DNA from: a virus
Taxonomy: Duplodnaviria > Heunggongvirae > Uroviricota > Caudoviricetes
Reading direction: 5' to 3' (one strand)
Length of the DNA stretch: 5,101 nucleotides
Virus record (IMG/VR): IMGVR_UViG_2534681604_000007
In this document: positions 1 through 5,101 of the stretch, piece by piece
Layout: every line of letters starts with the position of its first letter
How positions within the stretch are numbered: the stretch's first letter is position 1
Notes under the pieces: model-generated
The model's input: the letters and a program-made list of their open reading frames with translations, nothing else
What the model was told of the DNA's origin: nothing
The model's database searches: none
Position numbers and translations under genes: made by a program

Positions 1-1074
1 TCATTTGTCGATTTCAATTTTGTCCCATTCCCGTCCACGGCTGTCCCTATACCGCGCCGCCATTGAATCTGATTTATGCCCGAGAAGACGTTGAGCAAAC
101 TTATCGCCAATCTGGTTCCGGTATAGCCTCGCCGACAGGCTACGCAGTTCATGGAATGTTGGCGGGTCTCCATCAAATGAGAGTCCAGATGCATTTCTCG
201 CCTTTGTAAAATACTTCGATACTGTTTTCGGGGAAAGTGGTTCGTGATGCGTTGATGCAATTATTGTTTCACTGCCGCTGGCCTTCCTGCATTTCTGTAG
301 TGTATCAGCCAATGAGATATTGAGCGCGTCAATCCTTAGCGTCAGCGGAATGGCGAGCTTAGCCCCTGTTTTACCCTGTTCAATGTGAAGATGGTTGTCG
401 TTTATGTCTGACCATTTCATTCTGCACAAATCGCCGACTCTCTGCCCTGTAACGACAGCCAAATCCATCGCCAGTCTTAGCCAGATTGGGAGAGGTTCGG
501 CTGCATGGTAAATCTCGACATACTCATTAGCTGTCAGCCTTGAGCGCCTTACTTCTGACTTTGCTGTGCGGGTTGCTGTTACCGGATTCGTTGCTACATG
601 CCCCTCGGCTATTGCCTCACGAAAAACGTCAACAAGGGTTGACCTGATTAATTTTGCGGAAGCCGCTTTACCTTCTGCTACGTAGGTGTTTAGCATTGCT
701 GCCACCTCTTTCGTTGATATGTCAGCGAGCGGTTTGTCCGGCAATTTTCTTCGGATTGCCCTGATTTTGCTGGCGTAGTCGAGTAGAGTTTTCGGCCTGA
801 TACCCCTCTCGCTGAGGATTGTTTCATATCGGTCAAGCCACGCATGAAGAGTGATTACGTCAGCGCCTTTAATTCTGTCTATCAGTGACTCACGCCTGTT
901 CTCGGATAGTAACTCAATATTGGCCTGAATAGCCTCTGAAACTGCTATCCTTCTGTCTCTGCCTAATCCGAACTCTTTACCCGTCCTTGGGTCTCTGTAG
1001 CAGTAATATCCATTGTTTCTTATATAAAGGTTAGGGGGTAAATCCCGGCGCTCATGACTTCGCCTTCTTCCCAT
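1..1074 (-). CDS. int: Lambda-family tyrosine site-specific integrase (356 aa)
   Basis: Translation starts MGRRRSHERRDLPPNLYIRNNGYYCYRDPRTGKEFGLGRDRR, as I recall for the lambda Int arm-binding N-terminus. Catalytic residues are present in the expected contexts: R in GQRVGDL, K in EQGKTG, H..R in FHELRSLSARLY, H in LLGHKSD, Tyr in AARYRD. ATG at 1074..1072 lies inside xis, as in lambda; TGA at 3..1. Confidence 0.96.
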   Translation of the reverse strand: MGRRRSHERRDLPPNLYIRNNGYYCYRDPRTGKEFGLGRDRRIAVSEAIQANIELLSENRRESLIDRIKGADVITLHAWLDRYETILSERGIRPKTLLDYASKIRAIRRKLPDKPLADISTKEVAAMLNTYVAEGKAASAKLIRSTLVDVFREAIAEGHVATNPVTATRTAKSEVRRSRLTANEYVEIYHAAEPLPIWLRLAMDLAVVTGQRVGDLCRMKWSDINDNHLHIEQGKTGAKLAIPLTLRIDALNISLADTLQKCRKASGSETIIASTHHEPLSPKTVSKYFTKARNASGLSFDGDPPTFHELRSLSARLYRNQIGDKFAQRLLGHKSDSMAARYRDSRGREWDKIEIDK

Positions 1075-1270
1075 TTCTGATCCTCTTCAAAAGACTACCT
1101 GTTACTGGTCGATTTAAGTCAACCTTTACCGCTGATTCGTGGAACAGATACTCTCTTCCATCCTTAACCGGAGGAGGGAATATCCTGCATTCGCGCACCC
1201 ATCGACGAACTGTTTCAAGGCTTCTTGGGCGTCGCTGGCGTGCGTTCCACTCCTGAAGTGTCAAGTACAT
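1052..1270 (-). CDS. xis: Excisionase Xis (72 aa)
   Basis: Translation MYLTLQEWNARQRRPRSLETVRRWVRECRIFPPPVKDGREYLFHESAVKVDLNRPVTG..KRIRNGKKAKS matches lambda Xis as I recall it. Its 3' end overlaps the int start by 23 nt. GGAG lies about 9 nt upstream of the ATG at 1270..1268. Confidence 0.95.
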   Translation of the reverse strand: MYLTLQEWNARQRRPRSLETVRRWVRECRIFPPPVKDGREYLFHESAVKVDLNRPVTGSLLKRIRNGKKAKS

Positions 1271-1282
1271 CGCAAAGTCTCC

Positions 1283-1296
1283 GCAATTACACGCAA
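1283..1296 (-). promoter_or_regulatory. CII-type activator box (TTGC-N6-TTGC) of a pI-like promoter for int
   Basis: Minus strand reads TTGCGTGTAATTGC immediately upstream of the xis ATG (context TTGCGTGTAATTGCGGAGACTTTGCGATGTAC). TTGC-N6-TTGC is the established CII recognition architecture of lambda pRE/pI/paQ. The position just 5' of xis matches where lambda pI sits. Confidence 0.55.
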
Positions 1297-1322
1297 GAAA
1301 AAACCGCCATCAGGCGGTTTGG
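1297..1322 (-). terminator. Candidate intrinsic terminator between the zinc-ribbon gene and pI/xis; the hairpin is symmetric and could also act on the plus strand
   Basis: Minus strand: AAACCGCC-TGAT-GGCGGTTT followed by TTTCTT (8-bp GC-rich stem, 4-nt loop, U-run). Plus strand: AAAAAACCGCCATCAGGCGGTTTGGTGTTCTTT. Confidence 0.5.
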
Positions 1323-1360
1323 TGTTCTTTCAGTTCTTCAATTCGAATATTGGTTACGTC

Positions 1361-1672
1361 TTATTCGATGCGCACTCCTGGTATTTCGCCTTTTGATATT
1401 GCTAAGTCATAAATTTGTGCAGCACTATACCCATCTCGCATCCATGAATCTAAGGCGCGAACAGCCTCGCTACGTTTTTTATTCTCCCTCTCATTTTTGA
1501 TATCAACGAGGACATCAACGCAATTAAGGCAAATGTGGATTTTGTCCTTACATTCGATCATGGCGGCTTTACCATGATTTCCACCACACAGTGAGCATAA
1601 ATCTTCAGGGTCTAGCTGGTATTTCTGTAACGTTAGAGGGTTGAATGTTGAACAGACCATAATCATCTCCAT
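1361..1672 (-). CDS. Hypothetical C4 zinc-ribbon protein (103 aa); sits where lambda carries ea8.5, but homology was not verified
   Basis: Intact 103-codon ORF in operon orientation, TAA at 1363..1361. Cys pairs CSLC ... CLNC plus an extra Cys in IECK suggest a zinc ribbon. Three in-frame ATGs at codons 1, 3 and 5 (MEMIMV) leave the true start ambiguous. Confidence 0.65.
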   Translation of the reverse strand: MEMIMVCSTFNPLTLQKYQLDPEDLCSLCGGNHGKAAMIECKDKIHICLNCVDVLVDIKNERENKKRSEAVRALDSWMRDGYSAAQIYDLAISKGEIPGVRIE

Positions 1673-1697
1673 AAAACAAAACTCGCCGTAGCGAGTT
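1673..1697 (-). terminator. Candidate intrinsic terminator abutting the start of the zinc-ribbon gene
   Basis: Minus strand: AACTCGC-TACG-GCGAGTT followed by TTGTTTT, then directly ATG. 7-bp perfect stem, 4-nt loop, U-rich tail. Confidence 0.45.
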
Positions 1698-1731
1698 CAG
1701 ATAAAAGAAATCCCCGCGAGTGCGAGGATTG

Positions 1732-2016
1732 TTATTCATTGCTGATATTCACCTTTATCGCGAACACCTTTACCGGTTTATCGCCAAAGTGCGGATGTGT
1801 GATTGTCTTCACTTCATATCCGTCATACGGAACATCAATTCTGCGACTGGAATCGTCGCGCTTCGGATATCCCTTTGTGATAATCAGGCGGTTATACTTA
1901 CGGTTAACGAGGCGCTTTTTCCAGTAGTCATTACACAGGCGATACTCTTCCGTTTTCTCTCCGCGAATCATGGCATCGAAGTATTCACTTTTCACAGCAA
2001 GTTGCAGGTTAGCCAT
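1732..2016 (-). CDS. ASCH-like (PUA-fold) domain protein, 94 aa from the ATG
   Basis: ORF MANLQLAVKSEYFDAMIRGEKTEEYRLCNDYWKKRL...; the RGEKTEEYR segment fits the ASCH GxKxxExR signature. GGGGGA lies 7 nt upstream of the ATG at 2016..2014; an in-frame GTG at 2019..2017 is a less likely start. The ATG shares one nucleotide with the TGA of the upstream TraR-like gene (TGATG). Confidence 0.7.
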   Translation of the reverse strand: MANLQLAVKSEYFDAMIRGEKTEEYRLCNDYWKKRLVNRKYNRLIITKGYPKRDDSSRRIDVPYDGYEVKTITHPHFGDKPVKVFAIKVNISNE

Positions 2017-2237
2017 CACTTAATCCCCCTTTGTTTGCGGATAAGCTCCAGATCTTGCTGGCAACTTGCACAAGTCCGACAACCCTGAATGGCCAGTCGT
2101 CTTCGTTCATCTATCGAATCGCCACACTCACAACAATGAGTGGCAGATACAGCCTGGTGGTTCAGGCGGCGCATTTTTATTGCTGTGTTGCGTTGTAATT
2201 CTTCTATTTCTGATGCTGAATCAATGATGTCTGCCAT
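2016..2237 (-). CDS. TraR/DksA-family C4 zinc-finger protein (73 aa), likely an RNA polymerase secondary-channel binder; same size as lambda Orf73
   Basis: Translation MADIIDSASEIEELQRNTAIKMRRLNHQAVSATHCCECGDSIDERRRLAIQGCRTCASCQQDLELIRKQRGIK has an N-terminal acidic helix and CxxC...CxxC spacing typical of TraR (F plasmid) and lambda Orf73. ATG at 2237..2235, TGA at 2018..2016. Confidence 0.85.
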   Translation of the reverse strand: MADIIDSASEIEELQRNTAIKMRRLNHQAVSATHCCECGDSIDERRRLAIQGCRTCASCQQDLELIRKQRGIK

Positions 2238-2290
2238 CTTCCATTAATCCCTGAATTGTTGGTTAATACGCTTGAGGGTGAATGCGAACA

Positions 2291-2313
2291 ATAAAAAAGG
2301 AGCCTGTAGCTCC
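2291..2313 (-). terminator. Candidate intrinsic terminator between the 71-aa ORF and the TraR-like gene
   Basis: Minus strand: GGAGC-TACAG-GCTCC followed by TTTTTTATT. Short 5-bp stem but a strong U-tract. Confidence 0.4.
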
Positions 2314-2335
2314 ATGATGATTTTGTTTTTCATGC

Positions 2336-2551
2336 TCACCGTTCCTTAAAGACGCCGTTTAACATGCCGATCGCCAGGCTTAAATGAGTCGGTGTGAATC
2401 CCATCATCGTTACTGTTTCGTGGTGCTTCTTCAGTACGCTACGGCAAATGTCATCGACGTTTTTATCCGGACACTGCTGTCTGGCTTTTTTGATTTCAGA
2501 ATTAGCCTGACGGGCAATGCTGCGAAGGGTGTTTTCCTGCTGAGGTGTCAT
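2336..2551 (-). CDS. Hypothetical protein (71 aa from ATG at 2551)
   Basis: ORF MTPQQENTLRSIARQANSEIKKARQQCPDKNVDDICRSVLKKHHETVTMMGFTPTHLSLAIGMLNGVFKER. Its ATG overlaps the TGA of the 27-codon small ORF (ATGA). The track's longer 104-aa version starts at a TTG. Weak SD (GGGG about 10 nt upstream), so coupling is probably needed. Confidence 0.5.
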   Translation of the reverse strand: MTPQQENTLRSIARQANSEIKKARQQCPDKNVDDICRSVLKKHHETVTMMGFTPTHLSLAIGMLNGVFKER

Positions 2552-2631
2552 TGAACAAGCCCCATGTCGGCAAGCATAAGCACGCAGAATATGAAGCCCG
2601 CTGCCAGAAAAATGCATTCCGTGGTTGTCAT
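2548..2631 (-). CDS. Unlisted 27-codon small ORF encoding a hydrophobic, probably single-pass membrane peptide (MTTTECIFLAAGFIFCVLMLADMGLVQ)
   Basis: Hand translation of the minus strand: GGAGG-CTGC-ATG at 2631..2629, followed by 26 sense codons and TGA at 2550..2548. The ATG overlaps the methyltransferase TGA (ATGA) and its TGA overlaps the ATG of the 71-aa ORF (ATGA). Codons are common E. coli ones (CTG, GCG, GGC, TTC, GCC, GAC). Below the ORF-track length cutoff. Confidence 0.45.
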   Translation of the reverse strand: MTTTECIFLAAGFIFCVLMLADMGLVQ

Positions 2632-3185
2632 GCAGCCTCCCGACGGGCAAGAATCCTTGAGCCGAACGCCATCAACTCGCCACGATCAACGGTCGTAAAG
2701 TGGCAGTGTGTACGGGGGTATGGGTGCCAGATAATGAGCATCGAGCCTTTATTATTTCCACTGACGGGTTTCCCGGTGAGTGGGTTAATAAATGCCAGTC
2801 GTCCTGCCGTGATGAATCTGACCTCACTGGCGGTTTGTATCGCTTCATGAAACCATCCGACAGATGTGTCAGCAGGCAATAACATTACACATCCCACACT
2901 ACTGAATTTGTTTTCAGTGGCTGCCTTTTTCACAAAAGGGGAAATATTGCTGTATGGTGGATTCAACCAGACATAACCAGAGGCATATCCCATTGCTTCA
3001 GGCCATGAAGTGGTTAATGTGTTCTGCTCCTGTGAGATAAAAAGCCGACATAGTCGGTTTTTTTCGTTGGCTGCAGCATCAAGTTGAAAATCGAACTCTG
3101 CATTCAGCGCAGCAAAAATCTCTGGTGGTGTGCGCCAGCTGTCGCGATGTTCGGCAGGAGTATTGCTTCCGGTGAAATCAGTCAT
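2628..3185 (-). CDS. Phage Dam-family (T1-type) DNA N6-adenine methyltransferase, 185 aa
   Basis: Translation contains the catalytic NPPY tetrapeptide (VWLNPPYSN) and the N-terminal WRTPPEIFAALNAEFDFQLDAAAN segment characteristic of the small phage Dam family. GGGGGG lies 4 nt upstream of the ATG at 3185..3183; TGA at 2630..2628. Confidence 0.88.
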   Translation of the reverse strand: MTDFTGSNTPAEHRDSWRTPPEIFAALNAEFDFQLDAAANEKNRLCRLFISQEQNTLTTSWPEAMGYASGYVWLNPPYSNISPFVKKAATENKFSSVGCVMLLPADTSVGWFHEAIQTASEVRFITAGRLAFINPLTGKPVSGNNKGSMLIIWHPYPRTHCHFTTVDRGELMAFGSRILARREAA

Positions 3186-3336
3186 ACAGCCCCCCGTTTA
3201 TTATTTATCTCCTCAGCCAGCCGCTGTGCTTTCAGTGGATTTCTGATAACAGAAAGGCCGGGAAATACCCAGCCTCGCTTTGTAACGGAGTAGACGAAAG
3301 TGATTGCGCCTACCCGGATATTATCGTGAGGATGCG

Positions 3337-4017
3337 TCATCGCCATTGCTCCCCAAATACAAAACCAATTTCAGCCAGTGCCTCGTCCATTTTTTCGATG
3401 AACTCCGGCACCATCTCGTCAAAACTCGCCATGTACTTTTCATTCCGCTCAATCACGACATAATGCAGGCCTTCACGCTTCATGCGCGGGTCATAGTTGG
3501 CAAAGTACCAGGCATCTTTTCGCGTCACCCACATGCTGTACTGCACCTGGGCCATGTAAGCCGACTTTATGGCCTCGAAACCACCGAGCCGGAACTTCAT
3601 GAAATCCCGGGAGGTAAACGGGCATTTCAGTTCAAGGCCGTTGCCGTCACTGCATAAACCATCGGGAGAGCAGGCGGTGCGCATACTTTCGTCGCGATAG
3701 ATGATCGGGGATTCAGTAACATTCACGCCGGAAGTGAACTCAAAGAGGGCTCTGGCGTCGTTCTCGTACTGTTTTCCCCAGGCCAGCGCCTTAGCGTTAA
3801 CTTCCGGAGCCACACCGGTGCAAACCTCGGCAAGCAGGGTGTGGAAGTAGGACATTTTCATGTCAGGCCATTTCTTTCCGGAGCGGGGTTTTGCTATCAC
3901 ATTGTGAACCTCTGAAGCGGTGATGACGCCGAGCCGTAATTTGTGCCACGCATCATCCCCCTGTTCGACAGCTCTCACGTCGATCCCGGTACGCTGCAGG
4001 ATAATGTCCGGTGTCAT
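3337..4017 (-). CDS. exo: Lambda exonuclease (Red-alpha), 226 aa
   Basis: Translation [65 protein letters not shown]...GEQWR matches lambda Exo as I recall it. ATG overlaps the bet stop (ATGA at 4017..4014). Confidence 0.97.
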
Positions 4018-4799
4018 GCTGCCACCTTCTGCTCAGTGGCTTTCTGTTTCAGGAATCCAAGAGCTTTCACTGCTTCGGCCTGTGTCAGTTCTGACGATGC
4101 TCGAATGTCGCGGCGAAATATCTGGGAACAGAGCGGCAATAAGTCGTCATCCCATGTTTTATCCAGGGCAATCAGCAGAGTGTTAATCTCCTGCATGGTT
4201 TCATCGTTAACCGGAGTGATGTCGCGTTCCGGCTGACGTTCTGCAGTGTATGCGGTATTTTCGACAATGCGCTCGGCTTCATCCTTGTCATAGATACCAG
4301 CAAATCCGAAGGCGAGACGGGCACACTGAATCATGGCTTTATGCCGTAACATCCGTTTGGGATGCGACTGCCACGGCCCCGTGATTTCTCTGCCTTCGCG
4401 GGTTTTGAATGGTTCGCGGCGGCATTCATCCATCCACTCGGTAACGCAGATCGGATGATTGCGGTCCTTGCGGTAAATCCGGCATGTGCAGGATTCATTG
4501 TCCTGCTCAAAGTCCATGCCATCAAACTGCTGGTTTTCATTGATGATACGGGACCAGCCATCAACGCCCACCACCGGAACGATGCCGTTCTGCTTGTCAG
4601 GGAAGGCGTAAATTTCTTTCGTCCACGGATTAAGGCCGTACTGGTTGGCGACGATCAGCAATGCGATGAACTGCGCATCGCTGGCATCACCTTTAAATGC
4701 CGTCTGGCGAAGAGTGGTGATCAGTTCCTGTGGGTCGACAGAATCCATGCCGACGCGTTCAGCCAGCTTCCCAGCCAGCGTTGCGAGTGCTGTACTCAT
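4014..4799 (-). CDS. bet: Single-strand annealing protein Bet (Red-beta), 261 aa
   Basis: Translation [85 protein letters not shown]... matches lambda Bet as I recall it. ATG at 4799..4797 follows the gam TAA (4807..4805) by 5 nt. Confidence 0.97.
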
Positions 4800-4804
4800 C
4801 CGTT

Positions 4805-5101
4805 TTATACCTCTGAATCAATATCAACCTGGTGGTGAGCAATGGTTTCAACCATGTACCGGATGTGTTCTGCCATGCGCTCCTGAAACTCAACATCGTC
4901 ATCAAACGCACGGGTAATGGCTTTTTTGCTGGCCCCGTGGCGTTGTAAATGATCGATGCAGAGTGATTCAAACAGGTGCTGGGGCAGACCTTTTTCCATG
5001 TCGTCTGCCAGTTCTGCCTCTTTCTCTTCACGGGCGATCTGCTGGTAGTGACGCGTCCAGCTCTGAGCCTCAAGACGATCCTGAATGTAATAAGCGTTCA
5101 T
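4805..5101 (-). CDS. gam: Gam, RecBCD inhibitor; 5' end truncated by the window edge (visible part is the 98-aa GamS-equivalent portion)
   Basis: Translation [95 protein letters not shown] matches the C-terminal 98 residues of lambda Gam as I recall it. The reading frame stays open to the last base of the window. Confidence 0.92.

Follow-up and report, generated by a model that had tools for sequence, protein, structure and literature searches.

The window analysed here is a stretch of 5,101 nucleotides of Caudoviricetes DNA (IMG/VR record IMGVR_UViG_2534681604_000007), and positions 1361–3185 of it carry six intact small ORFs on the minus strand, where the initial annotation had placed six small genes. 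All ORFs at 1361–3346 lie on this strand, the one transcribed from pL, between xis (1052–1270, minus strand; Pfam Exc, E = 3.9e-41) on the left and exo (3337–4017, minus strand; Pfam YqaJ) on the right. Xis shares 98.6% amino acid identity with lambda Xis and Exo 98% with lambda Exo, and exo and bet together are 98–99.6% identical to their lambda counterparts; Int diverges more, at only 75% identity to its lambda namesake, so that the near-lambda flanks described earlier hold for xis, exo and bet and not for Int. The int, xis, exo and bet genes beside the block are all intact.

The conserved exo-xis block has been defined as orf60a-orf63-orf61-orf73-ea22 (PMC8614690). From that block orf60a, orf61 and orf73 are present (90–100% amino acid identity); orf63 and ea22 are absent and a Dam methyltransferase gene and a gene for an ASCH-fold protein stand instead, the same replacements being seen in other accepted lambdoid phages. 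The lambda scaffold that is retained comprises orf60a, orf61, a 31-codon ORF, orf73 and all five predicted terminators t1–t5, and there are three replacements: Dam for orf63, the ASCH-fold protein for ea22 plus ea8.5, and a 99-aa zinc protein for orf55. Comparison with lambda DNA by blastn revealed 95% identity over 2026–2631 (orf73, the 31-codon ORF and orf61), and only the segments 1362–1661, 1736–2025 and 2632–3182 lack a lambda counterpart. The earlier description of the genes as mostly unlike those of lambda is therefore apt for the three cassettes but not for 2026–2631, and three of the six genes proved to be lambda orthologues. Every gene has a counterpart in a sequenced phage or an E. 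coli prophage at 87–98% protein identity. The GC content of the island (46.1%) is lower than that of the adjacent Red module (52.4%), but the contrast is equally present in lambda (45.0% for the exo-xis region, 51.9% for the counterpart of the Red module), so the low GC of the island is no evidence for a foreign origin. Judged from these sequence comparisons, the reading of the region as one single foreign island is not upheld, since the lambda scaffold is intact and three cassettes have been exchanged within it. Positions 1361–3185 are the standard variable exo-xis accessory region of a lambda-like prophage, a type already described, and the region is made up of the conserved lambda scaffold and of cassettes already known from phages lambda, 21, 933W and PhiR30_1.

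The gene in the slot of orf63 (2628–3185, minus strand) encodes a phage N6-adenine methyltransferase of the Dam family (PF05869). Its scores against Pfam (E = 8.8e-57, 191.9 bits, cut-off 28.1) and against the NCBIfam equivalog TIGR01712 (168 bits, cut-off 97) both exceed the curated cut-offs, confirming the methyltransferase proposed for the island, and its translation carries the catalytic (D/N)PPY motif as NPPY at residues 75–78. The protein is 98.4% identical to a protein of phage PhiR30_1 and only 40–47% identical to the members from HP1, HK97 and T1-like phages. Characterised members of the family (PF05869/TIGR01712) have GATC as their DNA adenine motif. Membership in this family points to adenine methylation by Dam, with DNA as its most likely substrate. 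An exo-xis 'DNA adenine methyltransferase' of another family, MT-A70, is a 16S rRNA methyltransferase (PMC10810198).

On the left of Dam lies orf61 (2336–2617, minus strand; phrog_303, E = 1.4e-34) in its intact long form, with 93 aa from ATG 2617, RefSeq homologues being called as 71 aa from ATG 2551 (2336–2551). It shares 92% identity over 93 aa with 933W Orf61, and the laboratory strain of lambda carries a frameshifted version of the gene, as revealed by sequence comparison and also described in section 4.4 of PMC8614690. On the other side of Dam, orf60a (DUF1317; 3182–3346, minus strand; Pfam DUF1317, E = 7.4e-35) encodes 54 aa that are 100% identical to lambda over that length, and its tail is shortened by the Dam cassette junction. 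The interval 1361–3185 leaves out orf60a, which is a member of the same exo-xis block.

The 31-codon ORF (2244–2339, minus strand), starting at GTG 2339 or, with 29 aa, at ATG 2333, is the orthologue of lambda orf2313 (87% identity), a 31-aa ORF for which ribosome-profiling support has been reported (PMC8614690). Its product, MSMKNKIIMELQAPFLLFAFTLKRINQQFRD, had been taken for a membrane peptide. The longest uncharged run, LQAPFLLFAFTL, spans 12 residues, too short against the 18 or so or more of a membrane span, and a transmembrane helix is accordingly without support. The ORF contains a hairpin with T-run at 2313–2299 (minus strand), which is the predicted terminator t2 listed in PMC4195576 and displays covariation across four divergent loci. 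In the Enterobacter prophage L008 a related peptide lies upstream of a 58%-identical TraR, with nucleotide conservation of 73% at the small ORF versus 56% at TraR itself, and in L020 the t2 hairpin is present without the ORF; peptide and terminator are for these reasons inseparable by sequence alone.

The terminator scan revealed the other four elements on the same strand. A hairpin within orf60a (3276–3254) corresponds to the predicted terminator t1 listed in PMC4195576, and two tandem hairpin/T-run elements (1730–1709 and 1698–1679) match the predicted lambda terminators t3 and t4 of the same paper in sequence. The latter pair sits in a 74-bp linker (1662–1735, minus strand) that is 97% identical to lambda by blastn and has non-lambda cassettes on both sides. 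The fifth, a hairpin with T-run at 1301–1320 between the zinc-protein gene and xis, is the predicted lambda terminator t5 (Table 4 of PMC4195576). Lambda GenBank records hold no terminator annotation in the exo-xis region. Searching the whole window against Rfam yielded nothing meaningful, with two matches at E about 0.7.

The RNA polymerase modulator of the initial annotation is orf73 (2016–2237, minus strand), which encodes a TraR/DksA-family regulator of the RNA polymerase secondary channel and scores above the cut-off for zf-dskA_traR (PF01258, C4 zinc finger; 33.4 bits, cut-off 24.9). The protein shares 90% identity with lambda Orf73, retains all six Cys and begins MADIIDSA, which preserves the essential DxxDxA motif (D3, D6 and A8). 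Lambda Orf73 binds RNA polymerase and inhibits rrnB P1 and rpsT P2, an inhibition of transcription that requires D3 and D6, and it slows host growth and raises burst size or phage yield 3–4 fold (PMC9239242). From the 90% identity we infer that Orf73 of the window likewise binds in the secondary channel and inhibits rrnB P1. The proposal of a host-takeover locus thus finds support for orf73 only, through the published experiments on its lambda orthologue, and not for the six-gene combination.

The neighbouring gene (1732–2016, minus strand; phrog_625, E = 1e-49) encodes 94 aa from ATG 2016, the ORF reaching to GTG 2019, and its start shares one base with the orf73 stop. Homologues are named 'ASCH domain-containing protein' at NCBI, and the Pfam match to ASCH (PF04266) stays below the gathering score (14.0 bits, cut-off 21.2, residues 7–30 only). 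Foldseek comparison of the AlphaFold2 model (pLDDT 89) with the PDB gave ASCH structures as all of the top 19 matches, with probabilities up to 0.97, TM scores of 0.48–0.59 and weak E-values of 0.04 or worse; these include 3iuw, ZmASCH (5gus/5guq), 2z0t, 1xne, YqfB and TRIP4. The motif GxKxxExR, which we take to be the ASCH signature, is present as G20-E-K22-T-E-E25-Y-R27, and 40 homologues all have G20, K22, E25 and R27 unchanged. The predicted fold of the product is a PUA-like beta-barrel resembling solved ASCH structures, and the label 'ASCH-like' given to it earlier is borne out by the fold match and the motif. The protein is 88% identical to ST933Wp04 of 933W, has 32 invariant residues and is conserved across Escherichia, Klebsiella, Enterobacter and Salmonella.

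The last gene (1361–1672, minus strand; phrog_3680, E = 3e-67) is an ORF of 103 codons with a likely start at ATG 1660, giving 99 aa; GGAG lies 6 nt upstream of this ATG, at which most homologues begin. The product is 97% identical to ST933Wp03/L0063 of phage 933W, annotated 'hypothetical protein'. Its score against Pfam zf-C4_ClpX (PF06689) is below the gathering score (15.7 bits, cut-off 27, E = 0.014). The profile of the zinc protein gave five matches in the PDB, all of them ClpX, the family profile reaches proteins with genuine zf-C4_ClpX domains at library-wide E-values of 3e-5 to 7e-4, and hhalign against the ClpX zinc-binding domain (ZBD) returned a probability of 97.4% (E = 1.1e-11). 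C26, C29, C48 and C51 are invariant among homologues, in a C-x2-C-x18-C-x2-C spacing that is the same in the N-terminal ZBD of ClpX (zf-C4_ClpX; PDB 1OVX, 2DS5-8), to which the protein is about 32% identical across 38 residues (CSxCG...IxIC..CVD...I..E). Unlike ClpX, the zinc protein is free-standing at 99 aa with no AAA+ module, and it has two features of its own: YQPDPEDL, an invariant motif in the N-terminal part, and IYDAIAAGKIPxIRID, a conserved tail at the C-terminal end. AlphaFold2 gave a poor model (pLDDT 68), for which Foldseek found no match at E = 0.001 or better. A PDB match to TALE repeats (E = 9e-5) was rejected as an artefact, being the sum of 14 sub-threshold repeats. On profile evidence the zinc protein turns out to carry a predicted divergent ClpX-type zinc-binding domain, a new assignment for a gene to which no function had been assigned. 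It has 24 invariant residues and is conserved at the protein level in Escherichia, Klebsiella, Enterobacter and Salmonella. The gene is known from 933W, VT2-Sakai and other Stx-converting phages (52 phage records in total), relatives were found at 2 loci only in the species-representative genomes scanned, and it always lies 0–1 genes away from xis.

Among 5,426 complete E. coli genomes, Dam is found at this position in 244, the zinc protein with its ASCH neighbour in 132 (about 2%), the arrangement Dam-orf61-orf73-ASCH in 5 and the full arrangement in none; PhiR30_1 and 244 E. coli genomes combine Dam with orf61 and orf73. A six-gene combination that functions as one is unsupported, because the cassettes occur separately and the full set in none of these genomes. 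The idea of Dam and the ASCH protein as a writer–reader pair was set aside, the two genes being non-adjacent and together in only 5 genomes. It is possible that the six products have a common target.

Scanning 1000–3500 for a consensus sigma-70 promoter on the coding strand found none, and stops and starts overlap at orf73/ASCH, orf61/31-codon ORF and orf60a/Dam, which is compatible with an operon. For lambda and Phi24B, the Wegrzyn laboratory predicted that a weak internal promoter lies upstream of orf73 (PMC4195576), and parts of the region may therefore also be expressed independently. We consider it probable, at roughly 80%, that the block is the promoter-distal portion of the early leftward (pL) operon of a lambdoid prophage, holding shuffled, independent early accessory genes and not a co-adapted six-gene system. 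The three coding cassettes would have been exchanged between hairpin/T-run elements through recombination with other lambdoid phages, and by analogy with lambda the genes would be expressed jointly and early after induction or infection through N-antiterminated read-through. Each product would act on its own target and so tune the lysis–lysogeny outcome and the phage yield: Orf73 would enter the secondary channel of RNA polymerase and shut off rRNA and ribosomal-protein promoters, as shown for its lambda orthologue, and Dam, judged by its family, would methylate adenines, most likely those of DNA. An influence of the exo-xis region as a whole on lysogenisation and prophage induction is described in PMC3824215, and such effects are also documented in PMC8614690.

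A dedicated counter-defence island appears unlikely to us; its members would work together against host immunity, Dam hiding DNA from restriction, the ASCH protein targeting modified nucleic acid, and defence effectors being blocked by the zinc protein and the small peptide. Orphan phage methyltransferases commonly guard against restriction, and phage accessory early regions often carry anti-defence genes. Dam fits the orphan-methyltransferase model of the defence library PADLOC, and the ASCH fold belongs to a PUA-like group that includes readers of modified bases, YTH and YqfB being among the weaker Foldseek matches. However, Dam alone matches a defence-related model, none of the other island genes having a match among those of PADLOC; the cassettes assort independently; the published exo-xis phenotypes concern lysogenisation, induction, host growth and replication, and not plating on restricting hosts; and Dam, if GATC-specific, would add little protection in Dam-positive E. 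coli. An anti-defence role is plausible for the orphan Dam only.

We rate as very improbable a lysogenic-conversion ('moron') locus that is on in the repressed prophage and benefits the host, for instance by excluding superinfecting phages or by changing host physiology. The predicted weak promoter upstream of orf73 would suit such a locus, as would the other-family exo-xis methyltransferase, which lysogens express near stationary phase and which changes spontaneous induction (PMC10810198). Against it, all genes share the pL strand, their stops and starts overlap, the scan gave no consensus promoter on that strand, the terminators that punctuate the block are typical of an antiterminated operon, and expression of lambda Orf73 is toxic to growth (PMC9239242), which makes constitutive expression a poor fit. 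That the block is decaying, non-functional filler of a defective prophage is scarcely credible: the region is dispensable for laboratory growth of lambda (PMC4195576), whose laboratory strain bears the frameshifted orf61, but here every ORF and the neighbouring int, xis, exo and bet are intact, and the zinc and ASCH proteins show protein-level conservation in four genera.

The ClpX-type domain offers a concrete, testable hypothesis of ClpXP interference for an unannotated gene of clinically important prophages. The zinc protein might, as a free-standing protein, mimic the ClpX ZBD, competing for ZBD-dependent substrates and adaptors or serving as their decoy, and so redirect proteolysis by host ClpXP during early lytic growth; we put this forward as a tentative idea with the odds against it. 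Putative candidates for what it competes for may be a lambda-O-type replication initiator, substrates delivered by SspB or, because its gene always lies so close to xis, an excision factor. Mycobacterial ClpC2, a decoy of the ClpC1 N-domain, provides an analogue, and if true the proposal would constitute a phage anti-protease strategy so far undescribed for ClpX.

What appeared to be an unusual island is a textbook variable exo-xis region assembled from cassettes of model phages, and the analysis is mainly a clarification with one modest new lead; it also gives a clean example of exo-xis genes being swapped as cassettes while the linkers between them, which bear the terminators, are conserved. 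The lambda exo-xis region (orf60a-orf63-orf61-orf73-ea22-ea8.5-orf55) has the same position, strand and flanking genes as that of the window, with orf60a, orf61, the 31-codon ORF and orf73 87–100% identical and t1–t5 all kept, and differs in the three replaced slots, in its frameshifted orf61 and in Int. In the Shiga-toxin phage 933W (ST933Wp03-p12), p03 and the ASCH gene p04 form a pair at xis that is equivalent to window positions 1361–2016 (97% and 88% amino acid identity), whereas about 2.5 kb of additional genes (DUF551/Eaa, Ea22-like and others) and orf63 are present, Dam is absent from this position, and xis and int are of another type. Phages 21 and ev207 (Jouyvirus) carry orf61, the 31-codon ORF, orf73 and the ASCH gene contiguously as in the window at 95% DNA identity, but have orf63 in place of Dam and a DUF4222 gene in place of the zinc protein. 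PhiR30_1 has orf60a, Dam, orf61 and orf73 in common with the window at 97% and differs in having neither the ASCH nor the zinc protein.

The window corresponds to a lambdoid prophage early-left arm, with all genes on the minus strand: int (1-1074), xis (1052-1270), a 103-codon ORF for a zinc protein of the 933W L0063 family (1361-1672), an ASCH-like gene (1732-2019), the TraR/DksA gene orf73 (2016-2237), a 31-codon ORF (2244-2339), an orf61-like gene (2336-2551, or to 2617), a Dam-family methyltransferase gene (2628-3185), orf60a (3182-3346), exo (3337-4017), bet (4014-4799) and the start of gam (4805-5101). Pfam matches above the gathering score were obtained for xis (Exc), orf73 (zf-dskA_traR), Dam (Dam, with the NCBIfam equivalog TIGR01712), orf60a (DUF1317) and exo (YqaJ), and PHROGs 3680, 625, 54, 303, 111 and 1998 were matched. 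The initial annotation had described 1361-3185 as a six-gene accessory island between exo and xis, mostly unlike lambda and possibly serving host takeover or anti-defence. Gene calls and family matches place all six genes there; orf60a, a further member of this block, falls outside the interval.

Segment-by-segment blastn against lambda gave 77% identity over 1-1361 (int, xis and downstream), 97% over the linker 1662-1735, 95% over 2026-2631 (orf73, 31-codon ORF and orf61) and 97.6% from 3183 to the end (orf60a, exo, bet and gam), and no match over 1362-1661, 1736-2025 and 2632-3182, the zinc-protein, ASCH and Dam cassettes. Protein identities to lambda, computed separately, were 90% for orf73, 87% for the 31-codon ORF, 100% over 54 residues for orf60a, 98% for exo, 99.6% for bet, 98.6% for xis and 75% for int. 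Each of the three non-lambda segments cleanly substitutes for lambda sequence: Dam occupies the slot of lambda orf63, the ASCH gene that of ea22 and ea8.5, and the zinc-protein gene that of orf55 (lambdap35). Unlikeness to lambda therefore holds for three of the six genes, the other three being near-identical lambda orthologues. Window orf60a stops 8 codons before its lambda counterpart owing to a stop that arises at the junction with the Dam cassette and overlaps the Dam start (ATGA); E. coli prophages with this Dam have orf60a annotated in the same short form of 53-54 aa. A prophage next to torS in STEC strain CFSAN027343 has an integrase 95% identical to this one, which, set beside the lambda identities of int and xis, indicates that the integration module is itself mosaic and that the window integrase probably uses an att site differing from lambda's. 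Base composition gave no sign of foreignness: GC is 46.1% in the island and 45.0% in lambda exo-xis, with the Red modules at 52.4% (window) and 51.9% (lambda).

Each cassette has known relatives. Phages 21 and ev207 share orf61, the 31-codon ORF, orf73 and ASCH as a block at 95% identity, and phage PhiR30_1 shares orf60a, Dam, orf61 and orf73 as a block at 97%. In Shiga-toxin phage 933W the zinc-protein and ASCH genes have adjacent counterparts, ST933Wp03 and p04 (97% and 88% amino acid identity); the two occur together in 132 complete E. coli genomes, and the zinc protein is found in 52 phage records, among them VT2-Sakai and many Stx2 phages. The Dam cassette occurs, at an identity of at least 99%, in 244 of 5,426 complete E. 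coli genomes, and the Dam-orf61-orf73-ASCH arrangement in 5; none of the 5,426 carries all six genes. The zinc-protein gene has 4 kb or more of upstream sequence on 63 viral contigs; ASCH was found on only 31 of these and Dam on 2. The modules thus assort independently, and the six-gene combination is no conserved unit.

A terminator scan found 11 hairpin/T-run sites within 1000-3500, against 2.5 ± 1.5 in shuffled sequences. Five of them match, with few base differences, the elements t1-t5 predicted in lambda exo-xis by the Wegrzyn laboratory (PMC4195576 Table 4): t1 (3276-3254), t2 (2313-2299, within the 31-codon ORF), t3 (1730-1709), t4 (1698-1679) and t5 (1320-1301), all on the minus strand. 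The exchanged cassettes lie between these conserved elements, and the 74-bp linker 1662-1735, which holds t3 and t4, is of lambda type yet has a non-lambda cassette on either side, so that the region behaves as a fixed regulatory framework within which coding cassettes are exchanged. The linker resembles a conserved recombination joint, and the four spurious codons (MEMI) that open the 103-codon ORF come from it. The same scan found no consensus sigma-70 promoter on the coding strand, and stops overlap starts at orf73/ASCH, orf61/31-codon ORF and orf60a/Dam, consistent with a single antiterminated operon that, by analogy with expression in lambda, would cover the region.

The 31-codon ORF is the counterpart of lambda orf2313, whose translation was reported by ribosome profiling (PMC8614690). 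Its designation as a membrane peptide is unsupported, since the longest uncharged run is only 12 residues. At four divergent loci a hairpin with a U-run precedes the TraR gene, with a stem sequence differing in each: GGAGC/GCTCC in the window and lambda, GGTCGC/GCGGCC in an Enterobacter prophage (L008), AGGCCTCT/GAGGCTT in L007 and GGAGC-TTCG-GCTCC in L020. This covariation argues that t2 is functional as a terminator. L020 lacks the small ORF, and this stretch is more conserved in nucleotides than TraR itself, so that selection on the peptide could not be told apart from selection on the terminator. Translation of the small ORF (2244-2339) through t2 (2292-2313, minus strand) could modulate termination.

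Host takeover is solidly supported for orf73 alone. Lambda Orf73 binds RNA polymerase, inhibits rrnB P1 and rpsT P2 in vitro and in vivo, slows host growth and raises phage yield 3-4 fold, with D3 and D6 required (PMC9239242), and window orf73 retains its DxxDxA motif and six cysteines. The orf61 gene is intact, with 92% identity over 93 residues to 933W Orf61; lambda's annotated orf61 is a frameshifted, split form (lambda 3134-3446 against window 2336-2617), and the N- and C-terminal halves of the 93-aa protein align to two separate lambda reading frames. That frameshift had been noted, and a homeodomain-like fold predicted for the long form (PMC8614690). The ASCH protein scores under the Pfam cut-off; an ASCH fold was accepted from its model (pLDDT 89), whose top 19 PDB matches are all ASCH structures, and from the GxKxxExR signature invariant in 40 homologues. 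An ssRNA nuclease, an ac4C amidohydrolase and a DNA binder are among the ASCH relatives with solved structures.

Membership of PF05869/TIGR01712 is confident for the Dam protein, which has NPPY at residues 75-78; an anti-defence role is no more than plausible, and for this protein alone. This allele shares only 40-47% identity with the HK97, HP1 and T1-like members. Caution on its substrate comes from phage phiPA8, whose exo-xis "DNA adenine methyltransferase" methylates 16S rRNA and controls spontaneous induction (PMC10810198); that enzyme is of the MT-A70 family, unlike the window's. Nothing indicated that the six genes function together as a unit. The initial annotation was partly confirmed in its observation and partly supported in its interpretation, firmly through orf73 for host takeover and no more than plausibly through Dam for anti-defence. 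The region, already described as the exo-xis accessory region, here brings known cassettes together in a new recombinant arrangement.

The single new lead, a modest one, is a ClpX-type zinc domain in the previously unannotated 933W-family gene. Its product likely starts at ATG 1660 (99 aa), which has GGAG 6 nt upstream and is where most homologues begin. The family has few members, with 38 clusters at 90% identity and 29 representatives among 1.84 billion proteins; those that are named all come from Enterobacteriaceae and are annotated "hypothetical". It combines an invariant core (YQPDPEDLCSLCGG...KDKIHIC..C), a variable helical linker and a conserved C-terminal tail, IYDAIAAGKIPxIRID. Several results point to a zinc-binding domain of ClpX type: its C-x2-C-x18-C-x2-C spacing is that of ClpX, weak matches come from Pfam zf-C4_ClpX and NCBIfam ClpX, ClpX zinc-binding domain entries are the only matches in a PDB profile search, and the family profile reaches bona fide zf-C4_ClpX-domain proteins at library-wide E of 3e-5 to 7e-4, hhalign against the alignment of those domains giving a probability of 97.4% (E 1e-11). 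An AlphaFold2 model was poor and gave no information. Six prophage contexts, with four or five different xis/int families, place the gene 0-1 genes upstream of xis. Across the compared loci (L007-L009, L092, L094-L096) it stays near xis, whether of lambda Exc, 933W, HTH_17, DUF1233 (with P22-type int) or AlpA (with P4-type int) type.

One database protein (P0161, 257 aa) carries the last 74 residues of the zinc protein behind 183 unrelated N-terminal residues; this is probably an artefact of a frameshift or of gene calling and not a genuine domain fusion. Others of about 100 aa (P0164-P0174) share the core PDP...C..C...GPDG..IC..C..LC and end in another conserved motif, LYDAGYRK, which suggests that stand-alone ClpX-zinc-domain proteins form a larger family that is still unnamed. 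Literature on phage relatives or effectors of the ClpX zinc domain, searched also by the Pfam name zf-C4_ClpX, yielded no published study of such a protein. That the zinc protein acts as a decoy against the host ClpX N-domain is an attractive hypothesis, though an unlikely one; the idea is patterned on ClpC2, outlined in PMC10030653 as a decoy of ClpC1.

Follow-up and report, generated by a model that had tools for sequence, protein, structure and literature searches.

A prophage orf73 gene encoding a TraR/DksA-family C4 zinc-finger protein predicted to inhibit host RNA polymerase

The Orf73 protein of phage lambda, characterised in 2022, binds RNA polymerase in competition with DksA and is, without ppGpp, as potent an inhibitor of rrnB P1 as TraR, with an IC50 of ~50 nM (PMC9239242). 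The rpsT P2 promoter is also inhibited without ppGpp, whereas the D3N and D6N variants of Orf73 inhibit poorly (PMC9239242). Expression of lambda Orf73 from pL reduces pre-rRNA to 29% and rpsT mRNA to 45%, slows growth and lowers the plating efficiency ~10^4-fold, and lambda lysogens without orf73 or with the D3A/D6A mutations yield 3-4 fold fewer phage (PMC9239242). The mode of binding is known from cryo-EM of TraR, in which the tip of the N-terminal helix reaches the region of the active site, the globule rests on the rim helices and on β' Si3, and the C-terminal helix touches β Si1 (PMC6970531). At the level of residues, R48 of TraR contacts the rim helices and R49 contacts β' Si3 (PMC9239242), and E46, R49 and K50 have roles at the Si3 interface (PMC6970531). 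Lambda Orf73 carries the ExxRL form of this motif (PMC8614690), and a conserved acidic residue in the C-terminal helix is a hallmark of the family (PMC8614690, PMC9239242). DksA, which occupies the same site on RNA polymerase, is a larger protein of ~151 aa with two aspartates on its coiled-coil tip, and it needs ppGpp for full activity.

The gene described here lies in a window of 5101 bp, by which we mean the whole stretch of DNA that was analysed. In the list of open reading frames of this window, it runs on the minus strand, which the original prediction had left unstated, from an ATG at 2237-2235 to a TGA at 2018-2016 and comprises 73 codons. The encoded protein is MADIIDSASEIEELQRNTAIKMRRLNHQAVSATHCCECGDSIDERRRLAIQGCRTCASCQQDLELIRKQRGIK. 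The features of the gene and of its borders are as follows.

2016-2237, minus strand: orf73-type coding sequence, 73 aa, TraR/DksA-family C4 zinc-finger protein (ORF list, Pfam, phrog_54, identity to lambda)
2214-2231, minus strand: DxxDxA motif, codons 3-8 (D3 I I D6 S A8), read from the sequence
2061-2135, minus strand: CxxC-17-CxxC zinc finger, codons 35-59 (C35, C38, C56, C59), with the extra C36 and C53 (Pfam match, alignment)
2094-2108, minus strand: E-R-R-R-L, codons 44-48, equivalent to E46, R48, R49 and K50 of TraR (alignment to TraR)
2031-2069, minus strand: C-terminal helix, codons 57-69, with E64, equivalent to E66 of TraR (model, alignment)
2248-2252, minus strand: putative Shine-Dalgarno-like AGGGA, 10 nt 5' of the ATG (from the upstream sequence)
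2014-2018, minus strand: TGATG overlap between the orf73 stop and the ATG of the downstream 94-aa gene (1732-2016), junction AAGTGATGGCT

Similarity to lambda Orf73, F TraR and DksA

The window protein and lambda Orf73 have the same length and can be aligned without gaps over 73 aa, of which 66 are identical (90%). Both contain the DxxDxA motif, six cysteines (C35, C36, C38, C53, C56 and C59) and ExxRL. The seven differences are, with the residue of the window protein given first, V30I, S41P, A49V, I50V, Q61E, R67S and I72S, and all seven positions (30, 41, 49, 50, 61, 67 and 72) are outside the residues with a defined function. The lambda gene is unannotated in RefSeq NC_001416, where it corresponds to an ORF in the gap between ea22 and orf61 (2784-3005 of the lambda locus L001, minus strand). 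The original prediction of a TraR/DksA-like secondary-channel regulator homologous to lambda Orf73, and of the same size, is thus borne out by the identity of 66/73 residues over equal lengths, by a Pfam match above threshold and by a fold match to TraR.

At the family level, residues 34-64 match Pfam PF01258 (zf-dskA_traR) with 33.4 bits against a gathering threshold of 24.9, and the full length matches phrog_54 ('DksA-like zinc-finger protein') at 9e-25. The top sequence matches in the PDB are YbiI (2KGO, 7.5e-5) and the TraR-RNA polymerase complexes of the F plasmid (5W1S, 4.1e-4; 6N57, 7.4e-4). The NCBIfam model TIGR02419 (C4_traR_proteo) is covered over its full length with 53.5 bits, which narrowly misses the cut-off of 59.7, and the equivalog model for F-plasmid TraR (NF010268) gives 22.4 bits against a cut-off of 108. 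As these curated models are not reached, we place the protein in the TraR/DksA family, as the orthologue of lambda Orf73, and do not regard it as an equivalog of F TraR. DksA proper can also be rejected, as the protein has 73 aa instead of ~150, a single N-terminal helix and no coiled coil. What it has in common with DksA (5VSW, 7KHI) and YbiI is the C4 zinc-finger module of PF01258. In contrast to DksA, the window protein would be ppGpp-independent by homology.

The AlphaFold model of the 73-aa protein, built on 47 sequences, has a mean pLDDT of 81. It comprises a helix at 8-23, a well-defined globular zinc-finger region and a helix at 57-69; the blocks 51-60 and 61-70 reach a mean pLDDT of 92, and residues 1-10, which include the N-terminal tip, have a low value of 59. 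In a Foldseek search of the PDB, TraR on RNA polymerase (6n57_M) is ranked first (probability 1.00, TMq 0.58, rmsd 5.1), followed by YbiI, by TraR 5w1s_M in third place and, below these, by DksA chains. The moderate TM value of 0.58 is expected for a free protein that is extended and made of three elements (PMC8614690). The modelled fold therefore appears to resemble that of TraR as bound to RNA polymerase.

F TraR (5W1S, 6N57/6N58, 6PSQ-6PSV) is similar in size and ~30% identical to the window protein, which retains the equivalents of its R48/R49 and E66. Both proteins are built of three parts, namely an N-terminal helix with a DxxDxA tip, a C4 zinc-finger globule and a C-terminal helix. Further traits of the TraR subfamily are present in the window protein: DxxDxA on a single N-terminal helix, no coiled coil, a length of ~73 aa and a C-terminal helix (57-69) with the conserved acidic E64, in the region that in TraR contacts β Si1. 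The acidic N-terminal helix and the C4 zinc finger on which the prediction had been founded are found as described, with five acidic and no basic residues among residues 1-15, the modelled helix at 8-23 and the CxxC-17-CxxC arrangement. The differences from F TraR concern the operon, which is the phage pL operon for the window protein and the conjugative tra operon for TraR, as well as the two extra cysteines and a leucine in place of K50. The Si3-interface triad ExxRK is consequently incomplete (E44-x-x-R47-L48), in the same way as in lambda Orf73.

The conservation of these residues was examined in an alignment of 100 sequences, in which the window protein, lambda Orf73 and F TraR were joined by 97 full-length homologues with 60-93% identity. 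The acidic tip, the lack of which would have spoken against the prediction, is present in the window protein and highly conserved, with D3 in 95, D6 in 96 and A8 in 98 of the 100 sequences. The same applies to the zinc-ligand cysteines (C35 99/100, C38 98/100, C56 95/100, C59 94/100), to R46 (98/100) and R47 (99/100), the counterparts of R48 and R49 of TraR, and to E64, which is near-invariant here (97/100) and does not vary in a further alignment (A1). Position 41 is variable, with a proline in 47 and an aspartate in 39 of the 100 sequences; the serine of the window protein corresponds to P41 in lambda and P43 in TraR. At position 48, no lysine is found among the four commonest residues of the 100 aligned sequences. 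Judged by the alignment, the window protein has all the residues to which a function has been assigned in TraR/Orf73, and these are near-invariant in its homologues.

Predicted action on RNA polymerase

The gene is an allele of the characterised lambda orf73, whose family, structure class, mechanism and effect on phage yield are already published. Since the seven substitutions fall outside the defined residues, a mechanism of the lambda type is the best supported. We estimate at about 0.9 the probability that the gene is an orf73 orthologue in a lambdoid prophage and that its product would bind RNA polymerase, inhibit rRNA and ribosomal-protein promoters and benefit the phage. The last three properties are transferred from the orthologue because of the 90% identity and the conservation of every tested functional residue. 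Transcription of rrnB P1 and growth upon overexpression, by which the prediction could be checked, have already been assayed for this 90%-identical lambda protein (PMC9239242).

By analogy with lambda, early leftward transcription from pL after induction or infection would cover the gene along with gam, bet, exo and the remaining exo-xis genes. The 73-aa protein would sit in the secondary channel of RNA polymerase and make no contact with DNA. Its N-terminal helix would point the DxxDxA tip at the active site, the globule with the zinc finger would rest on the β' rim helices and the C-terminal helix would contact Si1 of the β lobe. Promoters with short-lived open complexes, such as those of rRNA and ribosomal-protein genes, would then be inhibited without ppGpp, which would slow host growth, divert resources to the phage and increase the burst size. 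For annotation, the value of this reading is that the prophage would be recognised as carrying an intact gene for the take-over of host transcription.

The original prediction went further, as it also expected activation of amino-acid promoters without ppGpp. Such activation has been demonstrated for F TraR and four further homologues, but thrABC, argI and rpoH P3 are activated little or not at all by purified lambda Orf73, which strongly inhibits rrnB P1 and rpsT P2 (PMC9239242). As the window protein is 90% identical to lambda Orf73 and keeps its extra C36 and C53 and its leucine at the K50 position, it is unlikely to be a full dual regulator of the TraR type, which would inhibit rRNA promoters and robustly activate amino-acid promoters without ppGpp. 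Activation of thrABC and argI, by 2-4 fold, is indeed seen with F TraR and with four out of five tested phage homologues, induced lambda Orf73 complements a dksA-null strain on minimal medium, and the promoters tested are, according to the authors, too few to exclude activation (PMC9239242). E44 and R47, the equivalents of E46 and R49 of TraR, are also present in the window protein and favour a dual action. On the other side, the K50A variant of TraR shows normal inhibition and at least 2-fold less activation (PMC6970531), and the two extra cysteines may, as its authors suggest, explain why lambda Orf73 does not activate (PMC9239242). Taken together, the extra C36 and C53 and the leucine at the position of K50 predict an inhibitor-dominant regulator, and the window protein is probably, like lambda Orf73, a weak activator of amino-acid biosynthesis promoters or none.

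A second alternative, which we consider equally improbable, places the main role in phage development, as a pro-lysogenic function or as a block of host replication initiation ('bin'), exerted through another or an additional target. The role of orf73 in lambda is indeed disputed: one group, as far as its work is cited in the later literature, describes it as pro-lysogenic and as reducing the lytic yield, and the other group reports a raised yield (PMC8614690, PMC9239242). According to the citation of Zdrojewska 2019 in PMC8614690, deletion of orf73 in lambda and phi24B lowers host survival and lysogenisation, and a segment of lambda comprising orf73, ea22, ea8.5 and orf55 blocks host replication initiation, as cited in PMC9239242. 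High amounts of Orf73 also inhibit dnaA P2 and P1 in vitro, with an IC50 of 0.4-1.7 µM (PMC9239242). Nevertheless, the effect on dnaA mRNA in vivo is weak or absent, and the D3A/D6A point mutations, which are presumably non-polar, lower the lytic yield (PMC9239242). In the window, unrelated genes stand in for ea22 and ea8.5, the remaining 'bin' genes, whereas orf73 is kept. Moreover, the developmental roles may be downstream of the same action on RNA polymerase, in which case they would not be a true alternative to it.

The cysteines allow a more speculative proposal, to which we give little credence, namely that the Orf73 clade is an inhibitor-only, redox-sensitive variant of TraR with a thiol switch based on Cys53. 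C53 adjoins the zinc site in the sequence and is kept in 90 of the 100 aligned sequences, although it is absent from F TraR; the other extra cysteine, C36, is found in 35 of the 100. The lysine linked to activation in TraR (K50) is lost across the Orf73 clade. The zinc-finger cysteines of DksA are reported to sense oxidative stress. In the Stx phage phi24B, orf73 and ea22 are the most strongly expressed exo-xis genes after induction with H2O2 (PMC4195576). Both the cysteine sensing by DksA and the expression in phi24B fit the idea of a redox switch. Should it hold, the thiol switch would couple oxidative stress to the shut-down of host ribosome synthesis in prophage induction.

Genome context, distribution and expression of the gene

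The window is the left arm of a lambdoid prophage, and all its real genes are on the minus strand. The gene order is gam-bet-exo-orf60a-dam-orf61-orf73-...-xis-int, which places orf73 in a slot of the lambda exo-xis type. Besides orf73, the following features were assigned.

1-1074, minus strand: int (Phage_integrase and lambda arm-binding domain)
1052-1270, minus strand: xis (Pfam Exc)
1361-1672, minus strand: 103-aa ORF (phrog_3680, 3e-67)
1732-2016, minus strand: 94-aa ORF of ASCH type (phrog_625; ASCH domain protein in phage ev207 and in E. coli annotations)
2290-2313, minus strand: hairpin GGAGCT-ACA-GGCTCC with a T-run behind it, in the spacer that separates the orf61-like gene from orf73 (terminator scan)
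2336-2617/2650, minus strand: long orf61-type gene (phrog_303)
2628-3185, minus strand: phage N6-adenine methyltransferase (Pfam Dam, 8.8e-57; TIGR01712 above cut-off)
3182-3346, minus strand: orf60a (DUF1317)
3337-4017, minus strand: exo (Pfam YqaJ)
4014-4799, minus strand: bet (Pfam RecT)
4805-5101, minus strand: start of gam

In lambda, orf73 has the same place in the pL operon, with orf61 on one side and the genes that precede xis on the other, and a t2-like hairpin lies upstream in both cases. The two differ downstream, where lambda has ea22 and the window has the 94-aa ASCH-type gene. The overlap of the orf73 stop with the ATG of this gene (TGATG) suggests translational coupling, and the same orf73-ASCH junction is found in phage ev207 and in many E. 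coli prophages. A blastn comparison of the window with lambda yields four blocks, at 1-1361 (int and xis, 76.6%), at 1662-1735 (a 74-bp intergenic piece, 97%), at 2026-2631 (the region of orf73 and orf61, 95%) and at 3183-5101 (orf60a, exo, bet and gam, 97.6%). The homology to lambda thus breaks within the last ~10 bp of orf73, at ~2026. The view that orf73 alone among the cassette genes is common to the window and lambda had to be abandoned, as orf61 and orf60a lie in the blocks 2026-2631 and 3183-5101 and are shared too. The genes that differ from lambda are the ASCH-type gene and the 103-aa ORF, in place of ea22/ea8.5, and Dam, in place of orf63. The genes flanking the orf61-orf73 block have thus been swapped while orf73 was kept, and its retention between swapped flanks fits selection for function in lambdoid and Stx phages.

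The 73-codon ORF is a real, conserved gene under purifying selection, with a dN/dS of 0.26 against lambda and of 0.28 against phage ev207. It is not a chance ORF in view of the Pfam and phrog_54 matches, of these dN/dS values, of the exact 73-aa protein recurring, in an identical gene order, on at least 24 public contigs, and of the gene being present in 3298 of 5426 complete E. coli genomes (~61%), with up to 6 copies per genome. A chance ORF or a decaying remnant without function, which the many ORFs of similar length on both strands of the window might suggest, can be dismissed given the dN/dS, the family-model matches, the retention of all functional residues, the position conserved across genera, the exact copies and the translation of lambda orf73 seen by ribosome profiling, as cited in PMC9239242. 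The ORFs overlapping on the plus strand (2031-2198, 2066-2227 and 1720-2088) are unsupported and were taken as chance ORFs. A scan of the whole window against Rfam at gathering thresholds found no RNA family, and hence gives no sign of an RNA element at the orf73 locus.

The whole 5101-bp window matches a chromosomal prophage in GCA_000190495.1 with 100% identity, and four other genomes are 98.6-99.7% identical to it, with an equal gene order. For the gene itself, the best DNA match in complete E. coli genomes is 97.3%, and the best full-length phage match is 96.4% among the matches listed. In the band of at least 99% identity, the phage collection has one record, which is probably the 40-bp match at 100% in phage 21 (M61865), the only one of this band among the matches listed. 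RefSeq names the E. coli copies 'TraR/DksA family transcriptional regulator'. Relatives with 53-69% identity are found in other Enterobacteriaceae, namely in Enterobacter, Citrobacter, Pseudocitrobacter, Lelliottia, Siccibacter and Pseudescherichia, and share the slot downstream of exo/orf60a/dam/orf61-type genes and upstream of xis/int.

With regard to expression, the hairpin at 2290-2313 is nearly the same as the predicted terminator t2 of lambda and phi24B (PMC4195576, Table 4), and lambda transcripts past t2 are less abundant (PMC4195576). A scan for sigma-70 promoters found no promoter-like site on the minus strand upstream of orf73 in the window; the window has three sigma-70-like sites, against 5.5 expected, each of which lies on the plus strand. 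The -10 box of the BPROM-predicted p1 is TTTTATTAT in lambda (PMC4195576) and TTTTATTGT in the window. As no promoter-like site is present on the minus strand, a promoter belonging to orf73 itself is not supported in the window, and N-antiterminated transcription from pL is by default the probable route of expression. We infer that this transcription would read through the t2-like hairpin.

Several further observations concern the neighbouring genes. The Dam gene stands in the slot of lambda orf63 (DUF1382) and recurs beside the orf73 homologues of Enterobacter and Citrobacter prophages, with 71-75% identity. The 103-aa ORF at 1361-1672 stands in place of lambda ea8.5/orf55, and its residues 23-70 show a weak match to the ClpX N-terminal zinc finger (E ~2e-3), far below the cut-off. 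The orf61-type gene has a run of six A at ~2491, where lambda has seven (L001 3104-3416). With six A, the orf61 frame stays open and encodes a protein of ~93 aa (phrog_303, 8.8e-41). With the extra A of lambda, orf61 ends at 61 aa, and the C-terminal half becomes a separate 60-aa ORF in another frame. The lambda 'orf61' thus has the appearance of a longer, conserved protein that was shortened by a frameshift, or of a slippage site. In related genomes, the orf61-type gene is called as 93 aa or as 71 aa.

The copies of the prophage arm (98.6-100%; loci L003-L008, ~6237-6600) border on two different chromosomal regions: those in L003, L005 and L006 lie next to an RND efflux operon (genes of 415 aa and 1040 aa), and those in L004 and L008 next to a TorS-like sensor kinase. 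L007 lacks int, and its homology begins at position 1298 of the window. An orf73 identical to that of lambda, and hence 90% identical to that of the window, also occurs in assemblies of, among others, Shewanella, Bradyrhizobium, Streptomyces, Paenibacillus, Segatella and Nanosynbacter (L009-L043). These matches to unrelated taxa are on short or low-coverage contigs, several of ~48.4-48.5 kb, and contamination with lambda DNA is the most likely origin, so that a true distribution of orf73 in unrelated phyla was rejected. In the Stx2 phage 933W (AF125520.1 / NC_000924.1), two places match the orf73 query, which agrees with the mention of two paralogues of Orf73, orf73 and L0141, in the literature (PMC8614690).

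Terminator-like sites number 16 in the window, against 4.9 expected. One of them, a hairpin at 1301-1320 with a perfect 8-bp stem (AAACCGCC-ATCA-GGCGGTTT) and T-runs on both strands, lies between xis and the 103-aa ORF and resembles a bidirectional terminator.

Follow-up and report, generated by a model that had tools for sequence, protein, structure and literature searches.

The exo-xis region influences lysogenisation and prophage induction. Among the early genes of lambdoid phages, Shiga-toxin (Stx) phages included, an ASCH protein gene is very common. RefSeq holds near-identical proteins from prophages of E. coli and Salmonella (e.g., WP_000002094.1) under the name "ASCH domain-containing protein"; they share 85–97% identity with the protein described here, have equal length and occupy the same exo-xis position. 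The ASCH naming of the gene is thus already public, the RefSeq annotation preceding the present analysis. The family is phrog_625, which PHROGs lists without a function, and counterpart genes are present in phages 21, HK022, VT2-Sakai and other Stx phages. Many GenBank records name the gene hypothetical. It goes unmentioned in the exo-xis papers PMC8614690 and PMC10789677, and a literature search for experimental or biochemical work on the phage mini-ASCH family found none.

Among ASCH proteins, YqfB is an N4-acetylcytidine amidohydrolase with the catalytic residues Lys21, Thr24 (the nucleophile), Arg26 and Glu74 (the acid) (PMC9599836). A different set, K21/E24/R26, is the pattern of the TRIP4/EOLA1-like ASCH clade, whose contexts are tied to modified-base systems and in which a Ser/Thr at position 7 is called universal (bioRxiv 10.64898/2026.08.01.741249). 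Human EOLA1 is reported to deacetylate free N4-acetylcytidine, with R26 required for the activity, and mouse EOLA1 is cited in the same preprint as reported inactive in vitro (bioRxiv 10.64898/2026.08.01.741249).

For the gene that precedes the ASCH gene in our sequence, the known systems are lambda Orf73 and TraR of the F plasmid. Lambda Orf73 is a secondary-channel regulator that binds RNA polymerase and, without a partner, reprograms the transcription of the host both in vitro and in lambda (PMC9239242). The end of lambda orf73 is overlapped by ea22 (4 nt), not by an ASCH gene, which lambda lacks; in our sequence the overlapping gene is ASCH.

The window, that is, the whole stretch of DNA analysed, comprises 5,101 nucleotides of the IMG/VR virus record IMGVR_UViG_2534681604_000007. 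Its long ORFs all have minus-strand orientation and make up the left arm of a prophage like lambda, in the order gam, bet, exo, orf60a/DUF1317, Dam, orf61-like, Orf73/TraR, ASCH, orf103, xis and int. The features are:

1-1074, minus strand: int
1052-1270, minus strand: xis
1301-1320: bidirectional terminator-like hairpin in the orf103-xis gap
1361-1672, minus strand: 103-aa ORF (orf103), phrog_3680, with CxxC...CxxC
1679..1698, minus strand: second tandem terminator-like hairpin, directly before the ORF 1672..1361 (pattern scan)
1709..1730, minus strand: first of the two tandem terminator-like hairpins, beginning 2 nt past the ASCH stop (pattern scan)
1732..2016, minus strand: stand-alone gene of an ASCH-fold protein (phrog_625 family), 94 aa plus stop, ATG at 2016-2014 and TAA at 1734-1732
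1939..1962, minus strand: octapeptide GxKxxExR, G19-E-K21-T-E-E24-Y-R26, read from the sequence
2016..2016, minus strand: base shared by the TGA of the TraR-like gene (its last) and the ATG of the ASCH gene (its first), TGATG, from the sequence and the ORF list
2016..2237, minus strand: TraR/DksA-type C4 zinc-finger protein, 73 aa, homologue of lambda Orf73
2024..2031, minus strand: purine-rich, Shine-Dalgarno-like AAGGGGGA, 7 nt 5' of the ASCH ATG and within the final codons of the TraR-like gene
2299..2313, minus strand: terminator-like hairpin 5' of the TraR-like gene (pattern scan)
about 2336-2551, minus strand: orf61-like ORF
2628-3185, minus strand: phage Dam, N6-adenine methyltransferase (Pfam Dam, E 8.8e-57)
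3182-3346, minus strand: DUF1317/orf60a
3337-4017, minus strand: exo
4014-4799, minus strand: bet
4805-5101, minus strand: gam

By megablast, lambda and its relatives match 78% of the window with an identity of about 90%; the uncovered parts include the ASCH gene and Dam. The ASCH gene thus belongs to the exo-xis region, a dispensable part of the leftward early pL operon.

The earlier note had placed an ORF of roughly 95 aa with the signature RGEKTEEYR at 1732–2016, and a 94-aa minus-strand ORF with this motif (residues 18–26, bases 1939–1965) was found there. An in-frame GTG at 2019, one codon 5' of the ATG, would give 95 aa if used. The protein matches phrog_625 with an E-value of 9.5e-50. 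It has 670 relatives at 90% clustering, and the family comprises 776 clusters at 50% identity. The median dN/dS of the gene against 49 homologues is 0.23, showing that purifying selection acts on it. This ORF is a real gene, beyond a chance ORF. The sequence in the window is a minor variant of the RefSeq/phrog_625 gene without substantial difference.

The gene is widespread. It is present in 1,467 of 5,426 complete E. coli genomes, about a quarter. Outside the lambdoid phages, the family has members in virulent phages of Salmonella (Jerseyvirus) and in phages of Ralstonia that belong to the P2-like family Peduoviridae. In E. coli, 99 of 2,083 ASCH matches were plasmid-borne, and the gene is also present in the phage record MH445380, labelled P1, so phage-plasmids are a further vehicle of the module.

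The ASCH fold was suggested by the motif and is supported by several observations. The octapeptide of the helix 1/strand 2 junction is present in the 94-aa protein. In an alignment of 74 diverse members, G19, K21, E24 and R26 show conservation of 90% or more, up to invariance, and 125 of 150 family representatives keep GxKxxExR, most of the others being fragments. Further near-invariant residues are G66 and the family-specific W32, R35, G49-Y50-P51, H74 and F77. The Pfam ASCH model (PF04266, PUA clan) covered only residues 6–29 with 14 bits (E 0.086) and did not reach the gathering threshold of 21.2. Among the 74 diverse members, hits at E < 0.01 favoured ASCH (5) and DUF3850 (2) over other families (1); every one of the seven ASCH and DUF3850 hits was below the Pfam threshold. 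No NCBIfam model matched the protein, and sequence and profile searches of the PDB returned nothing significant. The evidence at the sequence level is weak but consistent, and the motif evidence is strong.

An AlphaFold2 model from the 74-sequence alignment was confident (pLDDT 91.6, pTM 0.80). The top 16 Foldseek matches of this model in the PDB were ASCH-type proteins, with moderate scores (E-values of 0.03–0.4, TM-scores of about 0.5). They comprise 2z0t, 3iuw, 1xne, 5gus, 5guq, 5y6b, 5y6c, 9kyh, 9kyf, 1s04 and 1wk2; PH0355, 3iuw, PF0470, ZmASCH (5gus/5guq/5y6b/5y6c) and YqfB (9kyh/9kyf) are thus among the matches. Two of these, NP_814290 of E. faecalis (3iuw) and PH0355 of P. horikoshii (2z0t), are short ASCH/DUF3850-type proteins from structural genomics; they share 14–18% identity with the phage protein and give no significant match at the sequence level. 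In the viral structure library BFVD, the matches outside the family were named DUF3850, ASCH or activating signal cointegrator. With the near-invariant octapeptide, the fold matches and the RefSeq name in agreement, the assignment of the 94-aa protein as a single ASCH domain of the PUA-like beta-barrel superfamily is supported, with a Pfam score that stays below the threshold.

The protein is probably a basic, stand-alone ASCH pocket protein of the exo-xis region and pL operon, an independent module that acts apart from TraR/Orf73; by analogy with other ASCH proteins, its pocket may accept nucleic acid or a modified base. The gene would be transcribed with its neighbours from pL. Translation would start from its own ribosome-binding site and may be coupled to that of the preceding gene, whatever its identity. 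The pocket would be lined by the conserved K/E/R residues, perhaps together with aromatic and histidine residues, and may take up a flipped-out or modified base of RNA or single-stranded DNA. The protein might just bind the base or might hydrolyse a substituent, as EOLA1 does with N4-acetylcytidine, and would work independently of the TraR/Orf73 protein. It retains the K/E/R residues that make EOLA1 an N4-acetylcytidine deacetylase. The net charge of the protein is +6 (pI 9.5). The family has a median net charge of +5 and is positive in 93% of its members; since the whole family is basic, a polymeric nucleic acid is weakly favoured over a free nucleoside as the ligand. Identification of the ligand would close a gap in what is known about Stx prophages.

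A role against host defence was suggested by recurring neighbours and fusions, namely Lar-type and other zinc ribbons, DUF551 and occasionally Dam. The mini-ASCH family could read or erase a specific modified base (such as m6A, ac4C or a defence-related adduct) in nucleic acid of the host or the phage and so be an early-expressed counter-defence or restriction-alleviation factor, a possible but unlikely function. A link to restriction-modification, in which the protein would read methylated or otherwise modified DNA (sensing N6-methyladenine, for instance, and aiding restriction evasion or alleviation), is also quite unlikely. In the window, the phage Dam gene is found some 600 nt upstream of ASCH, but only 3 of 80 close loci have a Dam gene within 3 kb. 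In a few loci, the gene directly upstream is of the Lar type (restriction alleviation), and seven family representatives have N-terminal zinc-ribbon extensions; these extensions do not match the Lar model. One BFVD match bears the name restriction alleviation protein, but this is an automatic annotation, and PADLOC gave no match for the ASCH, TraR, orf103 or orf61-like proteins.

Dam was rejected as a general associate of ASCH loci on the same count of 3 in 80. The zinc-ribbon-like extensions occur in the distant members P0143, P0166, P0171, P0173, P0196 and P0248 and in BFVD A0A8S5UN54. They are N-terminal, 50–100 aa long and have two CxxC pairs; none is TraR-like or detectably Lar-like. Among the other longer family members are read-through fusions with upstream genes of the Ea22/DUF551 type.

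An amidohydrolase would use the pocket for a small molecule: like YqfB and EOLA1, the protein would serve salvage by removing the acyl group from free N4-acetylcytidine or from a similar modified nucleoside. YqfB has the same fold, is among the top structural matches and has G19, K21 and R26 in the same register as the phage protein, two of these being catalytic residues of YqfB (PMC9599836). This register comes from an hhalign comparison of the family with YqfB, in which the motif alone was aligned (E 0.12), in register with G19/K21/T24/R26; the residue numbering of the YqfB sequence used agrees with the literature. The full set of Lys21, Thr24, Arg26 and Glu74 was not found. The phage protein has K21 and R26, but Glu takes the place of the nucleophile Thr24 of YqfB, and no counterpart of Glu74 could be aligned. 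YqfB is also longer (103 aa versus 94 aa) and acidic (net charge −7), in contrast to the basic phage family.

The TRIP4/EOLA1-like clade has the same K21/E24/R26 version of the octapeptide, and EOLA1 is likewise a stand-alone domain. The reported deacetylation of ac4C by EOLA1 counts in favour of an amidohydrolase. EOLA1 is much larger (about 158 aa versus 94 aa). Against this activity, the Ser/Thr at position 7 is replaced by Ala, in a column that is variable in the family; the comparison with the clade was made by residues. The inactivity cited for mouse EOLA1 in vitro also speaks against this activity, as does the lack of an acetyltransferase or salvage gene near ASCH in the loci examined. 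Altogether, such a small-molecule amidohydrolase is improbable.

A single-strand-specific ribonuclease like ZmASCH of Zymomonas is very improbable: ZmASCH is among the structural matches and the phage protein is basic, but ZmASCH has about 145 aa with extra elements and only 13–17% identity, and the YqfB-type ASCH proteins tested showed no nuclease activity (PMC9599836).

The remaining explanation concerns the neighbouring gene rather than the pocket. The earlier note had identified this gene as TraR-like, which holds. The protein matches Pfam zf-dskA_traR (PF01258) with 33.4 bits (cut-off 24.9), has an intact C4 finger, matches phrog_54 and falls just below the cut-off of TIGR02419 (53.5 versus 59.7). 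It is identical to the lambda orf73 reading frame in 66 of 73 residues (90%). The 1-nt overlap of stop and start is also real. The minus strand reads ...ATT AAG TGATGG CT... across the junction, the upstream TGA is at 2018–2016 and base 2016 is common to TGA and ATG. From this overlap, the note had proposed that TraR/Orf73 and ASCH are a functional pair of a polymerase modulator and a nucleic-acid binder, with co-expression enforced by the junction. Co-expression is plausible, because both genes lie within one leftward early operon. The partnership did not survive the comparison of loci.

Overlaps are common in the window. They occur at 5 of its 10 gene junctions: int/xis (23 nt), TraR/ASCH (1 nt), DUF1317/Dam (4 nt), exo/DUF1317 (10 nt) and bet/exo (4 nt). 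The TraR/ASCH overlap is unremarkable, because half of the gene junctions overlap. The TraR-ASCH segment is flanked by terminator-like hairpins (2299..2313 on one side, the tandem pair at 1679–1730 on the other), and this bracketing within the pL operon would suit a functional pair. A pattern scan of the region 1000–3400 found 11 terminator-like sites, compared with 1.9 expected from shuffles. In 74 of 168 loci, ASCH is followed by the same hairpin as the one at 1709..1730.

The neighbourhood was compared across loci found with single proteins as queries; the contig scan contributed 12 loci and two scans with divergent representatives 2 loci each. Of the 80 closest IMG/VR ASCH loci (at least 89% identical), 27 have TraR upstream, 21 have the gene of an unknown protein of 86 aa there, and about 30 have a gene of the DUF551/Ea22-like or DUF4752 kind. 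All 27 TraR loci have the identical TGATG geometry, and the same junction, searched as a 240-nt sequence, is present in 620 of the 5,426 complete E. coli genomes; these two counts speak for a pair. After dereplication of the close loci plus added loci, 121 combinations of ASCH with an upstream gene remained, and TraR was upstream in only 12 of them. DUF551/Ea22-like genes (47) and the 86-aa gene (35) were more frequent, DUF4752 had 8, and the rest included Lar-like and DUF5131 genes. Seen from TraR, the next gene is ASCH in 30 of the 80 closest loci and an Ea22-like gene in 28. At a query coverage of 80% or more, which also holds for the junction count, 1,467 E. coli genomes have ASCH and 3,293 have TraR, so that the junction is missing in about 58% of the ASCH-carrying and about 81% of the TraR-carrying genomes. 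In E. coli MB10, TraR and ASCH are separated by DUF551 and Ea22-like genes, and in Stx2a_F451 by six genes. TraR is not next to the more distant ASCH homologues of HK022, of a Jerseyvirus and of Ralstonia phage RSA1. The comparison of loci thus found no consistent adjacency across related and distant phages, and the partnership is unsupported, because TraR-ASCH adjacency is not conserved across loci.

The junction itself leads to the same result. Homology among the loci begins exactly at the ASCH start codon, from (A/G)TGGCTAACCTGCAA onward. Unrelated upstream genes end 1 nt (TGATG or TAATG) or 8 nt (GTGGCTAA) inside the ASCH start, with overlaps of 1–8 nt. At least four of them overlap ASCH, namely TraR, the gene of the 86-aa protein, DUF551/Ea22-like and DUF4752. 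Each supplies a Shine-Dalgarno sequence, a GGAGG-like stretch, in its own final codons; GGAGG, another purine-rich stretch, lies at the same distance in loci with other upstream genes as AAGGGGGA does in the TraR-like gene. Because homology begins at the ASCH start and unrelated genes overlap it equally, the overlap has no special meaning, and TraR-ASCH represents a common mosaic arrangement, one of several. The ASCH gene is an independent mosaic module, and its overlap with the upstream gene reflects the module boundary and tight operon packing.

The proteins do not point to a pair either. Orf73 acts on RNA polymerase alone (PMC9239242), and in lambda its gene overlaps ea22 instead. Pfam scans of 30 longer ASCH family members showed Ea22-ASCH read-through, one weak reverse-transcriptase-like hit and generic zinc ribbons, and none of the fusion proteins checked had a TraR-type finger. 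With all this, a functional pair is hardly credible. The finding for this gene adds little, since the ASCH name is already in RefSeq and the TraR partnership does not hold.

Genes containing DUF551 are the commonest ASCH neighbours and more recurrent than TraR (e.g., IMG/VR loci L003, L155 and L009). In lambdoid phages they lie upstream of ASCH, which they overlap by 8 nt (GTGGCTAA, GTG start), and their end, ...PQEVNRG, is conserved. In Jerseyviruses (locus L097), the DUF551 genes are downstream of ASCH. The family member P0193 (364 aa) combines a reverse-transcriptase-like N-terminal region (weak Pfam RVT_1 hit, E 0.007) with an ASCH domain that lacks the initial strand and helix; an assembly chimera or a truncated fusion is the probable explanation.

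The 103-aa ORF weakly resembles the N-terminal zinc-binding domain of ClpX (Pfam E 0.014; NCBIfam ClpX E 0.0018), and phrog_3680 was found in 10 of the 80 close ASCH loci. Dam is placed between orf60a/DUF1317 and the orf61-like gene, where lambda has orf63 (DUF1382). In a comparison of the orf61-like protein (2336–2554) with lambda (locus L171, 2907–3123), residues 1–25 and 22–72 match in different frames. Because the two pieces sit in different frames, the window and lambda differ by a frameshift in orf61, and the frame in the window runs about 11 codons past the end of the annotated 61-aa orf61 of lambda.

Follow-up and report, generated by a model that had tools for sequence, protein, structure and literature searches.

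A frame of 27 codons on the minus strand of the window (the whole stretch of 5,101 nucleotides that was analysed), here called ORF27, is in our assessment, at a probability of about 0.7, a genuine gene of the lambdoid pL operon. It would encode a single-span, acidic, hydrophobic and probably inner-membrane peptide, translationally coupled within the operon, and the best-supported reading of the locus is that ORF27 and orf61 form a two-gene module. It would add an unannotated member to a class already known, that of small hydrophobic membrane peptides, and is of interest mainly because it goes unannotated in lambda, the reference temperate phage, and confounds the literature on orf61. The exo-xis region, in which both frames lie, is still functionally obscure; effects on the lysis-lysogeny decision and on the host cell cycle have been associated with it, as has the induction of Shiga-toxin prophages.

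ORF27 in the early leftward region

The window is the exo-xis (early leftward, pL) region, or left arm, of a lambdoid prophage, with the genes on the minus strand. Its features are:

4805..5101, minus strand: gam
4014..4799, minus strand: bet
3337..4017, minus strand: exo
3182..3346, minus strand: orf60a-like DUF1317 gene
2628..3185, minus strand: Dam N6-adenine methyltransferase, 185 aa (Pfam PF05869, E=9e-57)
2636..2641, minus strand: Shine-Dalgarno sequence GGGAGG within the 3' end of dam, 4 nt from the ORF27 ATG (anti-Shine-Dalgarno pairing -10.3 kcal/mol)
2628..2631, minus strand: ATGA overlap of the dam stop TGA (2630..2628) and the ORF27 ATG (2631..2629), also the mosaic junction
2548..2631, minus strand: ORF27, 27 codons, MTTTECIFLAAGFIFCVLMLADMGLVQ, probable gene; lambda counterpart complement(30925..31008)
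2615..2617, minus strand: alternative ATG of the 93-aa 'orf61' annotation of Stx phages, judged a non-functional start
2548..2551, minus strand: ATGA overlap of the ORF27 stop TGA (2550..2548) and the orf61 ATG (2551..2549), GTGA in some relatives
2336..2551, minus strand: orf61 proper, 71 aa, three-helix protein, PHROG 303 (pN/pS 0.24-0.36)
2299..2313, minus strand: hairpin of the intrinsic terminator t2, end of the orf60a-dam-ORF27-orf61 part of the pL transcript (PMC4195576 Table 4)
2244..2339, minus strand: 31-aa ORF
2016..2237, minus strand: TraR/DksA zinc-finger gene 'orf73'
Beyond orf73, minus strand: further small ORFs, then xis and int

The first-pass annotation, made from the letters alone, had described a minus-strand frame of 27 sense codons that runs from an ATG at 2631..2629 to a TGA at 2550..2548, opens behind a GGAGG and is held between its neighbours by two ATGA overlaps. 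All of these elements are present. The GGAGG at 2640..2636 is followed by the 4-nt spacer CTGC and the ORF27 ATG, this ATG shares TG with the dam stop, and the ORF27 TGA shares TG with the ATG of the 71-aa ORF. The second, other-frame ATG that it had named is likewise found at 2617..2615. Overlaps of 4 nt recur among the neighbours (bet/exo, orf60a/dam, dam/ORF27, ORF27/orf61, orf61/31-aa ORF and orf73/95-aa ORF), and without ORF27 this tightly overlapped operon would have an untranslated gap of 76 nt.

The DNA of the ORF27 region is common to lambda, 434, 21 and the Stx phages. Their upstream gene is orf63 (DUF1382), not dam, and their homology to the window starts exactly at the A of the ORF27 ATG, or 2 nt earlier in Stx phages. 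Because homology to these orf63-type phages begins at that very base, dam has taken the place of orf63 through mosaic exchange, and its pairing with ORF27 is a mosaic accident. The dam version keeps the ATGA junction and brings a much stronger Shine-Dalgarno sequence: predicted pairing of the ORF27 start to the 3' end of 16S rRNA amounts to -10.3 kcal/mol in the window and to about -5 kcal/mol in the orf63 context (GAGAGAG). The earlier suggestion that a membrane peptide coupled to a methyltransferase is a meaningful and unusual pairing is thus not supported, since most relatives, lambda, 434, 21 and the Stx phages among them, carry orf63 in this place and the constant partner of ORF27 is orf61.

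A search of complete E. coli genomes with window positions 2500..2680, which span ORF27, revealed matches in 3,070 of 5,426 genomes (~57%) at 4,107 places. Outside Escherichia, the scan of species-representative genomes detected only lambda contamination; its matches were almost exclusively lambda spike-in sequences in unrelated 'genomes', plus Escherichia, so that a deeper phylogenetic comparison is impossible. Distant blastn searches against phages found no copy below 92% identity. The ORF27 family is accordingly shallow (at least about 92% nucleotide identity) and confined to lambdoid phages of Escherichia. A protein search with the 71-aa orf61 returned more distant matches (48-73% identity), which were set aside because they came from assemblies of low coverage with indels, from a copy disrupted by an IS or from the alternative mosaic context; otherwise it revealed near-identical E. 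coli relatives only.

ORF27 is unannotated in all eleven phage and RefSeq records that were inspected, that of lambda included. The frame had been called hidden, and it has indeed been overlooked by gene callers and curators, but the exact 27-aa sequence is already in NCBI nr and UniRef as a 'hypothetical protein' (A0A0A2SGE8_ECOLX, on 981 contigs, from some GenBank annotations of E. coli). Two 428-aa proteins in the database cluster of this peptide are unrelated proteins and were set aside. A full-text search of the available literature found no mention of the ORF27 peptide or of a 27-aa ORF at this place, including in small-protein and Ribo-RET work on lambda. A review of the lambda ribosome-profiling study (Liu et al. 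2013) gives only ORFs of 7 aa and 31 aa as new in the region.

Conservation and hydrophobicity of the encoded peptide

Selection on the frame was analysed in a first set of 207 loci drawn from IMG/VR, from GenBank phages and from genomes, and then in 105 metagenome loci. A conserved part of orf61 served as the anchor for collecting all of them, which kept the sampling independent of the ORF27 sequence itself. Each variant allele was counted once, and the ORF27 frame offers 18.3 synonymous and 59.7 non-synonymous sites. Among the 207 loci, 16 synonymous and 12 non-synonymous variant alleles gave a pN/pS of 0.23 (P=1.3e-4), and a six-frame re-run with three additional phage records gave 16 and 14 (pN/pS 0.27). 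The metagenome loci showed a pN/pS of 0.28 (P=0.004). Of the alleles found three or more times in the pooled set, 12 were synonymous and 7 non-synonymous (pN/pS 0.18, P=2.6e-4). The same method applied to the 71-aa orf61 as positive control yielded 0.28, with a range of 0.24-0.36. When these mutations were scored in the remaining sense frames, pN/pS was 1.02 and 1.25 in the 207 loci and 1.04 and 0.73 in the six-frame run, and none of these values was significant; of the three antisense frames, two had 0.62 and 1.01 in the six-frame run.

The substitutions in relatives follow a three-base periodicity in the ORF27 frame, with 17 of the 28 variants at third codon positions (P=0.003). Every allele found at six or more loci is synonymous, and non-synonymous alleles are rarer (Mann-Whitney P=0.004). 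The concentration of variation at third positions of the ORF27 frame extends over the 315 related loci. The first-pass annotation had proposed to look for conservation with synonymous-only substitutions; indels, which it had named as counter-evidence where they disrupt the frame, are absent from 313 of these 315. The single haplotype of the first set with an indel in ORF27 comes from a low-quality assembly.

Across the 207 loci the 87-nt stretch occurs in 29 distinct haplotypes, 13 of which encode the identical ORF27 peptide and together cover 184 loci. Most of the amino-acid changes are conservative (T>A/I, F>L, L>F, A>S/V, V>A, I>V), while D22 is replaceable (D>G, D>N) and a CAA>TAA change at codon 27 in three loci shortens the peptide by one residue. 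The most divergent copies, in Jouyvirus 4B5 and 1H12, read MTTTECIFLAAGFIFCVLMLSGMGLVQ, again 27 residues and hydrophobic. Taken over about 30 variant alleles, many of them shared by descent, the pattern of substitutions indicates that ORF27 is under purifying selection on its amino-acid sequence, with a pN/pS of ~0.2-0.3 that is comparable to that of orf61.

The conserved predicted product is strongly hydrophobic, with a GRAVY of 1.62 and best Kyte-Doolittle means of 2.33 over 19 and 2.42 over 21 residues, compared with the usual cut-off of 1.6. Hydropathy analysis thereby bore out the single hydrophobic segment of helix length that had been noticed in the hand translation: residues C6-V26, with the mean of 2.42, have the length that spans a bilayer (~18-21 residues). 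The summed value on the Hessa scale is ~0 to -0.1, and -2.2 in the Jouyvirus variant. The peptide is devoid of K, R and H and carries E5 and D22, giving a net charge of -2; flanking positive charges, the usual though not obligatory signal for topology, are absent. Second codon positions are T in 14 of the 28 codons. Comparison of the peptide with Pfam, NCBIfam and PHROGs revealed nothing significant; the best family matches, MtrF (E=0.034, below the cut-off) and a PHROG 'membrane protein' (E=0.68), were sub-threshold and were rejected.

Shuffling of the inner 76 nt left the frame open in 32% of cases, and the openness of the frame is by itself not significant. Only 0.025% of the shuffles were both open and as hydrophobic as ORF27 (19-residue Kyte-Doolittle mean of at least 2.33). 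These numbers bear on the idea that the stretch is a non-coding spacer, conserved by recent common descent, with sampling noise behind the apparent selection. As expected of such a spacer, no copy is less than 92% identical and few substitutions are independent, and an open frame in a third of shuffles asks for no coding function. The clustering at third positions (P=0.003) and the synonymous excess (P of ~1e-3 to 1e-4) argue the other way: both signals repeat in the second collection, neither appears when these mutations are scored in control frames, and the hydrophobicity far exceeds that of the shuffles. The RNA fold of the region is ordinary (z = -0.44), with no unusual structure to account for the conservation. 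A spacer is therefore a very improbable account of ORF27.

A periodicity of three could also stem from a gene on the opposite strand. The plus-strand ORF 2564..2698 (44 aa, MSASISTQNMKPAARKMHSVV...) shares its third codon positions with ORF27, has a pN/pS of 0.36 (P=0.008) and is open in all upstream contexts. Four third-position variants are discordant between the two frames, and each of them changes the antisense product while leaving that of ORF27 unaltered; one, GAC>GAT, abolishes the antisense ATG in several loci. The C-terminal half of the antisense product extends over the mosaic junction and shows no relation from one context to the next, and the antisense ORF runs against the pL transcript. 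The sole plus-strand promoter-like match near ORF27 (2625..2654, 9/12 match) is at chance level, with 2 such sites found and 1.5 expected, and it cannot drive the antisense ORF because it lies inside and downstream of it. We consider it extremely unlikely that this antisense ORF is the real gene.

The start of orf61 and its mosaic contexts

ORF27 and orf61 differ in reading frame and product, and published annotations of orf61 run across the ORF27 DNA in another frame. In lambda, 'orf61' is annotated with 61 aa (30839..31024); it starts within orf63, crosses the ORF27 region and ends early owing to an A7 run in lambda in place of the A6 of its relatives. Stx phages and Phi24B are annotated with a 93-aa orf61 that begins at the ATG equivalent to window position 2617. 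RefSeq PGAP and, for phage 434, the CPT curators annotate only the 71-aa ORF. These three models are mutually incompatible. The annotated N-termini of lambda orf61 (NP_040613, PHROG 26061) and of Phi24B vb_24B_7c (93 aa, PHROG 303) are other-frame translations of ORF27 DNA. The ORF27 peptide itself has no match to the PHROG 303 and 26061 profiles, which are matched only by the other-frame 93-aa and 71-aa translations.

If the annotated model were right, orf61 would have 93 aa (61 in lambda), starting at ATG 2617 or upstream, and ORF27 would be a chance frame. This model is used in the records of Stx phages, Phi24B and lambda and is the basis of PHROG 303 and 26061. It is further favoured by Escherichia sp. 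E1V33, in which an ATGA-coupled ATG reads the orf61 frame into a 93-aa product, and by an AlphaFold helix at residues 6-17 of the extension. The frame of the extension is, however, unconstrained (pN/pS 1.02, 0.73, 0.67 and 0.82), and common polymorphisms are radical in it (H>Y, G>R, C>R, T>A). Its start at ATG 2617 has no usable Shine-Dalgarno sequence (-2.6 to +0.4 kcal/mol, with wrong spacing). In the commonest haplotype (ACT at codon 4), the 93-aa frame cannot extend upstream because an in-frame TGA directly precedes its ATG. The choice of the 71-aa form by PGAP and the CPT curators also counts against the annotated model, and the 61-aa version of lambda is itself a product of the extra A in the A-run.

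An independent context places the start of orf61 at the 71-aa position. At 13 loci orf61 stands behind an unrelated 251-aa gene, with its own GAGG-N6-ATG, the N-terminus MTIEHNN... and no ORF27. Since this separate mosaic context carries its own Shine-Dalgarno sequence there, we assign the start of orf61 to that codon, and since these loci have orf61 without ORF27, ORF27 is dispensable and not obligatory for orf61. The case of E1V33 reflects a 14-nt deletion in a non-prophage context: codons 3-7 are lost and the ORF27 ATG is fused to the orf61 frame, yielding the 93-aa fusion product downstream of a DndB-like gene in a locus without other lambdoid genes. The surviving ORF27-frame codons of E1V33 depart from the consensus in three changes, two of them synonymous and one conservative.

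The AlphaFold models of the 93-aa and 71-aa forms are only mildly informative. In the 93-aa form the block-mean pLDDT is 47 and 71 for residues 1-20, compared with 77-90 for residues 21-90, so that the extension, in spite of its helix, has the lowest pLDDT outside the C-terminal tail. A structure-prediction review likewise found the N-terminal 23 residues of Orf61 placed inconsistently between predictors (PMC8614690). Foldseek of the 71-aa model against the PDB revealed no significant match and lends no support to the RefSeq name 'ZapA' or to the homeodomain proposal in the literature. Judged by substitutions, constraint on orf61 is confined to its C-terminal 71 aa, which begin at the stop of ORF27. 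The first-pass annotation had conceded that its gene would fall if the real one started at ATG 2617 and were read across the region; with an unconstrained frame, no usable Shine-Dalgarno sequence at that ATG and a separate start of orf61, this arrangement is disfavoured, and we hold the annotated model to be most improbable.

The weak Shine-Dalgarno sequence of the 71-aa start (-4 to -4.7 kcal/mol) raises another explanation, in which ORF27 serves as a relay: the act of translation alone carries ribosomes to orf61, and the peptide is functionless and degraded. The ATGA overlaps at both ends of ORF27 would suit a relay, and ORF27 is missing where orf61 has its own GAGG-N6-ATG, as a role in coupling only predicts. 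For such a role an open frame would suffice, yet the amino-acid constraint is as strong as that of orf61 (pN/pS ~0.2-0.3). A far shorter relay would be possible, yet the length is invariant in 313 of 315 loci, and the extreme hydrophobicity (0.025% of shuffles) is kept, with conservative replacements. A function as relay only is thus unlikely.

The proposed ORF27 peptide and the orf61 phenotypes

Returning to ORF27 as a coding gene, the nearest parallels are small membrane proteins of E. coli such as KdpF (29 aa), YohP (27 aa), MgtS (31 aa), CydX (37 aa) and AcrZ (49 aa). ORF27 shares with these their size class and a single hydrophobic segment of helix length; like them, it was missed by gene callers and is recognised by a Shine-Dalgarno sequence together with synonymous-biased conservation. 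Many of the small inner-membrane proteins bind larger membrane proteins, a mode that we consider the likeliest for ORF27 as well. Unlike them, ORF27 is phage-encoded, lacks flanking basic residues and is joined to its operon by 4-nt overlaps. The detection of single-pass inner-membrane proteins of fewer than 50 aa in E. coli by conservation and models of ribosome-binding sites has been described (Hemm et al. 2008, cited in PMC4195576).

A resemblance also exists to the peptides of type I toxin systems in that both are short, very hydrophobic and of helix length. TisB (29 aa), ShoB (26 aa), IbsC (19 aa) and Hok (~50 aa) belong to this group, which is often prophage- or plasmid-borne and acts on the inner membrane. 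Such toxins stand alone with their own promoter and a long leader, whereas ORF27 is overlapped by 4 nt on both sides within the pL operon; they are typically cationic, whereas ORF27 has no cationic residues. Translation in such systems is controlled by a cis- or trans-encoded antisense RNA, for which the one promoter-like match on the plus strand nearby, being at chance level, gives no evidence.

Stop-start coupling through ATGA or UGAUG is known for trpE-trpD and trpB-trpA. ORF27 has the same four-base overlap, in its case at both ends, and the downstream gene has a weak Shine-Dalgarno sequence. Unlike the trp pairs, ORF27 is a whole mini-gene that links two larger genes, and its peptide is itself conserved.

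On this basis we propose that ORF27 belongs to a chain of genes overlapping by 4 nt (bet-exo, orf60a-dam, dam-ORF27, ORF27-orf61 and orf61-31-aa ORF). Ribosomes that end the upstream gene, dam here and orf63 in lambda, would restart at the overlapping ORF27 ATG, assisted in the window by the strong GGAGG. Ribosomes that end ORF27 would in turn restart at the overlapping ATG or GTG of orf61, itself weakly equipped with a Shine-Dalgarno sequence. ORF27 would in this way both yield a peptide and, secondarily, relay translation into orf61. Our best guess is that, soon after induction or infection, the peptide would attach to a protein of the host inner membrane or disturb it, and would not damage the membrane grossly. 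As far as the sequences can tell, ORF27 is most likely translated and inserted into the membrane, and it may contribute to the pro-lytic phenotypes ascribed to 'orf61'.

Several published alleles of orf61 bear on this circumstantially. The lambda 'orf61' frameshift allele of the Wegrzyn laboratory was made with the primer CTTCATATTCTGTGTG*TTATGC, in which a C is deleted (PMC4195576 Table 1), and delayed phage development after prophage induction (PMC4195576). The lost base corresponds to window position 2580, with which codon 18 of ORF27 begins. In the lambda and Phi24B deletion mutants of orf61, which showed increased lysogenisation and host survival, the annotated ORF is replaced in full and ORF27 disappears with it (PMC6213356). 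If ORF27 is real, the phenotypes of these deletion and frameshift alleles are confounded, because both genes are hit. Because the extra A already breaks the 71-aa gene of lambda, ORF27 would be no less plausible a source of the lambda 'orf61' phenotypes than the annotated product.

The stress response of the host is a further point of contact, as degP and htpX are genes for envelope and inner-membrane-protein stress. On infection with a Phi24B derivative without the exo-xis region, their expression relative to wild type was lower by log2 values of -3.0 for degP and -2.4 for htpX (PMC10789677 Table 4). This is compatible with a membrane-active product of the exo-xis region, though that mutant lacks many genes. 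A more far-reaching and rather doubtful suggestion is that ORF27, and not the annotated Orf61, is the effector of at least the lambda 'orf61' phenotypes and acts through a specific inner-membrane protein, giving the degP and htpX signature and part of the influence on lysis-lysogeny and the cell cycle.

Should ORF27 be a gene as proposed, a membrane-active peptide would join the early genes that more than half of the complete E. coli genomes carry in the same or a closely related form. The orf61 annotations of lambda and the Stx phages (61 or 93 aa) would then be wrong at the N-terminus and mask a second gene, and attempts to express the long frame as 'Orf61' may have carried a non-native N-terminus. 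Plasmid-expressed 'Orf61' formed insoluble aggregates (PMC6213356).

Annotation of orf61 and its published allele

The 71-aa protein encoded downstream of ORF27, the 27-codon hydrophobic-peptide ORF, is named 'cell division protein ZapA' in RefSeq (window 2336..2551). Searches of Pfam and NCBIfam revealed no match for this protein, and Foldseek comparison of its model with the PDB detected nothing significant, neither ZapA nor a homeodomain. The name 'ZapA' looks unsupported.

Window 2336..2650 (NC_001416 30839..31024; L002, the lambda locus, 1185..1370): lambda 'orf61'

Near window 2478..2483 lambda has A7, whereas its relatives have A6. The lambda reference 'orf61' is an artefact of one extra A: it reads through ORF27 in another frame, continues for about 23 codons in the 71-aa gene and ends in a frameshifted tail. 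E. coli copies of this kind are flagged in RefSeq as 'cell division protein ZapA, frameshifted'. Published work on lambda describes an orf61 frameshift allele that lacks the base at window 2580 (PMC4195576, Table 1). This base lies within codon 18 of ORF27, and the phenotype attributed to orf61 is therefore inseparable from loss of ORF27.

Mosaic contexts around ORF27 and orf61

Window 2628..3185: Dam methyltransferase gene, in the slot of orf63 (DUF1382; 1013..1204 in L001 and L002)
L130 10465..10785, reverse strand: example of the alternative context
L213 371..1716 (Escherichia sp. E1V33, NZ_RHJI01000010.1): DndB-family (PF14072) 355-aa gene and 93-aa fusion

In about 15% of the sampled loci the slot of orf63 is taken by the Dam methyltransferase, with the junction of this exchange exactly at the ATGA common to ORF27. 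An alternative context, in which orf61 is present and ORF27 absent, was found in 13 loci (L088, L130, L189 and ten more). Here the gene ahead of orf61 is an unrelated one of 251 aa; GAGG-N6-ATG comes next, the orf61 product starts with MTIEHNN..., and the junction lies 18 nt into orf61. In the Escherichia locus L213, the 93-aa fusion, which originates from a 14-nt deletion in ORF27, is ATGA-coupled to the DndB-family gene; the latter also carries the C-terminal ...EAA* and GGAGGCNGC of Dam. Other lambdoid genes are absent nearby, and the locus may be a captured fragment adjoining a defence-type gene.

Matches L214-L227 from the genome_contigs search are lambda contigs of about 48 kb with low coverage in GTDB representative 'genomes' of Shewanella, Bradyrhizobium, Pseudomonas, Paenibacillus, Oceanobacillus, Kitasatospora and others; they almost certainly reflect contamination from lambda spike-in or cloning.

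Neighbouring small ORFs and a host response

Window 2564..2698, plus strand: 44-aa ORF antisense to ORF27
Window 2244..2339, minus strand: 29-31-aa ORF, V/M-N-MKSKIIRELQAPFLLFAFTLKRINQQFRD, GTGA overlap with the orf61 stop

The antisense ORF is open in all upstream contexts. It has third codon positions in common with ORF27, which gives it a share of the synonymous signal. The sites at which the two frames are discordant speak against a real gene. The 29-31-aa ORF, which some phage records annotate, has the hairpin of the t2 terminator (2313..2299) inside its coding sequence; the constraint on it is mild and frame-specific (pN/pS 0.34, P=0.008). It is probably the 31-aa 'orf2313' of lambda ribosome profiling.

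Deletion of the Phi24B exo-xis region lowered degP and htpX more than any other host 'chaperone' genes (PMC10789677, Table 4). This reduction is an envelope-stress signature, to which the authors tied no membrane product.

What the first reader, a model, noticed from the sequence alone, without database searches (positions are those of the whole stretch)
2336..3185. Translationally coupled three-gene cassette: Dam-family methyltransferase, membrane peptide, 71-aa protein
The three ORFs are chained stop-to-start by ATGA overlaps with no intergenic bases, implying obligatory co-translation at fixed stoichiometry. They sit as a block between exo and a terminator, where lambda itself carries small unrelated ORFs (orf60a/orf63/orf61 by my recollection), so this looks like a swapped-in accessory module. 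A modification enzyme tightly coupled to two small proteins of unknown function could be an anti-restriction, epigenetic-mimicry or exclusion module. The partnership itself is the novel aspect.
Basis: partly seen in the sequence, partly recalled or inferred. Interest (0 to 1): 0.6.

Follow-up and report, generated by a model that had tools for sequence, protein, structure and literature searches.

The report
Dam methylase swapped into lambda's exo-xis operon
This is the early-left "exo-xis" operon of a lambda-like prophage in which one small gene (orf63) has been replaced, exactly codon for codon, by an ordinary phage Dam-type DNA methylase; the two small genes after it are lambda's own backbone genes, so this is not an imported three-gene machine.

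Summary
On the minus strand, dam (3185-2628), a 27-codon hydrophobic ORF (2631-2548) and a 71-codon ORF (2551-2336) are joined by ATGA overlaps, and the first is a phage Dam (PF05869, TIGR01712).

- The overlap chain is not special to the trio. It runs from bet to p31, and again at traR/p95.
- Only the dam ORF body (2632-3182) is foreign relative to lambda. It replaces orf63 precisely, and both ATGA joints are kept.
- p27 and p71 are resident backbone. p71 is the intact form of lambda "orf61".
- In 5,426 complete E. coli genomes, p27-p71 occurs at 4,409 places and dam at only 316.
- p27-p71 haplotypes are not partitioned by the upstream allele, so the trio does not travel as a unit.

Best mechanism: an orphan, probably GATC-specific, adenine methylase expressed early from pL.

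Two results add interest. p27 is under clear purifying selection but is not annotated in RefSeq, and it overlaps the published 93-aa Orf61 start. Across diverged relatives, Orf61-family genes are very often directly preceded by DNA methyltransferases of at least four unrelated families. That fits either a modification-gene cargo slot or a real functional link.

The parts
2628..3185 (-). dam: phage orphan N6-adenine DNA methyltransferase, 185 aa, NPPY at residues 75-78
   Evidence: PF05869 E=8.8e-57. TIGR01712 168 bits against cutoff 97. phrog_111. PADLOC best hit is 'orphan methyltransferase'. The exact protein is in NCBI as 'MULTISPECIES: phage N-6-adenine-methyltransferase [Escherichia]' and E. 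fergusonii CAQ90224.1.
2632..3182 (-). Segment with no homology to lambda: the dam ORF body, which replaces the lambda orf63 ORF body exactly between the two ATGA joints
   Evidence: blastn against lambda: window 2026-2631 matches lambda 30402-31008, and window 3183-5101 matches lambda 31194-33112. Alignments of both joints.
2548..2631 (-). p27: conserved 27-codon hydrophobic ORF (one predicted membrane-spanning stretch). Its start overlaps the dam stop (ATGA). GGGAGG lies 6 nt upstream.
   Evidence: Third-position bias of polymorphisms and an identical peptide in 133 of 140 loci. Diverged homologue in L216, with differences by codon position of 9/1/10 and stops in the other frames. GRAVY 2.4 over residues 6-26. 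The exact peptide is on 981 contigs as 'hypothetical protein'. Not annotated by PGAP in RefSeq.
2336..2551 (-). p71: intact Orf61-family protein (phrog_303), basic, three-helix
   Evidence: phrog_303 E=1.4e-34. 95% nucleotide identity to the lambda orf61 region. AlphaFold2 pLDDT 90.9 with helices at 3-26, 32-49 and 54-64. Family alignment with a conserved MTP start.
2486..2491 (-). A6 run inside p71. Reference lambda has A7 here, which frameshifts the gene and creates the truncated 'orf61'.
   Evidence: Alignment. 138 of 140 loci have A6. Translation of lambda orf61.
3182..3346 (-). orf60a homologue (DUF1317), 54 aa. Overlaps the exo stop by 10 nt and the dam start by ATGA.
   Evidence: PF07026 E=7.4e-35. 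Junction table.
2244..2339 (-). p31: conserved 29-31 codon ORF. Its start (GTG 2339 or ATG 2333) abuts the p71 stop.
   Evidence: ORF list. Homologues at 42-70% identity in diverged loci. A 31-aa lambda peptide in this region is reported from ribosome profiling, as cited in PMC8614690.
2289..2313 (-). Terminator-like hairpin GGAGCUACAGGCUCC plus U6, located inside p31
   Evidence: Scan. Fold dG -8.6 kcal/mol, z -2.9. Conserved in lambda.
3337..4799 (-). exo and bet (Red recombination genes): the upstream context of the same overlap-chained operon
   Evidence: PF09588 YqaJ for exo. 97.6% identity to lambda. The bet/exo junction is ATGA.
2016..2237 (-). TraR/DksA-type zinc-finger gene (orf73 position): the downstream context
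   Evidence: PF01258. phrog_54.

Best explanation
The window is the int-xis...exo-bet-gam arm of a lambda-like prophage. The exact Dam protein is found in Escherichia, including E. fergusonii.

In the 'exo-xis' part of the pL early-left operon, the gene order is exo > orf60a > [variable slot] > p27 > p71 (orf61) > p31 > traR. Lambda and most relatives carry orf63 in the slot. This phage carries a phage-type orphan Dam-family N6-adenine DNA methyltransferase instead. The exchange is exact at the start and stop codons, so both ATGA joints are preserved.

Shown:
- The homology breakpoints.
- The family membership of Dam.
- That p27 and p71 are conserved coding genes of the backbone.
- That the trio does not co-segregate.

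Inferred:
- After infection or induction, N-antiterminated pL transcription runs through gam-bet-exo-orf60a-dam-p27-p71.
- Ribosomes pass from gene to gene at the overlaps. p27 has its own strong Shine-Dalgarno sequence. p71 has a weak one and probably depends on coupling.
- Dam methylates adenine, most likely in GATC as in its T1, HP1 and VT2 relatives. This would fully methylate fast-replicating phage DNA, protecting it from methylation-sensitive restriction and altering Dam-dependent host processes.
- p27 (a membrane micro-protein) and p71 (a basic three-helix protein) act independently of Dam as general early-gene products.
For: - Breakpoints fall at the ORF borders.
- Architecture exo>orf60a>{dam|orf63}>p27>p71>p31>traR. 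Of 80 IMG/VR loci retrieved with p71, 64 carry orf63 and 14 carry dam.
- E. coli complete genomes: p27-p71 at 4,409 places in 3,250 genomes; dam at 316 places; complete trio in 244 genomes.
- 179 phage records carry p27-p71, and only one (PhiR30_1) carries dam.
- No fixed differences between dam-linked and orf63-linked p27-p71 haplotypes, and one haplotype is shared.
- Overlaps occur at 7 of the 9 junctions from bet to p95.
- Dam HMM scores exceed the curated cutoffs, NPPY is present, and no nuclease gene is in the window.
- Dam relatives work in other contexts without p27 or p71. There are 2,074 phage records, including HK97 and Stx phages (nin region, 47% identity), HP1 (40%) and T1-like phages.
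- M.EcoVT2Dam is reported to target GATC (PMC6602927).
- No promoter-like site on the minus strand inside the block.
Against: - Methylation specificity and activity are not tested. The nearest characterised relatives are only 40-47% identical.
- In diverged lineages, Orf61-family genes are very frequently directly downstream of a methyltransferase: 65 or more of 72 loci in the Enterobacter-type lineage, plus several remote subfamilies. A purely independent function of p71 does not predict this unless the slot model is right.
- Every full-length copy of this dam allele in E. coli is next to p27-p71 (244 of 244). These copies are at least 95% identical, so this counts as one lineage.
Confidence: 0.6

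Rival explanations
1. There is a functional partnership: Orf61-family proteins (p71) work with the upstream DNA methyltransferase. p71 might be an accessory, timing or specificity factor, or a reader of the new methylation state. The tight coupling would then exist to co-express the two. p27 would be an optional third component.
For: - In the Enterobacter-type lineage (p71b, 30% identical to p71), 72 of 77 loci have an upstream ORF overlapping the p71b start by ATGA. At least 65 of these are methyltransferases from unrelated families: MT-A70 18, Dam 17, C5-Dam fusions 17, a DpdA-like-Dam fusion 1, Dcm-type 10, N6_N4 2.
- Remote subfamilies show the same: P0243 (MT-A70, in a nin-like rather than exo-xis context), P0245 (MT-A70), P0248 (Dam), P0254 (MT-A70), P0241 (phrog_67 methyltransferase), P0262 (MT-A70 in 2 of 3 places).
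- The methyltransferase is always upstream, never downstream.
- L216 has MT-A70 > p27-like > p71b.
Against: - About 93% of p27-p71 copies in E. coli have orf63, not a methyltransferase, upstream.
- Lambda, 434 and the Stx phages show orf61 phenotypes without an adjacent methylase (PMC6213356).
- Six remote subfamilies have exo, HTH, TraR-like, endonuclease-like or unknown genes upstream.
- Family relatives of this Dam occur in HK97, T1-like phages and HP1 with no p71 detected next to them.
- The unrelated methyltransferases share a common 3' tail, ...(R/T)EAA plus GGAGGCnGCATGAC. This fits repeated recombination into one conserved joint, that is, a cargo slot.
- The samples are the best 80 hits per scan and are phylogenetically non-independent.
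Confidence: 0.22
2. p27 is not a gene. The true product is the 93-aa Orf61 used in the literature, starting at the upstream ATG (window 2617). The 84-nt stretch would then be just the 5' part of that ORF, or a coupling spacer.
For: - The p71 frame is open upstream to 2650 in this window.
- 93-aa forms are annotated in many GenBank records and were modelled for Phi24B.
- phrog_303 aligns p71 to profile positions 23-93.
Against: - Common polymorphisms are all synonymous in the p27 frame and non-synonymous in the extension frame. Some alleles put a stop in the extension frame just upstream of its ATG.
- Diverged p27 (L216) keeps the peptide with conservative changes, while both other frames carry stops.
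- All diverged Orf61-family members start at MTP/M.. with no extension.
- An A-to-G variant changes the p71 ATG to GTG while remaining synonymous in p27.
- The published AlphaFold and RoseTTAFold models disagree on residues 1-23 (PMC8614690).
Confidence: 0.05
3. The trio is an anti-phage exclusion or defence module, or part of a restriction-modification system.
For: A methyltransferase with adjacent unknown small proteins. PADLOC type II methyltransferase models give weak hits.
Against: - The best PADLOC hit is 'orphan methyltransferase'.
- p27 and p71 give no defence-family hit.
- No nuclease ORF anywhere in the window.
- The block lies in the lytic early operon, not in a lysogen-expressed moron context, and no minus-strand promoter-like site is present.
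Confidence: 0.05

Closest known systems
Phage orphan Dam family (PF05869 / TIGR01712): the nin-region Dam of HK97 and Stx phages (M.EcoVT2Dam type), Haemophilus HP1 Dam, and T1-like phage Dam
   Same: Same family by curated HMM cutoffs, about 170-185 aa, NPPY catalytic motif, no partner nuclease. M.EcoVT2Dam is reported to methylate GATC (PMC6602927).
   Different: Only 40-47% identical. It sits in the exo-xis arm of the pL operon rather than the nin region. Specificity has not been measured.
Lambda exo-xis block orf60a-orf63-orf61 (-orf73-ea22), studied in lambda and Phi24B
   Same: Same backbone at 95-98% nucleotide identity, same gene order and same overlapping joints. The block is transcribed early from pL. 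orf60a, orf63 and orf61 are reported to be mildly pro-lytic (PMC8614690, PMC6213356).
   Different: orf63 is replaced by dam. orf61 is intact here (71 aa), whereas reference lambda carries a +1 frameshift. p27 is not part of the published gene list.
Escherichia phage PhiR30_1 (PV340558) and 244 complete E. coli genomes
   Same: Identical arrangement exo>orf60a>dam>p27>p71 at 97.8-98.7% identity.
   Different: None of substance. In those records p27 is left unannotated and p71 is called 'hypothetical' or 'orf61'.
Small proteins that modulate DNA modification: Mu Com/Mom, lambda Ral, Rac Lar (recalled from memory, offered as an analogy only)
   Same: A small phage protein genetically coupled to, or acting on, a DNA-modifying enzyme. 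This is the kind of role p71 would have under the partnership rival.
   Different: No sequence or fold similarity was found. Com is upstream of mom and is a zinc finger. Ral and Lar act on host type I enzymes. Nothing here was tested.

Membership tests
Phage N6-adenine DNA methyltransferase (PF05869 Dam / TIGR01712) | Full-length profile match above the curated cutoff | tested here: met
   PF05869 at 191.9 bits against 28.1, covering profile positions 1-168 of 169. TIGR01712 at 168 bits against 97.05.
Phage N6-adenine DNA methyltransferase (PF05869 Dam / TIGR01712) | Catalytic (D/N)PPY motif | tested here: met
   NPPY at residues 75-78.
Phage N6-adenine DNA methyltransferase (PF05869 Dam / TIGR01712) | m6A formation at GATC | not testable with these tools
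   Inferred only from relatives at 40-47% identity and from PMC6602927 for M.EcoVT2Dam.
Phage N6-adenine DNA methyltransferase (PF05869 Dam / TIGR01712) | Orphan status: no cognate restriction endonuclease adjacent | tested here: met
   All window ORFs were assigned or scanned and none is a nuclease other than exo. The PADLOC best hit is oMTase.
Lambda Orf61 family (phrog_303) | Sequence homology and synteny: exo > orf60a > X > orf61 > p31 > TraR-like | tested here: met
   phrog_303 E=1.4e-34. 95% nucleotide identity to lambda. Architecture counts.
Lambda Orf61 family (phrog_303) | 93-aa product with N-terminal extension, as modelled in the literature | tested here: not met
   The extension frame accumulates non-synonymous changes and stops. 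Diverged members lack the extension.
ZapA cell-division protein (the PGAP name for p71) | Match to ZapA profiles or to the ZapA fold | tested here: not met
Homeodomain-like DNA binder (proposed for Phi24B Orf61 in PMC8614690) | Three-helix fold that superimposes on homeodomains | tested here: inconclusive
Translationally coupled operon | Stop and start codons overlap | tested here: met
   ATGA at orf60a/dam, dam/p27 and p27/p71. GTGA at p71/p31. ATGA at bet/exo.
Translationally coupled operon | Downstream translation depends on upstream translation | not testable with these tools
   Indirect only: GGGAGG lies before p27, and only a weak GGGG lies before p71.
Self-contained mobile three-gene cassette | The three genes co-occur and co-inherit across relatives | tested here: not met
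   4,409 p27-p71 places against 316 dam places. Haplotypes are not partitioned by the upstream allele. Diverged dam genes are followed by p71-like, p31-like, Dcm, DpdA-like or other genes.
Small single-pass membrane protein (p27) | A hydrophobic stretch of about 20 residues, conserved as protein | tested here: met
   GRAVY 2.4 over residues 6-26. Second codon positions are nearly invariant. Replacements in L216 are conservative. Membrane insertion itself was not tested.
Restriction-modification or anti-phage defence system | An effector nuclease or a known defence component next to the methyltransferase | tested here: not met
   PADLOC gives no hits for p27, p71 or the neighbouring genes.

The most novel reading that the evidence does not exclude
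Orf61-family proteins (p71) are dedicated partners of phage orphan DNA-modification enzymes. On this reading, the position directly upstream of orf61 is a translationally coupled cargo slot. Enterobacterial lambdoid prophages would exchange Dam, MT-A70, C5, N6_N4 and DpdA-like modification genes there. p71, sometimes with the p27 membrane micro-protein, would modulate or exploit the new modification. Lambda's orf63 allele, and its frameshifted orf61, would then be the derived, degenerate state.
Probability: 0.2. Interest if true: 0.55.

Novelty: new member of a known kind. Interest (0 to 1): 0.3.

Why it matters
As submitted, the finding is mostly ordinary. It is a known type of orphan phage methylase sitting in a mosaic slot of a well-known operon, and it is already annotated in hundreds of genomes.

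It matters modestly in three ways.

1. It corrects the gene map of the exo-xis region that is used in current lambda and Stx-phage work. "orf61" of reference lambda is a frameshift artefact. The 93-aa Orf61 start is probably wrong. A conserved 27-aa membrane micro-protein lies under it. Published orf61 deletions may therefore also have removed p27.

2. It shows that the position upstream of orf61 is a hot spot for DNA-modification genes in enterobacterial prophages. This bears on how temperate phages, including Stx phages, escape restriction.

3. It gives a cheap, testable hypothesis for the unknown function of Orf61.

Tried and rejected
- The lambda ribosome-profiling paper (PMC3718152) is not held. 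Whether p27 is translated could not be checked directly.
- The PDB sequence search found nothing for Dam. For p71 it gave only spurious ankyrin and G-beta hits.
- The 'ZapA' name given by PGAP was rejected.
- The apparently diverse hits of the first p71 protein search were frameshift variants and chimeras, not true divergence. Real diversity had to be reached through the Enterobacter-type homologue and the representative library.
- Rfam and tRNA scans of the window found nothing.
- A viral-contig scan with P0246 found nothing.
- No paper combining 'exo-xis', 'lambdoid' and 'adenine methyltransferase' was found.
- I considered that dam brought its own p27-p71 with it. This was rejected on haplotype sharing.
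- I considered an internal promoter for p27-p71. None was found on the minus strand.
- My first neighbour clustering picked wrong-frame ORFs. It was redone with the ATGA-anchored frame.
Full report
**What is in the window**

All genes of interest are on the minus strand.

| Gene | Coordinates | Assignment |
|---|---|---|
| int | 1-1074 | integrase |
| xis | 1052-1270 | excisionase |
| two unknown ORFs | 1361-1672, 1732-2019 | phrog_3680, phrog_625 |
| traR-like | 2016-2237 | TraR/DksA zinc-finger gene |
| p31 | 2244-2339 | 31-codon ORF |
| p71 | 2336-2551 | Orf61 family |
| p27 | 2548-2631 | hydrophobic micro-ORF |
| dam | 2628-3185 | PF05869 Dam |
| orf60a | 3182-3346 | DUF1317 |
| exo | 3337-4017 | YqaJ-type exonuclease |
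| bet | 4014-4799 | Red recombination |
| gam | 4805-5101+ | runs off the window |

This is the early-left (pL) arm of a lambda-like prophage. The exact Dam protein is recorded in NCBI as a MULTISPECIES Escherichia protein and in E. fergusonii.

**Checking the observation**

The three ORFs and their ATGA overlaps are exactly as described.
- Dam matches PF05869 at E=8.8e-57 and the equivalog TIGR01712 at 168 bits against a cutoff of 97.
- It has NPPY at residues 75-78.
- Its best PADLOC hit is an 'orphan methyltransferase' model.

Stop/start overlap is not peculiar to the trio.
- 4-nt overlaps occur at bet/exo, orf60a/dam, dam/p27, p27/p71, p71/p31 and traR/p95.
- exo/orf60a overlaps by 10 nt.

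The 'terminator' exists: GGAGCUACAGGCUCC plus U6 at 2313-2299, dG -8.6 kcal/mol, z -2.9. It lies inside the next small ORF, p31, and is conserved in lambda.

**What was swapped**

blastn against lambda gives two collinear blocks.
- Window 2026-2631 matches lambda 30402-31008 at 95.2%.
- Window 3183-5101 matches lambda 31194-33112 at 97.6%.

The 551 bases between them (2632-3182) are the body of dam. In lambda, the corresponding 185 bases are the body of orf63. Alignments of both joints show that homology ends exactly at the ATG and resumes exactly at the ATGA. This is therefore a one-gene, codon-exact replacement of orf63 by dam.
- orf60a is retained. Its last codons differ, giving 54 aa against 60 aa.
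- p27, p71, p31 and the TraR-like gene are lambda backbone.

**p71 is the intact orf61**

Reference lambda has A7 where this window, and 138 of 140 related loci, have A6 (window 2486-2491).

Translating the annotated lambda orf61 gives MRETRYDNHGMHFSGSGLHILCAYACRHGTCS + MTPQQENALRSIARQANSEIKK + SQTAVSG*. It has three parts.
- 32 residues read in a wrong frame across the end of orf63 and across p27.
- 22 genuine p71 residues.
- A frameshifted tail.

The literature already notes that lambda Orf61 'appears truncated'. It models Phi24B Orf61 as 93 aa, with residues 1-23 behaving inconsistently between predictors (PMC8614690).

**p27 is a real coding gene**

- Across 140 loci, the 84-nt stretch has 17 variable sites, of which 11 are third positions in the p27 frame. 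All 8 sites seen in at least 3 loci are third positions. P((1/3)^8) is about 1.5e-4, and the binomial P for 11 of 17 is 0.008.
- The peptide is identical in 133 of 140 loci.
- The same changes are non-synonymous in the frame of the 93-aa extension.
- One variant turns the p71 ATG into GTG while staying synonymous in p27.
- A diverged homologue (L216 2421-2504, MTTTECLLLALGFVICVLMLANMGLLQ) differs at 9, 1 and 10 first, second and third positions. All of its replacements are conservative. Both other frames carry stops.
- All diverged Orf61-family members begin at the MTP-type start with no extension.
- p27 is hydrophobic, with GRAVY 2.4 over residues 6-26.
- It appears as 'hypothetical protein' on 981 contigs.
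- It is not annotated in RefSeq: a 76-nt gap separates the p71 and dam annotations.

The published orf61 deletions, which were made on the longer annotated ORFs, therefore probably also removed part of p27. This last point is my inference.

**Does the trio travel together?**

No, within the E. coli/lambda lineage.
- Phage records: 179 carry p27-p71, and only PhiR30_1 also carries dam.
- IMG/VR: of the 80 best p71 loci, 64 have orf63 upstream, 14 have dam and 2 are cut by the contig end.
- Complete E. coli genomes: p27-p71 in 3,250 of 5,426 genomes (4,409 places); dam in 312 genomes (316 places); the full trio in 244 genomes.
- Among 97 non-redundant contexts there are 54 p27-p71 haplotypes. 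No difference is fixed between dam-linked and orf63-linked copies, and one haplotype is shared. Dam-linked haplotypes are as close to orf63-linked haplotypes as to each other.

Recombination at the joint has therefore decoupled dam from what follows it.

**The Dam family**

tblastn finds relatives in 2,074 phage records.
- HK97 and many Stx phages, in the nin region next to ninE: about 47% identity.
- T1-like phages: 43-46%.
- Haemophilus HP1 and HP2: about 40%.

No p27 or p71 accompanies these relatives. M.EcoVT2Dam of an Stx phage is reported to target GATC (PMC6602927). GATC specificity for the window enzyme is an inference from these relatives.

Dam genes that are 65-86% identical occur in Enterobacter, Citrobacter, Klebsiella, Leclercia and other prophages. 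They are followed, again by an ATGA overlap, by one of the following.
- A p71 homologue (about 30% identical) with no p27.
- A p31-like ORF.
- A Dcm-type C5 methylase.
- A DpdA-like protein (phrog_887, 'queuine tRNA-ribosyltransferase').
- Other genes.

Taking that p71 homologue (p71b) as the query, 72 of 77 loci have an upstream ORF overlapping its start by ATGA:

| Upstream ORF | Loci |
|---|---|
| MT-A70 (PF05063) | 18 |
| Dam | 17, plus 1 remnant |
| Single ORFs with both a C5-methylase and a Dam domain (637 or 515 aa) | 17 |
| DpdA-like-Dam ORF | 1 |
| Dcm-type | 10 |
| N6_N4 (PF01555) | 2 |
| Unassigned 256-aa type | 3 |
| HNH | 2 |
| p27 | 1 |

These unrelated genes share the same last codons, ...(R/T)EAA, and the same joint, GGAGGCnGCATGAC.

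Remote Orf61-family subfamilies (32-60% identity) give a mixed picture.
- A methyltransferase is directly upstream for P0243 (MT-A70, in a nin-like context with replication genes, a LexA-like gene and RusA), P0245, P0248 (Dam), P0254 and P0241.
- A methyltransferase is nearby, separated by one or two micro-ORFs, for P0262.
- For P0246, P0250, P0252, P0253, P0256 and P0259 the upstream gene is exo, HTH, endonuclease-like, TraR-like or unknown.

Caveats: each scan returns only its best 80 hits, the loci are related, and I did not correct for phylogeny.

**Interpretation**

The simplest reading is a conserved cargo slot at the head of the conserved p71-p31-traR block. New modification genes enter by recombination within the last few codons of the previous occupant, which preserves the ribosome-binding site and the overlap that feed p71. 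Lambda-type phages carry orf63 plus p27 there. This window carries dam plus p27.

A real functional link between Orf61-family proteins and DNA methyltransferases is not excluded. I rate it at about 0.2.

**p71 structure**

**Mechanism**

The steps below are inferred unless a call number is given.
1. pL transcription, antiterminated by N, reads through the block. No minus-strand promoter-like site lies inside it.
2. dam is translated by ribosomes arriving from orf60a.
3. p27 has its own GGGAGG sequence 6 nt upstream of its start.
4. p71 has only a weak purine run before it and probably relies on reinitiation after p27.
5. Dam then methylates replicating phage DNA and host DNA.

The overlaps do not imply fixed stoichiometry.

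**Verdict**

The object itself is an ordinary mosaic variant carrying a known type of orphan methylase, already present and annotated in many genomes.

The useful by-products are:
- a corrected gene map of the exo-xis region (p27, the true Orf61 start, and the lambda frameshift);
- the modification-gene slot upstream of orf61.

Noticed in passing
window 2486-2491; L001 (lambda) 2764-2949: Reference lambda and its laboratory derivatives carry A7 where 138 of 140 relatives carry A6. The annotated lambda orf61 is therefore a chimera of wrong-frame sequence, 22 true residues and a frameshifted tail. The intact gene is 71 codons.
   Followed up: yes
window 2548-2631: p27, a 27-aa hydrophobic ORF under purifying selection, is present in lambda itself. 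It is left unannotated by PGAP and overlaps the 5' part of the published 93-aa Orf61. Published orf61 deletions may therefore also affect it.
   Followed up: yes
window 2244-2339: p31 is a 29-31 codon ORF whose coding sequence contains the terminator-like hairpin. It is conserved as a peptide (...RPFLLLAFTFNRINQQFRE) at 42-70% identity in Enterobacter-type prophages. In some loci it follows dam directly. It probably corresponds to the 31-aa lambda peptide mentioned in PMC8614690.
   Followed up: partly
L186-L265, e.g. L202 1668-2327, L210 591-2504, L212 1374-2504, L231 1452-2504: The gene directly upstream of the Orf61-family gene in Enterobacter-type prophages is almost always a DNA methyltransferase of one of several unrelated families. 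All share the same ...EAA tail and the same GGAGGCnGCATGAC joint. This looks like a hot spot for modification-gene exchange.
   Followed up: partly
L210 591-2504 (637 aa); L224 957-2504 (515 aa); L246 1122-2504 (460 aa): Single ORFs combine a C5-cytosine methylase domain, or a DpdA-like N-terminal part, with a complete Dam domain. These may be natural fusions of two DNA-modification activities. Assembly or frameshift artefacts were not excluded.
   Followed up: partly
L143 3055-3807 and other loci: A 250-aa protein (phrog_887, 'queuine tRNA-ribosyltransferase', DpdA-like) occupies the same slot next to dam. This suggests 7-deazaguanine-type DNA modification in some of these prophages.
   Followed up: partly
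L269 1846-2719: An MT-A70 methylase overlaps a p71-family gene by 14 nt. The context is nin-like (replication genes upstream; a LexA-like gene and RusA downstream), not exo-xis. This is the one case that argues for more than positional linkage.
   Followed up: partly
window 2336-2551 (database names): PGAP names many 71-aa copies 'cell division protein ZapA'. No profile or fold evidence supports this name.
   Followed up: yes
window 1361-1672: A 103-aa ORF (phrog_3680) gives weak matches to the ClpX N-terminal zinc-finger region. A Pfam zf-C4_ClpX protein sits at a similar position in L283.
   Followed up: no
window 1301-1320 and 3254-3276: A perfect bidirectional hairpin with T-runs on both strands lies between xis and the 103-aa ORF. 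A 9-bp terminator-like hairpin lies inside orf60a on the minus strand.
   Followed up: no
L163 3243-3404 compared with window 3182-3346: The orf60a stop, and so the length of its overlap with dam (8 nt against 4 nt), differs between otherwise 98.7%-identical copies. The orf60a C-terminus is therefore variable at the joint.
   Followed up: no

Follow-up and report, generated by a model that had tools for sequence, protein, structure and literature searches.

Gene content of the window

The window, by which we mean the whole 5,101-nucleotide stretch of phage DNA that was analyzed, carries a gene for a Dam-family N6-adenine DNA methyltransferase (hereafter Dam) in the exo-xis region of a lambdoid early operon (Table 1). 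The earlier note had placed this gene in a leftward early recombination operon, and that placement holds: gam, bet, exo, and orf60a lie upstream, while an orf61-like gene, a TraR-like gene, two genes of unknown function, xis, and int lie downstream, all of them on the minus strand. The neighbors of Dam are without exception lambda-type genes or members of PHROGs of unknown function.

The orf61-like gene is tabulated in its long form. The phrog_303 match covers residues 12–104 of the 104-residue ORF, and annotators have started the gene at ATG 2551, which gives 71 residues; lambda orf61 is the same protein, shortened by a frameshift. A terminator-like hairpin lies between this gene and the TraR-like orf73, and a terminator/promoter was predicted at the corresponding place of lambda and phi24B (PMC4195576). 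Scanning the window against Rfam yielded nothing, and the plus-strand ORFs that overlap the window genes belong to no credible family. One such overlapping ORF matches phrog_37455 (unknown function), probably a shadow-ORF family.

Table 1. Features of the window around the methyltransferase gene
Feature	Coordinates	Strand	Evidence or remark
orf73 homologue, TraR/DksA-type zinc-finger protein	2016..2237	-	PF01258, E 4.6e-8; phrog_54
Terminator-like hairpin, GGAGCTACAGGCTCC then TTTTTTATTG	2299..2313	-	Sequence
orf61-like gene, long form (93 aa from ATG 2617), directly downstream of Dam	2336..2617	-	phrog_303, E 8.8e-41
Dam-family (PF05869/TIGR01712) N6-adenine DNA methyltransferase CDS	2628..3185	-	ORF, ATG start, 185 aa
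ATGA at Dam stop codon	2628..2631	-	Lambda homology restarts, at orf63 stop codon
Codons N75-P76-P77-Y78, catalytic motif IV (NPPY)	2952..2963	-	AAT CCA CCA TAC
Codons L35-D36-A37-A38-A39, conserved LDAAA segment	3069..3083	-	First beta-strand (residues 33–37, model)
Codons W17-R18-T19-P20, N-terminal family signature W-x-T-P	3126..3137	-	Conservation
ATGA, orf60a stop/Dam start overlap	3182..3185	-	Lambda homology ends at ATG
orf60a homologue (DUF1317), directly upstream of Dam, co-transcribed	3182..3340	-	PF07026, E 7.4e-35; 97.6% nt identity to lambda
Shine-Dalgarno region AAACGGGGGGCTGT	3186..3199	-	Inherited from lambda orf63
exo (lambda exonuclease, YqaJ family)	3337..4017	-	PF09588; 97.6% nt identity to lambda
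bet (RecT-family annealase)	4014..4799	-	PF03837
gam (host nuclease inhibitor)	4805..5101	-	ORF; PF06064 in identical locus L013

Family membership and conserved motifs

A profile search, as the earlier note had proposed, bears out its assignment of the ORF to the Dam-family adenine methyltransferases. The only Pfam family matched by the protein is PF05869 'Dam' (E 8.8e-57; 191.9 bits, cutoff 28.1), with residues 6–177 aligned to profile positions 1–168 of 169. The NCBIfam equivalog TIGR01712 'phage_N6A_met' is matched at 168 bits (cutoff 97.05; positions 3–165 of 165), phrog_111 'DNA methyltransferase' with an E of 2.8e-78, and the PADLOC 'orphan methyltransferase' models are matched as well; these family matches are far above chance. 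The protein itself is already known, the exact sequence being catalogued at NCBI under the name 'phage N-6-adenine-methyltransferase', and the biochemistry of the phage Dam family goes back to studies of T1 Dam in the 1980s.

Four blocks, W-x-TP, LDAAA, NPPYS, and GNNKG, are conserved throughout the 62 homologues compared as well as in the T1 and VT2 enzymes. The NPPY motif that the earlier note had read in the protein is invariant in this whole set and aligned in register, and in the AlphaFold model a beta-strand (residues 71–74) immediately precedes it. D36, A38, and A39 of the LDAAA segment are invariant in the same set, and the segment is probably the equivalent of the AdoMet-binding motif I. 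W17, T19, and P20 of the N-terminal signature do not vary within the clade and are present in the T1 and VT2 enzymes as well, in agreement with the small T1-type assignment made earlier. The AF2 model (pLDDT 86) has the Rossmann fold of class I AdoMet-dependent methyltransferases, and the modeled fold is closest to N6-adenine methyltransferases. Among solved structures the nearest is an RNA cap m6A methyltransferase, not a DNA enzyme, and the match is remote (TM about 0.5–0.6); searches of the PDB by sequence and by profile gave nothing meaningful. The gene is under clear purifying selection, with dN/dS of about 0.22–0.25 against close alleles and pN of 0.18–0.23 against the Klebsiella and Rahnella homologues, for which synonymous sites are saturated.

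Several other enzymes were considered as relatives and set aside. The Stx-prophage 'DNA adenine methyltransferase', which is a 16S rRNA methyltransferase (PMC10810198), is an MT-A70 protein with DPPW and a partner subunit and belongs to another family. Members of the MT-A70 rRNA methyltransferase group of M.EcoPA8orf6770P need DPPW, and the window protein, which has NPPY, is not one of them. The window protein also falls outside the nonspecific adenine methyltransferases (Hia5, M.EcoGII), for which DPPY and FxGxG are the marks; Hia5/Hin1523 have both and form a different subfamily. The 'Dam homologue' that ST131 carries in silent form on a prophage, M.EcoMIV, is a PF02086 protein and so outside the PF05869 family. 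M.EcoGV is located on Stx2 prophages, and at the nucleotide level the window gene is absent from every Stx phage in the phage collection searched; M.EcoGV is therefore probably irrelevant.

A replacement cassette in the orf63 slot

The exchange of lambda orf63 for Dam is exact, running from the start codon of the gene to its stop codon. Aligned with lambda, the window sequence is identical through the Dam ATG and unrelated beyond it (upstream blastn boundary, window 3183 = lambda 31194), and homology resumes at window 2631 = lambda 31008, lambda orf63 itself occupying 31005–31196. The flanks are 95–98% identical to lambda at the nucleotide level, and the lambda counterpart of the Shine-Dalgarno region is AAACGAGGGGCTGT. 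Position, upstream sequence including Shine-Dalgarno and ATG, and stop-codon junction are the same as those of lambda orf63, and Dam therefore belongs to the same transcription unit. The architecture of the ATGA overlap suggests that translation of Dam is coupled to that of orf60a.

The protein encoded in the slot is an entirely different one. Lambda orf63, described as a pro-lytic developmental factor, is an unrelated protein of 63 residues (DUF1382), and Dam is not homologous to any of the canonical exo-xis proteins (orf60a-orf63-orf61-orf73-ea22). On the pL strand it lies between exo and xis, inside the block that extends from orf60a to orf73 and is otherwise conserved, and is a replacement cassette outside the conserved exo-xis gene set. 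In those exo-xis papers that we searched in full text, no methyltransferase gene is named for this region.

The flanks of the orf63 slot were found in 3633 of 5426 complete E. coli genomes. Sampled matches mostly carry DUF1382, a full-length Dam is present in 244 of the 5426, and the same Dam allele in 244–312 of them (about 5%). The slot is a site of precise start-to-stop exchange, at which unrelated cassettes are swapped and the translation signals kept: most of the sampled genomes have DUF1382 there, about 5% of complete E. coli genomes have Dam, and other genes are found elsewhere. It offers a clean example of lambdoid mosaicism at the resolution of a single gene, and it is relevant to publications in which orf60a-orf63-orf61-orf73 figures as a conserved block.

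Orphan status

No cognate restriction endonuclease accompanies the gene in the window, as the earlier note had stated, and the same holds for a wider neighborhood. No ORF of the window other than the methyltransferase itself matches a restriction endonuclease or a PADLOC defense model. Restriction endonuclease families are likewise absent from the 10-kb flanks of four prophage contexts, and none is annotated among the 69 features of PhiR30_1, an isolated plaque-forming phage that encodes a 98.4% identical Dam protein; this result covers all but a few hypothetical proteins of those phages. Dam is an orphan (solitary) methyltransferase.

Likely specificity

The two nearest characterized relatives, T1 Dam and M.EcoVT2Dam, both methylate GATC, and GATC is therefore the likely target of Dam as well, by analogy. 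In a dam- host, T1 Dam renders T1 DNA sensitive to DpnI, and when the enzyme is deleted the DNA becomes sensitive to MboI again (PMC10470545); the target of M.EcoVT2Dam is given as GATC in PMC6602927, citing Radlinska & Bujnicki 2001. These two enzymes share only 33% identity, less than the window protein shares with either, but its 45–47% identity to them gives no guarantee of the same target site. Our literature search found no published specificity for any member of the window clade (at least 65% identical). GATC occurs 13 times in the window and 126 times in PhiR30_1, with observed/expected ratios of 0.50 and 0.59, respectively, a depletion that is uninformative on specificity and leaves sites available as substrate.

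Probable timing of expression and probable role

The earlier note had called the position immediate-early, which it is not. Dam follows N, gam, bet, exo, and orf60a in the operon (the N gene is upstream in the source prophage), a position at which delayed-early, N-dependent expression is expected. The corresponding position in lambda is about 4.3 kb from pL, in a part of the pL operon that is read only after N antitermination and is thus delayed-early. The mRNAs of the orf60a, orf63, and orf61 slots of lambda reach N-like levels after infection (PMC4195576). A promoter scan found no minus-strand sigma-70-like site anywhere in the window, which lends no support to 'moron' expression in the lysogen.

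We consider it likely that Dam is a functional orphan phage N6-adenine methyltransferase of the T1/HP1/VT2 type, most probably specific for GATC, which has taken the exact place of orf63 and completes the methylation of phage DNA. What the analysis itself shows is that the protein belongs to the family, has its motifs intact and the fold in the model, evolves under purifying selection, is an orphan, and sits in the operon between exact cassette junctions. The GATC specificity, the timing, and the physiological benefit of Dam we infer as follows. On infection or induction, the architecture implies a transcript from pL that, once N has acted as antiterminator, would carry Dam along with gam-bet-exo-orf60a; Dam would be translated from the ribosome-binding site of orf63, coupled to orf60a through the ATGA overlap. 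Judging from its family, the enzyme would use AdoMet and the NPPY active site to methylate adenine in replicating phage DNA and, by analogy with T1, would complete the GATC methylation that host Dam cannot match during rapid phage replication. Fully methylated progeny DNA may then escape methylation-sensitive nucleases, and full methylation might also avoid the action of MutH and SeqA on un- or hemimethylated GATC.

This sequence of events differs from the one proposed earlier, in which early placement would deliver the enzyme before long exposure to host nucleases. The incoming genome is unmethylated, and an enzyme that is synthesized only once the DNA is inside the cell comes too late to protect it from restriction; it can mark only replicating and progeny DNA. 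Nor is classical anti-restriction, one of the functions the earlier note had suggested, the best-supported role, because the GATC site of the nearest characterized relatives is the same as that of host Dam. Because the E. coli and E. fergusonii hosts are dam+, some of the Dam activity would duplicate that of the host. Host Dam methylates T1 DNA only partly, and deletion of T1 dam lowers the burst to about 60% of wild type even in a dam+ host (PMC10470545). By this analogy, topping up the methylation of fast-replicating phage DNA appears the better-supported role.

A second Dam in the source prophage and alternative readings

In itself the finding is ordinary and of little weight, apart from a second, different copy of the family in the same prophage. 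The source prophage also encodes, adjoining ninB, a protein identical to M.EcoVT2Dam, and thus has two PF05869 paralogues, 47% identical, one in each early operon. A second GATC enzyme beside the M.EcoVT2Dam copy would look redundant. The pertinent question is then whether two such diverged enzymes in one prophage are redundant or have distinct specificities. Because the exo-xis Dam resides together with the M.EcoVT2Dam-identical gene, it might be nonredundant, either through a different or relaxed specificity or through a dedicated function beside the Red or NinB recombination genes, namely rapid methylation of recombination and replication intermediates that blocks MutHLS and SeqA, a proposal that we regard as doubtful. 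If it were true, exclusion of MutHLS and SeqA would favor homeologous recombination and hence phage mosaicism. No second copy is present in the available DNA of prophage locus L010 or in the whole of PhiR30_1, which have the same exo-xis Dam, while the 10-kb flank of L012 ends before the nin region; members of the window clade are also found at the ninB position in Rahnella. Mosaic assembly is thus the more likely reason why two Dam copies occur together in the source prophage.

That Dam is an active DNA adenine methyltransferase of non-GATC or relaxed specificity, complementing the VT2-type Dam in a broader anti-restriction 'vaccination' of progeny, seems to us unlikely, although several observations point that way: redundancy would be unexpected if both paralogues targeted GATC, clade members in Klebsiella and Enterobacter are fused to a C5-cytosine methyltransferase and so resemble a protective module of multiple specificities, PADLOC places the protein under orphan methyltransferases, and orphan methyltransferases of relaxed specificity are known from phages and plasmids in other families (M.EcoGII, Hia5). 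Weighing on the other side are the two characterized branches that flank the clade, T1 and VT2, both GATC enzymes, which make GATC the parsimonious ancestral state, and the lack of a second copy in L010 and PhiR30_1 just described. A mainly regulatory function is improbable in our judgment. By changing GATC methylation, or by closing the MutH/SeqA window on Red intermediates, Dam would tune the lysis-lysogeny decision, induction, or recombination, and might have taken over the developmental role of the orf63 it replaced. The exo-xis genes orf60a, orf63, orf61, orf73, and ea22 do modulate lysogenization and induction (PMC3824215, PMC8614690, PMC10869804), and stable lysogeny of 933W is reported to depend on host Dam (Murphy et al. 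2008, listed among the references of PMC3824215). Moreover, the gene is near recombination genes in every context seen: it comes directly after ninB in three loci, in the window one small gene (orf60a) separates it from exo-bet, and in Klebsiella RecT or Erf lies about 1.3 kb upstream of it. Such adjacency may, however, reflect the tolerance of early operons for non-essential cassettes, and the missing minus-strand promoter argues against expression in a repressed lysogen. As the enzymatic activity would be the same, regulation and completion of phage methylation are not mutually exclusive.

Very improbable is a role in methylating RNA (rRNA, tRNA, or mRNA), of the kind found for certain adenine-N6 methyltransferases whose initial annotation was that of a DNA enzyme. 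Hardly credible at all is the reading of Dam as a decaying, nonfunctional passenger of a cryptic prophage; the E. coli B lineage does have only part of the gene, and partial proteins of 122–148 residues occur in the cluster, but the copy in the window is complete and retains all the invariant residues, the gene is under purifying selection, and its allele is carried by a plaque-forming phage.

Comparison with known systems

Host Dam of E. coli (PF02086, alpha class) and T4 Dam have no detectable sequence similarity to the window protein, which is much smaller and has no visible separate target-recognition domain. A GATC specificity shared with host Dam would be convergent, as has been stated for T1 (PMC10470545). 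Much closer are the C5-MTase::Dam fusions of Klebsiella and Enterobacter lambdoid prophages, whose C-terminal domain is 74% identical to the window Dam and which occupy an equivalent place between the recombination module and TraR/xis/int. They form a single ORF of 637 residues with an N-terminal PF00145 cytosine-5 methyltransferase, whereas the window gene stands alone. Gene callers split the fusion in Klebsiella prophages, and annotations of a '200-aa phage Dam' in those prophages are thus probably truncated.

The family founder, T1 Dam (M.EcoT1Dam, YP_003925.1), has the same motifs and is 45% identical over the catalytic core (E 2e-40). Both are orphan phage enzymes, but T1 Dam, at 237 residues against 185, has a 45-residue N-terminal extension and a 14-residue insertion before GR(L)xF, and it comes from a virulent phage (Drexlerviridae), whereas the window Dam comes from a temperate lambdoid one. 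M.EcoVT2Dam (orf32 of VT2-Sakai, identical in Min27 and many Stx phages) is of the same Pfam and TIGRFAM family, 175 residues long and 47% identical over its full length (E 3e-56), and shares NPPYS, W-x-TP, LD(A/S)AA, and GN(N/S)KG with the window protein. It, too, is an orphan that adjoins a recombination gene in a lambdoid early operon; its position, however, is after ninB in the rightward nin region, whereas the Dam described here lies in the exo-xis region.

Identity and integrity of the Dam gene

The Dam ORF is an intact, correctly identified and already annotated member of a long-known family. It matched Pfam PF05869 "DNA N-6-adenine-methyltransferase (Dam)" over profile positions 1-168 of 169 (E 8.8e-57), the NCBIfam equivalog TIGR01712 "phage N-6-adenine-methyltransferase" (168 bits, cutoff 97) and phrog_111 "DNA methyltransferase" (E 2.8e-78). 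An earlier note, made from the sequence alone, had placed a Dam-family methyltransferase with an NPPY motif at 2628-3185 and had proposed a profile search against PF05869 as a check; the search was positive, the coordinates were exact and the NPPY codons lie at 2952-2963.

Across 62 aligned homologues (66-98% identical), W17-x-T19-P20, D36-x-A38-A39, N75-P76-P77-Y78-S79, M101-L102...D106...W111-F112, G128-R129-x-x-F132 and N144-x-K146-G147 were invariant or nearly invariant. Nearly all of these residues also occur in T1 Dam and in M.EcoVT2Dam of phage VT2-Sakai, two characterised relatives. The dN/dS ratio against close alleles was 0.22-0.25, and the non-synonymous difference from the Klebsiella and Rahnella homologues was 0.18-0.23, with synonymous sites saturated at 0.79-0.95, which indicates purifying selection. 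The AlphaFold2 model built on the alignment was confident (mean pLDDT 86, pTM 0.84) and predicts a Rossmann-type core of alternating strands and helices, with NPPY directly after strand 71-74. No PDB entry was found with the Dam sequence or profile, so a close solved structure is absent for the family.

Gene neighborhood and replacement of orf63

The window is the leftward arm of a lambdoid prophage, with every real gene on the minus strand.

Genes of the window and their family assignments
Feature	Position	Strand	Family
int	1-1074	-	
xis	1052-1270	-	
gene of unknown function, 103 aa	1361-1672	-	phrog_3680
gene of unknown function, 95 aa	1732-2019	-	phrog_625
TraR/DksA-type zinc-finger gene (lambda orf73)	2016-2237	-	
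orf61-like gene	2336-2617	-	phrog_303
Dam ORF, 185 aa	2628-3185	-	PF05869, TIGR01712, phrog_111
orf60a/DUF1317	3182-3340	-	
exo	3337-4017	-	
bet	4014-4799	-	
gam	4805-5101	-	

By blastn, window 3183-5101 corresponds to lambda 31194-33112 (97.6% identity) and window 2026-2631 to lambda 30402-31008 (95.2%). Lambda orf63 (DUF1382) spans 31005-31196, so its place is taken exactly by the Dam ORF. Upstream, identity with lambda covers the Shine-Dalgarno region (AAACG[G/A]GGGGCTGT) and extends up to and including the ATG, the sequences being unrelated from the next base, and the Dam start and the orf60a stop overlap in ATGA; downstream, homology restarts at the ATGA that holds the Dam stop codon. With both junctions shared, the cassette inherits the transcription and translation signals of orf63.

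Several features of the neighbors were also noted. The phrog_3680 and phrog_625 genes stand in for lambda ea22/ea8.5 between orf73 and xis, where lambda is matched only by a 74-bp island (window 1662-1735, 97% identical). Nucleotide identity to lambda is only about 77% for int and xis versus about 98% for gam-bet-exo, so the mosaic boundaries are sharp. The orf61-like ORF is long, 93 aa from the ATG at 2617 or 104 aa from a TTG at 2650, and in the longer form (2336-2650, minus strand) matches phrog_303, a profile of about 101 positions; in lambda, a frameshift after "...SEIKK" cuts this protein down to the annotated orf61 (61 aa), and the RefSeq version of the window gene has 71 aa only, from the ATG at 2551. 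A hydrophobic 27-codon ORF (MTTTECIFLAAGFIFCVLMLADMGLVQ; 2551-2631, minus strand) has as its start codon the ATG within the ATGA overlapping the Dam stop codon; lambda shares this ATGA and ORF start, at the stop of orf63, and the ORF, which overlaps the orf61 frame, may be fortuitous. Antisense to Dam, a plus-strand ORF (2545-2850) matched phrog_37455, of unknown function (E 3.7e-8, 61 residues), a family that most probably owes its existence to spurious calls of shadow ORFs opposite Dam genes.

Distribution and prior annotation

Comparison of window 2300-3400 with complete E. coli genomes showed that the contents of the slot after orf60a vary. Its flanks are present in 3633 of 5426 genomes, and the usual occupant among evenly sampled matches is DUF1382 (orf63). 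The full-length Dam allele occurs in 244 genomes and at least part of Dam in 312, all copies being chromosomal with 95-99.6% nucleotide identity; in the E. coli B lineage the copy is truncated to its 3' part. A few genomes carry other genes beside orf60a, one having two hypothetical genes and another a DGQHR-domain protein. Among isolated phages the gene was matched at the nucleotide level only in PhiR30_1 (PV340558; protein 98.4% identical).

The protein and its family are already known. The exact protein is in NCBI (CAQ90224.1, EGC08479.1 and others) as [quoted passage not shown], its E. fergusonii entry is named "DNA N-6-adenine-methyltransferase from phage origin", it belongs to a 90%-identity cluster of 537 sequences, and the gene carries RefSeq annotation in E. 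coli genomes.

Orphan status, paralogues and fusions

The earlier note had seen no cognate restriction endonuclease in the window, and this held: no PADLOC defence model matched the neighbors of Dam, which itself best matched the "orphan methyltransferase" models (PDLC03721, E 2.5e-32). Nor was a restriction endonuclease found in the 10-kb flanks of four prophage contexts encoding the identical protein, which hold standard lambdoid genes only (cI/cro, O/P, nin, N, sieB, kil, gam, bet, exo, xis, int), and none belonging to a restriction system is annotated in the complete PhiR30_1 genome.

The window is 100% identical to a stretch of GL870856.1 (GCA_000190495.1), the locus of the source prophage (L013), where it spans L013:13185-8085. 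This prophage has a second PF05869 gene at L013:1-505 (minus strand), which in the rightward operon immediately follows ninB and lies 9.5 kb from the window Dam towards the pR side. Over the 168 aa compared it is 100% identical to M.EcoVT2Dam and the Min27 Dam, and 47% identical to the window Dam; the prophage thus has two diverged phage-Dam paralogues, one per early operon. No second copy was seen in the available DNA of the other prophages with the identical exo-xis Dam (in one, L012, the flank ends before the nin region), and in a Rahnella prophage the window-clade Dam itself occupies the ninB position. The simplest reading is therefore that the pairing arose as a by-product when two permissive slots were filled by mosaic assembly. 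That the paralogues are non-redundant, by distinct specificity or by a dedicated tie to recombination and escape from mismatch repair, is unlikely.

Dam lies near recombination genes in every context seen: it is the next gene after ninB in three loci, only the small orf60a separates it from exo-bet in the window, and in Klebsiella RecT or Erf lies about 1.3 kb upstream of it. Such proximity may simply mark where cassettes are tolerated. In one Klebsiella prophage locus (L008:3690-5603, plus strand) a 74%-identical homologue forms the C-terminal domain of an uninterrupted 637-aa ORF whose N-terminus is a C5-cytosine DNA methyltransferase (PF00145 E 5e-36; PF05869 E 2e-57), and a second locus (L009) has the same arrangement. 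Gene calling had picked up just the final 200 aa, leaving 1.3 kb empty; the single ORF explains the joint PF00145 and PF05869 matches P0052, P0060, P0067, P0068, P0071 and P0087.

Probable specificity and role

The window Dam is 45% identical to T1 Dam (YP_003925.1) and 47% to VT2-Sakai Dam, closer to each than they are mutually (33% only). T1 DNA from a dam- host is DpnI-sensitive, and DNA of a T1 dam deletion from that host is MboI-sensitive (PMC10470545). For M.EcoVT2Dam, GATC is cited as the known target (PMC6602927, citing Radlinska & Bujnicki 2001). Since the window Dam falls between two GATC enzymes, GATC is the parsimonious prediction, and the probable target, for its clade.

The paralogue pair in one prophage and the C5-methyltransferase fusion would suggest a different or relaxed specificity, but this is unlikely, as both flanking branches (T1 and VT2) are GATC-specific. 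It is quite improbable that the role is mainly regulatory or recombination-linked with enzyme activity unchanged; no lysogen-phase promoter was detected. The top structural match of the Dam model is an RNA cap methyltransferase, which would suggest an RNA substrate, but DNA methylation has been demonstrated for T1 Dam and is reported for M.EcoVT2Dam, making this highly improbable. A dead gene is the least probable of all, contradicted by residue conservation and purifying selection.

In PhiR30_1 no palindromic tetranucleotide was scarcer relative to expectation than GATC (observed/expected 0.59, 126 sites); in the window it was second lowest (0.50, 13 sites), after CTAG. E. coli prophages have been reported to be depleted in GATC (PMC4659465, PMC6602927), in agreement with these counts.

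The slot would be transcribed from pL. The earlier note had put Dam in an immediate-early leftward operon; the leftward operon with recombination genes is right, but N, gam, bet, exo and orf60a all precede Dam, an N gene being present upstream in the source prophage, and in lambda transcription this far into the operon depends on N antitermination, so "immediate-early" is wrong. Lambda orf60a/orf63/orf61 transcripts in infected cells reach about N levels, and the interval between orf61 and orf73 has a predicted terminator/promoter element (PMC4195576), whose window counterpart is a hairpin at 2313-2299. Terminator-like hairpins are over-represented in the whole window (16 versus 4.9 +/- 1.9 in shuffles), among them a 9-bp stem in orf60a just upstream of Dam (3276-3254, minus strand) and two weak ones inside the Dam ORF (3057-3045 and 3112-3098, minus strand). 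If real, they would increase the dependence of Dam expression on N antitermination.

The suggested early protection of the incoming genome does not follow: a methyltransferase made after entry cannot protect incoming unmodified DNA, and marks replicating and progeny DNA instead. Given the probable GATC specificity in dam+ hosts, the anti-restriction role is also a weaker case than a T1-like "top-up methylation". In T1, host Dam alone methylates phage DNA only partly, and the dam deletion has a burst of about 60% of wild type even in a dam+ host (PMC10470545). We propose that the window Dam is a delayed-early, N-dependent orphan GATC methyltransferase; phage DNA might thereby resist methylation-sensitive nucleases and avoid MutH/SeqA action on un- or hemi-methylated DNA. 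By analogy with T1 Dam, the enzyme would maintain full methylation of phage DNA during replication.
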